Part shown: positions 1 to 64,000 of the stretch, piece by piece | How positions within the stretch are numbered: the first letter of the stretch is position 1 | How the letters are laid out: each line of letters begins with the position of its first letter | IMG/VR virus record: IMGVR_UViG_2687453538_000001 | Span: 29,444 to 93,443 of that record | Origin: a virus | Lineage: Duplodnaviria; Caudoviricetes | DNA: 64,000 bases | Reading direction: 5' to 3' (one strand) | The notes under the pieces: generated by a model | Seen by the model: the letters and a program-made list of their open reading frames with translations, nothing else | What the model was told of the DNA's origin: nothing | Databases searched by the model: none | Program-made: the position numbers and the translations under genes

Positions 1-536
1 GAGTACGGCTTGGCGGTGCCCTCCGCCACGGTGCGCGCGTTGTTGGTGTAGCCGGTTTCACGGATGTACTCGATGGAGTTCGACTCCGTCTCGCCCGGCG
101 CCACCAGGTCGCGGATCGTCAGTCGGCGTTGCGGCGGCGCGACGACACCGGGCAAACGCTGGGCGGGAACCAGGTCGCCACCGGTAGCAGTGGTGATAGC
201 CGCGCGCGGCACGGAGACGCGACGCGAGCCACGGAAGGACGAGTTCATGTCCTGCATTTCTTCGCTGCAGATCACCAGGGCACCCACCGACTTTTGCGGT
301 TCTTCCTGATGAGAGCGGTCACGGCTCGCATTCACGAGCTTTTGCTCAGCCTCGCCCAGGCGCGCCTGCAGCTCGCCCTGCTTGGTCAGCATCTCATCGA
401 CCTTGGCGCGAGTTTCGGTATTCATCTCGCCGCTGGCCTTGATCTGTTTCTCGACCGCCTCGGCCTGGCTTTTGATCTGGTCGCCAATGCCCTTGAGGCT
501 GGCATTGAGTTCTTTGACTTGGGCTTCAAAGTCCAT
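1..536 (-). CDS. HK97-family major capsid protein (5' part only)
   Basis: Hand translation MDFEAQVKELNASLKGIGDQIK...RRLTIRDLVAPGETESNSIEYIRETG...VAEGTAKP; directly downstream of the protease. Confidence 0.9.
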   Translation of the reverse strand, partial: MDFEAQVKELNASLKGIGDQIKSQAEAVEKQIKASGEMNTETRAKVDEMLTKQGELQARLGEAEQKLVNASRDRSHQEEPQKSVGALVICSEEMQDMNSSFRGSRRVSVPRAAITTATGGDLVPAQRLPGVVAPPQRRLTIRDLVAPGETESNSIEYIRETGYTNNARTVAEGTAKPY

Positions 537-538
537 GG

Positions 539-1396
539 TCATTTTCCTTTCAGAGAATTGAGGAGATTGGTTGCCGCGCTCAGAGAGGCGGAGAGGTCTG
601 GCGCGACAGCGCGGGGCTTATCGGTCGGGGCAGCGTTATGCGTGCCCCCGCCGGCAGCGCGAGGCATACCGGACTTGAAACTGGCGAACAGTTCGCGGCG
701 CTCGGAGCGAGGCATACCGCCCTTGGCCAGGGCTACGTCCATCGCCTTGAGCGCATTGGCCTGGGCGGCGTCTTCGGTTTCGCGCTCGGTGACCTCGGTG
801 GACGACAACAGTCCAGTGGCCAGGCCGAGTTCCACAGCACGCTTGCCGCGGATGTAGGTTTCGTCGTCCATCAGTTCGGCCATGTCTTCAGCCGACTGCC
901 CGCTGGTCTCGGCATAGAGGTCGGCCATCGCCGCGTCGAACTCCTCCATGTCGTCGGCGATATCGCGGAGGTAGTTGCGATTGCCAGCGAGCCAGGTCCA
1001 GCAGTTGTGGATCATGAGGAAGGCGCTGCTGGCCACCTCTCGCTTCCTCCCCGCGAGGAAGACAATCGAAGCAGCGCTGGCCGCCATGCCCAGCACCTTG
1101 GTGGTGACCTCGTGGCTGTGCTCTTGGAGGCGGTTATAGATGGCGATGCCTTCGAACATGTCGCCACCTGGGGAGTTGATGTAAACGGTGACATCGCGCT
1201 CCCCGATCGCCCGCAAGGCGGCGTCGATTCGTTTCAGCGTGACGCCCTCGCCATACCAGTCTTCGCCGATCACGCCGTACACCGTGATGGTGTCCGAGGT
1301 GTTCTCGACGGCCGCCTGGATCGCGGGGTTCCATTTATCGAGCGCGCGCGGGCTCATCTCGCTGCGCAGGCCGCGAGACTGGATCTTGTGTTTCAT
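539..1396 (-). CDS. ClpP-type (S14) prohead maturation protease
   Basis: INSPGGD, GMAASAAS and LMIHN motifs; lies between portal and capsid. Confidence 0.93.
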   Translation of the reverse strand: MKHKIQSRGLRSEMSPRALDKWNPAIQAAVENTSDTITVYGVIGEDWYGEGVTLKRIDAALRAIGERDVTVYINSPGGDMFEGIAIYNRLQEHSHEVTTKVLGMAASAASIVFLAGRKREVASSAFLMIHNCWTWLAGNRNYLRDIADDMEEFDAAMADLYAETSGQSAEDMAELMDDETYIRGKRAVELGLATGLLSSTEVTERETEDAAQANALKAMDVALAKGGMPRSERRELFASFKSGMPRAAGGGTHNAAPTDKPRAVAPDLSASLSAATNLLNSLKGK

Positions 1397-1412
1397 GGAT
1401 TACTCCCGAGAT

Positions 1413-2711
1413 TTACTTTTCCGGCTGTTGAAGCCAGTTCATCAGTGCGGCCCTTGCGGCCTGACCATCGTCTTGCTTGCCGAGCTGGTCCAGCGGCACC
1501 AGGTTCGACTGAACCGTCAGAACGTCACCGCCTGGCATGTGAGGCATGTTGTCTTTTCGCCGCCCTTCGTTGCGGGTGATGAAGCCGTTCTGGGCCATCG
1601 TGCTGAGGTACGCCGCGCGCCCAGAACTGTCGGCCCGCAGAAACGCTTCGAGCGAGAACTCCGAATAGAAATTGATCCGGTCTACTGCCGTCATGCACCA
1701 CTTGTTTACGCACTGCTCGATCGGCGCCGTGAAGGACATGATGCAGTAGGTGAGGAACGCGATCTGCTGTTGTTCCAGGCCGGTCCCCCAGTTACTGCCC
1801 TTGTCGGTCTTCATCACCATCCAGGGCGGGACGCCGAACCATCGACAAATCTCCTCGATGCTGTGCCCTCTCGACTCCAGCAGCTGCGCGTCAGCGGGGT
1901 TAATGCCGATCATCTCCGGCTTCACGCCTTGCTCAAGCACAGGACTCTTGCCAGCGTTCAGCGCCCCGGAGATGGTCTTGACGTACTCACGAAACTCAAC
2001 GCGCTGGGCCGGGTTAAGTGTTTTGTCGACCGAAAACGCGACCGTAGGCATCATGCCGTTGCGGAAAGTGCTGTTGGCCGCGTCGTCTGCCGACATCGCC
2101 GAGCCAAACACATCCGCGCCGTAGCGAATGGCCGAAAGGCCAACCCGGCCGTCCAAGGTAAAGGCCGGGATGTGCAGCATGTTCTGCCGCACAATCTCCC
2201 GGCGCGCCCCCTTTTGCGGCCTGAAGAAGTATCTCAGCCGGCCGTCATCATCAAACTCAAGGTCGACTCGGGACGGCATCAGGAAGTCCAGCGCAATGAC
2301 GCGACCTGCAGATCGGTGAATCTCGCAGTAAGCATTCCCCCACAACAGCATCGAGGCAACGACTGCCTGCCAGAAGTGGAAGGCGGCCATGTCCTCGTTG
2401 GGGCTGGTGTGCACCACGTCGTACAGCGGGAAGTCCCGTGCACTCTCACGACTACCATCAGGCATCCTCCGGTAGATGCTCAGGGGCAAGCCCGCAACCG
2501 AGGTGGAGATGATGCGGACGCAGGCCCACACTGTGGAAAGCCGCATCGCCTTGTCGACGCTGACCGATTTTCCGCTACTGGACTGAGCCCCGAGAAACGA
2601 GCCCCAGAAGCCGCCATCTGACAGCTTGATGCTCTTGCCCAACCATTCGCTCATGCTGGCTGATGGCTTGGCAGCCGCAGCCCCCAAAGCCTGGGATAAG
2701 GTTTTAATCAC
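1413..2711 (-). CDS. HK97-family portal protein
   Basis: VWACVRIIS, LLWGNAY, EEICRWFGVPP, TRNEGR motifs. Confidence 0.95.
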   Translation of the reverse strand: MIKTLSQALGAAAAKPSASMSEWLGKSIKLSDGGFWGSFLGAQSSSGKSVSVDKAMRLSTVWACVRIISTSVAGLPLSIYRRMPDGSRESARDFPLYDVVHTSPNEDMAAFHFWQAVVASMLLWGNAYCEIHRSAGRVIALDFLMPSRVDLEFDDDGRLRYFFRPQKGARREIVRQNMLHIPAFTLDGRVGLSAIRYGADVFGSAMSADDAANSTFRNGMMPTVAFSVDKTLNPAQRVEFREYVKTISGALNAGKSPVLEQGVKPEMIGINPADAQLLESRGHSIEEICRWFGVPPWMVMKTDKGSNWGTGLEQQQIAFLTYCIMSFTAPIEQCVNKWCMTAVDRINFYSEFSLEAFLRADSSGRAAYLSTMAQNGFITRNEGRRKDNMPHMPGGDVLTVQSNLVPLDQLGKQDDGQAARAALMNWLQQPEK

Positions 2712-2865
2712 TGGTCAGCCCTCGGCGAAGGAAACCGGCGATGCAGAAGAAGCTCACAGCTCCTGCAATCAAGGCCCAGCCAGTACCGGCCAGCACCCAT
2801 ACCCCAGCACATGCCAGAGAGAAAGCCACCAGAGCGCAGGCGATGAAAATGTGAAGTGCGTTCAT
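2704..2865 (-). CDS. Small two-TM hypothetical protein between terL and portal
   Basis: 53-aa hydrophobic ORF MNALHIFIACALVAF...FLRRGLTSD overlapping both neighbours. Confidence 0.6.
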   Translation of the reverse strand: MNALHIFIACALVAFSLACAGVWVLAGTGWALIAGAVSFFCIAGFLRRGLTSD

Positions 2866-4541
2866 GCGATCAGTGGGTCCCGAATGCCAGCCATGAAGTT
2901 GTCCATTCCCCCGCGTCCCTCAGGATTGAGGCTGATCAGAGAAACAGCGTTGAATGTAGCCATTAGCGGGTCGATCTTCGCCGTGCCCGAGGCTTGCTTG
3001 GTGATCAAGAAGGCGTTGGCTGACGGCACCCCTTTGGCGTTGCCGCACGACCAGGCCATGAGCGGCTGGCCGCAATGCAACAGCGTGCCCTCAGCGAGCT
3101 TGCGCTCCGTCGTCTTGATCGCGCCGGTAAGTTTCCAGCCTTGGGAGATGCCAACGATCTTGTCCTCTTCGACACCAGCGTCGGCCAGGGCGTCGAGAAC
3201 AGAACCAATCCCCGCCGGGTCGAGCCCGACCTTGTCCAGCAAGCCGGTCTCGCTGATGCGGGCGACGATGGCTGCGAACTGCTCCACGTCCTCACCGATG
3301 CGCTTGACGATGGTCAGATCGCCCACCGCCTCAAGATCCTTTAGCCGCGGGGCTTCGGACTTGCGACGCTCAAGGACCGACGGGTGGGCCCAAGCGTGAG
3401 CCCAGTGGAACCAACGGCGGGTGCTCGCTTCCCGGCCGACGACGGCAAGCCCAAGCAAGTCGTCGAGCCCTCCTCCATCACCACCCACATCGATGACTTC
3501 ACACCGCTCAAGGATTTCATTTAGGTTGAGCCAAGTGGCTGCCTGTGGCTCCCAGAATTCGGCACCAACCCAGGCATCAGACATCAGGGCCAGGCCGATC
3601 TCGATGTTGAGGTGCTTGGCCAGGAAACCACGCAGTTCCGCCTCCCCGTCGATCTCCGCCTGCATGAACAAGCGCTCAAGCGTTGGGCGGTCGACCGAGA
3701 ACCCCATATTGGGATTCACCAGGTGGAAGTTCTCTGGCTTGCGGGCATCACCGCTGTCGATCATCTCCTTGGAGAATTCGTAGATGATCGGCAGGAAGCG
3801 ATTGTCGTTGATCCGGCCATCACGCACGCCGCGTGCATAGTTCAGCTTCGACCGGAATACCCCAGCGGGCGGTTCGTTCGACTGCGTGGTCAGCCAGATA
3901 ACGAAGCCTTCGGGCCGGGACAGCAGACCGCCGGTGGCCTCCCGAATCATGTCGGCCGCTTTCGGGTTCTTGCCGAACAACCAGGCCTCATCGATCAGCA
4001 CGCCCACGGCCTTTTTGCCGCCCACCACGTCGCTGTCAGCAGCGACTACCTTCAGCGTGGCGCCGGTCTCCCGATGGGTGATCAGTCGAAGGTGTGGCTG
4101 CACATGCAGCAGATCCTTCAACTCGTCATCGTTGTTGACCATGTCCTTGGCCGGAACGAAGGCGTTGTCGGCAATCTCTTTGGTCGGCGCGAGGATGATG
4201 AACTCTGCCGACATCCGCCAGTTCCGGACCAGGGCTGTCAGCATGATCGCGGCGGCGATGGTCGACTTGCTGTTTTTCTTCGGGATGCAGAGCATGAACT
4301 CCCGAATCAGGCGTTCACCGGTCTCGCTGTTGTAACTGCCAAAGACAGCACCTGCGAAAGCCAGGACCCATGGGGCACATGCGCTTTCGATAGTTGGACT
4401 GCCCGGGGCATCGACAATGCGAAGGCCCTTGAAAACCTCGAGGCTTTCTTCTGCCTCCTGGGGAAAGAGCGGTTCTGGAATGATGGATTCGCTGGCAGCC
4501 AGACGCCGCCACCAGTCAGGGCAGGCCGTGGTCCAAAGCAT
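2862..4541 (-). CDS. terL: Terminase large subunit
   Basis: PKKNSKST Walker A variant, VLIDE Walker B, C-terminal KIDPLMA. Confidence 0.95.
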   Translation of the reverse strand: MLWTTACPDWWRRLAASESIIPEPLFPQEAEESLEVFKGLRIVDAPGSPTIESACAPWVLAFAGAVFGSYNSETGERLIREFMLCIPKKNSKSTIAAAIMLTALVRNWRMSAEFIILAPTKEIADNAFVPAKDMVNNDDELKDLLHVQPHLRLITHRETGATLKVVAADSDVVGGKKAVGVLIDEAWLFGKNPKAADMIREATGGLLSRPEGFVIWLTTQSNEPPAGVFRSKLNYARGVRDGRINDNRFLPIIYEFSKEMIDSGDARKPENFHLVNPNMGFSVDRPTLERLFMQAEIDGEAELRGFLAKHLNIEIGLALMSDAWVGAEFWEPQAATWLNLNEILERCEVIDVGGDGGGLDDLLGLAVVGREASTRRWFHWAHAWAHPSVLERRKSEAPRLKDLEAVGDLTIVKRIGEDVEQFAAIVARISETGLLDKVGLDPAGIGSVLDALADAGVEEDKIVGISQGWKLTGAIKTTERKLAEGTLLHCGQPLMAWSCGNAKGVPSANAFLITKQASGTAKIDPLMATFNAVSLISLNPEGRGGMDNFMAGIRDPLIA

Positions 4542-4544
4542 GAG

Positions 4545-5051
4545 TCACCCCTTGACGACTGTGAGGGGCGGCTTGCTCTGGGAGTACTTGCCTTTGCCCG
4601 CCTCTTTCGCGGCTTCCGCCTTCTGCTCTTTCTTGCCTGCCTCGGCCTTCTTCCCGTGGATGTACGGCACGGCCGTCTGCGCAGCGTTGCGCCGGTCGAA
4701 GACTTTGGCCCGAGGCTCGTTCATCAGCGCAATCAACCACTCGAGCGGATCCTGTGTGTCTGGAAGACAGCTCAGGAACTCGCCGTCCGCCTCGTTGACC
4801 TCGACAGGGTCTTCAGCGGCATCATCGGCCTTCGCTTTGCCTCTACGTTTTTTCGGCTCAGGGTTAACACTGAGCTCTGCTCTTCGAGCGAGAATTGCGG
4901 CCACAATCTTCGGATCAGTAGCCCAACGCGAGCCAGCCGCTGCAGCTGCCGAAGGCTTGCTGCCCGCGGCTTCGGCCGCTTCTTTGTTTGACGCACCCCG
5001 GGCCTTAGCGTCAACAAACTGTCGCTGTTTGTCTGTTAACACCATTAACAA
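4545..5051 (-). CDS. terS: Terminase small subunit
   Basis: LTDKQRQFV N-terminal HTH; immediately upstream of terL. Confidence 0.85.
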   Translation of the reverse strand: MLMVLTDKQRQFVDAKARGASNKEAAEAAGSKPSAAAAAGSRWATDPKIVAAILARRAELSVNPEPKKRRGKAKADDAAEDPVEVNEADGEFLSCLPDTQDPLEWLIALMNEPRAKVFDRRNAAQTAVPYIHGKKAEAGKKEQKAEAAKEAGKGKYSQSKPPLTVVKG

Positions 5052-5059
5052 AAACCTTT

Positions 5060-5142
5060 AGGGGGGAGAAAAATGTATACGTGGGGTCGGTGGCGGTCTA
5101 GCTAGATGAGAATCCCTAGCTTTTGACCCCCCTCCCCCTTTT
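5060..5142. other. Probable cos packaging region
   Basis: Non-coding gap between HNH and terS with G/C runs flanking GACCGCCACCGACCCC (minus strand), the usual cos position in HNH-terS phages; cut site not determinable. Confidence 0.5.
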
Positions 5143-5198
5143 GTGGCACATCGTTGACGTGCCCTTGATGGCTTGGTTGGCGTGCAAACTTGCTTGAG

Positions 5199-5540
5199 TC
5201 AGCCCGCCACGCCCGCAGCCTCCTCTGCCTGCTTGACTGAGTCGTGGCAGGGCTTACACAGCGACTGCCAGTTGTCCTGGTTCCAGAACAGAACCTTGTC
5301 GCCTCGGTGCGCGACGATGTGGTCAACGATGAAGGCTGCGGTGGTTCGGCCCTGCCTCGCGCAGTAGACGCACAGCGGGTTGTCCATAAGATACCGCTCG
5401 CGCGCCTTCTGCCACTTGTAGTCGTAGCCGCGCTGGGAACTGGTCATGCCGCTGCGCCAACTGCCAGGAGTCACCACCTTGACCCGAGAGCCGGTGTTTT
5501 CCTTGATACGAGGACTGAGCGTCTTGAGTCTGGCCATCAC
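5199..5540 (-). CDS. HNH endonuclease (terminase-associated, HK97 gp74-like)
   Basis: CVYC...VDHIVAHRGD...NWQSLCKPCH. Confidence 0.92.
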   Translation of the reverse strand: MMARLKTLSPRIKENTGSRVKVVTPGSWRSGMTSSQRGYDYKWQKARERYLMDNPLCVYCARQGRTTAAFIVDHIVAHRGDKVLFWNQDNWQSLCKPCHDSVKQAEEAAGVAG

Positions 5541-5857
5541 TGCGTTTCCCTGCTCAGCGCCTCTACCGCCCTGTCGGCGGCCTTGGTTGCAGTGGTTGCA
5601 GCCTTCGAAGCCTTGGCAGCGGCGCTGTCGGTTCGCTTGGTCAACTCGTCCAGGCGTTTGTCGCGCTCAGCCATAGCCGCATCGTAGGCCTCCCGGATCT
5701 GGGTCACCTGGCTGGCCTGGGTGCTGGCCATGGCCCAGTAGGCAGACTGCCAGCCCAAGACAGCACCACCAGCTATCAGCACGGCAGCGATCAGCCATAC
5801 CTCAACACGACGCCACCAACGTCTGGCGATGTACTCCAGTATGCATCTGTCCATCAC
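5537..5857 (-). CDS. Membrane-anchored coiled-coil protein, possibly lysis-related
   Basis: N-terminal TM plus Ala-rich coiled coil; overlaps neighbours. Confidence 0.55.
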   Translation of the reverse strand: MMDRCILEYIARRWWRRVEVWLIAAVLIAGGAVLGWQSAYWAMASTQASQVTQIREAYDAAMAERDKRLDELTKRTDSAAAKASKAATTATKAADRAVEALSRETQ

Positions 5858-6225
5858 GATGTACCTCCCAGCTTGGTGCGCAGCCGGGCGATCTCATCGC
5901 TCTGCAGCGTTACTCGCTCTGTGAGGCTGGCTACCTGGCTGGTCAGCGCCTCTATCTTGCCTTCCATCCGACCGACCGTTGCAGCCAGGTCATTGCGTTC
6001 CTTGGCGAACTGATCGGCACGGGCTTCTGCCAGCTTCCGGGCCTCTCGCTCGGAGTCGAGCAGTTCATTGAGACGGCGGACAGTGCCGATATCGGCGTTG
6101 TCCATGGCACGATCAGTGGCGTCCTTTGACAGGAACTTGCGCAGCCACAGAAATCCGCCCAGCAGGACAGTGCCCGTACCGCCCAGCCAGGTGGCTGTGC
6201 CTGGGCCGAGGTCGGTCGGGTCCAT
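5854..6225 (-). CDS. Holin-like single-TM coiled-coil protein
   Basis: One N-terminal TM, coiled coil, GGAG RBS, position in late operon. Confidence 0.5.
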   Translation of the reverse strand: MDPTDLGPGTATWLGGTGTVLLGGFLWLRKFLSKDATDRAMDNADIGTVRRLNELLDSEREARKLAEARADQFAKERNDLAATVGRMEGKIEALTSQVASLTERVTLQSDEIARLRTKLGGTS

Positions 6226-6253
6226 TCATTACTCCATCAGTTGGATAGGTCGT

Positions 6254-6892
6254 TCAGCCGCGGTGGAGCATGCCGCCGGGCTTGAGCTCGTCGCAGATCA
6301 CCTGGCGGATCTGGTCGGCTGGGTCAGTGATCTGCAGGGTCGCGACACTTGGCCAGTCTGCAAGAGCAGAGGCCAGGTCGACGGACGGCTCTGAACGATC
6401 CTCACCGGAGTAGATACCGGTCGCGACGTGCTTGCCTTGCTCGGTGATCTGCGTCTTCCACGACCTCAACGCACTCACCTGGTCATCGATGGCAGCTTGG
6501 CTGATGAACATCTGACCATCGACCACAACGTATTGCTCACCCGGCTCATTGGCACGCTTCACGACCTCAAGCTGGCCGGCCCCAGCGGAATGCAGAACCG
6601 CGTTCGCAGCCCGGATCTGCCGAGCCGACTCGCCGTAGAAGCTGACCTTGCCCATGCGCAGAGGCTCAACCTCTTGGCCTGGGTCAATGCACAGCTGAGA
6701 TGGTTCGCCAATCCCATACTCAGCACCTCCAAGCTTGAACTCGCCAGTCTTCAAGTTCACTTCAATCAATGGGCGGCCCTGGCTGTCCGTAGCCTTGGAG
6801 CAGACCGTTGCCACCCCCTGCTCCAGCAAGGCGGCCTTGAGCGCATCCAGCTGCGCTTGAGTGGATTCGCTCATCAGTTGCTCCAGAAACAA
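6254..6892 (-). CDS. Hypothetical phage protein
   Basis: 212-aa ORF in operon direction; start uncertain. Confidence 0.6.
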   Translation of the reverse strand: MFLEQLMSESTQAQLDALKAALLEQGVATVCSKATDSQGRPLIEVNLKTGEFKLGGAEYGIGEPSQLCIDPGQEVEPLRMGKVSFYGESARQIRAANAVLHSAGAGQLEVVKRANEPGEQYVVVDGQMFISQAAIDDQVSALRSWKTQITEQGKHVATGIYSGEDRSEPSVDLASALADWPSVATLQITDPADQIRQVICDELKPGGMLHRG

Positions 6893-6986
6893 GACTGACT
6901 TTGTGGAATCTAAAGATCAAATGGTAGTCATTGATTTGGACAACCGAGTTAAGGCGGTCAAAGGGCAGGTCAAGTATCCCAGCACT

Positions 6987-7199
6987 CTAGCGAGGTGCTT
7001 GGGCTTCTGAGCCAAACAATACGACCTCGATCTCGGCCAGCTTTCGCTCGTTCTCGCGGAGGCTGGCTTCTTGATACGCTACAAAGCCGTCCGCATGGGC
7101 AAGCTTTTCTTGCGCGTCGCACTGAATAGCCTTGGCCTCTCGCAGCTTCTGCTCGCAACTGAGAATATCCTCGACGAGGCAGCGATATTTGCTTTTCAT
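6987..7199 (-). CDS. Hypothetical coiled-coil protein
   Basis: GGAG RBS, 70 aa. Confidence 0.55.
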   Translation of the reverse strand: MKSKYRCLVEDILSCEQKLREAKAIQCDAQEKLAHADGFVAYQEASLRENERKLAEIEVVLFGSEAQAPR

Positions 7200-7213
7200 G
7201 CTGATCTCCAGAA

Positions 7214-7303
7214 ACGAAAAAGCCTCGAAACGGGCCGAGGCTTGAAGGTTGAGTTAACTCGTTGTCGCCTTCCACAGGCAAAAAAAACCGCCCTAAGGCG
7301 GCC
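7214..7303 (-). terminator. Two tandem intrinsic terminators in the late leader
   Basis: Minus strand CCGCCTTAGGGCGG+T8 and AAGCCTCGG..CGAGGCTTTTT. Confidence 0.6.
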
Positions 7304-7729
7304 AGCTTATTAAATATCGACGAAATCCCAAATCCTTTGGCCGAGACTCAGCTTAAAGTAGCTAATTAAGATCTTTCAGGCTTTGTCTTTTTATCTACTT
7401 CCGCGTCTTTTTCGTGACGACTGTAGAGCTCGGCTTTCGACGCGCGCTCGGTATTTGTGCGCTTAACTTCATCTTTGCCGGAACCTTGGGCGGGCTTACG
7501 ATCAGCAGAACCGTTTCCGCCCTGGTTGGATTTTTTGTCCGTCATATAAACCTCGAATGAGTCCGTATGGTCGAACTCGGAAATCATTAACTCAGCTTGA
7601 GCACCATTAATCCCTACAGGAACAATAGGCCCTCTGTCTAAGCCTGGCTCATCATCATCGGGGGTATACCCTAATGGATCATCGGCCTCGAGAAGAGAAT
7701 CTTGTAGAAGGGTTTCTTTGGAGACTGGG

Positions 7730-7969
7730 TTACCAGCGTCTCCCAGGATGTGCCCAGATCTCGTCATTGCGACTGAACTTTTTGGCATTCGCGGCTTCTG
7801 GCCGTGAAGGAGCTGGCTCCTGCTCTGGCATCGTATCCGGATCGACATAATCATCTCGATCCTCAGGAGTTGCTCGGTCTAACCCCTCACGTTTTTCGGT
7901 TTCAGATTCATCATCTTTATTAGGCTGAACCCCTTGCGCACTTCCCGGAATGTTCATTTCACTAGACAT
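7730..7969 (-). CDS. Small acidic hydrophilic protein (moron-like)
   Basis: GAGG RBS, MSSEMNIPG..., D/E/P-rich, lower GC. Confidence 0.45.
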   Translation of the reverse strand: MSSEMNIPGSAQGVQPNKDDESETEKREGLDRATPEDRDDYVDPDTMPEQEPAPSRPEAANAKKFSRNDEIWAHPGRRW

Positions 7970-8055
7970 AAGTACCTCTCATTAACTCAGAAAATCCGAG
8001 CTAAATTGAGTATGCGCCTTATACACCTTCGAGAATTATATATCTGACCACCGGC

Positions 8056-8160
8056 AAAAATAGAAACCCCAGCGCATTGGCCGGGGGTCTCTGTGTCGTG
8101 CCGTTGCAAGCTGGACACGCTGCTATGAAAACAGGTGTTTATCCGCGCGGAAAGCTTTTT
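8056..8160 (-). promoter_or_regulatory. Probable late promoter region with downstream terminator (pR'/tR'-like)
   Basis: Follows the Q-like gene; hairpin at 8062-8092 followed by a T-run on the minus strand. Confidence 0.55.
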
Positions 8161-8548
8161 ATGCTGCCTCGCGCAACTGTTCCAAGGCGCAATCGATCCA
8201 TGCCACTCCAGTGTTGATCAGCTCGCGTGCCTTGGCCTCACTCATCTTGTGCTCGCGGGCGATCCGCAGCGCCGGCCATTTAGCCCCGAAGTACAGCCAG
8301 ACGAAGCCGCCCATCTGCGGGTTGCGCTTGTTCAGCCTGGCTACGGCTGCGTCCACCGCAAGTGCTAGGTCGTCCGTGATTACGTACTGCTTGAGCCCTC
8401 CTTCCGCCGGAACGTGCTCCTTCATCAGCGCATACAGCGGGCATACATACTGAGGCACACCCATTCCATCCATGCGCCACCAGCCCCATTGCTCGAGCAT
8501 GTAAGCAGTGTCACCAAGGGCCTTGTCTACGTAGGTTCGTTTTTTCAT
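8159..8548 (-). CDS. Antiterminator Q-family protein
   Basis: LEQWGWW...ITDDLALAVDAAVARL...GVAWID pattern; last early gene before the late region. Confidence 0.8.
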   Translation of the reverse strand: MKKRTYVDKALGDTAYMLEQWGWWRMDGMGVPQYVCPLYALMKEHVPAEGGLKQYVITDDLALAVDAAVARLNKRNPQMGGFVWLYFGAKWPALRIAREHKMSEAKARELINTGVAWIDCALEQLREAA

Positions 8549-8558
8549 GTCCTTCCCC

Positions 8559-8879
8559 TCAATCCCCGGTGTAATTGGTGCCGCCGGCGCCGAGCCGGTT
8601 GCCATCCTGATATGCCGTCGCCGGACCTGTGGTCCGCGCTTTCCTCAACTGCTCGATCTGCCGTGTCGCGGCCATCAGCCTCATACTGAGCTGGGTCACC
8701 AGTTCACCCAGGGCCAGGGCCTCGCCAGTTGCAGCCACCACCCAGCCCGAGGCGTTGCAGTGGTCGCATGGCAGTTCGTAAAACAAACTCTTGGTGACCG
8801 CTCTCCCACGGCACACAGGACAATGAGCCAGCTCGATCAAGGCCTTCTTGAAGGCTGGGCCGTGGCTCTTCTTCATCAT
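8559..8879 (-). CDS. Zn-finger hypothetical protein
   Basis: CPVCRG...CDHCNASG. Confidence 0.7.
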   Translation of the reverse strand: MMKKSHGPAFKKALIELAHCPVCRGRAVTKSLFYELPCDHCNASGWVVAATGEALALGELVTQLSMRLMAATRQIEQLRKARTTGPATAYQDGNRLGAGGTNYTGD

Positions 8880-9124
8880 TGCCCCGTCTTCACCCAGCGG
8901 CGGATACGAAGCTCGCAACCACTGATGAGCGCGACGCCGTTCGCGCAACCGTAATGAGTCGCCCGACGCTTGCAGCCGCAGTGACACCGGCGCCGAGCCT
9001 TGGCTGGCTTCGGCTCCAGGTAGCGGATGTGCCGGCTGCTACTGCCAACTTGCCCCCATCCATCGACCCCGCCGCGCATCGCTGCAGATCGGGCTGCCGG
9101 GGAAAGACTGTTCAAATCGGTCAT
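8876..9124 (-). CDS. Hypothetical Cys-rich protein
   Basis: Overlapping starts/stops with both neighbours. Confidence 0.6.
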   Translation of the reverse strand: MTDLNSLSPAARSAAMRGGVDGWGQVGSSSRHIRYLEPKPAKARRRCHCGCKRRATHYGCANGVALISGCELRIRRWVKTGQ

Positions 9125-10419
9125 TTCGAATCCTCGCTAGTAACAAATTCGGGATGGGTGCTAGAGGCCTTGTCCCCTGCGGCCTGCCCCTGAATCTGTG
9201 GGATTTCGGATAAGGCCTCTGTAAGGCCATGAATGGCACCAAAGCCGATGCCGTCTAACCAGGCGTGCCACTTCTCCAGGGCTACCCTGCGCTGCTGCAT
9301 CGCTTGGGTGTGGATGTAGGTGCTGGCGATCTTGCCCAGTGAGTGGTTCAGCAGCATCTCGCCGATGTGCCCGTCGATACCGAGGTCGGTCCATGTGCTG
9401 CGAGAGACTTTCCGCAGATCGTGGCTGGTCCACTCGCCCCGTCCCAGGTAGGTGAATACAGCGCTGGCCTGGCTCTCGCTCAGGCACCCGCCGCGACGAC
9501 TTGGGAACAGGTACACGCCGTCGTACCCTTCGGCCTGCTGGATTGCCCGGTACCGGGTCAGAAGCGCACAGATCTGGTTGGTCAGCGGCAGCCGGTGCTC
9601 TGTACGGGTCTTGGCATTCGCTGCCGGGATGAACCACTCGCCAGCCGTGACCGACACCTCGCTCCAGCGGGCCTTTCGGGTCTCGCCAATGCGGGTACCG
9701 TGCGCCAGCATCATCAGCGCAAGCATGGCCTTGGCTGGGGTTTCCTCGAAGACCTCGGCCAGCTGCTGCATCACATCAGCCAGGTGCACCGCTCGCAGAC
9801 GGGCCGACTTCGGCAGGATCTTGGCCTTGGTGAAGTCGCTGAAGCGCATCCCGCCCATGGGGTCAGACTCGATCAGTCCCAGGCGCTTGGCTTGCTTGAA
9901 CGCGGTCAGCAGCAGCGCGAACATCTGGCGCAGGTAGGACAGCGACACATCAGCCTGGGCGGGCCACATCAGTTGCTTGTCCAGCGTATCGGCAGTCACG
10001 TCTGCCAAGGGCAGATCATCCAGGCGCGGCTTCAGGTGCTGAGCAATGGCGGATCGTGCGCCGGCCTTGCGCTTCACCGACAGCGAGCGGTCACGAGCCA
10101 TCCGGTCGCCGTACCAGTCCAGCAGCTGACCCACGGAGGCCATACTCGACACCACCAGAGCGGTGGCCGGTTCGCGCAGCAGGCGCTGACGCAGTGCGGG
10201 CAGCTCAGTCAGCACCGTGGCGACGTTCAGCTCTGGCCAGCGGGCGACCGGCACCCATTTCTTGCCGCGCACCAGGTGCCAGGTGGCGCGCTCGCGGTTG
10301 CTCCAGAAGCGCAGGTATAGGCCAGGGTGACGCGGGTCGCGCAGATCGCGCACGGACACGTCGGCGGCCTGGCGGCGCACCTCAGCCTCGCTGAACTTCA
10401 CTTCGCGTGTTGCGCTCAT
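9121..10419 (-). CDS. Tyrosine recombinase in the nin region (not the att-adjacent integrase)
   Basis: HGTRIGE, HDLRK, LLNH...STY catalytic set; arm-binding-like N-terminus. Confidence 0.88.
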   Translation of the reverse strand: MSATREVKFSEAEVRRQAADVSVRDLRDPRHPGLYLRFWSNRERATWHLVRGKKWVPVARWPELNVATVLTELPALRQRLLREPATALVVSSMASVGQLLDWYGDRMARDRSLSVKRKAGARSAIAQHLKPRLDDLPLADVTADTLDKQLMWPAQADVSLSYLRQMFALLLTAFKQAKRLGLIESDPMGGMRFSDFTKAKILPKSARLRAVHLADVMQQLAEVFEETPAKAMLALMMLAHGTRIGETRKARWSEVSVTAGEWFIPAANAKTRTEHRLPLTNQICALLTRYRAIQQAEGYDGVYLFPSRRGGCLSESQASAVFTYLGRGEWTSHDLRKVSRSTWTDLGIDGHIGEMLLNHSLGKIASTYIHTQAMQQRRVALEKWHAWLDGIGFGAIHGLTEALSEIPQIQGQAAGDKASSTHPEFVTSEDSK

Positions 10420-10844
10420 GCGGCCACCGTCGCGGGCTGGAGCAGGTAGGCGCGGATCGCCTCGACGGCATCGATACTGCCCCGGCAGACGATCGCCAAG
10501 TATCCTTGGGCGGTCAGCGCCTGGATGTACGCATCCTGGCTGGGCGAAACCTCAGCATCGAAGGGAGGCTTGGCCTTAAATTCGATGTACAGGCCGAAAT
10601 AGCCGCCACGAGCCATTGGTAGCACCAGGTCGGGAACACCAGCCTTCACGCCCTGCCCCTTCAGCTTTGCGGCGACCAACTTGTGCCGGTGCCCACCGTT
10701 CGGGACGTGGTAGATCAGCTTGTAGGCCTGCGGGTAGCGCAGTTGCAGTTCCTGCATGAGCGCGGCCTGCTCCTGCCCTTCCCTGTCGACGGGCTTGGCG
10801 CGGGCCGGCTTAGCCTTGAAAGGGCGAAGGACAGTGGCACTCAT
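10416..10844 (-). CDS. VRR-NUC domain nuclease
   Basis: HVPNGG...GVPDL...YIEFK...SPSQ. Confidence 0.85.
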   Translation of the reverse strand: MSATVLRPFKAKPARAKPVDREGQEQAALMQELQLRYPQAYKLIYHVPNGGHRHKLVAAKLKGQGVKAGVPDLVLPMARGGYFGLYIEFKAKPPFDAEVSPSQDAYIQALTAQGYLAIVCRGSIDAVEAIRAYLLQPATVAA

Positions 10845-11137
10845 GCGACCACCACGGACTCAGCCAGCAAAATCGACTGGGTGCGCATCACGCCCTCGGC
10901 GTGGTACTGACGAGCAATCTCGCGATCAATCGCCCGGCTTCGCCCATCGCAGGCATCGTGGCAGGCGCTGCAAGACCATGCACCCTGCAGGTCGTGCGGC
11001 TTCTTGCCCACTCCGCAGGTGCCAGCCAGGCGGTAGTGAGCCAGGACTGTGGTCTCAGGATTTCCGTTGCATACGCCCGGGATGCGCACTTGGCAATCCC
11101 GGCCGCGTGCGGCCTTGGTCAGTTTGGATTGACGCAC
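10841..11137 (-). CDS. DUF1364/YbcO-like nuclease-domain protein
   Basis: ARGRDCQVRIPGVCNGNPETTVLAH...CSACHD. Confidence 0.85.
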   Translation of the reverse strand: MRQSKLTKAARGRDCQVRIPGVCNGNPETTVLAHYRLAGTCGVGKKPHDLQGAWSCSACHDACDGRSRAIDREIARQYHAEGVMRTQSILLAESVVVA

Positions 11138-11139
11138 GT

Positions 11140-11952
11140 TCAGGACTCCTTCTCGCCGCGGTGCGATTCCCACTCGAAGAGCACAATCACCCCTCCGCCC
11201 TCGCGCAGGCGGTCGTAGCAGCGTTCGCCCATGGCATGGCGCAGTTGGTGCCGGTCGAGGTTGGAAATCACCACCGTGGGGCGCATCTGCTCATAGCGCC
11301 CGTTGATGATCGAAAACAGGGTGGTCAGCTCGAATTCACTCGGCTGTTCCTTACTCGCGCCGACCTCGTCCAGCACCAGCAGCGATGGCTCGATAAGGCT
11401 GGACAGGATGTCGGCCTCGGACTGTTCGCTGTGGCGGTCGTAAGTGGCGCGGATGGACTGCAGGATCGCGCCCACTGTGCGATACACAGCCGTCGCCGAC
11501 GTGTTGCGCATCAGCTCGTTGGCCATACCGACCCCCAGATGGGTCTTGCCGGTACCGACATTGCCCAGCAGCATCAGGCAACGCCCGGTACGCTCGATCT
11601 CCTCGAACGCGGCCACGTAGCGCGTGCAGTAGGCCAGGGCCTTGCGCTGGCCTTCCTGCTCGACGCGGTAGTTGGCCAGGGTGCGCTCGGCGAAGCGCTT
11701 CGGGATCAGCGCTGAACCCAGCTTGCGGGTCATGGCCTCGCGCTTCAGGCGGGTTTCCTCCGCCTGCTGCTTGGCCTGCCGCTCGGCAATGGCGACCTTT
11801 TCGCACTCAGGGCAGCGGCCAACAATCTCGCGCCCCATCAGCATGGTCACCCGCTGTTCGAAGTCGCCGTGATGCTCGCAGTGCGCAGGCTGGACGCGGA
11901 AGCCGGCTGCGTTTCGCACCTCGGACATGGTGATCACCGATTCAGATCTCAT
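11140..11952 (-). CDS. DnaC/IstB-like helicase loader ATPase
   Basis: GNVGTGKT, LLVLDEVG, RCYDRL. Confidence 0.9.
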   Translation of the reverse strand: MRSESVITMSEVRNAAGFRVQPAHCEHHGDFEQRVTMLMGREIVGRCPECEKVAIAERQAKQQAEETRLKREAMTRKLGSALIPKRFAERTLANYRVEQEGQRKALAYCTRYVAAFEEIERTGRCLMLLGNVGTGKTHLGVGMANELMRNTSATAVYRTVGAILQSIRATYDRHSEQSEADILSSLIEPSLLVLDEVGASKEQPSEFELTTLFSIINGRYEQMRPTVVISNLDRHQLRHAMGERCYDRLREGGGVIVLFEWESHRGEKES

Positions 11953-12799
11953 AGGTACCGTCCTCGCGCTCGGTAAGGCCGTCGGTGTAGTCGCGGTCAC
12001 TGAAACCGTGGTGGCGGCTATTGGGGTTGGATTTGGCAGGCAGCTGGGCGGCGAGACGCTTGATCACCCAGTCCACCTCGAACCCGCGCCAGCCGTTCTC
12101 GACAGCAACCTCTAGGGCCTGAGCGGGCTGGATGCCGAACGCCTTGCACTGCTCTAGCTTGGCGTTCAGGCCGGACCAGATCCGGGCAGTCACCGGGGCT
12201 TTTGCGGCCTTGCGGACAGTCAGGTAGTCAGCGATCAGGGACTCATCCAGGCCGTGCGGGTTGTCGGCCAGCATGGCGGCCTTCCCGAATGGCGCCTTGC
12301 GGTCAGCCTTGGCCGGAGTCGGCTGCTCATCGCTGGGGGGGCATGTATTTTCTTTCGAAGAAAGAAATACATAGGGGGTTAAATTCTTAGAATAAAGAAG
12401 GGACTCGGCGGTTTTGGTCTGTTTCGGCTCTTCTCCGATTCGGACCACTTGAGCCGACTCGGCTGTTTTGGTCTGTTTCGGCTCGGTGACGTAGACCCAG
12501 TCTTTCGGGTCATTCACGCCGATATCACCCCTGGCACCACCCTCGCGGAACAACACACGGCGGCGCAGCAGACTGGAGATCGCCTTGGATACGGAATCAG
12601 GGTGGGCGTTGATGGCTTTTGCGATGTCGGTCGCCGGGATGCGCTGGGCGCCCGCGCCGAAGTTGATGGTGGCCTTGGCCACGTACAGCACAATCTTCAT
12701 CTCCCTGGCCGGAAGATCGATAGCCAACAGGCCATCCATGAGCTGGTTGTCCATCCGGGTGAACCCCCTGGACTTGTCAATTTGAACGATGTTTGTCAT
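11942..12799 (-). CDS. Lambda O-like replication initiator
   Basis: GFTRMDNQLMD N-terminus; internal repeat EPKQTKTAES twice. Confidence 0.85.
   Translation of the reverse strand: MTNIVQIDKSRGFTRMDNQLMDGLLAIDLPAREMKIVLYVAKATINFGAGAQRIPATDIAKAINAHPDSVSKAISSLLRRRVLFREGGARGDIGVNDPKDWVYVTEPKQTKTAESAQVVRIGEEPKQTKTAESLLYSKNLTPYVFLSSKENTCPPSDEQPTPAKADRKAPFGKAAMLADNPHGLDESLIADYLTVRKAAKAPVTARIWSGLNAKLEQCKAFGIQPAQALEVAVENGWRGFEVDWVIKRLAAQLPAKSNPNSRHHGFSDRDYTDGLTEREDGTYEI
12345..12484. repeat. Replication origin: iterons plus AT-rich tract
   Basis: GACTCGGC(G/T)GTTTTGGTCTGTTTCGGCTC at 12402-12430 and 12456-12484, next to AT-rich 12345-12400. Confidence 0.75.
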
Positions 12800-12919
12800 G
12801 CTCTGATCTCGTTTGAAGCTGTAGAGAAAGCCGCCCTGCCAGGCGGTTTTTTTTCGCCTACTGTTCAGCCACTGGATGCATGAACAGCGGGGCGGACTCA
12901 CTACTGGCGCAAGGCCGGG

Positions 12920-13144
12920 TCACGCATAATTCTTTTCGTCAGATGCTGGCCGTTGCAGCACAGGACGACTCGGAAACGGACGTACTTCCTCCCCCGTCAA
13001 CGTCCCGTCGTCGTTCTGGATCACAAAGATCACCCGACCAGCCTTCATCGCCTTTGCGATGGCTGGTGCGCTAACGTCAAGCCCCTTGGCGACGGCGGTC
13101 TGGCCGATTCGCTCAACAAGCTCAGGCAGCAGTGTTCGGTTCAT
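12920..13144 (-). CDS. cro: Cro-like repressor
   Basis: GQTAVAKGLDVSAPAIAKA...EEVRPFPS, lambda Cro-like; divergent from cI. Confidence 0.88.
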   Translation of the reverse strand: MNRTLLPELVERIGQTAVAKGLDVSAPAIAKAMKAGRVIFVIQNDDGTLTGEEVRPFPSRPVLQRPASDEKNYA

Positions 13145-13175
13145 GGCATTGCCTCAGTGAAGAATGCTCACGATA

Positions 13176-13239
13176 TTAACCGCCGGTTAGCATTTCTTCA
13201 ACACCGGCGGTTGAGGCAGTCAAATTAACCTCCGGTTAA
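13176..13239. promoter_or_regulatory. OR operators (three sites)
   Basis: TTAACCGCCGGTTAG 13176-13190, ACACCGGCGGTTG 13201-13213, TTAACCTCCGGTTAA 13225-13239. Confidence 0.8.
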
Positions 13240-13248
13240 ATTCCGCGA

Positions 13249-14136
13249 ATGACGAAAAAGAAAGATCTATCCCCAGAACTGAAGGCCGAGTGTGAGGCAG
13301 CGAAAAGGCTGTTCACCCAGAAAAAAAACGCACTTGGCCTGACACAGGCAAAGGTGGCTGAGGCTGCCGACATTTCGCCCGCAGGTGTAGCCATGTACTT
13401 GAATGGCACAAACCCCCTGAATGCGAAGTTTGCCGTCGTGCTGTCCAGGCTCCTTCAAGAGCCCGTGGACCGGTTCAGCCCCCGGCTAGCTGCTGAGCTT
13501 TCACAGATGCAGGGTGCCCAAGTGAAAAGCGCTGACGGCTTAAGGAGCACGGCCGCTGAGAAAGTGCTGGAGATGCTACGTAAGCACGGCGGAAAATCGC
13601 TGGATGCGACGGCTCAGGACAAGATTGCCAAGGCGGTAGCTGACAGTCTTTCCGAAGCATCAGCGCCGTCAACCGGCGCCGCACAGGCCGCTATCATGGT
13701 CATGGCAGGCCATGGAGATATCTCCATCCCGCAATACGATATCCGCGCGGCAATGGGCCATGGCCAGGTGCCAGCCGAGTACAGCGAAGTCATCCGCAAC
13801 GTGGTGATTCGCGAAGAAGTACTGCGCGAGAAAGGCGTGACCTACACCGCCGCCCAGGCCTTGGCGATGATCACCGGCTGGGGTCAGAGCATGGAAGGGA
13901 CGATCAATGACAAGGATCCTGTAATCGTTGATCGCGGAGTTAATGACTACCAAGGTGAAGGCGTTTATGTGCTCACTTGGCACGGGGATCTTCTCATAAA
14001 GCGCGTCCAGCGGATGGATGGGGATCACGTTTGGCTGATATCTGACAACAAAAATTACGAAAAGCAGTCAGCTCGCATCGAAGACGTAACAATACACGCA
14101 AAAGTGCTGCTAGTTTGGAATGCAAGAAAAATCTAG
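13249..14136 (+). CDS. cI: CI repressor (HTH + S24 autopeptidase)
   Basis: LTQAKVAEAADIS HTH, AMG cleavage region, GQSMEGTI, IKR. Confidence 0.93.
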   Translation: MTKKKDLSPELKAECEAAKRLFTQKKNALGLTQAKVAEAADISPAGVAMYLNGTNPLNAKFAVVLSRLLQEPVDRFSPRLAAELSQMQGAQVKSADGLRSTAAEKVLEMLRKHGGKSLDATAQDKIAKAVADSLSEASAPSTGAAQAAIMVMAGHGDISIPQYDIRAAMGHGQVPAEYSEVIRNVVIREEVLREKGVTYTAAQALAMITGWGQSMEGTINDKDPVIVDRGVNDYQGEGVYVLTWHGDLLIKRVQRMDGDHVWLISDNKNYEKQSARIEDVTIHAKVLLVWNARKI

Positions 14137-14160
14137 AGATTAGCCGATAGTTAGGATGCC

Positions 14161-15237
14161 ATGGATAAATTCATTTTTGAGGGACTCTCAATAGAGAGGA
14201 TGATTGCGCATACAATCTTTCCCCGAACCAAGGAAGGCGTGCTGGTGCCGCCCCAACTTTCTGAGGAATTAATCGATCTAGATGTCGATTCTAAAGACTT
14301 GCTCCAGGTGCGCATCACCGATGCACTAGGGAGCAACTCGCACGGGATCGAGATCAACGCAGAAAAGACTGATGCGTCCTCCTTCATGCAAAAATCTGCA
14401 GAAGCTCTAAGGGCCGAAAAAGCACGCTTCATTGAGCTTTCGAGAGTAATCGCAGAGGATTTGGCGGATGCACAGACCAATCCGAAATGGCCGGGTGGCG
14501 TCCTAATTGTCCTGTCCGGGCGTGTTGGCAATAACCAACACCCCTTCCTTGCGGCGATTAAGGCAGAAACCGACAAAGGCTTTAATATCGTTGAAAGAAA
14601 CGGCTCCGTCAGCTTAACCCTAATAAAAAAGATGTTGCTATCTCAAACTCAGCGTCTTTACAAGATAGGGGTCAGCGTCGAGATTTCCTATACTGCTCCG
14701 GTAGCAAGCATTTATCAGCCCGAAAACTACAGGTTTTTCCTGTTCGACCACCTGCTAACGACAACCGAAACGAAAGCAGCTGCAGCGTATTTCTACAACG
14801 CCTTCCTTGGCATGAACATCCTCAAATCTTCTAAGTTCCAGACTAGGAAATTCTACGAAGAAACAAAAACCTATATTTCAGGTTTAGCTCTGGAGCAACC
14901 GGAGAAGAGTGAGCTGCTCGAGGCATTGCGTTCCGAGCTTAGAAGCAACAAAGGAACCATGTCCGTACCAGCTTTCGCCGAGGAACACTTGCCAGCTGAT
15001 TCAAGACAGCATTACATCGACACCATGGCTGCAAAAGGGCTTCCGGATACAGCCATGGTCAAGGATCTTGCATACATCAAAGCTAAACTGCGAAGACCCC
15101 GCCGAGTAGATTTCAGCACGGGTGTAAAAATACAGGTACCCGCTGATTTGAATTTCCAAGATCATGTGCAGACCTTGCGGCAGGAAGGCGGATATACAGA
15201 CGTCCGCATCAAAGGCGTAGTTGAGAGTCGAGAGTAA
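14161..15237 (+). CDS. NA37/YejK(NdpA)-like nucleoid-associated family protein
   Basis: IERMIAH N-terminus, PGGVLIV, IKAE, LLSQTQRLYKIG, YFYNAFLG pattern recognised by eye. Confidence 0.7.
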   Translation: MDKFIFEGLSIERMIAHTIFPRTKEGVLVPPQLSEELIDLDVDSKDLLQVRITDALGSNSHGIEINAEKTDASSFMQKSAEALRAEKARFIELSRVIAEDLADAQTNPKWPGGVLIVLSGRVGNNQHPFLAAIKAETDKGFNIVERNGSVSLTLIKKMLLSQTQRLYKIGVSVEISYTAPVASIYQPENYRFFLFDHLLTTTETKAAAAYFYNAFLGMNILKSSKFQTRKFYEETKTYISGLALEQPEKSELLEALRSELRSNKGTMSVPAFAEEHLPADSRQHYIDTMAAKGLPDTAMVKDLAYIKAKLRRPRRVDFSTGVKIQVPADLNFQDHVQTLRQEGGYTDVRIKGVVESRE

Positions 15238-16202
15238 TGAATATTGAGCAGTTCAAAGACTATCTTCTGGCTGCTCAGCCCAGCCTTAATTTGTGGGGAA
15301 GTTTTGTAGAAAAAAACGTCAAGAAAATATCTAAAACCAATAGCATAAATCTCCAGATACTTTCATCTAGAGTCAAAGAAATTGATTCAGCAATAGGCAA
15401 ACTGACTCGAAAATCGTATAACAACCCCCTGAAAGACATGACCGACCTAGTTGGTGTCCGAGCTGTTTGCCTCTTGTCGCCCGATGTAGAAAAACTATGC
15501 CAAGCAATGATGCTACCCGTTTGGGACATACAGAAATCAAGAGACACCTCAAAAGAGTATGAGGACGCACCGGATAAATTTGGATATCAGTCCCATCATT
15601 TCGAGATACGCCCCAAATGCGATATACAAATCGCAGGCACTACGATCACTCCCGACATATGTTGTGAGTTACAGATCAGAACATTGATGCAGCACGCCTA
15701 TGCTGAGGTGGTTCACGATAGTATTTATAAAAGCTCTTGGAAAGTGCCTAGCCGCGCGGTAAGATTCGTATCCAGCAGTGCTGCATTAATCGAAACGGCG
15801 GACCACCTTTTTTGTGAAACCATGAACATTTTAGAGTCAGAATCGAAAGTCCGAGGCGAGCTGCTTGAGGAGCTCACGGACATCTACGATTCCAAGGTGG
15901 GGATTTCTAAGTTTAAAGATCAGAAATTTAACATGCTTGTTCTTGATCAGTTATCCGGCGTTATCCACCAAGACACACCGGATAAAATTCGCCACCTTCT
16001 AAATGAGCGCAGCTTCATTCAAGAAAGGGTGAAGTCCCGTCTAGACTCCAATGCATTTTGGTCTCAGCCAGTATCGATACTTGCATACCTCTTAGCTGTC
16101 GAGCACCCCTCTTCACTTAAAGAGCTCTGGCCCTATGCAGAGTCAGAAGACTCACTTGAACTCATCTATAGCGACTTAGGTAAAAAGTACCATAGCCATT
16201 AA
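15237..16202 (+). CDS. RelA/SpoT-domain small alarmone synthetase (SAS) with C-terminal extension
   Basis: RVKxxxSxxxK, DLVGVR, GYQSHH, ELQIRT, HAYAEVVHDSIYK. Confidence 0.9.
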   Translation: MNIEQFKDYLLAAQPSLNLWGSFVEKNVKKISKTNSINLQILSSRVKEIDSAIGKLTRKSYNNPLKDMTDLVGVRAVCLLSPDVEKLCQAMMLPVWDIQKSRDTSKEYEDAPDKFGYQSHHFEIRPKCDIQIAGTTITPDICCELQIRTLMQHAYAEVVHDSIYKSSWKVPSRAVRFVSSSAALIETADHLFCETMNILESESKVRGELLEELTDIYDSKVGISKFKDQKFNMLVLDQLSGVIHQDTPDKIRHLLNERSFIQERVKSRLDSNAFWSQPVSILAYLLAVEHPSSLKELWPYAESEDSLELIYSDLGKKYHSH

Positions 16203-16216
16203 TTAGCGCACGCCAC

Positions 16217-16552
16217 TCAGAAAGGCGCCTTCTCCTCTTCATGACGGACCAGGTCAAGGTCCACTTCCCTCTCGATCACCCGATCGTCATCCGTAGCAGC
16301 ATCCCACTGCAGAATCACCGACCCGTCATCACAGAACGTCATGTCCAGGCCGTCAGTTTCCGAAAGCAGCTCCATGATTCGTACCCAGTCCTGATCGCTA
16401 TCCGTATCCAGTTGATGAATCAGAACCTTCCTTCCGAACTGGGCCAGCGGCGAATTGATCATTGCTGAGATCCTCAGCCCCAGCTTTTCCAATCCCGTCA
16501 GCGCCTCGCCAGGCGCCGACATCGCTAATCCTTGTGCCGATCCCATTTTCAT
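16217..16552 (-). CDS. DUF1654-like protein, SOS-box preceded
   Basis: LEKLGLRISAMINSP...DDGSVILQW; GGAGG RBS. Confidence 0.7.
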   Translation of the reverse strand: MKMGSAQGLAMSAPGEALTGLEKLGLRISAMINSPLAQFGRKVLIHQLDTDSDQDWVRIMELLSETDGLDMTFCDDGSVILQWDAATDDDRVIEREVDLDLVRHEEEKAPF

Positions 16553-16562
16553 ACCTCCTATA

Positions 16563-16578
16563 CTGTATATCCGTACAG
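16563..16578. promoter_or_regulatory. LexA (SOS) box
   Basis: CTGTATATCCGTACAG fits CTGT-N8-ACAG. Confidence 0.8.
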
Positions 16579-16615
16579 ATTCAGGCAATCTTAGCGCGCC
16601 TTTTCAGAAAAATAA

Positions 16616-16657
16616 TTAACCGGCGGTATTGACGTAATGGTTACCGGCGGTTAATTT
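16616..16657 (+). promoter_or_regulatory. PL promoter with two OL operators
   Basis: TTGACG-17-TAATTT overlapped by TTAACCGGCGGTATT and GTTACCGGCGGTTAA, matching the OR sites. Confidence 0.82.
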
Positions 16658-16912
16658 TGCTGCCAGCCGGATAGATACTGGCCGCAGCAAAGGCAGCGAT
16701 GGACAGGCCTCAACAGTCCAGAGGGGTGGCAACTGCCCCGGGTGTGCAGGGTAAAGCACCGAGATCAGTTATCCGGCGGGAAGGTCCGCGGTCGGAGTCA
16801 ACAACCAGAAGAGTGCCGCGCAACCGACTCCAGTAGAGGGCCGCGGCTGAAGGTTTCACTGGCTGGCCTTCGAGGTAGAGGGCCAGACGGGAAATCAGCC
16901 GGAGAAAACACC

Positions 16913-17587
16913 ATGGCCGTAAACATCAGCAAATTAACCATCACGACTCCCGTAGCCACTTCCTCAACCAACCATGTTGCACTTGAGCTAAGCGGAGCAG
17001 AAGCGATCGCGCAGTTCCCGGAAATTGTTACTGCCTTGCCCGATGGCTCTATTCGCTTCACTGCGCCGACTAAAGGCGCCTCGAGCAAAAGCACACGTCG
17101 CACTCGTTGTGAGTGGTCTGAGGCCACCAACTGGACCCTGGCCAGCGCGGCAAATCACCGAAATCACCAGCAGATGGCGCTTACCAAGGTCAACTTTGCT
17201 CAGAAGGTCGTGATCTCGCAGATGCATGTTAGAGGCGATGACAGCCCACCGGTGAAGGTGTTCTGGAACAAGGGCAACATCACGATGGGCTTTCGCACCA
17301 CCTACAACCAAGCCACCCCGGTGAACACCACCGTACTCAAGGGTGTGCCGCTCGGGGCAAAGTTCACCGTTGCCATCGACGTTACGACACATGGCCTGGT
17401 GACTGTTTCAGCCCAGTGCAACGGTGTGTCCGGTTCTTCAGGAACCCTGCAGCTCGACGACACCTGGGACTCTCGCCTGTTCGAGTTCCATGGCGGCGTC
17501 TACAACCAGGTCGATTACACCGACTCGACTCCCGCCGCGGATGGCTCGATCTGCGTCATCAGCAGTCTCTCGCTGACCCATAGCTGA
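16913..17587 (+). CDS. Polysaccharide lyase family 7 (alginate lyase-like) protein
   Basis: RTRCEWSE, QMH, FEFHGGVYNQ as variants of RSELRE, QIH, YFKAGxYxQ; GGAG RBS. Confidence 0.78.
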   Translation: MAVNISKLTITTPVATSSTNHVALELSGAEAIAQFPEIVTALPDGSIRFTAPTKGASSKSTRRTRCEWSEATNWTLASAANHRNHQQMALTKVNFAQKVVISQMHVRGDDSPPVKVFWNKGNITMGFRTTYNQATPVNTTVLKGVPLGAKFTVAIDVTTHGLVTVSAQCNGVSGSSGTLQLDDTWDSRLFEFHGGVYNQVDYTDSTPAADGSICVISSLSLTHS

Positions 17588-17732
17588 CCAAGACAGCCGG
17601 AAAGACGGCCCGATCCACCTGGTCCCCCATCACCAGGCTGCATCGGAGAGCCTTCCCGACCCTACATCGAGCATGTTCAGGGAGACAGGCGGGATCGGCT
17701 CTCCAATGCAGCCCCAACGGAAGTGAATTGCA

Positions 17733-18584
17733 ATGGCGAAGTCGTTCAAGCAAATGATCAAGGATGGCGAGGTGCGACGCGCCGACGCCATGAAGGTACA
17801 GCTGGAGGATCTTCACGAAGAACCCGGCTTCAACCTTCGCACCGAGGGTGAAGCGCTCGAGTCGAGCATCGACTCCCTTGCAGAGTTCATCGCCGCAGGT
17901 GGCCAAATTCCACCGCTGGAGGTTCGCCCTCGCGCAGAGGGCGGCGTCTGGCTTGTAGATGGTCACCGCCGCCGTCGAGCGCTGCTGAAGCTGGACGCAG
18001 CAGGCCGTCTACCAAGAACGCCGAACAAGGAAAACCCGGCGATTCTCGAAGCTTGGGTGCCGGTAATCGCATTTGAAGGAAGCGATGCAGATCGGGTCGC
18101 ACGCATCATCACCAGCCAGGAGAACGAAAAGCTCTCCCCTCTTGAGCTGGCCGAGGGTTACAAGCGACTGAGGTCATTTGGCTGGTCAGTCGAGCAGATC
18201 GCGAAGAAGGTTGCTAAGACCAGGCAGCATGTCGAGCAGGTACTCACTGTCGGCAACGCTAACACCGACGTGCAGAACCTTGTCGCCGCTGGGCATGTAT
18301 CGGCAACCACTGCAGCTCAGGTGGTACGGGAACACGGCGACGGTGCAGGAACAGTACTGGACGCGGAGTTGAAGAAAGTCCAGGCCAGCGGCAAGACGAA
18401 GGTCACCGCAGGCTCAATCAAAGGCCCCTCGATTCCAAAACCCCGCCTCGAAGCTGTTCACACAGCATCGCGCAATTTGATTGCATCGCTTGATGCAATC
18501 GACGAAGACAACAGAAGCCTCACCATTTCCACCGCACTCGTCATCGAGCTGCGCAAGGCATTGGAAAGCGCGCAACCGAGATAA
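17733..18584 (+). CDS. ParB-like N-terminal domain + HTH protein
   Basis: GFNLR, VDGHRRR, LSPLELAEGY. Confidence 0.78.
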   Translation: MAKSFKQMIKDGEVRRADAMKVQLEDLHEEPGFNLRTEGEALESSIDSLAEFIAAGGQIPPLEVRPRAEGGVWLVDGHRRRRALLKLDAAGRLPRTPNKENPAILEAWVPVIAFEGSDADRVARIITSQENEKLSPLELAEGYKRLRSFGWSVEQIAKKVAKTRQHVEQVLTVGNANTDVQNLVAAGHVSATTAAQVVREHGDGAGTVLDAELKKVQASGKTKVTAGSIKGPSIPKPRLEAVHTASRNLIASLDAIDEDNRSLTISTALVIELRKALESAQPR

Positions 18585-18587
18585 CCC

Positions 18588-18971
18588 ATGGATACGATCA
18601 CAAGCGGCTCTTGGATGGGCCACCTTGGGCGCGGTCTTGCGCCTCGCGAGCTGGAATGCGTTCTCGATGTCGCCCAAGGCATGACGTCGAAGCAAATCGC
18701 CCGACACTTCGGCATCAGCGAGGGCGGTGTCGAGAAGCGCATCGCCGCTGCAATGTTCAAGCTCGACGTACCCCGCCGGGCTGCCCTGGTTGCCGAGGCC
18801 ATGCGCCGAAACATTATCAGCCCGATGTGCTTCCTCCTCGTCGCTCTGGTCGCCACTCACGCCGCAATCGGCGACAGCGACCCAATGCGCCGCGATCGCC
18901 GAGTACCCGAACGCCGGATCGCCCAGGTCCGTGTCCTCCGCAAAGCCGAGTCATTCGACTACCACGCCTGA
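18588..18971 (+). CDS. LuxR-type HTH protein
   Basis: LAPRELECVLDVAQGMTSKQIARHFGIS. Confidence 0.8.
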   Translation: MDTITSGSWMGHLGRGLAPRELECVLDVAQGMTSKQIARHFGISEGGVEKRIAAAMFKLDVPRRAALVAEAMRRNIISPMCFLLVALVATHAAIGDSDPMRRDRRVPERRIAQVRVLRKAESFDYHA

Positions 18972-18991
18972 TTCCCCACGAGGAACATCCC

Positions 18992-19258
18992 ATGCACCAC
19001 TCCATGCAACAGCGCGTGGACGGCCTGGCCGCCCTGCGTGCACGCTCTCTCATGGCTACTGCCGAGTTCTACGGGTTGATTGGCCTGCCAGCTCCTACCG
19101 CTCGCCCTCTGTACCAGGCGGTCGCCAAGGGCAAGGCCTGGCACATCATTGAGGTCGCCACCGGCAAGACCAAAGGCTTCTGCTTCAGTCACCAGGCGGC
19201 CATGCGATTTGTTGATGCGATGGAGGCCGGTGCCGCCACCAAAGGCGTGCGGCAATGA
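18992..19258 (+). CDS. Hypothetical phage protein
   Basis: GAGG RBS, MHHSMQQRVDGLAALR; stop overlaps next start. Confidence 0.65.
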   Translation: MHHSMQQRVDGLAALRARSLMATAEFYGLIGLPAPTARPLYQAVAKGKAWHIIEVATGKTKGFCFSHQAAMRFVDAMEAGAATKGVRQ

Positions 19259-19713
19259 GCAAGCGCAAACCCCACAACATGCGGGCGCGCCTGGAGCGAA
19301 CCTGTCGGGCACTGGTTTCCGCCAATCATACAGCCGTGGTCAACATCGACCCCAGCGGCCAGCAGGTGCTGATCAATTGGAAGAACCTCAAGCAGATCCG
19401 CGTGCGCCAGGTCGTCGACGCCGTCTGCGACATCCCTCACCGCTGGACCATCTACTTGAGCGTGCTTTGCCGGACTGAATTCGGCGAGCGTTACCACAAA
19501 TCGGTTGAGGTCGCGCCCCAAGGCAACTACCGAGCCGATCACCTCACCGAGGTGATCGAAGCCACCTACACCGAGTTGCGCGCCACCGCCAATCCAAACC
19601 ACCTGGTGGCCTCCGGCTGGATCGCCATCCCCACCGACACAACGCTCGACGAAGCAGAGGCAGCCAAGATCTTCACCTCCGCCGGAGCCTGGGATCAGCA
19701 GACAGCAGCATGA
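19255..19713 (+). CDS. Hypothetical phage protein
   Basis: 152-aa ORF coupled to the previous gene. Confidence 0.75.
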   Translation: MSKRKPHNMRARLERTCRALVSANHTAVVNIDPSGQQVLINWKNLKQIRVRQVVDAVCDIPHRWTIYLSVLCRTEFGERYHKSVEVAPQGNYRADHLTEVIEATYTELRATANPNHLVASGWIAIPTDTTLDEAEAAKIFTSAGAWDQQTAA

Positions 19714-19803
19714 AACGCATCAGCGAGGGTATCTGGCACGGATGACCCCGACTCTATGTTAATCCGTCGCACAGGCCGATTATAATAAAATTGCTCAGTG
19801 TGC

Positions 19804-20640
19804 TTACCATTTTATAAGCCCACAGTTCCTCAAGTGAGCATCGCCTACTCGCTTGGGGCAGTTTGTGAATAGCGAGTATTGCTCCATCAATTCCTTCAGT
19901 CTTTGCCCGTCGTCACTTATACCATAAAGCAACACACACTCTACTTCGGCCGGCGTAAGCAGAGACTTGATAATCAACACGTATCGCTCTTTCAATACCG
20001 CGTCATCTAAATCACACCCATCGACGTATGACAGTAACTGCTCTAAAATAGTGAAGAATTTTAGTCCATTCTCTTGAGCAGCCGCCAACATTTTGTTCGC
20101 GTGCTCCCTAAACAAAAATTCTCTCTCTCGCCTAGTTAAATTACCTTTTGACTCGTTGAAAACCCAGTCAATCCTATCAACGTTGTATTTAAAAGAAAGC
20201 CTCTGCGCCACAGCAATCCCAGTGAACACTCTCTGTTCTTCATAGAGGCTCATTGTTTCTAGCGCTTTAGAGTACAGATCAATCAAACCAAAAAATACAG
20301 ACTCAAAGCTTTGCTGCTTGAATATTTTCGTCTGTTCCTTCTGCATCGAGATAGCTGCACTTGCCTCTGAGCGAGCCTCCTTAACCTCCTCAGACTGATA
20401 TTTTAGGCTTTTCACAACAGCAATCAAAGCCATGAAGCTTAGTACAGGATTCAGCACGCCACCCACATAATCACCAAACTGCCCCCACACTTCTTTACTT
20501 GAAGAAAACCAACCAAAAAAATTTACAACGTACGCACTAATTACAACAACAACAAAAACTCCAGCACATGTAATCATCATCAAGCTAAAGTCTAACTTTA
20601 GCTTTGTAAACGCCGCTTTGAGACTTTGATGTATATCCAT
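19804..20640 (-). CDS. Putative abortive-infection membrane protein (putAbiC-like)
   Basis: Two TM segments, WGQFGDYVGGVLNP, FESVFFGLI; AT-rich and antisense to the operon. Confidence 0.7.
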   Translation of the reverse strand: MDIHQSLKAAFTKLKLDFSLMMITCAGVFVVVVISAYVVNFFGWFSSSKEVWGQFGDYVGGVLNPVLSFMALIAVVKSLKYQSEEVKEARSEASAAISMQKEQTKIFKQQSFESVFFGLIDLYSKALETMSLYEEQRVFTGIAVAQRLSFKYNVDRIDWVFNESKGNLTRREREFLFREHANKMLAAAQENGLKFFTILEQLLSYVDGCDLDDAVLKERYVLIIKSLLTPAEVECVLLYGISDDGQRLKELMEQYSLFTNCPKRVGDAHLRNCGLIKW

Positions 20641-20746
20641 CTTTTCCGCCTAACCCTTAGCTTTCCGCCTTAAACCAATCATCCTAAACCAAATTGCCAC
20701 CATGCCGCATCCGGCCACGGAGGGCGGCGCATTCATGGAGATCACC

Positions 20747-21133
20747 ATGAGTACATTCGCAGTGTTCGGCATGACCGCCGCAGCAGCGCTTGCCGATGCC
20801 CGGAAGAAAACCAAGACCACCAAGCCCAGCGGGAAAGCTGGCTGCCCCCCCTTGGACCTTACCCTGGCCGAGTGGGAAGAGGCGGTGCAGCGCAACGTCG
20901 AGGCAATCATGGTCGGCGAGAAAGTCAAGCAGCTCAGCGTCCTCTACGACACCCCGCAGCACGCGCAGCAGTTCATCGAGCTCGCCAAGCGATCGGGCGC
21001 CTACCGCGACCTGAAGATTCGCTGCAAGGCCGCCTTGCTCGACGAAAAGGGCAAAAAGATCCTCAGCCCCAAGACCAAGATGCCCGTTATCGGCTGGATG
21101 GACTGGAATGCTGAAATGCATAAGGCAGCCTGA
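20747..21133 (+). CDS. Hypothetical phage protein
   Basis: GGAG RBS, MSTFAVFGMT. Confidence 0.7.
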   Translation: MSTFAVFGMTAAAALADARKKTKTTKPSGKAGCPPLDLTLAEWEEAVQRNVEAIMVGEKVKQLSVLYDTPQHAQQFIELAKRSGAYRDLKIRCKAALLDEKGKKILSPKTKMPVIGWMDWNAEMHKAA

Positions 21134-21159
21134 TCGCTTGATTAGATTCCCAGATGGGG

Positions 21160-21867
21160 CTAGGCATCCCCCGCCTGATTGGCTTGAGCAGTATCTATTG
21201 CCACCCGCTCAACCTCAAATATCAGAGAGTTAGCAAGCTCAATGACAGCGTGCACTTCAGCAACGGTTGGCTGCACGTCATGATGCGCATAGTTATTACG
21301 GTAAACGCCGTAAAAACCACTCAGTAAATTGCGGTAAGCGGTCTTCCTTGGGCCATCCAAATTTGTGAGAACTGATCCACCGCCGAATATAGTATTAACA
21401 AGCTCATCGCCATCTATATTCTGCGCAACTAAAAATCTTTGCCTAAGATGACTAGAAAGAATTGGGAAAACTTGCCTTATCGCGGCCGCATGGTGCCCGC
21501 CATCCAGTAGAGGTATGACGCCCTCCCTCAAGCGCCCGTGCAGGCGCACGGCCTGATCTTCCAAGGCGAATAGCGAGGCGAACCCACTGGGCATATCACT
21601 GTAGATAATGTCCTTGATATCGCTGAAGCATGAATCTTTGAATCCCTGATTCAATCTCAACTCTATGAACCAGAGGTGACGACCGATATTGCCGAAAGCC
21701 CTTGGTTCAACGCCATTTAGCGTCAACAGCCTGTCCACCTCGACCTGCAGGGAAGTGTATTTTTCATAAAGCTCTGGAGGCTCCGAAAACTCCCAGCTCC
21801 GATGCATATCGAGTGCAATCTCATATGCTAATTGATATTGCCGAATCGCCGCCGTCAAAGCGCTCAT
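21160..21867 (-). CDS. TIGR02391 (Ymh)-like HEPN-type protein
   Basis: IDGDELVNTIF...GFYGVYRNNYAH (RxxxxH); lower GC, antisense; start uncertain. Confidence 0.7.
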   Translation of the reverse strand: MSALTAAIRQYQLAYEIALDMHRSWEFSEPPELYEKYTSLQVEVDRLLTLNGVEPRAFGNIGRHLWFIELRLNQGFKDSCFSDIKDIIYSDMPSGFASLFALEDQAVRLHGRLREGVIPLLDGGHHAAAIRQVFPILSSHLRQRFLVAQNIDGDELVNTIFGGGSVLTNLDGPRKTAYRNLLSGFYGVYRNNYAHHDVQPTVAEVHAVIELANSLIFEVERVAIDTAQANQAGDA

Positions 21868-21921
21868 GTCGTATCCCTGTGATTTGAATCCTGCTATCAG
21901 CATATCCGCGAAGGTATCCCC

Positions 21922-22533
21922 ATGCCCACAGAAAACCGATCCAGCAACACAGAGATGGTCAGCGTGCCGCGCGAGCATGAACTGAAAATTCGACAGACCC
22001 CGCTGGCTGACTTGCTCAGCGGCCTCAAGACCGGCGAGGTCCGGGATTGCTCGGATCGTAATTTCGCCGTGGGCGACACGGTTCTGCTCCGCGAGATCGA
22101 TGATGCCCTCGACTACACCGGCACGGTTCTACGCCGGACTATCACCCATGTCCAAAAGCACTATGGCCTGCCGGATCACTTGTGCGTGCTGAGCTACGGC
22201 CAGCCAGCCCAGCACCAGGGCGAGCCGGTGGGCGAAGTCGTGGTATTCGGCAAGGGTCTGCATGAGATTGCTTGGGCTGCTGGGCGCATGCCAAGGCTCG
22301 GTGCCAAGCTCTACACCCACCCAGCGCCAGCAGATCCTGGCGAGCCTGAGCGGCTGCGAGCTGCTTTGAAGTTCTACGCCGACCGGGACCACTTCGCTGA
22401 AGACATTGGCAACGAATGGGACAGCGTGAGCGGCGAGCCCGCGAACATCCTCTGGCACGAACATGAAGCTTGGTTTGTGGAGGATGGCTCGATTGCCAGG
22501 GCTGCGTTGTCGGAAAACTCCGAGGCGGGCTAA
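21922..22533 (+). CDS. DUF3850/ASCH-like domain mosaic protein
   Basis: HELKI...SGLKTGEVR..DRNFAVGDTVLLRE. Confidence 0.75.
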   Translation: MPTENRSSNTEMVSVPREHELKIRQTPLADLLSGLKTGEVRDCSDRNFAVGDTVLLREIDDALDYTGTVLRRTITHVQKHYGLPDHLCVLSYGQPAQHQGEPVGEVVVFGKGLHEIAWAAGRMPRLGAKLYTHPAPADPGEPERLRAALKFYADRDHFAEDIGNEWDSVSGEPANILWHEHEAWFVEDGSIARAALSENSEAG

Positions 22534-22567
22534 GGGTGAAAATCGCAGGTCCCTCTGCGATATCGGA

Positions 22568-22771
22568 TCACACTGGCAAGGAAGGCTGATCTCTTTGTCT
22601 CAAAAATTTGACCCAAGCGTCGTATGAACTCTGATACCAGCCAACAGCATCATCCCAGTCCACACCGCTCACCTCGCCTTTACCAACCAAGTGCCTAAGC
22701 CTGGAATTAGAAGCATCTAGATCAAGTAGGTGCCGATGGGACATGTAGCGAAAATCTTCATTGCTTAGCAT
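22568..22771 (-). CDS. Small hypothetical protein
   Basis: AGGA RBS; similar to 23473..23685. Confidence 0.6.
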   Translation of the reverse strand: MLSNEDFRYMSHRHLLDLDASNSRLRHLVGKGEVSGVDWDDAVGWYQSSYDAWVKFLRQRDQPSLPV

Positions 22772-23017
22772 TGGACTGGTGTCCTGAAGGGCTGGCTCGA
22801 GGATACGTGCCGATGTCCCTATGCCATGATTGTGGCACCAAATCGAGGCGCGCAGTGCGGAATTCCAACAATTCGGACGATTCGGAGGATTAGCATCGAG
22901 CACATGTTTACTACATCCCGCAGTAACTTCTCTCCCTCTATTCACTGCCGCGATATCGCAGCCAGTAGGGGCTGGCTCAGTGTCAGAGCCTGTTCCAGCC
23001 CCAGGGTGACGACAGCT

Positions 23018-23317
23018 CTACCCAGCAGACGCTTTGGATGTGACGGCAGGCAAGCCTTCCGTAGCAATCCGGCGCGCCCGCCCGACACCCCAAGCCATAG
23101 CACGGGTCATCGACTCGCCAGGACGGGAGTCAAACGCCTCCTCATGCACCGCCATGCCTTGAGGTGCATAAACGCCGATGAACATTTGTGTTTGCCCTGT
23201 GCGTGAAAGCCTCACCTGGACATCAATATGCGTTCCATCGTCGAGTGTTTCGTCATGAGTACGGTGGTGAAGCGCTGGATCTGCCCAATCCCAGAACACA
23301 TTTCCACGAACTCGCAT
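23018..23317 (-). CDS. Hypothetical protein
   Basis: AAGGAGG RBS, 99 aa. Confidence 0.7.
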   Translation of the reverse strand: MRVRGNVFWDWADPALHHRTHDETLDDGTHIDVQVRLSRTGQTQMFIGVYAPQGMAVHEEAFDSRPGESMTRAMAWGVGRARRIATEGLPAVTSKASAG

Positions 23318-23428
23318 GTGACCCTCCTTAACTTCTTAGCTTTCATCCATTAGAGGGTCAAAATAAATCGCACAAAAAAAAGCTACAAGTGACTTAGATC
23401 AGCAATCTCTTACGAATCGACAGCCGGT

Positions 23429-23467
23429 ATAAAGTTATACAAATGTATCTCTTTTGTATAACTTTAT
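23429..23467. repeat. Perfect 15-bp inverted repeat with 9-bp spacer
   Basis: ATAAAGTTATACAAA-TGTATCTCT-TTTGTATAACTTTAT. Confidence 0.9.
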
Positions 23468-23472
23468 TGGGG

Positions 23473-23685
23473 CTAAGAAGAGCGCTTCTGCACTTTCGTT
23501 TCAGCTGTAAGCGAATCAGCAAATTCGATCCAAGCGTTGAACGCAGCACGCTGCGCGTCGCATGCAGCTTGCCATTCCGGCCCTCCCAAGCGCCCGTAAG
23601 CTACCTGATTCATGGTGGTTGATGTGAGCGAATCAAGCTCCCGTAGCAATTTGTAAGCACGATATCTTTTTTCTATATCCGGCAT
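23473..23685 (-). CDS. Small hypothetical protein
   Basis: 70 aa; similar to 22568..22771. Confidence 0.6.
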   Translation of the reverse strand: MPDIEKRYRAYKLLRELDSLTSTTMNQVAYGRLGGPEWQAACDAQRAAFNAWIEFADSLTAETKVQKRSS

Positions 23686-23925
23686 GGTCTTTTATCCATT
23701 TTGCATAGCAAGGATTTGAGCCTTCCAAGACTTCTGCCCGGTGGACCTCCCCTGGTCTCACTTATTTCGTCCGATATTAACTAATCCGCCGAATGGCGGC
23801 GAGGCGAAGCTATGTCTCAAGCATTTCCATACAAACAACGAGCGCCAGCTCTCCCCCCACGAAACCCAACCCGAACCTACACCCGCTGCCGCGCCTGCGG
23901 CATGGATTTATGAGAGGTATCAGCT

Positions 23926-24213
23926 GTGAAGAAATCCACCGAATTTCTGCAGGCCGCCATCGACGTGCAGGCCGAGCGCGGGAAGCAGTACGACGCGCCT
24001 GGCGGTGAGCGCAGCATGGGTCGCACCGTCAAGGCATTCAACGCTATCACCGGCCGGGACCTCACCGAGGCCGAAGGCTGGCTGCTGCTGCAGGTGCTGA
24101 AGGATGTGCGTCAGTGGCAAAACCCTGACAAGTTCCACGAGGACAGCGCGCTGGATGGCGTGGCGTATTCCTCACTGAAAGCTGAGGCGCTGGCCGCAGG
24201 TGGTGCGAAATGA
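23926..24213 (+). CDS. DUF6378-like phage protein
   Basis: ERGKQY...LKDVR...DSALDGVAY. Confidence 0.65.
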   Translation: MKKSTEFLQAAIDVQAERGKQYDAPGGERSMGRTVKAFNAITGRDLTEAEGWLLLQVLKDVRQWQNPDKFHEDSALDGVAYSSLKAEALAAGGAK

Positions 24214-24229
24214 TCGCAAGGGGGCTGCG

Positions 24230-24430
24230 GTGAACAGCCACCAGTACCAGCCGTTCTCTGCTCGGGGCTTCGGTAGCTGGCACACCTGCAGCGTCTGCGG
24301 AACATCGAAGCACAGCGGCTACTACTGGCTTGGCGGCTACAAGAGCAAGACCGAGCCGCCCTGCATCGCCTGGAAGATCGACCCAGAGTGGAAGGCCCAG
24401 GCCATCCCCGCGCCGATCACCGAAGCATAA
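24230..24430 (+). CDS. Small hypothetical protein
   Basis: GTG start, HTCSVCG motif. Confidence 0.5.
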   Translation: MNSHQYQPFSARGFGSWHTCSVCGTSKHSGYYWLGGYKSKTEPPCIAWKIDPEWKAQAIPAPITEA

Positions 24431-24481
24431 CCCTCCCCAACAACTCAAGCCCGCCACGCGCGGGCATGGAGAGCTATTGCC

Positions 24482-25033
24482 ATGATCATCGATGACGTTA
24501 TGACCGACAAAATCACGCTTCACGGCCTGGGCTTCGTACAGGTCCAGTTGCAGGGCGACCAGCGCCTGCATGTGTGGCACCCCGAGCTGCCCCGCCGCAG
24601 CTGCTTCGAGCACTCGGCAATCCACGACCACCGCTTCAACTTCGTATCGCGGATTTTGGTCGGGAAACAGATCAACCACTGCTACGACATGCGCCGCCTG
24701 GATGACGGTGAATTCGTTCTCTATCTGCACGAAGGCGCGCGGCAGGCTGGCGGCGGTAGACCGTGGACCCCAGACGGCAGGGCCAACATGGTGCACCACT
24801 CGACCTGCACCATTGCCGCGGGCGATGTGTACACCACCAGGGCCTACGAGTACCACCGGACCGAGCCGGGCGGTGACGGCCGAGTGGCCACCATCATGCA
24901 GAAGCGCGGCGAATACCCAGCCGGCGCCCACTCCACCTGCCGCTACGGCGTGCAGCCCGACACAGACTTCGACCGCTATCAATGGCCCGCAGCGCGACTC
25001 TGGGAAGTCGTGCGCGAAGTGCTGCTGGCCTGA
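24482..25033 (+). CDS. Hypothetical protein, possible cupin fold
   Basis: GGAG RBS, IHDHRFNFVSRILVG...EYHR. Confidence 0.65.
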   Translation: MIIDDVMTDKITLHGLGFVQVQLQGDQRLHVWHPELPRRSCFEHSAIHDHRFNFVSRILVGKQINHCYDMRRLDDGEFVLYLHEGARQAGGGRPWTPDGRANMVHHSTCTIAAGDVYTTRAYEYHRTEPGGDGRVATIMQKRGEYPAGAHSTCRYGVQPDTDFDRYQWPAARLWEVVREVLLA

Positions 25034-25072
25034 TTACCGTACTGCCGCCACCGGCGGCGTGGAGACCATCCC

Positions 25073-25318
25073 ATGGAAACCGAGATCCTTTCGGACGAAG
25101 AGCTGGTGGTGATCACCGGCTACAAACCCCGGGCGTGGCAGCGCCGCTGGTTGAAAGAAAAAGGCTGGCATTTCGTCGAGAGCCGCGGAGGCCGCCCCCT
25201 CGTTGGTCGCCTGTACGCCCGCCAGAAGCTCAGCGGTCTGGTGATCGACACTGTGCCGGTCGCTGCAGCTCCGCCGCCATCGCCAGCCTGGACCCCTGAT
25301 TTTTCCCGAGTAAAGTGA
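25073..25318 (+). CDS. Excisionase-like (DUF4224) protein
   Basis: LSDEELVVITGYK...QRRWL...GRPLV; abuts int. Confidence 0.8.
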   Translation: METEILSDEELVVITGYKPRAWQRRWLKEKGWHFVESRGGRPLVGRLYARQKLSGLVIDTVPVAAAPPPSPAWTPDFSRVK

Positions 25319-25319
25319 A

Positions 25320-26369
25320 ATGCGCCCAAGGAAGACCGAGAATCGCGACCTGCCACCAGGCATGTATCGTCGCAAAAGACAAAAAGCCAATGGCAAGGTG
25401 TGGGAGGCTCTGTACTACAGGGACAAGTCGGGCAAGGACATTTTCCTTGGCAGTGACCTGGTGAAGGCCAAGCTGATGTGGGCAGAGCTCGAAGCCAAGT
25501 CGGTACCGAAAGAACTGACAACGATGAAAGGGATCTTCGACGAGTACCTGTTGAAGATCATCCCAGGCAAGGCCGCCAGGACCCAGAAAGACAACATCTA
25601 CGAGCTTAAGCAACTGCGCACTGTGTTCGATTCGGCGCCGATCGATGCAATCACGCCGGCCATGATCGCGCAATACCGCGACTCAAGGTCGGCCAAAACT
25701 AGAGCGAACAGGGAAATCGCACTGCTCTCGCACGTTTTCAACACCGCAAGGGAATGGGGGCTCACCACCCGGGACAACCCGTGCCTGGGCGTGAGGAAGA
25801 ACAAGGAGAAACCGCGCGACTTCTATGCCAACGAAGCGGTGTGGCAGGCGGTATATGAGGAGGCCCCACAGGAGCTTAAGGATGCGATGGACCTGGCGTA
25901 CCTGACCGGCCAGCGGCCATCGGACGTTCTGTCCATGCGAAAGGACGATATGGACGGGATCTACCTGCAGGTCAGCCAAGGCAAGACCGGCAAGCGACTG
26001 AGGATCGTCCTGGAGGTGGACGGAGCGAAGAACAGTCTTGGGCTGCTGCTGGAGCGGATTATGCGCAGGACCAGCGAGCACCTGTCGCCGTTCTTCATCA
26101 TCAACGAGCACGGCAAGCGCATGAGCTGGCCGATGTTGCGCAACCGGTGGGCGGACGCCCGGGAGGCCGCCAGGGTGAAAGCTGACGTCGAGAAGAAGCC
26201 AGACCTAGCAAACCGAATCGCCCAGTTCCAGTTCCGAGATATCCGACCGAAGGCGGCCTCGGAGATAAACGATCTGGGCGAGGCAAGCGTGCTGCTGGGG
26301 CACTCCAAAGAGGGAATCACGGAGCGTGTCTATCGCCGTGTTGGGGCTATCGCGAAGCCCTCGAAATAG
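25320..26369 (+). CDS. int: Prophage 1 integrase (tyrosine recombinase)
   Basis: TGQR, FRDIRPKA, LLGH...VY; adjacent to att. Confidence 0.92.
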   Translation: MRPRKTENRDLPPGMYRRKRQKANGKVWEALYYRDKSGKDIFLGSDLVKAKLMWAELEAKSVPKELTTMKGIFDEYLLKIIPGKAARTQKDNIYELKQLRTVFDSAPIDAITPAMIAQYRDSRSAKTRANREIALLSHVFNTAREWGLTTRDNPCLGVRKNKEKPRDFYANEAVWQAVYEEAPQELKDAMDLAYLTGQRPSDVLSMRKDDMDGIYLQVSQGKTGKRLRIVLEVDGAKNSLGLLLERIMRRTSEHLSPFFIINEHGKRMSWPMLRNRWADAREAARVKADVEKKPDLANRIAQFQFRDIRPKAASEINDLGEASVLLGHSKEGITERVYRRVGAIAKPSK

Positions 26370-26372
26370 GAA

Positions 26373-26406
26373 AGTTTTGGGACTGCACCCAAATAGTTTT
26401 GGGACT
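26373..26406. repeat. Direct repeat, probable Int arm-type sites
   Basis: AGTTTTGGGACT at 26373-26384 and 26395-26406. Confidence 0.65.
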
Positions 26407-26430
26407 ATCGAGATTTTCCGGCGCACAAAT

Positions 26431-26463
26431 AAAAACCCCGCAGACGTTAATCTGCGGGGTTTT
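26431..26463. terminator. Bidirectional intrinsic terminator
   Basis: AAAAACCCCGCAGA-CGTTAA-TCTGCGGGGTTTT. Confidence 0.85.
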
Positions 26464-26470
26464 CGAAGAG

Positions 26471-26518
26471 TGGAGGCCGAGGTCGGAATCGAACCGGCGT
26501 AGACGGATTTGCAATCCG
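26471..26518 (-). other. att core: 3' half of tRNA-Cys(GCA), not an intact tRNA
   Basis: Minus strand CGGATTGCAAATCCGTCTACGCCGGTTCGATTCCGACCTCGGCCTCCA has anticodon arm, T arm and CCA; no D arm or 5' acceptor strand upstream. Confidence 0.88.
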
Positions 26519-26644
26519 GTCGTAGACCCAGGGAAATCGGTGGTTGTAGGCTGAAAGCACCGGAATACCTGGTCTACGCCTTAAGTTCTTGTGCTGGCTG
26601 TTCATGCCTATTTGGGACAACCAGTGTCCCAGGTTTGTCCCTCG

Positions 26645-27016
26645 TCAGGCCGGGCGACCGATCACCAGAACCTCGATCACATCGCCGGATGCCGCAGCTT
26701 CGTTCGGTCCATCACTCAGCAGCAGCGTACCCTTGTTGCGCTTGCCGGTCAGCTCGACTGTGGTGGTGGTCACCGTGCCAGGCACAGCGAAGTACCCTCG
26801 GTTGGCAACGAACCGGCTGCTGTTCACTACCAGCGGCGGAGAAACGTACGGTGCTGGGAATGTCAGCGTCACCGCCCCGCCCGCGCCCAAAGTCGCTTGG
26901 AGCTTGATCGCTGTCACGCCAGCCTGAGCCATGGCCATGTTCATCTGCCCCACGGTTGGGCTCTGCTGAGCCCTTGCCATCGCCCGGCGTGCCTGGTGGT
27001 TCGGCGAGGTGATCAT
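26645..27016 (-). CDS. Hypothetical protein, possibly tail-associated
   Basis: VTLTFPAPYVSPP beta-rich; coupled to the previous gene. Confidence 0.6.
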   Translation of the reverse strand: MITSPNHQARRAMARAQQSPTVGQMNMAMAQAGVTAIKLQATLGAGGAVTLTFPAPYVSPPLVVNSSRFVANRGYFAVPGTVTTTTVELTGKRNKGTLLLSDGPNEAAASGDVIEVLVIGRPA

Positions 27017-27276
27017 GACGGCACCGCCTGGACGTTGATCTGGATGGTGTTCATGGCCCCACGCACCCATACCCCAACAGATCCGGGCCACACTTCCACC
27101 ACCTCGCAGTAGCGCAGCAGTCGGCCCGAGAAGTCATCAGCAGCAGGAATTGTCGCGCTTTCCTGGACGGTCAGCAGGTTGGAGTTCTTATTCTGAATCT
27201 CGAGGCCGGTTCCGACGGGGATACCGCTGCTGCTGTATACGTTGACCCATCCGATATTGCTCGTGTTGATGTCCAT
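27013..27276 (-). CDS. Hypothetical protein
   Basis: AGGAGG RBS, 87 aa. Confidence 0.7.
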   Translation of the reverse strand: MDINTSNIGWVNVYSSSGIPVGTGLEIQNKNSNLLTVQESATIPAADDFSGRLLRYCEVVEVWPGSVGVWVRGAMNTIQINVQAVPS

Positions 27277-27284
27277 GCAACCTC

Positions 27285-29486
27285 CTATACCGATGCGGAA
27301 ATTACGAGCCTATTGGCGTCAGACCCATTCGCTGAACGACCTTGGGTTTGAGATATTTCAACCGTGAGAGAGCCACCATTAGGGATTCTCCTGACCTGGA
27401 GGATTGCAGATGGGGACCCGCCGTAGATGATTGCTTGATCCACTTGAACGCCGTTCAGCATCACCCGGAACACTGTCTCGTCAGCCGCTACCCCACTGGA
27501 AAGTGACAGAGAAACCCTGACGATCACATTCCGCATATCAGATTTCGCTACGAAGACACCGGTGCCGGTGTTGAACCATTCTGTTTGCAAGTTCAGCAAA
27601 CCATCGTTCCTAACATCGCTTGGATTGAGGGTGGTAGGCTTGAAAACGCTGAAGGAAGTCGAGAAGGCTTGAGAGGATTGACGCGCATCAAGCGCGCAGT
27701 AGTCGTCATAACCCTGCGGATGAAGCACAGCAACACACTGAAAGAAGTCCGTAGGAAGATTGGCAAAAGCAATTGGCGAGACATAGGACGGGGCCCCTAT
27801 CGAATAGATGATCTTATTTGATACGTGCCCATACAGTCGGTTCGTACCATCAATAGAGACGAACTGCCTGCAGTCGGAGCCAAGATTGATGAAGAACGCC
27901 GGGTTAGATGTGAGGTAGCCATTGCAGCCCTGCATCGTCAGAACATTTGACGAAACATCCTGTGCGACATAAGCGCCAACAGCACCAGCCTCCAGTAAAT
28001 TGCCAGTCTCTATGTGTGTGCCGTTCATGAAAAATTTACCGAACGAGTTCACATACTCGATATCGCCAGAAACCGGTTGAAGCTCCGACTTGAAGACGGG
28101 ATACAGCGGCGTGAAGTTGGCGACACAACCCCCGGTGGTGTACACCAGGCATCCCCAGTTGTAGGCCACGATGGCCGGGAGGCTTTCCCAAAATGCTTTC
28201 CGGGGATCCCCCACTGGCAAGGTGTTGATAGTCGAATACAGAAGGCAGTCATCGAAGTGCAGGATGGTGTTTTGCCCGTAGCAATGGAATGCCGTCACGC
28301 ACCACACCGTTTCGCAGGAAGACAAGATATTCTCGCTGTCACCCAGCATGCCAAGGCTTGGCGTCGTCGCCCATACCGGATCGCCGAAGGTCATGGCATT
28401 CCTGGCCTTCCAGAACGAACAACCAAACAGGTGGTTGTGTCGCCCACGAATCCACAGCGCCTCTCGGTAGGTCACTGAGTAGTCCATGTCAAACGTGAGG
28501 TTGTACAGCCTGTTGAAGTTGGTGAGCTTCATCACATAGTTTGCTGTAGCAGCCACATCGAACGGACGGATCACGCCGCCTGCGCAGTAAATATCGATCT
28601 TCGACCCCACCTCAACAGAGGTCAGGTGGTAGATCCCGGTTGGGATCATGATCGCGATGCGAGCGAAGTCAGGCCCTGGAGTCGTCCCGATCAGCGGAAT
28701 TGCCAGGTTGAATGCGGCCTGAAATGCTGGCGTCCAGTCCCACGTGTCTGGATCGTTCGCGTCGGGCTTCACGGTAATCAGATTTGCAAACTCCCAAACC
28801 GATATAGCCTGAGCATTCAACATCTGCCCAGCCGAGATAATCGAGCTGCGCAATGGCGATCGTTTCCAACCAACAAGTGCCGCGCCTTTTGCAGCATTCG
28901 TGGGACTAGACAAATCTTGGACCGTATATGGCAGGCTGTCAGGCCCCATATACAGAACGTTTGCCGCGTTGTTTATTGGACCTTGCCCAGTTGCCAAAAT
29001 CTCTGCGACAAAATCAGCAACGTCCTTCCAGTTTGGAACCGAAGTATCCACCCGCTGCGACGAAGCAATGTTGACGATGCCATTGCCTTTACCTCGATAA
29101 AAGCCTGCACCATCCACATCCGAAGCACCGAGGCGCAAAGATCGATTCGTGTAGCGCATCAGCTGCTTCAAGGCTTGCCAGATACGGTCAAAGTCGTTGT
29201 TAACGGTATTGGCAAGGAAGTCACCATTCTCCTGGTAGTCGTTCAGTCGCTCGAAAGGGACCTCAAGCGTGAACAGGATCTGCGCATTCAGGGGCGGAGC
29301 AGTGGTGAAGATAACGCTGCTGGTTGGGTTTTCCACCCCGGACTGGGTGTAACCCGAGGTGAGCTCTACCCCATCAACGTAGACCGCAAGGTCAGACGCC
29401 TGAATCACCAGGAAGGGTACGGTGAAGATTGTGCTCACGCCGTTGCCGACGTATCGCTGCTCTGTTGGTCCTGCTGGAACTGCCAT
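27285..29486 (-). CDS. Tailspike/tail fibre with probable beta-helix domain
   Basis: YVGNGVSTIFTVPF...DFDRIW N-terminal anchor; DWTPAFQAA...IPTGIY beta-helix entry. Confidence 0.85.
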   Translation of the reverse strand: MAVPAGPTEQRYVGNGVSTIFTVPFLVIQASDLAVYVDGVELTSGYTQSGVENPTSSVIFTTAPPLNAQILFTLEVPFERLNDYQENGDFLANTVNNDFDRIWQALKQLMRYTNRSLRLGASDVDGAGFYRGKGNGIVNIASSQRVDTSVPNWKDVADFVAEILATGQGPINNAANVLYMGPDSLPYTVQDLSSPTNAAKGAALVGWKRSPLRSSIISAGQMLNAQAISVWEFANLITVKPDANDPDTWDWTPAFQAAFNLAIPLIGTTPGPDFARIAIMIPTGIYHLTSVEVGSKIDIYCAGGVIRPFDVAATANYVMKLTNFNRLYNLTFDMDYSVTYREALWIRGRHNHLFGCSFWKARNAMTFGDPVWATTPSLGMLGDSENILSSCETVWCVTAFHCYGQNTILHFDDCLLYSTINTLPVGDPRKAFWESLPAIVAYNWGCLVYTTGGCVANFTPLYPVFKSELQPVSGDIEYVNSFGKFFMNGTHIETGNLLEAGAVGAYVAQDVSSNVLTMQGCNGYLTSNPAFFINLGSDCRQFVSIDGTNRLYGHVSNKIIYSIGAPSYVSPIAFANLPTDFFQCVAVLHPQGYDDYCALDARQSSQAFSTSFSVFKPTTLNPSDVRNDGLLNLQTEWFNTGTGVFVAKSDMRNVIVRVSLSLSSGVAADETVFRVMLNGVQVDQAIIYGGSPSAILQVRRIPNGGSLTVEISQTQGRSANGSDANRLVISASV

Positions 29487-29509
29487 GGTCGCCCCCTGGT
29501 ACTGGCGGG

Positions 29510-31138
29510 CTAGTAGTCGACTTGCACCTCGTGCACGCCCGCGTTGGTGCGCCAATGGTCCTGCCGGGCTTCTGTCGGTTTCCCGACTATCCGGCCAATG
29601 CGCACAGGGGTTTGGGCGATTGCGCCGGCACCGGAGTCGATGAAGTCATCGTCCTGGTCGGTGAGCGCTGGGTTGAAGTCGCGCATCTGGTCCCACAGCG
29701 GACCGCGCAGCACAGAGACGTGAGCCCACAGGAAGCGGGCAGAAAGGGGGGACTCCAGTGCGTCGAGAATGCGCTTCTGCTTGTTGGTGCTGCTGTGCTC
29801 TTCCCCTACCCCACAGCCGGTGCCCTTGAGCGCTTGGCGCAGGATGGTGGGCACGAAGCCGCCCGGGCCGTTTGTCTCCACCACAACGCGCGGAATCTGG
29901 TACTTGATCACCAGGTCGCGAACTTGCTGGACCTGGCCACCTGTAATCCTGCTGGTTGCTTCGTCGAAGGTGGCGATCTCACCCTCAAGGGCCTTGCACA
30001 CCTGCCAGTACAGCTGGCCGCGCGCGTCGGTGAGGATCAGCGAGAACGCCGACGCATCGGACTTGATCTTGCCCAGTGAGCAATCCCAGTAGGCGGCAGC
30101 GCCGACAATCTGGATGTTGCCCAGGTACATGGCGCATTCGCCGTTTGCGTAGCGAATCTCCGGCTCAAGGTCGTACGGGATCATGCGCGCCGGGTCGAGA
30201 CGAACCTCGGTCACTGGCTTGCTGTGCAACTGGTACTGGCTGTCCCATTCGTTGATTGTCCGGGTCTCGCGGCGGCGCTTCTCCAGCTCCACCATGTCGA
30301 ATCGGTTGGGCCAGGCGCTGCCGGCGTAGCAGTCAATCAGGGTTCCAGGGGCTTCCAGGAACTCCAGGGTGCCGTCAGCGTAGCGGTAGTCCTTGTCCTC
30401 CACCAGCACACGCGCCAGCTTGCCGATGCCGGAGAACACCACCTCGGGCCTGAACGGCACGGCATAGGTCGTGTCCTTGGCCAGCTCGATGCGATGCTCG
30501 TCGGCGAACATGCGGATGGTCAGGCAATCCGCGCCCATCGCCTCCAGCTCGTCGTACAGGCTGTCGTGGGTGTGGGGTGTGCCGATGAATAGCTTGCTGC
30601 CGCCCGGCACCAGAATGTGTGTCTGCTCGCCCAGCCGGTACCGAAGCTTCTCCCGCGCCTCGGGCGTCTGGATGTTGCGTGGCACCTCCACGTCATCGTT
30701 CTGGCATTCGTCAGCACGGGCCGAGGTGACGTTCGACAAGATGCCCTTGGCGAACATCGAGGCGTTCCGGAAGTCGGCGGCGCCCTCAACCCACCACTGC
30801 TCGACTGTGCCCTGGTTGGGCGGCAGCAGGTGGCGGGTAAGCGGGTGGTTGCGAATGACGTTTTGCGTGTCGCGGCTGGTCTTGTAGGCCGTGCCGTCGG
30901 CCTCGGACTGGTGCAGGATGCGAAACGTTGGGTTCCGGTAGTACCGCCAGGCGTTGTAGATCGCCAGGATGGTGGACTTGCCGAAGCCCCGGAAGCAACG
31001 CAAAACGGCCAGAGACCCTTTGGCCTCCAGCCATATCAGTGCCCTGACGTGAATGTCCGGCACCTCCCACCGCATCCGCTTTGACCAAATCAGGAAGAAG
31101 ACCAGCAGGCTTACTTTCTTCTCCGGCTCATTGGGCAT
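29510..31138 (-). CDS. terL: Terminase large subunit
   Basis: CFRGFGKS Walker A, DDVE, IGTPH, WDCS, DDFIDS. Confidence 0.9.
   Translation of the reverse strand: MPNEPEKKVSLLVFFLIWSKRMRWEVPDIHVRALIWLEAKGSLAVLRCFRGFGKSTILAIYNAWRYYRNPTFRILHQSEADGTAYKTSRDTQNVIRNHPLTRHLLPPNQGTVEQWWVEGAADFRNASMFAKGILSNVTSARADECQNDDVEVPRNIQTPEAREKLRYRLGEQTHILVPGGSKLFIGTPHTHDSLYDELEAMGADCLTIRMFADEHRIELAKDTTYAVPFRPEVVFSGIGKLARVLVEDKDYRYADGTLEFLEAPGTLIDCYAGSAWPNRFDMVELEKRRRETRTINEWDSQYQLHSKPVTEVRLDPARMIPYDLEPEIRYANGECAMYLGNIQIVGAAAYWDCSLGKIKSDASAFSLILTDARGQLYWQVCKALEGEIATFDEATSRITGGQVQQVRDLVIKYQIPRVVVETNGPGGFVPTILRQALKGTGCGVGEEHSSTNKQKRILDALESPLSARFLWAHVSVLRGPLWDQMRDFNPALTDQDDDFIDSGAGAIAQTPVRIGRIVGKPTEARQDHWRTNAGVHEVQVDY
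29574..29587 (-). promoter_or_regulatory. Late-promoter palindrome copy, upstream of tailspike
   Basis: GTCGGTTTCCCGAC; one of five copies. Confidence 0.65.
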
Positions 31139-31463
31139 TGCTGCGCTGCATCCGCTCGATGATGGCCAGGGCTTCGCGCTCAGCCGCCGCAATCTCGCCG
31201 TCGAGTTCGTCAATCTTTGCGCCAGCCTCTAGTGCTGGCTTCTGCCGGTTGAGGATACCGGCGATGTTCACCACCTTGAGCAGCAGCGTCATGGTTGCGG
31301 CGGCGTTCTTCTTGCACCAGTACCTGTCGCCCCGCTCCTGCTGGGTCAGCTCGCCAGGGGCCTTGTCAGCACCAGGCCACTGGTGCGGATCAACCTCGGT
31401 GATCACCACCTCGCCCAGGCGCTCGGTCAGCGCCTGCAGGCGCACAATCTGGTCGTCACGCAT
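31128..31463 (-). CDS. Probable terminase small subunit
   Basis: 111 aa directly upstream of terL. Confidence 0.55.
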   Translation of the reverse strand: MRDDQIVRLQALTERLGEVVITEVDPHQWPGADKAPGELTQQERGDRYWCKKNAAATMTLLLKVVNIAGILNRQKPALEAGAKIDELDGEIAAAEREALAIIERMQRSNAQ

Positions 31464-31464
31464 A

Positions 31465-34032
31465 TCAGTCCCTCCCTACAGCGGCGCCCAGCGACGGGGC
31501 GCGATCTGGCAACGTCTCGCCCGGCTCCCACCAGAACTCCTGCCCGAAGTCCTTGCGCGCGCGCTGGCGCATCTTGCGCAGGTAGCCAGGCGAGAAGTAC
31601 TCCTGCATCTGGTGAAAGATCATGTGGTCGGTGGCGGCCTTCGTGTACCAGAGGTTCGCGCCAGGCGTGTGGCTCTTGAGCAGGCGCACCAGGTTGCCCC
31701 CGGTGCTATCGACGTTTCCGTCAGCGGCAGTGCCCTTGAGCTTGAAGATGGATTCGATATCGCCTGCGATGGGGCCGCCAATGGCAGCCAGGCCCGACTG
31801 CCCGCCTTGGGTCTGGTCGCTGAACAGGAAGTCACCGTACAGGCCCAGCGAGCCACCCTTGAGGAACGCTGCGGCGCCGAAGCGCAGGCCGGGGACGCCA
31901 AGCAAACCATCATCCAGCATGTTCTTGGGGTCTCGCCCTGCAGCGATTTCACCAAGCTGAATGGCCATGCCGCCCAAGACGGTGGTGCTGGCCATCAAGG
32001 CGGTCATATAGCCAGCCCTGCCCCAGCCAGTTTCTTGGGCCATGGCTCGCCGGAAGTGCCGCATCATCATGGCGATCGAGAAGGACTTGAACTGCCAGAA
32101 GCTGCGCATCAACTCTCCGCCGACGTCACCCCGCTCCCAGCGGCCAAGCATGAAGGCCCGTTCACGGGCGCCTGGCTCGATGATCGCCATGTTCGTTTCG
32201 TCCAGCACGGAGCCAAGCAGCTTGGTGGCTGCCTGGTCCTTGAGACGCTTGGGCGTGGTCTTGAATTGCTGGGCCAACGCAGTCAGCTGGGCTTCGGGGA
32301 TGCGGTAGATGCTTCCTGCCGTGAGCACCTCATCGCCAACCCCGCGCCAGTCTTCGGGTTGCGCCAAGCGCCATACAGCCCAGTCAGCATCACTTACGCC
32401 CATGGCCTGCAACCGCTTGGCGTCGGCGGGATCCATGCTGGCGAAGTCTTGGAAGCGGCGCGTCATGCTTCCGATGGTGTCCATCATGGTGGCGCCGAAA
32501 GCCCGCTGCGATCCGGCAGTCAAGGCGTTCATGCCAGAGACCTGCATCACCTTGCTGGCGGCGGTCTGCGAGAACTTGGCAATGCGACCCGAGATTGCCT
32601 CACTGGTGCCCAGGCCATCGGCGCCCCAGCGGTTCAGGCTACCGATCATCTGGTTGAGCCCGAGGCCGGCGCGCATAGCGAGCCTGCGGTCGGCGGCATT
32701 GGCCGGGTTCAGCATCCTGGCTTCGTTGGCGAATACCTGCATGACGGGCATGCCGTTCATGGATGCGGTAAGGCCCAAGGTGCCCTGGTCGGTGACCGAG
32801 GTCAGCACCGCAGAGCCCAGGCGGCTGGCCACGTTCAGGGCTCGGTAGGTGTCGAAGCCGTTGGCGATGGCTGCCGAGGCTGGTGGCTCGCGGGTGCCGG
32901 CCACTTCCTCATACAGGTTCTCGATCCACTTTCGCTGCTTCTCCACCTTATCGCGGGCCTTCTCCCCCTTCTTTCCCTTGATGAGCAGGGCCTTGTCCAT
33001 CTGCTGCTTCTGGCCTTCCTCAAGCCAGTAGCGCATTTGGTGGTTGGGATTGGGGCCCAGGGCTTCGACCAACGAAATGTCACGGGCGGCGCGGTCGATA
33101 TGGCCGATCAGCAGCTCAAGCATGTTGCGCTCGCCATAGGCCTGCTGGGCGGCAATGAAGCTCTCGGCGTCCTTGTAGTGGATCTGGCGCGACTCGCTGC
33201 CACGGTTGGCGCGCATGCCGTTACCGGCCACGGCGCCGGGCTGCAGCTTGTTCAAGCCACCGGTTGCCAGCGTTTCCCAGGCATGCCCCAAGAACTCCGT
33301 CAGTTGCTGGTCATTCATGGGGGAGCCGTCTTCGTTCATGTACTTGCCACGGTTCGCCCATTTCACGTGGTCGCTGACCCACTGATCTCGGTCGCGGGCC
33401 ACCTTCACCTGCGAGTGATCCCGAGGCATGGCCCAGTCGTTCAGCTTGCCCACGTCGCCGCCCGCCCGGTTGAAGCGCAGGCGCAGCGATTCGGTCACGT
33501 CTTGGAACGACTTGGCCGCAGCCTTGGCCGCGGCGTCGCCGGAGTCCTCGCCGTGCAGCTCGCGCACTAGCGCAAGGTTGCCTTCCTTGTCCTGGAACAG
33601 CCCCATGAACTTGCCTTTGGTCACGTCGATTACGTCTAGCATGCGGCTCAGGGCTTCGTCGCGAATGGCGCGGGTAGACGACTCGATCGACTGGATGCCG
33701 CTCTTGCCGTCGCTGGTGAACGCCAGCATGCGGTCCAGGCCTTCCAATGGCTGGTCGGGGAAGCGAGCCATGTAGCTCGCGATGCGGTCGTGGGCCAGGA
33801 TGGTGAGCGCAACGCGCTTCTTCTTGAGGTCGGCTTCGGCCACCAAGTCCTTGGCCGACTTCTGGGCCGCCTCGGTCAGCCGATCGGCAGCGGACTTGGA
33901 CTGCCACTGTGGGTCAGTCTGCGCCAGTTGCTTCATGTTCTGGCGAACGCGGTTCTCTATGCCTTTGATTTCTTGCTGGGAGAGGGAACGGCCAATCGCC
34001 TGCGTGACGGCCTGGATACATTCGGGACGCAT
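31465..34032 (-). CDS. Internal virion / DNA ejection protein
   Basis: Large Ala/Gly-rich helical protein, QFKSF motif, position after the tail tube genes. Confidence 0.7.
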   Translation of the reverse strand: MRPECIQAVTQAIGRSLSQQEIKGIENRVRQNMKQLAQTDPQWQSKSAADRLTEAAQKSAKDLVAEADLKKKRVALTILAHDRIASYMARFPDQPLEGLDRMLAFTSDGKSGIQSIESSTRAIRDEALSRMLDVIDVTKGKFMGLFQDKEGNLALVRELHGEDSGDAAAKAAAKSFQDVTESLRLRFNRAGGDVGKLNDWAMPRDHSQVKVARDRDQWVSDHVKWANRGKYMNEDGSPMNDQQLTEFLGHAWETLATGGLNKLQPGAVAGNGMRANRGSESRQIHYKDAESFIAAQQAYGERNMLELLIGHIDRAARDISLVEALGPNPNHQMRYWLEEGQKQQMDKALLIKGKKGEKARDKVEKQRKWIENLYEEVAGTREPPASAAIANGFDTYRALNVASRLGSAVLTSVTDQGTLGLTASMNGMPVMQVFANEARMLNPANAADRRLAMRAGLGLNQMIGSLNRWGADGLGTSEAISGRIAKFSQTAASKVMQVSGMNALTAGSQRAFGATMMDTIGSMTRRFQDFASMDPADAKRLQAMGVSDADWAVWRLAQPEDWRGVGDEVLTAGSIYRIPEAQLTALAQQFKTTPKRLKDQAATKLLGSVLDETNMAIIEPGARERAFMLGRWERGDVGGELMRSFWQFKSFSIAMMMRHFRRAMAQETGWGRAGYMTALMASTTVLGGMAIQLGEIAAGRDPKNMLDDGLLGVPGLRFGAAAFLKGGSLGLYGDFLFSDQTQGGQSGLAAIGGPIAGDIESIFKLKGTAADGNVDSTGGNLVRLLKSHTPGANLWYTKAATDHMIFHQMQEYFSPGYLRKMRQRARKDFGQEFWWEPGETLPDRAPSLGAAVGRD

Positions 34033-34077
34033 GGGCTTGCTCCTGTGGGGATGGAGCAAGCCTATGGCTTGAGGAAA

Positions 34078-34091
34078 GTCGGTTTCCCGAC
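34078..34091 (-). promoter_or_regulatory. Late-promoter palindrome copy
   Basis: GTCGGTTTCCCGAC in an intergenic gap. Confidence 0.7.
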
Positions 34092-34093
34092 GT

Positions 34094-36022
34094 TTAGAGG
34101 CCTCGCTGCAGGAAGCAAGCGGCAGCAGCGGCGAACCCACGGGCATCCTGCTGGGCGGCCTTGATATAGTCGTCGGCCTGGGCCAGCAGCTCGCGAGCGG
34201 AGACGGTCACGGGGCGGCCCTCTTCGTCCAGGGCGCCAGTCGGCAGCCGCATATCATCCACCCGGGTCATGATCTCGTCGGCGAGTTGAATGGTTGGGTC
34301 GGAATCGGCCTGGCTGGGTCCGGCCATATCGGCGGGATCGCGCTCTGGTGTCAAAGGTTTTGCCCCGGATGTAACGCTTTCAGCCTGTTTTGTCGTGTTC
34401 CCGGCCTGTTCTGTTACGCCATCAGCAGATTTTGTAACGGCCTTGGGTGAACCGATATCCAACCCAGTCGGCTCAGCACGTGGCGCCAGTGCATCCTGCT
34501 CGGCAACCAGGCGGGCAATCTCAGCACGGGCAGCGGCTGCCAAATTCAAGCGTTCATTCCCCTGAGCCACACCGGCAGCCAGCGGCTTAGGCTCGAACCC
34601 CTGCATGATTTCGTCGGCGCGAGCCTCAATGCGCGGCTGCAGGCGCTCTGGTGTTTCACCACGGGCCAGGGCTGCCAGCTCGCCACGGGATAGTTCGGCA
34701 GTACGGTTGCCCTGCAAGGCATCCTCCAGGGCCGTGACGCGCTCGGTAAGCTGCTGGCGCTCCTGCTCGATGGCTTGGCGCGCGGCCGTCTCGGCCTGCT
34801 TGCGGCTCATCCCCTCGCCCTGGGCCTGCTTGGCTCGCTCGCGGAACGTATCGTCCAGCCCATCCAGCGTGCGCTGCACACCGGCCAGGTCAGCGCGCAC
34901 GTCGGCCACATTGGGCAGCACGCCCGGCAGGTCCTGCTCCAGTTCGGCACGCAGGGTCGGCTCCAGCTCAGCACGAGCCGTGGCAATGGCAGCCTCACGG
35001 GTCGGTGCTCGCGGCGTTGGCGTCTCGGTGCCGCGCAGGAATTCAGCACTATGAATGCTGTCCGGTACGGCCACCGGCTCGCCGCGGCTCAGCTGGCCGA
35101 TGGCAGTGCGCAGCGCCTCCTGGTGGGACATGGCCGAACGCGGATCAACTGGCGCGCCTGGAGCGGTGTCCACGTCGAAGTGCTGGGTTGTGCGCTCGGT
35201 GAGCGCTGCATCCACCTGCTCGGTGGTTGGGCGGCGCATGCCGATACGGCCGATGCCGAAGAACGCCGCTCCCAGGATTGCATCGGTGGCAAGGGCTGTC
35301 CCGTCCATGACGCGATACTGCGCGGCCTGGGCGGTGTAGCCGCCACGCTCCAGCACAGCAGCAGTAGCGCCGCGACCGGCCATGCCAAGCCCAACGTTCG
35401 CGCCCACGGCAATGGCAGCATCTCCAAGAACCGGGCCAACGAAGCGAGCGGCTGGAAGCACAGCACCTACCCCCATGGTCCCGGCGTCGATCAGCCCCTT
35501 GAGCGTGGCGGTGTCTTCGTCGATCCCTTCCGCCATAGCCACACGCTTGCTGGAATAGCCGGCAGGCGCACCAGCAGCAACGGCAGCGCCGAGAGGGCCA
35601 GCGGATACAGCGCCAACCACAGTACGCGGCAACACGGCTGCAGCTTCACCCAGGATCTGCCCGACAACACCGACCTCAGTGGGATCAGGGCGCAGGTGCA
35701 TCACCGATTCGGCAGTCTCACGCCCGATCCTGCTGGCCTCTTCCTCGCCGAACTCGCGCTGGGCCTGGGTCTGCCCTTCCTCGAACTCGGGGAAGTACGA
35801 TGCACCGATCGACAGGTCGGACTCGATAGCGGCGCTCCCCAGTTGCAGTGCCGCGGTCTGCACGGTACGTGCAGCCTCGATGCCACCGCGAACAAGGCCA
35901 GTGCCGAATGCACCAAGGGCGCCAGTGAAGGCGCCCGGAGAAAGCTTCTCTGTTGTCCGGTCCAGGCGCTGGTCCTGGCTGGCTACCTCACCTTCATCAA
36001 CCATTCCGTCGAGCCAGCTCAT
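34094..36022 (-). CDS. Internal virion / ejection protein
   Basis: 642 aa with Gly/Ala hydrophobic segments. Confidence 0.68.
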   Translation of the reverse strand: MSWLDGMVDEGEVASQDQRLDRTTEKLSPGAFTGALGAFGTGLVRGGIEAARTVQTAALQLGSAAIESDLSIGASYFPEFEEGQTQAQREFGEEEASRIGRETAESVMHLRPDPTEVGVVGQILGEAAAVLPRTVVGAVSAGPLGAAVAAGAPAGYSSKRVAMAEGIDEDTATLKGLIDAGTMGVGAVLPAARFVGPVLGDAAIAVGANVGLGMAGRGATAAVLERGGYTAQAAQYRVMDGTALATDAILGAAFFGIGRIGMRRPTTEQVDAALTERTTQHFDVDTAPGAPVDPRSAMSHQEALRTAIGQLSRGEPVAVPDSIHSAEFLRGTETPTPRAPTREAAIATARAELEPTLRAELEQDLPGVLPNVADVRADLAGVQRTLDGLDDTFRERAKQAQGEGMSRKQAETAARQAIEQERQQLTERVTALEDALQGNRTAELSRGELAALARGETPERLQPRIEARADEIMQGFEPKPLAAGVAQGNERLNLAAAARAEIARLVAEQDALAPRAEPTGLDIGSPKAVTKSADGVTEQAGNTTKQAESVTSGAKPLTPERDPADMAGPSQADSDPTIQLADEIMTRVDDMRLPTGALDEEGRPVTVSARELLAQADDYIKAAQQDARGFAAAAACFLQRGL

Positions 36023-38034
36023 TTTGCCCTCACAATCATCGGTTCGTTGGTCTTGGGGTCAACCTGGATGCGGCCAGCGTTCAGCAGGTAGTACAGCCCG
36101 TCTTTCCCAGGCACTGGCGAAAGCGGCATGTCTTCGAGCTGGCCCAGTGGAAACTCGGTGCGCTTGGCCAAGCCTTCCAGCTCGATATCGACCACCTTGT
36201 CGAACAGCTTGTCGGACATTCCGTAGGGCTTGACGACCTTCTGCCCGGCGCGCTCGGTGATGCCACCGGTAACGAGCTCGACAGCCTTCTCAGTGGTCTT
36301 GCGGTCCGGGTCATCGCCCTGCTCATACGATTTTCCGGTCGATACCGCTGTGCTTGCGTACAGCGCCTTGAAGCCTTGATACGCCTGCTCTCGCTGCGTG
36401 GTGCCCGGCATCAGCGCCGTTCCCACATGGGCATCGAACGCTGCGCGCATCTTCTCTTCCTTGGGCATCGGCACGGACTTGTCGGCCAGGATCTTCTGGC
36501 CCTGCAGCAGCATCTTGGGCACGTCGGTGCCGTCAGCGCCTTTCAGGTCCTTGAACTTGGCCATGCCAGCAAGCACGGTGATCGGCTGGTCAGCCGCCAG
36601 CGGCTTGATGGCCGCCGCGTAATCGGCGCCAGTTGGCGCAGCAGCGGCCAGCGTGCCGAACACCTGCAGCTTGGTAGCGTCGTCAGCCTGTGCCAGTACC
36701 GCGGTCAACATCGCCTGCTCGCCGGGCTTCCACGGACTGCGCGCGACCTCAGGGCCGTAGGCCTTGCGCATCGAGTTCACCACGTCGTAACGCTGGCCCA
36801 ACTGTTCGGCCAGCTTGGCCTGGCCTTCCGGAGTGCCGATGCCGCTGATATCCAGCGGCGGCACGTCTTGCCCGGTGCGCATCGCGTTGAAGGTCAACGG
36901 GTCGTCGCGCATCATCTTGAGGTTTTTGTCGACGGCGGTCTGCAGACGGTTCAGGTTGCTGATCTGTGCGACAGAGCCGCCAGTCTCGGCGATCTGGCGG
37001 CGCTTGCTGTCCAGGTACTGCTGCTGCTCGAGCATCGGCTTGCGCAGTAATGCCTGAGACTCGTTCATTTCCTGCACGCGGGTGTTGTACTCCCCCGCCA
37101 TGGATGTTCCGGAAAGCGCAGAACGCCAGCGCTGCTGGTCTGCCACGGTCGGCGGAATGCCAGTGGCCGCCTGCCTGTCCATCTGCGCCAGTACGCGCTC
37201 GGCCTTCATCTCGCGCATTTCGGCCTGGCGCTGCTGATGCTCTTTCACCTGGTAGATCCTGCCAGTGACGGTGTTCAGCAACTGGTTGCGCTTCTCCGGA
37301 TCGAGCTTGTTGGCGTAGAAGCCATCGGCAGCGGTGAGGTCGTGCTCGATCTGTTGCAGGCTGCCCAGGCCATCGCGGGCCTGAACCACGCGCTGAGTGG
37401 CCTGGGTTGTCCAGTTCGCGTCCTTGGCCTCCTGCTTCTTGGCTGCCCACATCTCGCCGTACGCCAGACGCCCAGCCATGTCCACGTCTTCGCCATCCAG
37501 GCGGGCGTTCAGCTTGCCGATATCGGCGCCAGGCATGGCGGCTTCTTTGCCAAGCATGTCCAGCCGGGTGGCCATGTCGGCCTTGGCGGAATCAGCACGG
37601 GCGCCGATGGCCAGCTTGCGCACCCCTTCCTGACCGGCCAGCTGCAGCCGCTGCTGGGCCAGGCCCACGCCTTCCATCTCAGCTTCGGACAGCCCAGTCA
37701 CCTGCAGCGGCTCCAGCTTCGCCACCGCGCCCTGGTAGGCTTCCTCCAGCTTGTCGTGGCTCAAGGTGCCCAGTCGCACCTGCTCAGCCAAATCACTGTT
37801 GATGGTGCTAATCTGCGTCTCGCGCTCGAACAAGGCGTTGCTGGCCTTCACCCGGGCGAGCGCCTGGTCTTCCTTTTGCCGCTGATCGAGAACGCCCAGC
37901 GCTGTGCGCTGGACTGTGTCGGCGACCTGCTGTGCCCCGCGGGACTGCAGGCTTGGGTCCATGGTGATAACGCGGTTCTGCTGGGCTTCGGGCAGAACGC
38001 GGGCCACTGCTGGGCCAATCGGGATGGTTGCCAT
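36019..38034 (-). CDS. Internal virion / ejection protein
   Basis: 671-aa helical Ala/Gln-rich ORF. Confidence 0.68.
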   Translation of the reverse strand: MATIPIGPAVARVLPEAQQNRVITMDPSLQSRGAQQVADTVQRTALGVLDQRQKEDQALARVKASNALFERETQISTINSDLAEQVRLGTLSHDKLEEAYQGAVAKLEPLQVTGLSEAEMEGVGLAQQRLQLAGQEGVRKLAIGARADSAKADMATRLDMLGKEAAMPGADIGKLNARLDGEDVDMAGRLAYGEMWAAKKQEAKDANWTTQATQRVVQARDGLGSLQQIEHDLTAADGFYANKLDPEKRNQLLNTVTGRIYQVKEHQQRQAEMREMKAERVLAQMDRQAATGIPPTVADQQRWRSALSGTSMAGEYNTRVQEMNESQALLRKPMLEQQQYLDSKRRQIAETGGSVAQISNLNRLQTAVDKNLKMMRDDPLTFNAMRTGQDVPPLDISGIGTPEGQAKLAEQLGQRYDVVNSMRKAYGPEVARSPWKPGEQAMLTAVLAQADDATKLQVFGTLAAAAPTGADYAAAIKPLAADQPITVLAGMAKFKDLKGADGTDVPKMLLQGQKILADKSVPMPKEEKMRAAFDAHVGTALMPGTTQREQAYQGFKALYASTAVSTGKSYEQGDDPDRKTTEKAVELVTGGITERAGQKVVKPYGMSDKLFDKVVDIELEGLAKRTEFPLGQLEDMPLSPVPGKDGLYYLLNAGRIQVDPKTNEPMIVRAK

Positions 38035-38540
38035 CAGCCTGCTCCCCCTGGTTTCGATACGCTGCCGTTGCGACTCGCGGCGCTGGCCTTCCACATGCCG
38101 TACGAAGCGCCGGCCTGCAGCACGTTGCCGACGGCCTGTGAGTTGGCCGCCGACTTCTGCTGGCTGCCGTAGAGCCGCATGTTGCTGGCGTCGACGTAGC
38201 CGCGCTTGCGCTGTTCCTCTCCATTGAGGATGGTCATCACGGCATCTTCCTCGGCATTGCCGTAGATCTGCTCGTTGATGTTCAGCGCGGTGCCCTCGCC
38301 CACCTCGACGCCGGATGCTGCCAGCGCGGCGTTTGCCTCGCCTGCCTGGTTGCGGGCCATCTTGCGGATGCGATCGGCCTGCACTCGGGCAGCGCTTGCA
38401 GCGTTGTCAGCATCGATCTGTGCCTGCTCCGACTGGGCGCTGGCGTTGAGCTGAGACTGCCGACCCTGCTGAATCGTGTTGTACGTCGAGTAGGCGGTTG
38501 CCGCAGCCATAGCCGCGAGCGCAGCCGTTTCAATTCCCAT
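38034..38540 (-). CDS. Small ejection protein
   Basis: Hydrophobic N-terminus, LAASGVEVGEGT. Confidence 0.65.
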   Translation of the reverse strand: MGIETAALAAMAAATAYSTYNTIQQGRQSQLNASAQSEQAQIDADNAASAARVQADRIRKMARNQAGEANAALAASGVEVGEGTALNINEQIYGNAEEDAVMTILNGEEQRKRGYVDASNMRLYGSQQKSAANSQAVGNVLQAGASYGMWKASAASRNGSVSKPGGAG

Positions 38541-38985
38541 GATCAACCTCCATCGTAAAGAGCGGGCCCACGTACTTGAAACCAAGGCGCGTGTAGAGCC
38601 TGGTGGTGCCATCGGTGTTGATACCCGTGGTGATACCCATGTGGATGTGCTTGGCGCCCTTGGCCTTGGCCCAGTGCTGGAACGCCAGGATCAGCTTCAA
38701 GGCGATCACCCCTTGGCGCTTGCCGGGCTCGATGAACAGCGAGTAGTCGTAAGCCAGCAGGTCGTCGCTGAACCACTGCTCGGTCACAGCGCCAGCGAAC
38801 CCTCCAACCACCTCACCGCTGACCTCGGCGGCGAACACCACCCCATAGCCATCGATCAGTTGCCCAAGGAAGTGCGCCACCTTGTCCGGATTGAACGAGG
38901 TGGCGGCGTACGTGCTGGTGTCATGCAGCAAAGTCCCCAGCTCAACCAACCGGGGAATGTCAGCGTGTGTTGCTGGACGGATCAT
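38530..38985 (-). CDS. GNAT-fold protein in the virion module
   Basis: MIRPATHADIP...LFIEPGKRQG...LYTRLGF. Confidence 0.8.
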   Translation of the reverse strand: MIRPATHADIPRLVELGTLLHDTSTYAATSFNPDKVAHFLGQLIDGYGVVFAAEVSGEVVGGFAGAVTEQWFSDDLLAYDYSLFIEPGKRQGVIALKLILAFQHWAKAKGAKHIHMGITTGINTDGTTRLYTRLGFKYVGPLFTMEVDHGN

Positions 38986-38994
38986 GGGGAGCCC

Positions 38995-41157
38995 TCAGTC
39001 GTTGATGGTCATCTTCTTGATGACGCAGAGCACGTGGAATGGCAGCGGCTGGTCTTGGATGATCTCCAGCTGGGCGCTACCACGGTCCCAGCTGAGGTTC
39101 TCGAGGCGCTTTTCACCAGTGAACAGCGGTGGGGCCTGGTCAAGCACATCCTCCCCAAGGTTGCGGAAGCTGATGGTCTGCTCTACGCCTTGCCCCTTAA
39201 GCTTGCAGCCGGTGGTCTCAAGGAAGCGGATGGTCACCTCGCCAATTCGCATGCTGTTGCCCTGAGCGCTTCCAGCGCCGCCCATGACTTCCGGGGTCAA
39301 GGTCTTGATCCTGCTGGAGAAGTGAAGACCCGCCTGAATGTTATTGGCCGTGCGCGGCAAGGTGATCTGGCCACCGACCACAGTCTGTTGCTGCATGACA
39401 ACGCCGTCAGCGACGATATCAAGGGTCTTGCCTTCCAGGTGCCCAAGGCCGCCCCAGGTCGCCTGGCCTGCCTCACTGCTGGCGAATATGCCGTCATCGA
39501 CCTGGCAGCCCTCAACGAAGCGCTCGATGTGCCGCACGTTCTGGCCATTGATGGTTCGGCGCACAACGGCCCACACCTGATCACCACCCTCGACAGGGAT
39601 CGCTGCCACCGATTCAAAGGCGCCATCAGTGATCTGCCTGGCCCAGCCGACAACATCCTGGTCACGATCCACTGTCATGGTGGCGAGCACGCCATCAGAC
39701 CGAGCGGCGAAAAGGATGCTCTCCGGCTCCTGCTGGTAGGCCATGGACACCACCCCGGACTTGGTCGCGTGCTCGGACAGCACGGACATATCTGGCGAGC
39801 CGTAGGCATCCGAGTCGTACTTGTAGGCCATGGCGCGCAGCTTGCGGCCGGCGCGCTGGACGAAGTACAGCTCGTTGCCGATGCGGATCGGGCGCACGCG
39901 GTTGCAGCCATAGACCGACTGATTCTTCACCTGGATGTTTGTGGGGGTGATCGGCTTCTCGATGCCGCCCGTGATGGTGAACTCGCCGCCGTAGGTCAGC
40001 GCAACCAGGGTCTTGACCTGCGACAGGTGCAGGATCGGGTTGATCTGATCCGACGACACGGTGAACGAGGTGGCGTCGTCATCCTTGGTGCCCAGTTCGA
40101 AGTTCAGCGACTCACCGGTCTTGGAAGCCCATATGGTCTGCGGGAAGTTCGGCGACCCACCAACATGCAAACGCTGCTCGAACAGCGTGCCGGTACCAGG
40201 GTATCCATCCACGGGATTCCATACGCTGGCCTCAAGCGACCATGCGTTGGCAGGCGATGCCGTGGCAGACGTGGGCGCAGAACGGATCACACCCGACACA
40301 ACGGTCGGGCTGGTGTAGGTGGTGATCTCCAGCAGGCCGCCGTTGATCTTGACGAACTTGCCCACGTCAGCCGCGCGCCAGCCGTCAGTTGCCAGCGTCA
40401 TGGTCACGATCGCCCCGACCGGTGTTGCAGCGCCCAAGGTATTGGCTGCCTGCGGGCTGCCCTTGAGCGACCAGCTAGGGCGGGTTGCGGATGGGAAAGC
40501 GTTCAGCACTTCGACGGTGGCCACGGTCGAGCTTGTCACGGCGGTGATCTTGGCCACGCCAGAGCCGGACCAGACTTCGCGCCCAACGTCAGAGGCCAGG
40601 AAGATCACAGCTGCCGACGTAAGCGTGCGGCCCACACCTACCGACGGGTCGCTCAGGGTCATGGCGGTGGCAACATCGATGCCGCGCTCTGCGAACGGCT
40701 TGGTGACAAAGGGCGCAGGGGCCAGGCTCCACTCGGTGTTCGTGATCCGGCGCAGACGGTTGATCTCCACGCCGTTGTGGAAGACGAACATGGTGTCGGC
40801 ACCCTGGACATACTCGAGCTGCCCCAGCAGGGTCTGGCCGTATGGGCTCACCAGTTCAACCCCGGAGTAGCTGCCGTCGGGGAAGTGAATCCGCACATAC
40901 AGGTCACCGAACTCGATCATGTACGCCTGCAGCGTGTTGAACACATACGGGATCAGGATCGTCTTCCGGTCCGGGTACTTACATGGGCTGCAGTGCAGCG
41001 TGCCGTAGCGGCGAACTCCACCACCGTGCACAACAGGCCAGCAGTTCTCCATGATCTCGGCGCCGTTCTGGTACCGGGCAATATCGGTTCGGCCAAGCAT
41101 CCGGGGCGACAGTTCGCCCGCGGTGAAGTTGGTCTGGTTGAGCGTCAGGCGCGCCAT
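38995..41157 (-). CDS. Tail tubular protein B (nozzle)
   Basis: QTNFTAGELSP N-terminus, 720 aa beta-rich. Confidence 0.82.
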   Translation of the reverse strand: MARLTLNQTNFTAGELSPRMLGRTDIARYQNGAEIMENCWPVVHGGGVRRYGTLHCSPCKYPDRKTILIPYVFNTLQAYMIEFGDLYVRIHFPDGSYSGVELVSPYGQTLLGQLEYVQGADTMFVFHNGVEINRLRRITNTEWSLAPAPFVTKPFAERGIDVATAMTLSDPSVGVGRTLTSAAVIFLASDVGREVWSGSGVAKITAVTSSTVATVEVLNAFPSATRPSWSLKGSPQAANTLGAATPVGAIVTMTLATDGWRAADVGKFVKINGGLLEITTYTSPTVVSGVIRSAPTSATASPANAWSLEASVWNPVDGYPGTGTLFEQRLHVGGSPNFPQTIWASKTGESLNFELGTKDDDATSFTVSSDQINPILHLSQVKTLVALTYGGEFTITGGIEKPITPTNIQVKNQSVYGCNRVRPIRIGNELYFVQRAGRKLRAMAYKYDSDAYGSPDMSVLSEHATKSGVVSMAYQQEPESILFAARSDGVLATMTVDRDQDVVGWARQITDGAFESVAAIPVEGGDQVWAVVRRTINGQNVRHIERFVEGCQVDDGIFASSEAGQATWGGLGHLEGKTLDIVADGVVMQQQTVVGGQITLPRTANNIQAGLHFSSRIKTLTPEVMGGAGSAQGNSMRIGEVTIRFLETTGCKLKGQGVEQTISFRNLGEDVLDQAPPLFTGEKRLENLSWDRGSAQLEIIQDQPLPFHVLCVIKKMTIND

Positions 41158-41753
41158 CAGAAAATCCCCCAGCCATTGCCGAAGCGCGAGGCCAGCAGGT
41201 GCTCATTGCCCAGGGTCTGCGGTGGGTCTTCTTGACCATCGGCTGCCTTGGCCTGGCGGAACAGTTGCGCCAGCTTCTGCTCGCGGCTGTCGCGCTCCGA
41301 TGTGGACTGAGTCACCGGGTAAGCCAGAACGGCGGCCATGGCAGCAGTCATGAGGTCAACCAGGTGCGAATCCCACGTCGCCTCCACCTCGTTGCGGAAC
41401 ACATAGCGCAGTTCAAGCACCATGGTGTCGGCCTGGATGGTCCGCCGCTCAACCAGGTAGTCGATCTGGCAGCCCCCCGTGCCGACCTCCAGCACACGCA
41501 GGCAATCGGCGGGCAGCTCGAACGCGCTGGAGTAGCCGAAGGGCGGAGCTTCTGCCAACGGCGCCAGAACCACGCGCTTTATGCAGCAGTTCCAGGGATG
41601 GGCGCGCAGGATGCTGTCACGCTGGGAGGGATAGAGGTTCGCGCACAGCTTGGCGCGGTCCAGGTTCTGCGAGTCCTGGAAGTCGTTGATGGTCTGAGCA
41701 CCCAGCATCAAGAGCGCGTTGGAGCAGATCGAAACACCGGTTGCCATTGCCAT
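41157..41753 (-). CDS. Tail tubular protein A (adaptor)
   Basis: ICSNALLMLG...HPWNC...LPADCLR. Confidence 0.82.
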   Translation of the reverse strand: MAMATGVSICSNALLMLGAQTINDFQDSQNLDRAKLCANLYPSQRDSILRAHPWNCCIKRVVLAPLAEAPPFGYSSAFELPADCLRVLEVGTGGCQIDYLVERRTIQADTMVLELRYVFRNEVEATWDSHLVDLMTAAMAAVLAYPVTQSTSERDSREQKLAQLFRQAKAADGQEDPPQTLGNEHLLASRFGNGWGIF

Positions 41754-41767
41754 GCCTTGTGTCTCCG

Positions 41768-41797
41768 GAAAAAAAGACCGGGGCGCTAGGCCCCGGC
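41768..41797 (-). terminator. Intrinsic terminator after the capsid genes
   Basis: GCCGGGGC-CTA-GCGCCCCGGTC followed by T7. Confidence 0.7.
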
Positions 41798-41826
41798 AAG
41801 TGAAACGACGTCCATGTCAGCCCTGA

Positions 41827-42291
41827 TCAGTTCTGCTGGGCGTACTGCGCAACCAGGGTGATGACCTGGCCGGCCTGCAGGGCTGCACCAGCCACTACCG
41901 AACGCAGCTCGCTTTGGTCGGTTGCCTGGCCGGGAGCCACAACCGCCACGTCGAACAGCGCGCCGTTGGCGAACTGCGCCTCGGCGGTGGCGCTGCCTGC
42001 GGTGGCTACAGAGGTGGCAGCCAGATACCGTGCCGGGACCACCGGGTCGCCCAGGTTGAGGGTGGAAGAAGCCGCGCCTGCGTTGCAGTAGATCTTGGTG
42101 GTTGGCATCAGGCGCGCACCGAAGGGCAGGAAGCCCCACGAGATGTATTCGCCGATGCCTGGGCCGCCAGATGCGGGCACGGTGTAGGTGCTGACGAACA
42201 CTTGAATGTCGCCGCCCTGCAGGTTGGGTTTGGTGAGGGTCTGCGGGTAAGCCGTGCGGGCCGCCGCCAGAGAACCGTTGCCGTTTGCCAT
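41827..42291 (-). CDS. Probable capsid decoration protein
   Basis: 154 aa, beta/Ala-rich, follows the capsid gene. Confidence 0.6.
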   Translation of the reverse strand: MANGNGSLAAARTAYPQTLTKPNLQGGDIQVFVSTYTVPASGGPGIGEYISWGFLPFGARLMPTTKIYCNAGAASSTLNLGDPVVPARYLAATSVATAGSATAEAQFANGALFDVAVVAPGQATDQSELRSVVAGAALQAGQVITLVAQYAQQN

Positions 42292-42336
42292 GGTGTTACT
42301 CCTGAATGGGGTTGAGGACGAGAACAGCGAAGACCC

Positions 42337-43203
42337 TTACGGGTCGTTCGCAGCGATCTCGACGACCTTCTCTTCTTCCACGCGGACAGCGCCCAGGCTC
42401 TGCTTGGCGTAGATCCGGACGTTGAAGCCCTTGCCAGGATCCTTGCCCACCTCGGTGGTAATGTCCTTGCCCTTGCCAAGCACCACGCCAGACTTGGTCC
42501 AGGCGTAGCAGAATCGGGTGCTCCCGGTCTTCGGCAGGCGCTCAGAAGGAATCCAGCGGAAGCCCATCCAGGTGCCCTTGAGCGTGCCTTCCTGGAGCAT
42601 CTTCACGCTCATGAAGTCCGCGCTGGTCAGGGTGGTGTCAGCCAGAATGTCCACCAGGGCGTTGGCGTGGTAGGCCATGTACAGTTCTTCGCCGGCTTCC
42701 TCGTCAGCCTCGTTCAGGCGGAAGATCTTCTTGGCCTGGATGATCTTGGCCTTGGTCAGGCCGGTACCACCCACGGCGATCTTCTGCGAAGCAGGAAGGA
42801 TCACGCTGCCGGTAGCGCTCGAGCGAGCGGGACCACCGAAGGCCGAGATAATGACGTCGTCCTTGGCGCGGTTCATGCCAGAAACCATGGCCTGGACGTA
42901 GTCCGAGGTGGGGTCAACCAGCATGCGGATCTTGTCCTGGTCGTCGACCATGTCGCCGTCTTCCCAGTCGTAGAGGTCCACGAACCGGGTGCTGTGCGGT
43001 TGGTCATTGATCGGCGTGTCGCCGTGGCGCTGGGTGCGGCGTTGCGCGGTGCGCTGGCCGAGGCGGTTCACGGACTTGGACATGCCCACGATGTTGGGCT
43101 CGATGGTCACCGCCCCTTCGAAGCGGGACATTTTCTGCTGCGCGACGTGCTTGAAGTTGTCAGCGAACTGCTGCACGAACGCTTCGGTGATTTGCTGGGA
43201 CAT
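42337..43203 (-). CDS. Major capsid protein
   Basis: MSQQITEAFVQQF...RAKDDVII...GAVRVEEEKVV. Confidence 0.88.
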   Translation of the reverse strand: MSQQITEAFVQQFADNFKHVAQQKMSRFEGAVTIEPNIVGMSKSVNRLGQRTAQRRTQRHGDTPINDQPHSTRFVDLYDWEDGDMVDDQDKIRMLVDPTSDYVQAMVSGMNRAKDDVIISAFGGPARSSATGSVILPASQKIAVGGTGLTKAKIIQAKKIFRLNEADEEAGEELYMAYHANALVDILADTTLTSADFMSVKMLQEGTLKGTWMGFRWIPSERLPKTGSTRFCYAWTKSGVVLGKGKDITTEVGKDPGKGFNVRIYAKQSLGAVRVEEEKVVEIAANDP

Positions 43204-43377
43204 ACGATGCACTCCAATGCGGATTCGGGATTGCCTTGCCGGGTGTCCGCTGGGCGGGCCGGGATTCCTGGCGTGCATCGGCATTGCTGCGCCTGGGGCG
43301 TTCCGGGTATCTGCGCGCCACCGCAGGCCGGCCCGGTATTGCTACCGGGATGCCTGTGATGGTCGGAGTTGCGGGGT

Positions 43378-43391
43378 GTCGGTTTCCCGAC
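43378..43391 (-). promoter_or_regulatory. Late-promoter palindrome copy, upstream of capsid
   Basis: GTCGGTTTCCCGAC. Confidence 0.72.
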
Positions 43392-43407
43392 TATTTGGCT
43401 GGAGCGC

Positions 43408-44244
43408 TTACGCGCCAAAGGTGCGGGAGGCTGGCTTGTTGTACTTGGCTGCGTACAACTGATCGAGCTGGCCTTGGATTTGGGCACGCTTGGGATCGTG
43501 CGCCGGGAGGTCCTGCAACTGCTGGCGAAGCTCAGCAGTCTTGACGTTGAAGTCCTGTTCGCTCACCACGCCCTGACTGATCAGCGTGTCTTCGGCCAGC
43601 TCCTTGCCGATGTTGGCGGTGAATGCGATGAAGTCAGGGTCGTTGCCATACTTCGCCATCAGCGCCTGGAAGTTGCCGGGCTGACCCTCGGGGCTCGCGA
43701 ACGACTCGGCGGCGCGATACGAGGCCTGCACTCCTGACTTGTAGGTTTGGTCATCAGGCCATACCGCCTTGAGCGCGGTGGTGCAGTCCTGCTGGCTGAG
43801 CTGCACGCCGCCTTCGACCAAGCCAGGCGCCGCCTTCAAGTACTCGCCGATCACATACTCGACCTGGGCGTTGGTCATGCCCTTGGCATGGGCCCCCTTG
43901 AGGAACGACTGAGTGTTCTCGTCGGCCTTGAACTCTTCCCAGTTGAAGCCCTCGACGCCTTCAAGCTTGACGCTGTACTCGCCGGCGTCCTTGGGTGGTG
44001 CATCGCCAGTGCCCAGGCGCGTCTCCAGCTGCTTGTAGCCCTCGGCAATCTTCCGCGACGATGCTTCAAGATCAAGGCTGCCGTCCTCCTTGTTGGTGCG
44101 GTACTTCTCGGGGAGCCAGTCGGTATTGGCGCCGCCTGCCATGACAGAGGCCGCTGGTGGTGCAGCGCCGCCGCCCGGGTCGCCGCCATCGCCTGCTTCG
44201 TTGCACAGGAAGTGGCCGAGACGGCCATGGATGAACAGGTTCAT
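43408..44244 (-). CDS. Capsid scaffolding protein
   Basis: Between portal and capsid; WLPEKY, GNDPDFI. Confidence 0.7.
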   Translation of the reverse strand: MNLFIHGRLGHFLCNEAGDGGDPGGGAAPPAASVMAGGANTDWLPEKYRTNKEDGSLDLEASSRKIAEGYKQLETRLGTGDAPPKDAGEYSVKLEGVEGFNWEEFKADENTQSFLKGAHAKGMTNAQVEYVIGEYLKAAPGLVEGGVQLSQQDCTTALKAVWPDDQTYKSGVQASYRAAESFASPEGQPGNFQALMAKYGNDPDFIAFTANIGKELAEDTLISQGVVSEQDFNVKTAELRQQLQDLPAHDPKRAQIQGQLDQLYAAKYNKPASRTFGA

Positions 44245-44246
44245 CG

Positions 44247-44489
44247 TTATTCCTCTTCGGGTTGGTCTTGCACGCCATTGGCGCGGTTGATGCGGCGCAG
44301 TATGTGGTCGAGCACCTCGCGGTGCCCGGCCTGCAGGTAGGTGCGCAGGACAGCGTCAATGCCGCCCACGGTTACTGCGTTCTTGCTGAACTTCTGTACC
44401 AGTTGATCAAGCACAATCACGCCCTCGGCGTGCTGCTCGAAGACGCGCTTGAACATGTCGTCCAGTTGCTCGGATGTGTACTGAGTCAC
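44247..44489 (-). CDS. Bbp19-like hypothetical protein
   Basis: FKRVF...EG..VL..L...G.REVL..I. Confidence 0.65.
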   Translation of the reverse strand: MTQYTSEQLDDMFKRVFEQHAEGVIVLDQLVQKFSKNAVTVGGIDAVLRTYLQAGHREVLDHILRRINRANGVQDQPEEE

Positions 44490-46102
44490 GCTGCTGCCCC
44501 CGGTGCTTGTTTAAGTGCGGCCTGGCCAACCATCTGCTGCATGGCCTGCTCTTGCTGCTGCTCCTGCGCTGCCTGCATTGCCTGCGCCCGCTCGTCACGC
44601 ACCCGCTGAACGTCAGCCTTGCTGCGCATGACCTCGGACGGAACGCCCAGGGCTTCACCACGGAACCGTGCTGCGGCATCGAAATCGACGTTGTCCATGG
44701 CGTCAGGCTGGCCACCGGCTTCGGCCTGGGCCTTGGCAGCCATGGCGCACCCGGCGACGTACTGGTCGATTGCGGTGACCTCTTCCAGCTTCTGCGCCCT
44801 GGCCAGCGGCGACAGGTAGCGGACGGTGTACGGGCGACCGGCCAGCGACTCTGGCGGCTGACCCAAGATCCCGGCGCGCATGGCGATGCCGAAGCAGCGC
44901 TCGATCAGTGGTTGCAGGTACTCGGTCTGCAGGCGGCCATAGACCGGGCCCAGCAGCTGACGGATCAGGCTGACCCGGGCGTGCACCTCGGTTGCGGTCA
45001 TTGCTGGGCCGTTCTGGTCGCGCAGTTGGTCGGCCATCATCACCTTGCGGATGGCCATCTGCAGGCGAACGATGCGGCTATCGCTGTAGTTGAAGTTCGA
45101 TCCGCTCTGCAGTGGCTTCATGCTGTCGACCGAGTTGGCCACGATGATCTTGCGCGGGCCGACCTTCACGGTGCGAGGGTTGAGCACCCCATCATCTTCG
45201 GCGATCCACATGCCAGCGATAGCCAGGTCAGCCGCGGCCATGTCCATGCGTACCATCTCGTTGAGCATGCGCGCATCGGGAAGGGCCTCGGCCACCGGCC
45301 CGGTGGCATACACGCTGTCCGGAATCATCATCCAGCGCGGGACTACCACCGGCATCTCGTGGTAGCCCGACTCGCTTACCAACTTCTTGGCTACCACCTC
45401 GACCTTGCAGCTGGCGATCGGCATGTTCTTGGCCAGGCGGGCACCGACCATGTGGGTGGTGCGCGGGTAGATGGCGTGGACGAACTCGACCAGATCCTGC
45501 GGCTTGTCCTTGGCCAGCTTGCGGGTAGTCTCGCTCACGTTGCCTTCGCCGAACTCGTTGATGGCCTGCTCGGCTGTCAGCTTGTACGAGCGGTAAACGG
45601 TATCGATCCTGCCGCCCGGCTTCGATGCCGAGCAGTAGACGCCGGAGATCGGCCACAGGTCGAAGCTGTAGCCGCCCTTCTCCCGGTCCTGGTCGATGTG
45701 CAGGGCGAACCAGCCAGCGCACACCACGTCGAGCAGGCCCTCGAATGCGGCCGAGTCGAAGTTCGATGCGTGGATGTTCTCCCAAATGATCTCGGCGGAA
45801 TCGCCAAGCCAGCGGCGTTCGTCCTCGGTGGAGTTGGCAACGTCCATGCCGAACCACAGCGAGTTGGCCGGCGTCATGCCGGCCTGCACGGACGATGACA
45901 GCGTGCGTGCGGCGTCGGTGGTGGTGCCGTCGAAGATCCGCGCCTTGCGGTTCAGCGCCTCTTGAGCGCTCATCATCTCGCAATAGAACCCATTGCCACG
46001 CACCGGGTAGGTGTGGTCGTAGCAGTCGCGCCAGACCTGCTCATGCGGGCTGCGCAGCGACTTGAGCGTGCTCAGTGTCTTGCAGATCTGGTCAGCGTTC
46101 AT
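44486..46102 (-). CDS. Podoviral portal (head-tail connector)
   Basis: VPRW...YATGP...ALPD, MTATEV, YLSPLARAQ. Confidence 0.92.
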   Translation of the reverse strand: MNADQICKTLSTLKSLRSPHEQVWRDCYDHTYPVRGNGFYCEMMSAQEALNRKARIFDGTTTDAARTLSSSVQAGMTPANSLWFGMDVANSTEDERRWLGDSAEIIWENIHASNFDSAAFEGLLDVVCAGWFALHIDQDREKGGYSFDLWPISGVYCSASKPGGRIDTVYRSYKLTAEQAINEFGEGNVSETTRKLAKDKPQDLVEFVHAIYPRTTHMVGARLAKNMPIASCKVEVVAKKLVSESGYHEMPVVVPRWMMIPDSVYATGPVAEALPDARMLNEMVRMDMAAADLAIAGMWIAEDDGVLNPRTVKVGPRKIIVANSVDSMKPLQSGSNFNYSDSRIVRLQMAIRKVMMADQLRDQNGPAMTATEVHARVSLIRQLLGPVYGRLQTEYLQPLIERCFGIAMRAGILGQPPESLAGRPYTVRYLSPLARAQKLEEVTAIDQYVAGCAMAAKAQAEAGGQPDAMDNVDFDAAARFRGEALGVPSEVMRSKADVQRVRDERAQAMQAAQEQQQEQAMQQMVGQAALKQAPGAAA

Positions 46103-46302
46103 GCCCCGAGGGTCCTTTTTCCTTGCTCAATGACGGTGCCCGCGGCGCCTGCCTGGGAAAGCAGGCTGCTGCGCTGCTTCTTGGCGCGCGCTGCGGCGGT
46201 TTCCTCGTTGGCCTTCTTGGCTGCTTCGTCAGCCGCTTTCTGTGCGGTGACAGCAGGGTCTTCGGCCTGGACAACCTTGGGCTTGCTTGGCTTCGATCCC
46301 AT
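46099..46302 (-). CDS. Small hypothetical protein
   Basis: AAGGAG RBS; overlaps the portal start. Confidence 0.65.
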   Translation of the reverse strand: MGSKPSKPKVVQAEDPAVTAQKAADEAAKKANEETAAARAKKQRSSLLSQAGAAGTVIEQGKRTLGA

Positions 46303-46307
46303 GGCGG

Positions 46308-46709
46308 TTACTCCTTGCTGTAGGCGGCTGGCAGATCCGGCACGAGCCAGCCTTCTTCGGTCAGCACGGCTTGCTGGCGCTGGGCAGTGACTGGCGCCTT
46401 CTCGGTGCTGGGCTGGGGCTTGGCTTCTGGCGCTGGGTCGGGGGTTGGGTCGGCAGGCTTGGTGAAGGGCTCGCCACCAGCGTTCAGACGTTCGGCCTCG
46501 GCCTGTGCGGCTTCCTTGGCTCCTTCGCCAGTGGCCACGAAGTCGCTGAACCAGTCGTTGGCGGTGGCTGACCAGATGCGCTGGCGCCCGCCGCCATTGT
46601 GCTTGGCGGTGTACTCCGGCTCCTTGGCCTCGATGGTGGTCTGCTCGGTGCTGGGCTGGGTCAGCGGCTGGCCAGGCGTCTGCACCTGGAGATTGTCGGG
46701 GGCTGGCAT
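46308..46709 (-). CDS. Hypothetical protein
   Basis: GAGG RBS; first gene after a palindrome copy. Confidence 0.65.
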   Translation of the reverse strand: MPAPDNLQVQTPGQPLTQPSTEQTTIEAKEPEYTAKHNGGGRQRIWSATANDWFSDFVATGEGAKEAAQAEAERLNAGGEPFTKPADPTPDPAPEAKPQPSTEKAPVTAQRQQAVLTEEGWLVPDLPAAYSKE

Positions 46710-46764
46710 GGGTGGGGCCTCGGGGATTGGTATCAGTGAGGCCCCAGCATCATGGGGGGAAGGC

Positions 46765-46778
46765 GTCGGGTTCCCGAC
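46765..46778 (-). promoter_or_regulatory. Late-promoter palindrome copy, upstream of head operon
   Basis: GTCGGGTTCCCGAC. Confidence 0.72.
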
Positions 46779-47227
46779 TATTTCGACAATGGGCAGGCGG
46801 CTTTGACTGTATCGATCAGCGCGTTGAGCTGCCTGATGGCGTCGTCTCCGTCTGGTCCGACGGAGATAATTCGTTCAGCAGCCGCTGGGTCAAGTTCGGC
46901 TCGCGCTTCTGGAGCATCCACGCCGGGATTGGCAGGGGCTCGCAGTGCGCAGTTGGTGGCGAGGACTGACAGCCGACGCTTGCCAGAAGCGATATCAACA
47001 CGAAGGCCTGCATTGATCTTGTTCGCACGCTCTCTCTCCTGGGTGTGCTGGGTGTCGAGCTGGGCCAGCAGTTTGATGGTGTTCTTGCGGCTCTTCTCAG
47101 AAGCCACCAATTCTTCGTTTTGGCGCGTTTTCTCTCGAAGCGCAGCCTTGGTATGGTCGAGCGCCCAAAACGCTCCCAGCGAAGCGACAAGAAGCGCAGC
47201 GATGATCGCCAGCAGGTACTTGGTCAT
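46778..47227 (-). CDS. Rz: i-spanin
   Basis: N-terminal TM, coiled coil, GKRRLSVLATNC. Confidence 0.85.
   Translation of the reverse strand: MTKYLLAIIAALLVASLGAFWALDHTKAALREKTRQNEELVASEKSRKNTIKLLAQLDTQHTQERERANKINAGLRVDIASGKRRLSVLATNCALRAPANPGVDAPEARAELDPAAAERIISVGPDGDDAIRQLNALIDTVKAACPLSK
46816..47013 (-). CDS. Rz1: o-spanin lipoprotein embedded in Rz
   Basis: Lipobox LLASVGC, Pro-rich, alternate frame inside Rz. Confidence 0.75.
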   Translation of the reverse strand: MQAFVLISLLASVGCQSSPPTAHCEPLPIPAWMLQKREPNLTQRLLNELSPSDQTETTPSGSSTR

Positions 47228-47736
47228 CGTTGAGCCTCGATGCACTTGGCGTGACGCTCAAGCTGCCTTGTCCAAACCCCAGCACAACGCCTGTTGCCTG
47301 GCGTGCTGCAGTCGAAGCCAGCGGCGAAGCGGTACTTGAGCAGGTCGTGGCATGCCTGCGGGTAGTCACGGGCCAGCAGGTCACGGCGCATCGAGCTGGC
47401 ACGCCAGGTGCCCATGCCGTACTGGCCGACGAAGTCCATGTAGAGATCGAACTCTTCCTGGTGCAACTTCACGCCCGGAAGGCTGGCGGCAAACTCGCGC
47501 TCGGCCTGGCTGTTGAGGGCGCGGGCCAGCACTTCGGCGCGCTCGCGGGTGATCGTGTCGCCCATGCGGACGCGGGTGCCGTCTTCCCAGCGTGTCGAGC
47601 CATGACCGATGGTGGGCACGTCGCCCTTGGTGGGGATGACGGCCACGTCGGTGAAGCCCTCATGCGCCTGCCATGCTGCGAAGCCTGCAGCGCTCATGGT
47701 CAGCAGGGTCACCGCTACCCGCTGCCGGGCGCTCAT
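47224..47736 (-). CDS. GH24 lysozyme endolysin, probably SAR-type
   Basis: Weakly hydrophobic N-terminus, then HEG...GDVPTIGHGST. Confidence 0.88.
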   Translation of the reverse strand: MSARQRVAVTLLTMSAAGFAAWQAHEGFTDVAVIPTKGDVPTIGHGSTRWEDGTRVRMGDTITRERAEVLARALNSQAEREFAASLPGVKLHQEEFDLYMDFVGQYGMGTWRASSMRRDLLARDYPQACHDLLKYRFAAGFDCSTPGNRRCAGVWTRQLERHAKCIEAQR

Positions 47737-47978
47737 CGCTTGCACTGCTCGATCAATGCCGCGATCCGGGCATCACTCTCCCGCGACTCGCGCCTGTCCT
47801 TGCGGATCTGGAACCAGGTGTTGACGGCGAAGCCCAGGGCAGCCAGGACAACGCCGATGATGCCGATCCAGTTGGCCTGGGACAGGAAACCGGTGAGCCC
47901 CGCTCCCGCACCTGCCCACATGCCCTTGGTCGCCACCGAGGCGCCGACTGCTTCTACGATGCCTTCCGGTTTGGACAT
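47733..47978 (-). CDS. Holin
   Basis: Two hydrophobic segments and a charged C-terminus; upstream of the endolysin. Confidence 0.8.
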   Translation of the reverse strand: MSKPEGIVEAVGASVATKGMWAGAGAGLTGFLSQANWIGIIGVVLAALGFAVNTWFQIRKDRRESRESDARIAALIEQCKR

Positions 47979-48055
47979 GGCTGAACTCCCGCTGAAAAAG
48001 AAAACCCCGCTCGGTGGCGGGGCATCGATGACACGCAGGGTCGGTGCATGGGGGT

Positions 48056-48069
48056 GTCGGGTTCCTGAC
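48056..48069 (-). promoter_or_regulatory. Late-promoter palindrome copy, upstream of lysis cassette
   Basis: GTCGGGTTCCTGAC. Confidence 0.7.
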
Positions 48070-48239
48070 TATTTCGCGAGCCAGTGGTACGCCACCATGC
48101 TGATTCCACCAAGCCCCAGCATGACCAGACCAATGCCGTGGGCGATGACTATGTGCCGGTACAAGCGTGTCACGTTGCGGATATAGCGCTGACGTTGATC
48201 TGGCGTCATACGGTGGAACACTCGCGGATTGCATCCCAT
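48069..48239 (-). CDS. Small membrane protein
   Basis: 56 aa with a C-terminal TM. Confidence 0.45.
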   Translation of the reverse strand: MGCNPRVFHRMTPDQRQRYIRNVTRLYRHIVIAHGIGLVMLGLGGISMVAYHWLAK

Positions 48240-48249
48240 GGTTCTGCCC

Positions 48250-48588
48250 TCAAGGCTTGAAGTGATAGTCCCACGCCGAGCACATCGGCAGCTTCTCCCG
48301 GCCTTCGCCGGTGATCTTGCACCACAGCAGCACCAGGCGTTCGCCCTCGCTGTAACGTGGCTCGGCGCCCTGCCGCCACCCGATCAGGGTTGTGCGGGCA
48401 ACACCGATCTCGTCCGCTGCACCCTGGATCGAATACCCGGAGCGCAGCACGGCTGTAATCACACGGAACCAGTCGATGCGCTTGGGCCCAGGACGGGACG
48501 GCGGCGGCATCACAGGCACGAACGCACGAACCGCCACGGGTGGCGGCTCTGCGAACAGGGCGAGCTGATCAGGCACTGGCGGCTTCAT
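48250..48588 (-). CDS. HTH protein, candidate late activator
   Basis: YSIQGAADEIGVARTTLIGWRQGAEP. Confidence 0.75.
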   Translation of the reverse strand: MKPPVPDQLALFAEPPPVAVRAFVPVMPPPSRPGPKRIDWFRVITAVLRSGYSIQGAADEIGVARTTLIGWRQGAEPRYSEGERLVLLWCKITGEGREKLPMCSAWDYHFKP

Positions 48589-48784
48589 CGTGCTTGCCTG
48601 GCTCACCGCCCAGGGCCTCCAGTGCCAGTTCGGCGAAACGCAGGGAGAGCTTGTTGAGCGCCGCCCCGGTTTCGTTCTGCCCTTCGGAAAAAGCGCGGAT
48701 GGCGTAATCGCTTGCGGTACCAGCAGCAATGGCGCAGGTGCTGGCGGTGGTCAGCTCGATTGATGGGAATGGCTTCGTGGTCAT
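48569..48784 (-). CDS. Hypothetical protein
   Basis: GGAG RBS before MTTKPF; frame is open further upstream. Confidence 0.5.
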   Translation of the reverse strand: MTTKPFPSIELTTASTCAIAAGTASDYAIRAFSEGQNETGAALNKLSLRFAELALEALGGEPGKHDEAASA

Positions 48785-49053
48785 GGCTGCTGCTCCTGGA
48801 TTGCTTTGGCGATTGGGTTTTTTTTCGAACCAGTCCTCGGGGAGTGCACTTGCCCAGGACCCGGTGAAGAATTCTTCGACATAGGCCCGCTGCAGATCGG
48901 CGTGCCACTTCTTGACCCAGGCGGGCGGCTCGGACGAGTCACTTCCGTACATGGCCGTCATGGCGCCTACCTGCTCAGAAGGGCCTTCGACTACGACTTC
49001 GAAGCCCATGATCCTGATGCGCAACCGTTGAATGGCTTCAGTGGTAAGGCACT

Positions 49054-49308
49054 TCACTGGCCACCCCCAAACGCGCACGCGCGCGATGCTGGGTGAACTG
49101 GCGCACTCAACCTCCCCATGACTTCGCTCATTTCAGCGATGACCGCCATGAAGCAGCCGCGTGGATCGCGCATGTTGTCGATCTGGAGCGGGTGAATGCT
49201 CTGGCGGTAGCCCATCAGGCCCTCGCCTATGACCTGGTCGGCGCAAATGACGATCACGCCGTCTACGCCAACTTCGCGGCAGTGCCACATTGGCTTTGTG
49301 CTCACCAT
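49054..49308 (-). CDS. Hypothetical protein
   Basis: GGAGG RBS. Confidence 0.55.
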   Translation of the reverse strand: MVSTKPMWHCREVGVDGVIVICADQVIGEGLMGYRQSIHPLQIDNMRDPRGCFMAVIAEMSEVMGRLSAPVHPASRACAFGGGQ

Positions 49309-49393
49309 GGGAAACCTCCAGTGCGAATCAGGTAATTCACGGCCAGCATGACGATGGTGCCGAGAGCGGCGCCGGCCAGGATGAGGGTGGTGT

Positions 49394-49837
49394 TCATGCG
49401 GCCTCCTGTGGGCGCGGGGTGATCTTCACGTGCACGCCAGGCGTTTCGCCGTAGCGCTTGCGCACGATTGCGTCGACGACCTGGACGTCGTCCCTCCAGA
49501 CGATGCCGTTGAGGCCGTCGAAGATGGCTTTGACGACGTTGTCCATGTCGGGCTTCTTCGCCGGAAAGATCTCGCCGGCCAGGGCCTGGGCTTTGAACTT
49601 CTTGGTTTTCGAGGCCGGGACCGGCAGCACGATGCGCATCTCGACCATGACGGGACACTCGATCGGCGGACGGCCTGCCATGGCGCGATCACCGACAACG
49701 GCGATCAGCCCCTCATAGCTGGCGGTCTTCTTGGGCGTGAACATGCGTGCGTGGCCACCGATGGTGCTGACGCGCGGGCGGCCCTTGCCTACGGGATCGC
49801 CTGGGACAACGAACTGGACTGGCTGAACGTCATTCAT
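49394..49837 (-). CDS. rusA: RusA Holliday junction resolvase
   Basis: PVGKGRPR, KPDMDNVVKAIFDGLNGIVWRDDVQV. Confidence 0.92.
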   Translation of the reverse strand: MNDVQPVQFVVPGDPVGKGRPRVSTIGGHARMFTPKKTASYEGLIAVVGDRAMAGRPPIECPVMVEMRIVLPVPASKTKKFKAQALAGEIFPAKKPDMDNVVKAIFDGLNGIVWRDDVQVVDAIVRKRYGETPGVHVKITPRPQEAA

Positions 49838-50021
49838 CGCTTTGCACCCCGTTCTTGCCCAGTACCAGGTCGTCGGCCAGTTGGTTAAGGCGCTGATCCT
49901 CAGCGCGCTTGAGCTCTTCGTCCTGGCGCTTGCCGATGCAGTGGCGGCAGATGTGCCCTATCAGGCGCCCCAATGGATACCTGTCGCCGCAGCTCACGCA
50001 GTTGGTCATCACGGTCATCAC
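49830..50021 (-). CDS. Small Zn-finger protein
   Basis: CVSC...CRHC; overlaps neighbours. Confidence 0.55.
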   Translation of the reverse strand: MMTVMTNCVSCGDRYPLGRLIGHICRHCIGKRQDEELKRAEDQRLNQLADDLVLGKNGVQSDE

Positions 50022-50311
50022 TCGGCCTCCCCTGCGATCACCCGATACATGGTTTCCGCGTAGCAGCGCCGGCAGGTGTTCCCCATCATCGCGTCAAGGC
50101 GGTGTACCTGACCGCACTCGGCACAGGTCACAGGGGTGCTGGCTGGTCGCTCTGCCCAGGTCCTGAACCCTGCGGCCTGGCGCGCTTTCGAGCACTTGTC
50201 ATGCTTGCCCTTGTTGCGAGGCGTGCCGCACACGTCGCAGATGACGCTCATGACCCTGACCTGCGGATCTACGCCGCGCGGTGCCCGCGTCTGTGGTTGA
50301 TACTCACGCAT
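50018..50311 (-). CDS. Zn-finger hypothetical protein
   Basis: CDVC..H..C, CAEC, CRRC. Confidence 0.65.
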   Translation of the reverse strand: MREYQPQTRAPRGVDPQVRVMSVICDVCGTPRNKGKHDKCSKARQAAGFRTWAERPASTPVTCAECGQVHRLDAMMGNTCRRCYAETMYRVIAGEAE

Positions 50312-51059
50312 GGCTGTCTCTCCGAATGCCGAGCTTGGCCAGCAGCAGCGCTCTTGCCTGCTGGCCGTCCGTGGGGATGTTCTGTGCCGCGATCAGGTCG
50401 CGTGCTTCCTGATGGGAGCGAGCCAGTTGGGCCTTCATGCCGCTGTCGTGCTCGATCCCGCGGTTGATCTTCCCGTCGAGGGGCTGGGCGTTCTCGGCCC
50501 GGCGCAGCACGATTGCGTAGTTGCGCTCGAACTGCTGGCGCAGCGGCTTGTCGGTGGACTTGGCCTGGCGCAGCTCGAAGGTTCCGGTTTGCTCGGCGGC
50601 GATGCGCACAGCCTCGTGGCTGTACTTGCCGAGCAGGGCTTCGTGCCAGGCGCGGTCGGTATCGGGGAAACCCTGGAGCTTTGTGCACAGGCCACGGAAG
50701 ACGTTGGCAGCTGGTGGCCACTCGAATTCGGCTGCCCGGTTGACCAGCTCCTGCAGGCCGTTGGCGAGCTGCTGGCCAGTGAGGCCGCCCAGGATCTTGG
50801 CCCAGCTGTGGTCCTGGTCAGCTGATACGCCGAAATTCGACGTCCAGCGGTGGCCGTACATCTCCGACATTTTCAGCCACAGCTTGTCCAGCAGCACTTG
50901 CGGCAGCTTGTTCTCGCTGCTGTCGCTCAGCGATTGCGGCCCTGACGAGGCCGGGTGCCGAACGATCTTCGCGCTGGTATCCACCGCCTTTCCCAGTAGG
51001 TCCTTGACCCCGGGTGCGGTGCTGATTGGCTTCTGCTTTGGCAGGTCCTTGTGATCCAT
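50304..51059 (-). CDS. Replication protein P-like
   Basis: MYGHRWTSNFG...WPP...FRGLC; start uncertain. Confidence 0.7.
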   Translation of the reverse strand: MDHKDLPKQKPISTAPGVKDLLGKAVDTSAKIVRHPASSGPQSLSDSSENKLPQVLLDKLWLKMSEMYGHRWTSNFGVSADQDHSWAKILGGLTGQQLANGLQELVNRAAEFEWPPAANVFRGLCTKLQGFPDTDRAWHEALLGKYSHEAVRIAAEQTGTFELRQAKSTDKPLRQQFERNYAIVLRRAENAQPLDGKINRGIEHDSGMKAQLARSHQEARDLIAAQNIPTDGQQARALLLAKLGIRRDSHA

Positions 51060-51795
51060 GGGTGTACCCCCCGGCTTGCGCCTGGCGTATGTGGTGTTTC
51101 AGGGACTGGGCGAGTTGGTGCTCCCACTGGGCCTGCGACTGCTCCTTGTCGGGGCGTGCGATCCAGTACGAGCGGAATTCGTTGAGGGTGTCTTCGGGGA
51201 CGGCTTTGGGGATGGCGTTGCGCAGCGCGGTGGCGTTCCAGGTCTTGGCCTGTGGCTGCCAGCCGTCATGCATCGCGAAGTAGCCGCGCGCGGTGAGAGT
51301 AGTAGGGCTTTTACCGGATTCCGGAAGTAGGTTGCTGCTCGGCGAGTAATGTGGTTGAAGCTCTGGTTGCTGCTCGTCTTCGGAATTTGTCCGGACGGCG
51401 GATTCCGTGGCTTGCGGGGTGCCTTGATCTGGTTGTAGCTCTGGTTGCGCGGTTGGTTGTAGCTCGGTTGTAGCTGTTTTGGACGGAGCATCACTGCGAG
51501 CGTGCGGGAACTGGTACACCATGACGCCCAGGGTCACCAGCAACCCCAGCTTTTCCAGCCTGCGCATGGCTGATCGGTATGTCTCGCGGGTGATCGGCTT
51601 TTGCTTTGGGCGGCCTGGAATGGGGTCAACGGTGAACCCCTCGCGCAGCACCAACTCATTCAGCAGGGTCTTGCGCCCTGCTATGCCCGTCGAGAAGTCC
51701 ATACGGCGCTTGAGGGCACAGTATAACTTGAGCAGCTCTGCAGGCTCACCGGCCAGCAGATCCCACTCGGATTGATCAAGACGGATGGCAATCAT
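50818..51795 (-). CDS. Replication initiator with DnaT-like C-terminal domain
   Basis: FAMHDGWQP...EFRSYW...QWEHQLAQ; internal iterons. Confidence 0.78.
   Translation of the reverse strand: MIAIRLDQSEWDLLAGEPAELLKLYCALKRRMDFSTGIAGRKTLLNELVLREGFTVDPIPGRPKQKPITRETYRSAMRRLEKLGLLVTLGVMVYQFPHARSDAPSKTATTELQPTAQPELQPDQGTPQATESAVRTNSEDEQQPELQPHYSPSSNLLPESGKSPTTLTARGYFAMHDGWQPQAKTWNATALRNAIPKAVPEDTLNEFRSYWIARPDKEQSQAQWEHQLAQSLKHHIRQAQAGGYTHGSQGPAKAEANQHRTRGQGPTGKGGGYQREDRSAPGLVRAAIAERQQREQAAASAAGQAVAENVGDVRPPLDVEFRRIS
51330..51478. repeat. Iteron cluster (replication origin)
   Basis: About six GGTTG(T/C/A)(A/T)GCT(C) units. Confidence 0.7.
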
Positions 51796-51797
51796 GG

Positions 51798-52109
51798 TCA
51801 GTCCCAGCCCAGCGGGCCAGGCCGCTTGCGTTCGGCCTTCAACCCGATCCGCGCCATGGTTTCCAGGGCGGACAGGTAATCGGCAGTGACGACAACGGCG
51901 GTCTGCGGCACAACGCGCAGGCCCAGCAGCGTCAGGACCTGGGCCCAGCGCTGGTACTCACCGTCGTTCCAGCGCGACACGGTCGATTCGCTGCAACCGG
52001 TTTCCAGGGCAATGGCCTTTTGGCTGGTGCGTGCAAGCCGCTGCAAGATCAGCGTCTCGATCTCGCGGGCTATGTCAGCCGGGTCGGCGTCTAATTCAGT
52101 CGTCGACAT
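51798..52109 (-). CDS. CII-like regulator
   Basis: SQKAIALETGCSESTVSRW...LGLRVVP. Confidence 0.8.
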   Translation of the reverse strand: MSTTELDADPADIAREIETLILQRLARTSQKAIALETGCSESTVSRWNDGEYQRWAQVLTLLGLRVVPQTAVVVTADYLSALETMARIGLKAERKRPGPLGWD

Positions 52110-52111
52110 GA

Positions 52112-52333
52112 TCAGGCCGCCGCCCCGTTCCACGGGAACGCAGGACACAGGTCTTCACGCTTCACCTGACCTTCCGTCAGGTTGTCGATCTGGATGGCGC
52201 GAGCTGGTGGGATCGGGCGAACGCCAGAGCACCACTGGTTCACGGTTGGTGGGCGGACATCAAGCAGCTTGGCCATTTTGGCCTTGTTGCCCAGGATGCC
52301 GGCTGCCTTGGTGGCGGCCTCTGCAGGGGTCAT
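52112..52333 (-). CDS. cro: Cro-like (YdaS-type) regulator
   Basis: MAKLLDVRPPTVNQW...EDLCP; divergent from the repressor. Confidence 0.85.
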   Translation of the reverse strand: MTPAEAATKAAGILGNKAKMAKLLDVRPPTVNQWCSGVRPIPPARAIQIDNLTEGQVKREDLCPAFPWNGAAA

Positions 52334-52367
52334 GGCGAGGGTTCTCCGTTGAGTGACGGAGAAAAAA

Positions 52368-52440
52368 TAAGGCATTGGCTAATTTAAAGCAAGCCATTGC
52401 CTACTCATAGGATCAGAGAGCCTAATTAGGCAATGCTTAC
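52368..52440. promoter_or_regulatory. OR operators of prophage 2
   Basis: AAGGCATTGGCTA, AAGCCATTGCCTA, TAGGCAATGCTTA. Confidence 0.78.
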
Positions 52441-53041
52441 AGGTAAAGAATTGGGTGAAGCGATCGAGGCAGCTCGCATCGCTAAAGGCGTTTCGAAAAA
52501 GAAACTCGCGGATGACTTCGGCGTGGCGCCTCCGTCTGTCCAGGGCTGGGTGAAATACGGGCGTATTGATAAGGGAAAGCTGTTTCAGCTGATTGAGTAC
52601 TTCAAGGACGATGTGAAGCCTACGCACTGGGGAATCAGTGCTGACCAGGCCAAGCTGGTATCCGGCGGGGATTCATGGGTGATGCCCATCCTTGCGGAAA
52701 CCAAAGTGATAGCAGGTGGTGCCGCACGGAGCTTTCGCATCAAGGAAGCCGGCGGAATGAATGCGCTCATCAAGGACATTGTCACGAAGGCAAGCTTCAC
52801 TGCAGTCCTCAAAGGGGTTGCCGACGAGTTACCGGGGCTGGACCGCGATTCTGCTGCCGAGCTGGCGGAAACCTTCATGGGCTTTCAGCAACACCCGGAG
52901 AAAGTCTTGACCCTGTTTGTCGCCATCGCCGAGGCCGCGTCAGTCGGCGCGCTGGATACCGATGAACTGGACGCCTTCATCACGCTGATTCGCAAGCGCA
53001 GGAATGAGAAAGTCCACGGAAGCGTTCCAGCAAAGGGGTAG
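52433..53041 (+). CDS. Prophage 2 repressor (HTH, no S24 peptidase domain)
   Basis: VSKKKLADDFGVAPPSVQGW HTH; helical C-terminus. Confidence 0.8.
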   Translation: MLTGKELGEAIEAARIAKGVSKKKLADDFGVAPPSVQGWVKYGRIDKGKLFQLIEYFKDDVKPTHWGISADQAKLVSGGDSWVMPILAETKVIAGGAARSFRIKEAGGMNALIKDIVTKASFTAVLKGVADELPGLDRDSAAELAETFMGFQQHPEKVLTLFVAIAEAASVGALDTDELDAFITLIRKRRNEKVHGSVPAKG

Positions 53042-53043
53042 GT

Positions 53044-53517
53044 ATGGGGATCTTCACAAGGATGTTTCATGCATGGGCTCTGAAGACTCAACGCAAAGAG
53101 ATGAGTGCGTTTGTGGATCAGTTGGCGGGCATGGACGGCAAGGAGATTGGTTTCTTGGTTGCCGTGGCGACACATCAGAGAAACGTCCTCGAGGAGGACG
53201 GCTTCCGGCTCATGGACCCTCTAGTGGACTATCCAATGAACCCAACCGTAGCCCTGCGTCTTGGCGGGATTATCAGGGAGTATCAAAAAGCGAAGCAGCC
53301 AAGCGATGCTGCCGGAACCATGATTTGGCTTCACACCATGAGGGTTGGAGGTCGCCATGAGTTACGCCCATTGGCCAGAGAAATGTGGCGCCAGCTTAGT
53401 CGTGGATTCCCCTACGTCGAAGAATCGGCTTTCGAAATCATGCGGCTTACGCTCAAGCTGCCGAAAACGTCTGGATATGACCGGTTCCCAGCTGGATTGA
53501 CTCCAGACCCACTTTAG
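53044..53517 (+). CDS. Hypothetical immunity-region protein
   Basis: 157 aa, 2 bp after the repressor stop. Confidence 0.75.
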   Translation: MGIFTRMFHAWALKTQRKEMSAFVDQLAGMDGKEIGFLVAVATHQRNVLEEDGFRLMDPLVDYPMNPTVALRLGGIIREYQKAKQPSDAAGTMIWLHTMRVGGRHELRPLAREMWRQLSRGFPYVEESAFEIMRLTLKLPKTSGYDRFPAGLTPDPL

Positions 53518-53541
53518 CGGACACCTCTCTCTACCTGAATC

Positions 53542-53565
53542 AGCCCGCCCCGAGCGGGCTTTTTT
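53542..53565 (+). terminator. Intrinsic terminator
   Basis: AGCCCGC-CCCGA-GCGGGCTTTTTT. Confidence 0.85.
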
Positions 53566-53583
53566 GTGTCTGCACGAAAAAAG

Positions 53584-53626
53584 TTAGGCATTACCTATTT
53601 ACAACGATTAGGCATTGGCTTACTTT
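53584..53626 (+). promoter_or_regulatory. PL promoter with two OL operators
   Basis: TTTACA-17-TACTTT overlapped by TAGGCATTACCTA and TAGGCATTGGCTT. Confidence 0.78.
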
Positions 53627-53994
53627 TGCCACATCCGGACCAGCACACCGCCCCGGATGGCAGCGAGCCGGAGCCGATCCGGTACAGGGGAAGCCTCACC
53701 CCGGGTGCGCAGCGTCGAGCACCGCATAAACGAGAGCCGACAGCATGCAGAGCGTGGTCGGCTGTTGGGCCTCAAGGGCCCCCGAACAAGGAATCGCCCA
53801 GTCCACCGTGGCGTGTAACGGAGACCAGCAAGAGAGGATCTAGCGCAAGCCATACAGAAAGTGCCGGTTCGATTCCGGCTCGTTGGCCGAGGCTTGGTAG
53901 GAAGTGATGCGGTTCGATTCCGTGAAAGGGGCTTGGAGTCCAAAAGGCCCGTGGTGGCGCACGCTAAAACGCCCCTATGCCCTGCCCCGCAGGC

Positions 53995-54147
53995 TGCATC
54001 GGAGTGTGATCTGAATGCGCAGGCTGATGCGCAGCGATGCAGGCTCATAAGCGCGGCGCCGGCGGGCGAAAGCTGACCGGCTCGGTAGAACCTGACACTT
54101 CTCACGCAAGCCGGAGATCAGCACCGGCCAGATCACACCCCGATGCA
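53995..54147 (+). ncRNA. Candidate structured RNA (long closing stem, multi-arm, loop-loop pairing)
   Basis: 18/19-bp closing stem; loops GCTGAT and ATCAGC are complementary. Confidence 0.55.
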
Positions 54148-54172
54148 TCCCGCCTAAATCGAGGTAACCACC

Positions 54173-54427
54173 ATGTTCAATCCAACCGCGCAGAAGGTGT
54201 TCGACGAGAACATCGAGCGAGCGCTTGCTGTGCCACCGGGTGAGCTGGTGGCGGCTTCCGAAACTGAACTGAGCTACGTGGCCGGCATGGCCGCGTATGC
54301 CTTGGCCTGCGGCGATATCACTGCCGAGCAGCGCGACCTGATCACCATGCGCATCGACATGGCCCGCTTTCGCTTGCTCGCTCAAGCGTGCCGCACCCAT
54401 CGACTCGCCTTGGCTGCACTGCCATGA
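54173..54427 (+). CDS. Hypothetical protein
   Basis: GAGG RBS; first ORF of the early-left operon. Confidence 0.7.
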   Translation: MFNPTAQKVFDENIERALAVPPGELVAASETELSYVAGMAAYALACGDITAEQRDLITMRIDMARFRLLAQACRTHRLALAALP

Positions 54428-54579
54428 GCGCCTACGACCGTTGGCTCGACCCGCCCGACCTGGACGACGAGCCAGAACCCATGGAAGACGATGCCGAGCC
54501 GGACGACGTGCTGTTCGAGGCCGGCGATTGGCGCTCCGATGAGCGCGACATTCTCTTGGAGCGCCGTTATGCCCAGTAA
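54424..54579 (+). CDS. Small acidic protein
   Basis: ATGA overlap, MSAYDRWLDPPD. Confidence 0.55.
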   Translation: MSAYDRWLDPPDLDDEPEPMEDDAEPDDVLFEAGDWRSDERDILLERRYAQ

Positions 54580-54721
54580 ATGCGCGGCGGTGATCGCCGC
54601 CACCCTCCCCGACCTGATCAAGGCCCTGCGTTCGCAGGGTCTTTTGTTTCCAGCTTCCGAGCCCGGCCTGCTGCACCGCATCGAGGTGCGCAAGAACATG
54701 CTCGTTGTGAGGTTTCCATGA
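54569..54721 (+). CDS. Small hypothetical protein
   Basis: GGAG RBS; overlaps neighbours. Confidence 0.5.
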   Translation: MPSKCAAVIAATLPDLIKALRSQGLLFPASEPGLLHRIEVRKNMLVVRFP

Positions 54722-54969
54722 GCGGCTGGCGATCAATCGAAACCGCTCCGCGCGACGGCACAGAAATCATCTTGCGCAAAGGCGACCGTGTGACAGCCGG
54801 TGCCTGGATTGAGTGGGTCAAGTCCGAGTCGCATTTCCACGGCACCACGGGCGTTTACCTCGGGGAAACCGAGATCGACTCGGGCGGCAATTGGCATTCG
54901 TGGGATGGCGGCTTCTGCGATGACGACGAGCCGACGCACTGGCAACCGCTTCCGGCGCCGCCTCAATGA
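54718..54969 (+). CDS. DUF551-like protein
   Basis: WRSIETAPRDGT...PTHWQPLPAPP. Confidence 0.75.
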   Translation: MSGWRSIETAPRDGTEIILRKGDRVTAGAWIEWVKSESHFHGTTGVYLGETEIDSGGNWHSWDGGFCDDDEPTHWQPLPAPPQ

Positions 54970-55093
54970 CCGCCGCCCAACGTCGACGCCGCCACATGAT
55001 CTGGCGCGGCGCCCCTCAATCCCTCCTTGGCTGGGCCGGCTGGCTGACGCTGGTTGCCCTGGCTGATCTCATTACCCGAACAGGACCAACACA

Positions 55094-55855
55094 ATGAGCG
55101 ATCTTGCGATCAAGCCCACGTTCAGCCTTGCCCCACAGAACATCGATGAAGCCCTCAAGTTCGCGGACTTCCTCGCAGCCTCCGACATTGTCCCCAAGGA
55201 CTTCCAGCGCAAGCCAGCCAACATCCTGGTTGCCGTGCAGTGGGGCATGGAGTTGGGCCTGCAGCCAATGCAAGCCATGCAGAGCATCGCCGTCATCAAC
55301 GGGCGGCCAGCGCTGTGGGGTGATGCAGTAATCGCCCTGGTGCGCAGCTCGCCCCTTTGTGAGTACGTCGTCGAGACGGACGACGGCGAGACCGCTACCT
55401 GCCGCGTTAAGCGCCGTGGTGAGGAAGAGCAGGTGCGCACGTTCAGCATGACCGACGCGAAAGCGGCCGGCCTGGCTGGTAAGCAAGGGCCCTGGAGCCA
55501 GTACCCCAAGCGGATGCGCCAGATGCGCGCCCGAGCGTTCGCCCTGCGCGACCTGTTCCCCGACGTGCTGCGCGGCATGGCTGTCGCCGAGGAAGTCCAG
55601 GACATTCCCACCGAGCGCGAGCTGAACCAGGCCCACGTGCGCAGAGCGGAAGAACCGAAGCAGTTGCCCCCCTACCCCGACAGCAAGCTGGACGAGAACG
55701 CCGAGAAGTGGCGATCGATGATCGGCCTCGGACGCACCAGCCCTGAACACCTGCTGGCCAACCTGACCAGCAAGTACACCGTCACCCCTGAGCAGGTCGA
55801 GCGCATCAATGCCTTGGCCCCTATTGATGGAGAGTCCGCCGATGCAAGTGCATAA
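55094..55855 (+). CDS. RecT-like single-strand annealing protein
   Basis: GMELGLQPMQAMQSIAVINGRP...W..YPKRM...RARAFALRD.FPD. Confidence 0.85.
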   Translation: MSDLAIKPTFSLAPQNIDEALKFADFLAASDIVPKDFQRKPANILVAVQWGMELGLQPMQAMQSIAVINGRPALWGDAVIALVRSSPLCEYVVETDDGETATCRVKRRGEEEQVRTFSMTDAKAAGLAGKQGPWSQYPKRMRQMRARAFALRDLFPDVLRGMAVAEEVQDIPTERELNQAHVRRAEEPKQLPPYPDSKLDENAEKWRSMIGLGRTSPEHLLANLTSKYTVTPEQVERINALAPIDGESADASA

Positions 55856-57488
55856 CGTCCAACAGGGAACGCCCGAGTGGCACGCCCTGCGCGCCAGCTA
55901 CTTCACCGCTTCGGAGGCGCCCGCGATGATGGGCGCCTCGAAGTACCAGACCCGCAACGACCTGCTGGCCATGAAGAAGACCGGCATCGTGCCGGAGGTT
56001 ACCCCGCAGCAGCAGGCGGTGTTCGACCGTGGCCACGCCACCGAAGAGCTGGCCCGCCCCCTGGTCGAGGAAATGCTCGGCGAAGAGCTGTACCCAATCG
56101 TCGGCACCAGCGGCAACCTGCTGGCCTCGATGGACGGGGCCACGATGCTCGGCGACACGCTGTTCGAGCACAAGCTGTGGAACCAGAAAGTTGTGGCGAT
56201 GATTCGAGCTGGTGATCTTGATCCGCACTACTACTGGCAGCTCGAGCAGCAGCTGCTGGTCAGTGGCGCCGAGCGAGTGATCTTCGTGTGCTCGGACGGC
56301 ACCAGCGACAACTTCGAACACCTGGAGTACCGGCCAGTCGCCGGTCGTCGCGAGCAACTGATCGCAGGCTGGGCCCAGTTCGAGGAAGACTTGGGCAACT
56401 TCGAGGTAAAGGAAGCCAAGGTCGAAACCATTGGCTCGGCCCCTGATCAATTGCCGGCACTGCGCATCGACGTTACCGGCATGGTCACCGCAAGCAACCT
56501 GGACGCGTTCAAGGCCCATGCCCTGGGCGTGATTGCCAACATCAATACCGAGCTGTCGACCGACAAAGACTTCGCCGACGCCGATGCCACCGTGAAGTGG
56601 TGCGGCGAGGTCGAGGACAAGCTCAAGGCCGCGAAAGAGCACGCACTCAGCCAGACCGAGAGCATCGACGTGCTGTTCAAGGCGATCGACGATATCGCCG
56701 CCGAGACGCGCCGCAAGCGACTGGAGCTGGAAAAGCTGGTCAAGGCCCGCAAGGAAAACATCCGCACCGAGATCGTGATGGATGCGGCCAAGGCGCTGCA
56801 GGTCCACATCGACCAGATCGACGCCACGCTGGGTGGCCGCATCCGCATGCCGAAGGTGCTGGCCAACTTCGCCGAAGCCATCAAGGGCAAGAAGCAGGTC
56901 AGCAGCCTCAAGGAAGCCGCCGAGGCGGAGCTGGCCCGGGCGAAGATCGAAGCCAGCCGCATCGGTGACCTGATCCGCCTGAACATTGCCAGCCTCAACG
57001 AGTTGGCCCGCCAACACGGCTTCTTGTTCCAGGACGCCCAAGAGCTGGTGATGAAGGCCAACGACGATCTGGTGCCGCTGATCAAGATGCGGATCAACGA
57101 CTACGAGCAGGCCGAGCAGCAGAAGCGCGACGACCAGGCACGCCAGCAAGAGGAAGAGCAGGCCCGCCAGGCTCAGCAACAGCCCGTGCAGCAGGTTCAA
57201 GAGCCGGTCCAGCAGCCAGTCAACCAGATCAACAGCCCCGAGCCGGTGGCAGCCGTCACGACCTCTGAGACGAAAGCACCGGCAGACGACGGCCAGCGCA
57301 TCAAGCTGGGCGATATCAGCAACCGCCTGGGCTTCACGCTGACCGCTGACTTCCTGGCTTCGCTGGGCTTCGAGGCGGTTGCACAAGAGCGCTCGGCCAA
57401 GCTGTACCGCGCCAGTGACTTCCTGCGCATCTGCGCCGAGCTGATCAATCACATCGAGGCTGTAGCGAGCCAGCGCAACGCAGCCTGA
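55842..57488 (+). CDS. YqaJ-type exonuclease with long coiled-coil extension
   Basis: QGTPEWHALR...TASEA, ASMDG, FEHK, YYWQ. Confidence 0.87.
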   Translation: MQVHNVQQGTPEWHALRASYFTASEAPAMMGASKYQTRNDLLAMKKTGIVPEVTPQQQAVFDRGHATEELARPLVEEMLGEELYPIVGTSGNLLASMDGATMLGDTLFEHKLWNQKVVAMIRAGDLDPHYYWQLEQQLLVSGAERVIFVCSDGTSDNFEHLEYRPVAGRREQLIAGWAQFEEDLGNFEVKEAKVETIGSAPDQLPALRIDVTGMVTASNLDAFKAHALGVIANINTELSTDKDFADADATVKWCGEVEDKLKAAKEHALSQTESIDVLFKAIDDIAAETRRKRLELEKLVKARKENIRTEIVMDAAKALQVHIDQIDATLGGRIRMPKVLANFAEAIKGKKQVSSLKEAAEAELARAKIEASRIGDLIRLNIASLNELARQHGFLFQDAQELVMKANDDLVPLIKMRINDYEQAEQQKRDDQARQQEEEQARQAQQQPVQQVQEPVQQPVNQINSPEPVAAVTTSETKAPADDGQRIKLGDISNRLGFTLTADFLASLGFEAVAQERSAKLYRASDFLRICAELINHIEAVASQRNAA

Positions 57489-57502
57489 CCGAGGTAACCA
57501 AC

Positions 57503-57703
57503 ATGGCCAGCAGCACCGTGGAAGAACTGTACGACCGAATCGAGGAATTCCAGGCCCTGCTGGCCGCTGCCGAGCTTCACGCCAGCGGCGCCTGGGAAGA
57601 AGAGTTCGTCGAAAACATGCGGGCCGCCTTCAAGCGCCATGGCCCGCGCACCCTTCTGAGCGTTCACCAGCAGAAAAAGCTGGAAGAGATCGCCAAGTAC
57701 TGA
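57503..57703 (+). CDS. Hypothetical protein
   Basis: GAGG RBS. Confidence 0.65.
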   Translation: MASSTVEELYDRIEEFQALLAAAELHASGAWEEEFVENMRAAFKRHGPRTLLSVHQQKKLEEIAKY

Positions 57704-57713
57704 GGAAAACTGC

Positions 57714-58532
57714 ATGAAACTTGAGCACCGCGACATCATTGCACGCGCACAACTGCATGGCTGCCTGCCTTCGGAGATTGCAGGCGAGCTGTTGGAGCAC
57801 GACCTGGTCAACCTGGTGATCGACCAGATCCCGAACTTCCGCGACTGGAGCGAAAACACCCAGCAGCTGACCATCGAGCGCGTGACCCTCGGCGTTAAAG
57901 ACTCGGTGCACGTGGCGATCCGCACCATCGCAGCAAATGGCGTGGTTACCATTCCGGTGGACATCAAACGTGTGCAGGTCGATGCGAAGCACATGACCGT
58001 GACGGCAACCGTTGACGGCAAGGACCCGAAGAAACACGACCTTGTCGACCACGCAGGCCACCTGTGCCTGCTGGTGATGGCTCCGGACAGCTACGACGAA
58101 GGGCTTGATGCGATCGTTCCTGACCGCGACCAGAAAGAGTTCCCGCTGCACTCCAGCGACCTGACCGGCAATTTGTTCAGCGGGAGAATCCATGAGGGAG
58201 CCGAATCCTCTGGTCAGGAACACCCGCTTGGCACCGCCGAAGAACTGGCGCAGCGCACCGGCAATGCTGAAAGCAGCGCACAAGTGCACGAAAGCAAGGA
58301 GTTCGGCGACTACGCCTACGAAGACGCCCGCGTGCTGATCGTCGCCAAGGCCAACGGCAAGCCATTCAAGGCGCACTGGGTGCAGAGCCGACTGGCGATC
58401 GGCACGGATCAGGCGACCACCCTGCTCTTGCGCCTGCTCGATGACCAGGTGATCGCCGTCGACAAGGAAGGCGAGTCGGCGCTGGACCACAGCTACAAGG
58501 TGATCGCCACCCTTGATGAAGTCGTGGTCTGA
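57714..58532 (+). CDS. Hypothetical protein with C-terminal FtsK-gamma-like winged helix
   Basis: YEDAR...VQSRLAIGTDQATTLLLRLLDDQVI. Confidence 0.65.
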   Translation: MKLEHRDIIARAQLHGCLPSEIAGELLEHDLVNLVIDQIPNFRDWSENTQQLTIERVTLGVKDSVHVAIRTIAANGVVTIPVDIKRVQVDAKHMTVTATVDGKDPKKHDLVDHAGHLCLLVMAPDSYDEGLDAIVPDRDQKEFPLHSSDLTGNLFSGRIHEGAESSGQEHPLGTAEELAQRTGNAESSAQVHESKEFGDYAYEDARVLIVAKANGKPFKAHWVQSRLAIGTDQATTLLLRLLDDQVIAVDKEGESALDHSYKVIATLDEVVV

Positions 58533-58598
58533 CACATCCCGATGAACCGCAGGCGCCGCAAGGCGCCTTTTTCATGCCATCGATTCAAGGACGGCAGC

Positions 58599-60401
58599 AT
58601 GCTGATCAAGAAAAAACTGACTCACTTCCACTTCTGCTGCGGCCTGGGCGGTGGCGCCAAGGGTTTCAACAAGGCCAAGCCCATCGTCGGCAACATGCAG
58701 GGGGAATGGGAATGCCTGGGAGGTGTCGACGTTGACCCGGCCGGCCTGGCCGACTTCAAGCGCCTGTCGGGCGTCGACGGCACGTTGATCGATCTGTTCA
58801 CCCGCGACCAGTACACACGCTTTCACGGCAGGGAGCCGGCAGCCGGCTGGACTGAGGCTGGCCCCGACGATATCCGCCGCGCTGCGCAGTACCGGCGCCC
58901 CGACGCCGTATTCATCAGCTCCCCCTGCAAGGGCGCCAGCGGCCTGCTGTCGGAGAAGATGAGCCTGACTCCGAAGTACCAGGCCCTGAACGAGCTCACC
59001 TTGCGCTGCATCTGGCTGATGGGTGAGGCCTGGCGCGATGACCCGGTGCCGCTGCTGGTGTTCGAAAACGTGCCGCGCCTGGCCAGCCGTGGCCGGCACC
59101 TGCTGGACCAGATTGGCGCCCTGCTCAGCCACTTCGGCTACGCGGTTGCCGAAACCACCCACGATTGCGGCGTCATCGGCGGCCTGGCCCAGAGCCGCAA
59201 GCGCTTCTTGCTGGTAGCCCGCCACGTCGAGAAGGTGCCGCCGTTCCTGTACGAGCCGGAGAAGAAGAGTCTGCGCGCCGTGGGCGACATCCTCGGCCGC
59301 ATGCCGCTGGCCGGCGATATTGAACAGGCCGGTCCAATGCACCGTGTGCCCGCCCTGCAATGGAAGACCTGGGTCCGCCTGGCCCTGGTCGAGGCCGGTA
59401 AGGACTGGCGCAGCCTGAATGATCTGGCGATCGAGGATGGCTACCTTCGCGACCTGATCATCGTCCCCGAATTCCGTGATGGGTTCTTGGGCGTGAACGA
59501 TTGGTCAGAGACTGCACGGACCGTGGCAGCACGGAGCGGGCCAACAAATGGCAAGTTCTCGGTCGCCGATCCGCGCGCCAAGGCCGGAGCACTACAGTAT
59601 CAGCAATACGGCGTGCGCCGCTGGCAGGACACAAGCGGCGCGGTGATTGGCGTCAAGAGCCCAGGGCAAGGCACGTTCAGTGTTGCTGACCCTCGCCGCG
59701 GCGGTGAAGGCTTCGGCAAATACCAGGTCACGCCCTTCGGCGGGACAGCAAACACCGTGATTGCTGGCAGCACCACAGGCCAAGGTGCCTTTGCCGTCCA
59801 GGACCCTCGCTATCACAACTGGCATCCAGGCGCGTCGAGCCGAAAGCTCAACGTGGTCGCCATGAACCAGACCGCTGGCACCGTGACCGGGTCGCAGCAG
59901 GTGGCCAGCGGTGCACTGTCGATCGCAGACCCGCGCCCGGGCATGCGCCGCAGCAAGGGTGATGCCTACCTGACTGGCGGCCACTATGGGGTTGTTCCCT
60001 GGAATGGCCAGGCCGGCGCCGTTTCCGCCAGCGCCATGCACGACAACGGGCGCTGGAGCGTTGCCGATCCCCGGCTGCCAGAGGCCAACGACCGACTTAC
60101 CTGCGTGATCGAATCACTCGACGGCACCTGGCACCGCCCATTCACCACGCTGGAGCTGGCTGCGCTGCAAAGCCTGGTCGAGCCGGAAGAACAGTTGGAA
60201 CTCGACGGGCTGAGTGATCAGGCCTGGCGCGAGCGCATTGGTAACGCAGTGCCGCCGGCCGCGGCGGAAGCCATCGCCCATGTTATGGGCACCACCCTGC
60301 TCCTGGCCGCCCAGGGCGAAACCTTCATGCTCAGCAGCATGCCAATCTGGGTTCGCCCGGTTGCGGTGGGCCTGAGCGTTTCTCATCGGGAGAGCGTATG
60401 A
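58599..60401 (+). CDS. DNA cytosine-5 methyltransferase
   Basis: FCCGLGG, SSPC, FENVP, QSRKR, IGNAVPP. Confidence 0.92.
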   Translation: MLIKKKLTHFHFCCGLGGGAKGFNKAKPIVGNMQGEWECLGGVDVDPAGLADFKRLSGVDGTLIDLFTRDQYTRFHGREPAAGWTEAGPDDIRRAAQYRRPDAVFISSPCKGASGLLSEKMSLTPKYQALNELTLRCIWLMGEAWRDDPVPLLVFENVPRLASRGRHLLDQIGALLSHFGYAVAETTHDCGVIGGLAQSRKRFLLVARHVEKVPPFLYEPEKKSLRAVGDILGRMPLAGDIEQAGPMHRVPALQWKTWVRLALVEAGKDWRSLNDLAIEDGYLRDLIIVPEFRDGFLGVNDWSETARTVAARSGPTNGKFSVADPRAKAGALQYQQYGVRRWQDTSGAVIGVKSPGQGTFSVADPRRGGEGFGKYQVTPFGGTANTVIAGSTTGQGAFAVQDPRYHNWHPGASSRKLNVVAMNQTAGTVTGSQQVASGALSIADPRPGMRRSKGDAYLTGGHYGVVPWNGQAGAVSASAMHDNGRWSVADPRLPEANDRLTCVIESLDGTWHRPFTTLELAALQSLVEPEEQLELDGLSDQAWRERIGNAVPPAAAEAIAHVMGTTLLLAAQGETFMLSSMPIWVRPVAVGLSVSHRESV

Positions 60402-60715
60402 ACCCAACCGCCCAGGCGGCCCTTGACCGGGCCCGCCACCCTACCCCTGCGCCTGTGTTTTCCACCATGACGGCGCCGAAGCCCGACAAACCCCTGCCGA
60501 TGCCGGTGCCCACCGGCGTCATCAACCACTTCATGCGTATCCAGGCCCGGGAGGATGCCCGCGACATGGTGGCATCGCTCAAGGCCAAGCTGAACGACAC
60601 CAACGGCGTGGCCCAGGTCATCGAGGTGCTCAAGCGTGCCGCCACCGGAAGGCCCGGGAGCGTGGTGCAGGGCTATCTCGATGTGATCCAGCTGCTGCAG
60701 GCGCACGGGCAATGA
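60398..60715 (+). CDS. Hypothetical protein
   Basis: ATGA overlaps on both sides. Confidence 0.65.
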   Translation: MNPTAQAALDRARHPTPAPVFSTMTAPKPDKPLPMPVPTGVINHFMRIQAREDARDMVASLKAKLNDTNGVAQVIEVLKRAATGRPGSVVQGYLDVIQLLQAHGQ

Positions 60716-60870
60716 CCGCCCTGCGCCGCAAGACCGAGCACCGCGGCCACCCCATGAAGCCCATCGACTGCCGCGTCATCTGCGAGATCTGCGAGAAGCC
60801 GCGCAACCGGGGCAACCACACAAAATGCAGCGCCGAACGCCAGAGGCGGGCGCAGGAGAACGCATCATGA
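60712..60870 (+). CDS. Small Zn-finger protein
   Basis: CEICEKPRNRGNHTKCS. Confidence 0.6.
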   Translation: MTALRRKTEHRGHPMKPIDCRVICEICEKPRNRGNHTKCSAERQRRAQENAS

Positions 60871-61496
60871 GCAACACAGAGATGGTCAGCGCGCCTTTTC
60901 ATCGCGAAGGCCGGTACATCGTTATCAAGCTCAGCGACTTGGCCAAGGTTCCGCCCGCAGTCGGCAGGCCGTTTACCGAGCAGCTGACTGCCATTCAGCG
61001 CCGCCTTCCTGAGCGCGAGTGTCTAGTGATCGAAAGCGACTGGCCAGAATACGGCCCAGCCTGGGCTGCCATCGAAGCGCGGGTTACCGGCGAGCCAGCC
61101 CAACACCATGGCGAGCCGGTGGCGCTGCCTGATCGAAAGCTGCATGTGCATCAAGGCTTATCGCACACGGATGCCAAGGCAGACGGCTGGAATGCCTGCC
61201 TCGACGAAATCGCCAAGCTGGGTCTGCTCTATGCCCACTCCGATCCTGATGAGGTTGAGCGGCTGCGCGCGAGCGAAGACAAGTGGTATCAGGATTCCGT
61301 AAATCTAACCGTCGAGCGTGATGCCCTGCGCGCCCAGCTGGCCGAGCGGGATGCGCTGCTTATTGAGTCGCACGACTTACTGAACAGCGGACACCTGGCC
61401 GCCGCGAGCACATACGCAAGGCAGCGCGCGTACAGCCTTATCGACAAGATCAAGGCTGTCACATCCGCCAACGCAGAGCCAGAGGTCAAGCCATGA
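60867..61496 (+). CDS. Mosaic hypothetical protein
   Basis: RYIVIKLSD...VIESDWPEY, GWNACLDEI. Confidence 0.7.
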   Translation: MSNTEMVSAPFHREGRYIVIKLSDLAKVPPAVGRPFTEQLTAIQRRLPERECLVIESDWPEYGPAWAAIEARVTGEPAQHHGEPVALPDRKLHVHQGLSHTDAKADGWNACLDEIAKLGLLYAHSDPDEVERLRASEDKWYQDSVNLTVERDALRAQLAERDALLIESHDLLNSGHLAAASTYARQRAYSLIDKIKAVTSANAEPEVKP

Positions 61497-62560
61497 GCCA
61501 GAAAATCAAGCCAGGACATGTACTGGTTGAAGTAGTCCAAGGGGTTGAGGGTCCGTCGTTGAGCATCGGCGATAACGATACGGGTGAGCGGGTGGCCGGG
61601 CCGAAGCCTTGGGGCGGCGGGCGCACAATTCACAGCTTCCAGGTTGCTGCGAAGGACCTGGTCCGGCTGGCAAAAGAGTACGCCAGCGCAGAGCCGAGCG
61701 CGCCGGATCTCTTCCAGCAGCGGGTCCAGCCATGGCTGATGGAGTGCTTCGGCGCGATGATTGCTGGCGACCGAGAGGAACGTAACCACCGATTCCTCGA
61801 AGAAGCCCTAGAGCTGGTCCAGTCGCTAGGTTGCAGCGCTGACGAGGCGCATCAGTTGGTCGAGTACGTGTACGGCCGCCCGGTGGGCGATCCTTCCCAG
61901 GAGGTCGGCGGCGTCATGGTCACCCTGGCCGCTCTGTGCCTGGCCAACGACTTGGATATGCACCAGTTGGCCGATACCGAGCTTGCCCGCGTGTGGACGA
62001 AGGTCGATCAGATCCGCGAAAAGCAAAAGAGCAAGCCGCAGGTTGGGCCGCTTCCTGGCGTGTATCCAGGCCGGGAAGCGGCCGCGCCGGTTGAGCGCGA
62101 TGAGCGTCCCGCGTTTGAGTCGTGGTGCGCAGTCATCGGATACACCCTCAAGACTTCCGAGCACGGCAATGGCTTCAAGCCCGGCTATGGCTCGGAACTG
62201 TTCTCAGCCTGGCAAGCCCGCGCCGCCCTGGAGCGCAAGTCGTCCGACGACATTCCCGACTTCACACCCGGCAACGGCAACAAGGCAGAACGCCGGGCCA
62301 CCGCATTGCTTGCTCAACTGCAGTCCGACCTTACGGCGCGGGATGAGCGCATCGACCGGTTCGAGCAGGCGCTGATCAAGATTCACAAGAACCTTGGCGG
62401 GACTCTTGAGCAGTACGGATACCGGGAAGAAGTTGAGGCGCTGCTGTGGCCAGACCTGAACAGCCGTCCGGAAGAGCGCGGCACACCGGAAACCGAACCC
62501 TGCTCCGGCTGCGGCACTCCGGGTTGGAAAGGTGCCTGCAACAAGTGCATCCCCTACTGA
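61493..62560 (+). CDS. Mosaic protein with MazG-like NTP pyrophosphohydrolase segment
   Basis: RFLEEALEL...QEVGGVMVTLAALC. Confidence 0.6.
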   Translation: MSQKIKPGHVLVEVVQGVEGPSLSIGDNDTGERVAGPKPWGGGRTIHSFQVAAKDLVRLAKEYASAEPSAPDLFQQRVQPWLMECFGAMIAGDREERNHRFLEEALELVQSLGCSADEAHQLVEYVYGRPVGDPSQEVGGVMVTLAALCLANDLDMHQLADTELARVWTKVDQIREKQKSKPQVGPLPGVYPGREAAAPVERDERPAFESWCAVIGYTLKTSEHGNGFKPGYGSELFSAWQARAALERKSSDDIPDFTPGNGNKAERRATALLAQLQSDLTARDERIDRFEQALIKIHKNLGGTLEQYGYREEVEALLWPDLNSRPEERGTPETEPCSGCGTPGWKGACNKCIPY

Positions 62561-62570
62561 GGTCACGACC

Positions 62571-62771
62571 ATGAAAGCACGAACCATCCTCGTCTGCCTG
62601 GTCGCCGCCCTGGCCCTGGGCTTCTACATCGGCGCTGTCTCCGGCGCGTTCGCCGTCACCGGGGCCGAGCAGCACATCAACCCGCCGCCAGCCGGCGACC
62701 AGTTCGACGAAGGGCCGGTGCTGGTGCGACTGCCCGGCGCCAGCACAACCGCTACCCGGTTCATCTTTTGA
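62571..62771 (+). CDS. Small membrane or secreted protein
   Basis: GAGG RBS, hydrophobic N-terminus. Confidence 0.55.
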   Translation: MKARTILVCLVAALALGFYIGAVSGAFAVTGAEQHINPPPAGDQFDEGPVLVRLPGASTTATRFIF

Positions 62772-62780
62772 GGGGGTCAC

Positions 62781-63026
62781 ATGGAACAAGAGGTCATCCA
62801 CATCCCCGAGCTGGCGAAGATGCTCGGACGCACCGAGTCATCGATACGCAGCGCACGGCAAGACGATGCCAGTTGGTTGCCGCCGTTCTTCAAGCAAGGC
62901 AAGCGACTGTGCTGGCGAGTCTCCACGGTGCGCAAGTTCCTGGAAGAGTACGAGCAAGGCATGCATGCACCGGCCAAGCCTGGGCGGAAGCGCAACGCGC
63001 CGCCAACACTGGCCAGCGTCCGCTAG
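62781..63026 (+). CDS. Excisionase/AlpA-like HTH protein
   Basis: IPELAKMLGRT...LPP...GKRLCWR; converges on int. Confidence 0.75.
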   Translation: MEQEVIHIPELAKMLGRTESSIRSARQDDASWLPPFFKQGKRLCWRVSTVRKFLEEYEQGMHAPAKPGRKRNAPPTLASVR

Positions 63027-64000
63027 CCGAGCTTGTCGGCCAGTGTGTCAGGGCACAGATGCGTGTAGCGCTTGAGCATGCTCATGGTCTTGTGGCCGGT
63101 AATGCTGGCCACTTCCATGATCGACAGACCCTTCTCGAAAAGCCTGGACGTTCCTTCATGCCGGAGGTCATGGAAGTGCAGGTCTTTCACCATAGCCGCC
63201 TTGCAAGCCCGGTTGAAATACTGGCTCACCGAGTGCGGCGCAAGCGAGAACACCTTGCCATCCAGGCGCGCGGGCAGTCCGTCAAGCAGTGCTCTTGCCC
63301 GCGAGGACAGGGGCACCGTGCGACGGGTGCCGTTCTTGGTGTCTTCAAGCAGCACGTGCTTTGGCTTCACATTCTCGCGACGAAGCCCAAGCAGTTCGCT
63401 ACGGCGCATGGCCGTCTCAACAGCAAGCTGAATGATCGCCGGCATCTCGGCGTGAATCTCCCCCGCCTTCTCGATCACACCGGCCAGTTCGAAACTGAGT
63501 GGCCGGCGATCGCGCTCCTTTGCCCCCTTGGGCATGCGCAGTTTCATCACCGGGTTGCTCAGCCCCTCAATACCCCAGTCCTTGATCGCCACCGTGAACA
63601 GGTGGCTTATGATCGCCAGGTCGAGACGGACCGTGGCCGTGGACTTCCCCGCCTTGAGCTCTTCATCCCTGTATGCAGCAAAGTCACTTGATCGCAATGC
63701 AGCCAACCCCTTGCTGGCAAGCGGGTGTTTCTTCCACTTGTTGATTCGGGTCTGCTCCTGCTTTGCGCCCTTCTTCGACGAACTGATCTCGCGGGCGTAG
63801 CGGTCCAGGGCTTCGGCCATGGTCGTGCGTTCAGCTTCGCGCATGTCGACGAAGCGGGCTCGCGACATATCGCCTTCGATTTCCGCCGCCCAGCGCTGGG
63901 CCTCGGCCTTGGTGTCGAAGGTCGCAGATAGCGATGGGTATCCTTTGCGGCGGATCTTCGCCCGCCATGCGCCGCCTGGGCGCTGCTCATATGTGGCCAT
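63023..64000 (-). CDS. int: Prophage 2 integrase (tyrosine recombinase)
   Basis: TAMRRSE, FHDLRHE, TGHKT...RYTH. Confidence 0.93.
   Translation of the reverse strand: MATYEQRPGGAWRAKIRRKGYPSLSATFDTKAEAQRWAAEIEGDMSRARFVDMREAERTTMAEALDRYAREISSSKKGAKQEQTRINKWKKHPLASKGLAALRSSDFAAYRDEELKAGKSTATVRLDLAIISHLFTVAIKDWGIEGLSNPVMKLRMPKGAKERDRRPLSFELAGVIEKAGEIHAEMPAIIQLAVETAMRRSELLGLRRENVKPKHVLLEDTKNGTRRTVPLSSRARALLDGLPARLDGKVFSLAPHSVSQYFNRACKAAMVKDLHFHDLRHEGTSRLFEKGLSIMEVASITGHKTMSMLKRYTHLCPDTLADKLG

Follow-up and report, generated by a model that had tools for sequence, protein, structure and literature searches.

The two genes directly downstream of the cI-like repressor gene in this viral sequence are likely to be a Pag1A/Pag1B module of PANGU type I, forming an exchangeable cassette in a lambdoid prophage, probably of Pseudomonas. 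Type I PANGU, which combines the nucleoid-associated protein (NAP) Pag1A with the toxSAS enzyme Pag1B/GRel, was described in a bioRxiv preprint of 6 April 2026 (10.64898/2026.04.06.716658). The pairing itself is already known, while its context as a cassette behind a prophage repressor is new. The initial annotation, made from the raw sequence alone, had proposed the pair as an undescribed anti-phage system, a claim of novelty made dependent on the absence of a match to any named system; it fails because the pairing had by then been named type I PANGU. A literature search for another name of the pairing returned only this preprint, together with the mention of a newly validated YejK domain in the accessible part of the DefensePredictor paper (PMC13092281).

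The window analysed here (the whole stretch of 64,000 nucleotides) contains the following features in and around the immunity region:

12920..13144, minus strand: Cro-like gene (PF09048 Cro, E 1.5e-19), divergent from cI, marking the immunity region
13249..14136, plus strand: cI-like repressor gene (HTH_3 and Peptidase_S24, Pfam)
14137..16216, plus strand: cargo cassette of low GC, spanning the whole interval from the cI stop to the DUF1654 stop
14161..15237, plus strand: pag1A-like gene, NA37/YejK family (PF04245, phrog_1974)
15237..16202, plus strand: pag1B-like gene, synthetase-only RelA/SpoT homologue (PF04607, phrog_32462, AF2 model)
15237..15746, plus strand: synthetase (toxSYNTH) domain, residues 1-170, with R45, K47, D70, R75, Y117, S119, H121, E144, Q146 and R148
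15750..15896, plus strand: linker predicted as one long alpha-helix, residues 172-220 (AF2 model, DSSP)
15921..16175, plus strand: predicted C-terminal all-helical domain, residues 229-313 (AF2 model), presumed to bind the NAP ('DMK'-like)
16217..16552, minus strand: convergent DUF1654 gene (PF07867, E 2.4e-21), conserved, which anchors the cargo slot on its right-hand side

As a cassette, the pair is bounded exactly by the stop codons of cI and of the convergent DUF1654 gene. The TAG of cI (14134-14136) is separated by 24 nt from the ATG of the pag1A-like gene at 14161, with AGGA ahead of it at 14153-14156, and the TAA of the pag1A-like gene (15235-15237) shares one nucleotide with the ATG of the pag1B-like gene (15237-15239) in a TAATG junction. 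GC content is 0.42-0.50 across the pair versus 0.57-0.66 in both flanks (10-20 points lower). The spacing, the AT-richness and the translational coupling had all been read correctly in the initial annotation. The DUF1654 gene starts at an ATG at 16552 behind AGGAGG, and its longest ORF extends to 16588. The LexA box CTGT-N8-ACAG occurs twice in the window versus 0.87 expected, a count that is not significant (two or more in 28 of 100 shuffles).

The cI-like gene is the probable source of a transcript reading into the pair. A terminator scan found no plus-strand site between cI and the pag1A-like gene, in agreement with what had been seen by eye; the sole plus-strand terminator-like site (15269-15285, 5-pair stem) lies within the pag1B-like gene, and the scan gave 7 sites in total versus 5.0 expected. 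Given the 24-nt gap behind cI, in which no terminator-like site lies, the cassette would be read from the repressor transcript in lysogens, in the position of rexAB in lambda. The lambda rexAB genes are exclusion genes expressed in the lysogen, encoding a sensor and a membrane channel. The likeness is one of position only (in both cases two genes follow cI immediately and in its orientation), and RexAB has no sequence or mechanistic relation to the NA37 and synthetase pair. A scan of 12800-16950 for sigma-70-like promoters returned 0 sites versus 3.4 expected and is uninformative, since the repressor's own promoters were missed too. Contigs from one RNA run (X2, share 0.07) cover parts of cI and DUF1654 and none of 14161-16202; they are likewise uninformative on transcription.

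In the published system, Pag1A acts as a nucleoid-bound sensor and is freed once a phage breaks down the host's DNA. Its binding to Pag1B, a small alarmone synthetase of the GRel type, turns on pppGpp synthesis and aborts infection (10.64898/2026.04.06.716658). This mechanism comes from a single preprint that is not peer-reviewed. The preprint selects NAPs that are YejK-like (IPR007358/PF04245) with E < 1e-10 and a length of at least 300 aa, and operons with a NAP-effector intergenic distance below 40 bp. Judged by these and the other described features, rather than by alignment to the tested Pag1A and Pag1B sequences, the present pair fits type I PANGU. The pag1A-like product (358 aa, 40.2 kDa) matches PF04245 (NA37) with E 3.6e-14 (53.3 bits, cutoff 24.6) over residues 15-329, as well as phrog_1974 (E 1.3e-58), bearing out its provisional assignment to the NA37 family, and its gene overlaps that of the effector by 1 nt. 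The protein has 140 homologues at E <= 0.001 (best 120 listed), and no PDB chain resembles it at E <= 0.01. By analogy with Pag1A, it is predicted to be a DNA-bound sensor and activator.

By sequence, the pag1B-like product (321 aa, 36.7 kDa) belongs to the small alarmone synthetases and has its toxSYNTH domain at the N-terminus. PF04607 (RelA_SpoT) is the sole Pfam family found in it (E 1.3e-17, residues 44-167), a hydrolase domain being absent from the Pfam search, and phrog_32462 matches with E 2.8e-85. The RVK, DLVGVR, GYQSHH and ELQIRT motifs start at residues 45, 70, 116 and 144, so that the reading of a RelA/SpoT enzyme with a full SAS motif set and no hydrolase holds. The ten toxSYNTH residues listed above are conserved in 122-124 of 124 non-redundant family members. 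Y117 in GYQSHH, present in 124/124 pairs, we take to be the catalytic G-loop tyrosine, from alignment to the GYRSYH of RelQ. The G-loop tyrosine is Y129 in the F. futtsuensis protein and Y155 in CapRel (10.64898/2026.04.06.716658). The pair also resembles the published system in mass, with 40.2/36.7 kDa here versus 40.6/37.5 kDa for the pair tested from P. aeruginosa.

[quoted passage not shown] The AF2 model of the pag1B-like protein (pLDDT 86.5 overall, mostly 83-95 in the linker and C-terminal domain) predicts the same three-part arrangement, with helix 172-220 followed by the helical domain 229-313. This C-terminal extension, estimated at about 120 aa in the initial annotation, runs ~150 aa past the Pfam domain and ~100-120 aa past the RelQ-like core. 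Foldseek searches of solved structures gave no match to the C-terminal domain, the alignments spanning only ~200 columns. Residues 200-321 are mildly acidic by composition (net charge -6, pI 5.3), and the net charge of this region across the family has a median of -6 (range -11 to +1, n=37 sequences).

The catalytic part of the model is closest to RelQ (5dec, TM on target 0.79) and RelP, both (p)ppGpp synthetases, and a PDB sequence search returned RelQ/RelP-type cores only. Over residues ~1-200, RelQ/SAS1 and RelP/SAS2 thus match best in both sequence and structure, but they are only 18-24% identical (NCBIfam YjbM score 44.9 vs a cutoff of 320) and lack the C-terminal helical domain, the NAP partner and the mobile-element context. 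RelQ is a homotetramer. Pag1B, too, is reported as a tetramer, with a NAP dimer binding the effector C-terminal domain in a 2:1 complex (10.64898/2026.04.06.716658). CapRel (7ztb) ranks below RelQ and RelP (TM 0.41-0.43, rmsd 16, Foldseek E 2e-7), and its superposition is poor beyond the catalytic core. According to the accessible part of its description, CapRel(SJ46) from a Salmonella prophage holds itself inactive in cis, responds to a capsid protein as trigger, and modifies tRNA (PMC9712102). It shares with the pag1B-like protein a prophage setting and the catalytic fold, and is likewise a toxSAS-type effector of abortive infection whose C-terminal domain is regulatory; however, it is one fused protein, whereas the present locus has a separate NAP partner and a C-terminal domain without a structural match. 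PADLOC 2.0.0, a check proposed with the initial annotation, has no model for an NA37 and synthetase pair; the pag1B-like protein matches the candidate single-gene system PDC-S33 partially, and not at full length (residues 26-177 vs profile positions 53-201 of 349, 68.9 bits). A PADLOC search of putAbiC, Ymh and neighbouring genes gave no match.

Conservation of the pair was likewise a check proposed at the outset, and adjacency proved to be the rule. Among the best 80 of 593 relatives in genomes, 75 have an NA37 ORF immediately upstream in the same orientation; of the five misses, three are synthetases at a contig edge and two (L065, L075) truly lack the NA37 ORF. Viral contigs contain the pair in 71/80 loci, the nine misses comprising one contig edge and eight matches of 107-123 bits from another synthetase family. 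This conserved adjacency in both sets argues for a pairing beyond chance. Distances between NAPs correlate with those between synthetases (r = 0.877 over 124 non-redundant pairs, 0/999 permutations as high), which is compatible with binding but no proof of it, since adjacent genes co-vary anyway through shared descent. By record title, members of the pair occur across many phyla and also outside prophages, a multi-phylum distribution shared with type I PANGU; SLATT genes occasionally adjoin the pair, as in the published system. In the accessible part of Atkinson 2011, gRel is listed for gamma-proteobacteria only.

An E. coli operon annotated as 'nucleoid-associated protein' and 'GTP pyrophosphokinase' encodes full-length homologues (44%/42% identity), and the E. 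coli system of the preprint is described as 'NA37 and gRel' (10.64898/2026.04.06.716658). In E. coli, a near-DNA search with locus L090 as query gave no match, while a distant search with L020 gave matches in 2/5,426 genomes. Placement of the E. coli copy in the known P2 hotspot, which the accessible part of Rousset et al. 2022 (PMC9122126) locates between gpA and gpQ, was considered and dropped, as the copy sits between an ogr-like gene and gpD. Among 50,697 isolated-phage records there were 7 weak matches (<33% identity, <=59% coverage) and 0 family members.

By analogy with the homologues studied in the preprint, the NA37 dimer would sit on long chromosomal DNA, with the synthetase held as an inactive tetramer. 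Degradation of the host chromosome by a phage would free the NAP dimer to bind the synthetase C-terminal domain in a 2:1 complex, and the activated complex would convert ATP and GTP, GDP or GMP into AMP and (pp)pGpp, shutting down transcription and translation and aborting the infection. The pag1B-like protein is accordingly named here as a putative alarmone-synthesising effector. At this locus, a lysogen would be protected against superinfecting phages that destroy host DNA, while the prophage's own lytic cycle would be no trigger if, lambda-like, it leaves the chromosome intact.

A two-part defence with another chemistry, producing tRNA 3'-end pyrophosphorylation (as with CapRel/FaRel2) or (pp)pApp (as with FaRel/Tas1) instead of (pp)pGpp, is very unlikely. 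Both activities are known among toxSAS enzymes, as far as the accessible parts of the literature describe them, and the pag1B-like protein shares no more than 42% identity with the single annotated homologue compared; however, the predicted fold is nearest to the (p)ppGpp makers RelQ and RelP, with CapRel ranking lower. The product of two tested homologues is pppGpp, and tRNA labelling was not seen (10.64898/2026.04.06.716658), contrary to the tRNA-modifying or (pp)pApp-forming outputs entertained in the initial annotation.

We consider a classical toxSAS toxin-antitoxin, in which the synthetase would be toxic alone and an NA37 antitoxin would be removed or titrated during infection, very unlikely. 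The upstream partner and the translational coupling are the usual toxin-antitoxin layout, but classical toxSAS modules have a small antitoxin gene or a CapRel-type fused antitoxin domain, whereas the partner here is a 358-aa NA37 protein; we know of no toxSAS antitoxin resembling a strongly conserved DNA-binding-family protein of this size. Five toxSAS subfamilies are toxin-antitoxin toxins according to the accessible part of Jimmy et al. 2020 (PMC7229694). For the homologous NA37 and GRel operons, however, neither gene is toxic, singly or jointly, and both are needed for defence; enzyme activity in vitro requires the NAP, and a DNA-binding-dead NAP renders the pair toxic (10.64898/2026.04.06.716658). 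For these tested homologues, the lack of toxicity and the activation of the enzyme by the NAP leave an antitoxin role unsupported. Of the roles first suggested for the DNA-associated partner, sensing infection and controlling the synthetase to cause abortive infection agrees with these homologues, and that of antitoxin does not.

The type I PANGU reading gains further weight from the slot that the pair occupies. PANGU systems in the preprint come from defence islands and were assayed from plasmids, and the word 'prophage' is absent from its main text (10.64898/2026.04.06.716658), whereas the present pair is lambdoid prophage cargo behind cI. In blastn comparisons with sister prophages L163, L164 and L168, flank homology ends at 14129-14135 (the cI stop) and restarts at 16212-16217. 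Contigs of relatives break at 16217. A DUF1654 gene lies downstream of cI in 76/80 sister prophages, and in these 76 the interval is empty or holds different cargo. Part of this cargo matches models of IetA/IetS (IetAS), beta + cll, PDC-M53A/B, HEC-04, PDC-S42, AbiLi and AriA-like systems, and a 686-aa HATPase_c_3 protein occupies 7/80 loci of the slot. A defence role of the cassette is favoured because the slot elsewhere holds matches to known defence systems. The pair is co-oriented with cI and (p)ppGpp acts on many promoters, so a prophage nucleoid protein and alarmone synthetase might instead tune host physiology or the lysis-lysogeny decision, but this is highly improbable given the defence-system matches of the other occupants and the mobility of the two-gene unit, outside prophages and across phyla. 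Homologues also defend against T4 and Bas34 (10.64898/2026.04.06.716658).

On balance, the cI-DUF1654 interval may well be a defence hotspot, so far uncatalogued, in a group of lambdoid prophages that probably belong to Pseudomonas; its cargo would be read with the repressor, and PANGU would be one of many interchangeable cassettes. If so, cassettes without a defence-library match, such as the 686-aa HATPase_c_3 protein, would be candidates for new lysogen-expressed anti-phage systems, and temperate phages would spread PANGU. Carriage of a sensor for host-DNA destruction would then be open to a temperate phage solely because it leaves the chromosome intact during its own lytic growth. That the initial reading of raw sequence reached a system published only months before speaks for the approach. 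The locus makes PANGU expression in a lysogen open to testing, prompts one to ask how a prophage can tolerate a DNA-destruction sensor when it is itself induced, and offers a well-delimited hotspot in which to seek further systems.

The genes under study lie directly behind the repressor gene of the prophage:

13249-14136, + strand: cI-like repressor gene (HTH_3 and Peptidase_S24 domains)
14161-15237, + strand: NA37/YejK-family gene, 358 codons (PF04245, E 3.6e-14, above the curated cutoff)
15237-16202, + strand: RelA_SpoT synthetase gene, 321 codons (synthetase domain at residues 44-167)
16217-16552, - strand: convergent DUF1654 gene

The NA37 ORF begins 24 nt after the cI stop, and its TAA overlaps the synthetase ATG in TAATG. 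GC content is 0.42-0.50 across the pair vs 0.57-0.66 on the flanks, and a terminator scan found no terminator-like site on the + strand between cI and the pair. All that the initial annotation had described here (ORFs, spacing, overlap, motifs, GC content, absence of a terminator-like site) is present in the sequence, and the PF04245 match bears out the likeness of the first gene to the NA37 family. The second gene had been read as a SAS lacking a hydrolase domain; the Pfam domain search indeed detected the RelA_SpoT synthetase domain alone and no hydrolase domain, with the four motifs in place (RVK at residue 45, DLVGVR at 70, GYQSHH at 116 and ELQIRT at 144). In the AlphaFold2 model of the synthetase (mean pLDDT 86.5), a catalytic α/β domain is followed by one helix (172-220) and a helical domain (229-313). 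This C-terminal domain, for which Foldseek found no solved-structure match, has a net charge of -6 and a pI of 5.3, as calculated from the sequence of residues 200-321.

This pairing was described on 6 April 2026 (bioRxiv 10.64898/2026.04.06.716658) as type I of PANGU, a class of two-gene operons encoding a YejK-like nucleoid-associated protein (NAP) and an effector. In type I, the NAP is called Pag1A and the effector, Pag1B, is a GRel-subfamily toxSAS. The systems tested came from F. futtsuensis, P. aeruginosa and E. coli (the last construct described as 'NA37 and gRel'); protection against T4 or Bas34 amounted to 3-4 logs, requiring both genes, neither of which is toxic. In Pag1B, a helical linker joins the N-terminal toxSYNTH domain to an acidic C-terminal 'DMK' domain; the protein by itself is an inactive tetramer. 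[quoted passage not shown] Pag1A resides non-specifically on long DNA and departs from the nucleoid upon T4 infection, and T4 escapers carry mutations in denA (endonuclease II). The main text of the preprint nowhere uses the word 'prophage'.

Judged from sequence and predicted fold, the window pair agrees with type I PANGU in each feature compared: the NAP in family and length, the operon spacing (TAATG overlap), the synthetase-only effector, the three-part modelled fold as in Pag1B, and the conserved tyrosine of GYQSHH. The calculated masses (40.2 and 36.7 kDa) are close to those of the P. aeruginosa PANGU pair (40.6 and 37.5 kDa). An E. coli operon annotated as 'nucleoid-associated protein' and 'GTP pyrophosphokinase' encodes proteins 44% and 42% identical to the window proteins over their full length. 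The system of the window pair is most likely type I PANGU. The functional reading in the initial annotation, in which a DNA-associated partner controls the SAS, is largely right by its PANGU homologues, but the claim of an undescribed system falls, as the pairing already had a name.

This annotated E. coli operon (L162; E. coli L725, NZ_CP036202.1, 5772-7858) belongs to a P2-like prophage. It follows a small HTH gene and has an ogr-like gene on one side and gpD on the other, neighbours that rule out the gpA-gpQ hotspot of P2-like phages (as described in an excerpt of PMC9122126). At the DNA level, 2 of 5,426 complete E. coli genomes were matched.

The 24-nt spacing, shared orientation and lack of a terminator-like site suggest that the pair is read with cI in the lysogen. 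By analogy with the PANGU homologues, the NAP would then coat the chromosome and the synthetase would stay idle; destruction of host DNA by a superinfecting phage would free the NAP, which would bind the C-terminal domain of the synthetase, switching on (pp)pGpp synthesis and aborting the infection. The resident prophage would not trigger the system itself if its own development leaves the chromosome intact, as that of lambda does. The same defence with a different chemistry is less likely: Foldseek with the synthetase model ranks RelQ and RelP first (TM on target up to 0.80) and CapRel behind, making alarmone synthesis a better fit than tRNA modification. A classical toxin-antitoxin pair is likewise a less likely reading, as is a non-defence role.

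The pairing characteristic of type I PANGU recurs widely, as the co-occurrence check proposed in the initial annotation confirmed. The homologue lists of the two proteins have many contigs in common. Of 600 stretches matched in the genome collection, 593 encode a synthetase relative, and among the best 80 of these 593 the NA37 ORF lies directly upstream on the same strand in 75. In three of the five misses the synthetase is at a contig end, and in two there is room but no NA37 gene; the latter family synthetases (L065 and L075, one Burkholderia and one Xanthobacter record) may be orphan or re-partnered effectors. The pair is present in 71/80 loci from viral contigs, the nine misses comprising one contig end and eight weak matches (107-123 bits) to another synthetase family. 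By record titles, the genome loci belong to α-, β- and γ-proteobacteria, Verrucomicrobiota, Planctomycetota, Bacillota, Deinococcota, Bacteroidota, Spirochaetota and others.

For co-variation, 147 adjacent pairs were reduced to 140 by removing seven with HMM scores <200 bits, and to 124 by 97% identity reduction. NAP and synthetase pairwise distances correlate (r = 0.877, 124 pairs; 0/999 permutations equally high), which, given the shared descent of linked genes, is compatible with co-evolution and is no proof of binding. The catalytic residues of the synthetase are conserved almost throughout (122-124 of 124 pairs). Close synthetase relatives were not found in 50,697 deposited phage genomes (seven weak partial matches). 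The pair occurs at least 71 times in IMG/VR proviruses, and both proteins have full-length families in PHROGs. The module seems restricted to temperate elements that are uncultivated or integrated.

The window belongs to a provirus record of 93,443 bases in IMG/VR, and a lambdoid layout surrounds the pair:

left of the pair, - strand: portal, large terminase, IstB/DnaC-like loader, O-like replication protein and Cro genes
right of cI, + strand: the pair, then an alginate lyase gene and a ParB-HTH gene
9121-10419, - strand: second Phage_integrase-family gene, 431 aa (E 4e-20), between replication and late genes
16910-17587, + strand: Alginate_lyase2 gene (E 8e-45), in the early-left region
19804-20640 and 21160-21978, both - strand: putAbiC gene (PF16872, E 1.9e-9) and Hypoth_Ymh gene (PF09509)
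25320-26369, + strand: lambda-type integrase gene

Among the matches listed, the named homologues nearest to the pair come from Pseudomonas (95% and 83% identity), which makes a Pseudomonas the probable host. The alginate lyase gene, unusual cargo for its early-left position, has relatives in the prophages L083, L163, L207 and L227. A second low-GC patch (GC 0.49 across 20001-22000) contains the putAbiC and Hypoth_Ymh genes, neither of which has a PADLOC match, and may represent additional cargo of this prophage, accessory or defensive. The palindrome CTGTATATCCGTACAG at 16563-16578, 11-26 nt upstream of the DUF1654 ATG (16552), has the form CTGT-N8-ACAG, which we take to be of the LexA-box type, and its position suggests that the DUF1654 gene may be under SOS control; the window contains two such palindromes vs 0.87 expected, a count not in itself above chance.

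What is modestly new here is the well-delimited genomic context of the pair. In an alignment with the sister prophage L163, whose DNA is 93% identical on either flank, homology breaks off at the cI stop (14129) and restarts at the stop of the DUF1654 gene (16212). Two further sisters (L164, L168) give the same edges, and relatives' contigs in two sequencing runs likewise diverge at 16217. Among the best 80 of 228 cI relatives in viral contigs, a convergent DUF1654 gene follows cI in 76, and the NA37/synthetase pair was found in none. The cI-DUF1654 interval, or slot, is <130 nt in 26 loci, 130-600 in 3, 600-1300 in 16, 1300-2300 in 22 and >2300 in 9. Slots of ≥300 nt (50 loci) contain 111 ORFs in 82 clusters, most co-oriented with cI and with GC below the flank. 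The 50 of 82 cluster representatives with ≥130 aa were scanned, and the PADLOC models matched include IetA, IetS, 'beta' and 'cll' (two members each), PDC-M53A/B, HEC-04, PDC-S42, PD-Lambda-2_C, NsnB, AriA and AbiLi; further families identified with Pfam include Peptidase_S8, HicB, a HipA-like kinase, DUF3037 and SNase. The model names 'beta' and 'cll' are reminiscent of gop-beta-cII from satellite P4, shown to be anti-phage according to an excerpt of Rousset et al. 2022 (PMC9122126).

In seven of the 80 sister prophages the sole slot occupant is a HATPase_c_3 protein (GHKL ATPase, N-terminal domain) of 669-686 aa:

L221, 5572-7629: HATPase_c_3 protein, also in L164, L171, L213, L217, L218 and L219

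No PADLOC model matched it at E ≤ 1e-5, and its slot position without such a match makes it a candidate for an uncharacterised defence cargo encoded by a single gene.

The order cI-pair-DUF1654 is also seen in L083 and L084, prophages that are more distant (cI 38% identical) and whose version of the pair is 67% identical. Elsewhere in viral contigs the neighbours differ: 70 upstream neighbours, the window's own included, were scanned, of which 7 are S24 repressors and 6 lysozymes, and integrases, methyltransferases and SLATT/DUF4231 proteins are among the others, the SLATT neighbours agreeing with a remark in the PANGU preprint (10.64898/2026.04.06.716658). The exact cassette edges, the other slot cargo and the other neighbours elsewhere indicate that the pair is mobile cargo, and the slot behind the repressor in this prophage group is, judged by the model matches, a probable defence hotspot of which the pair is one occupant.
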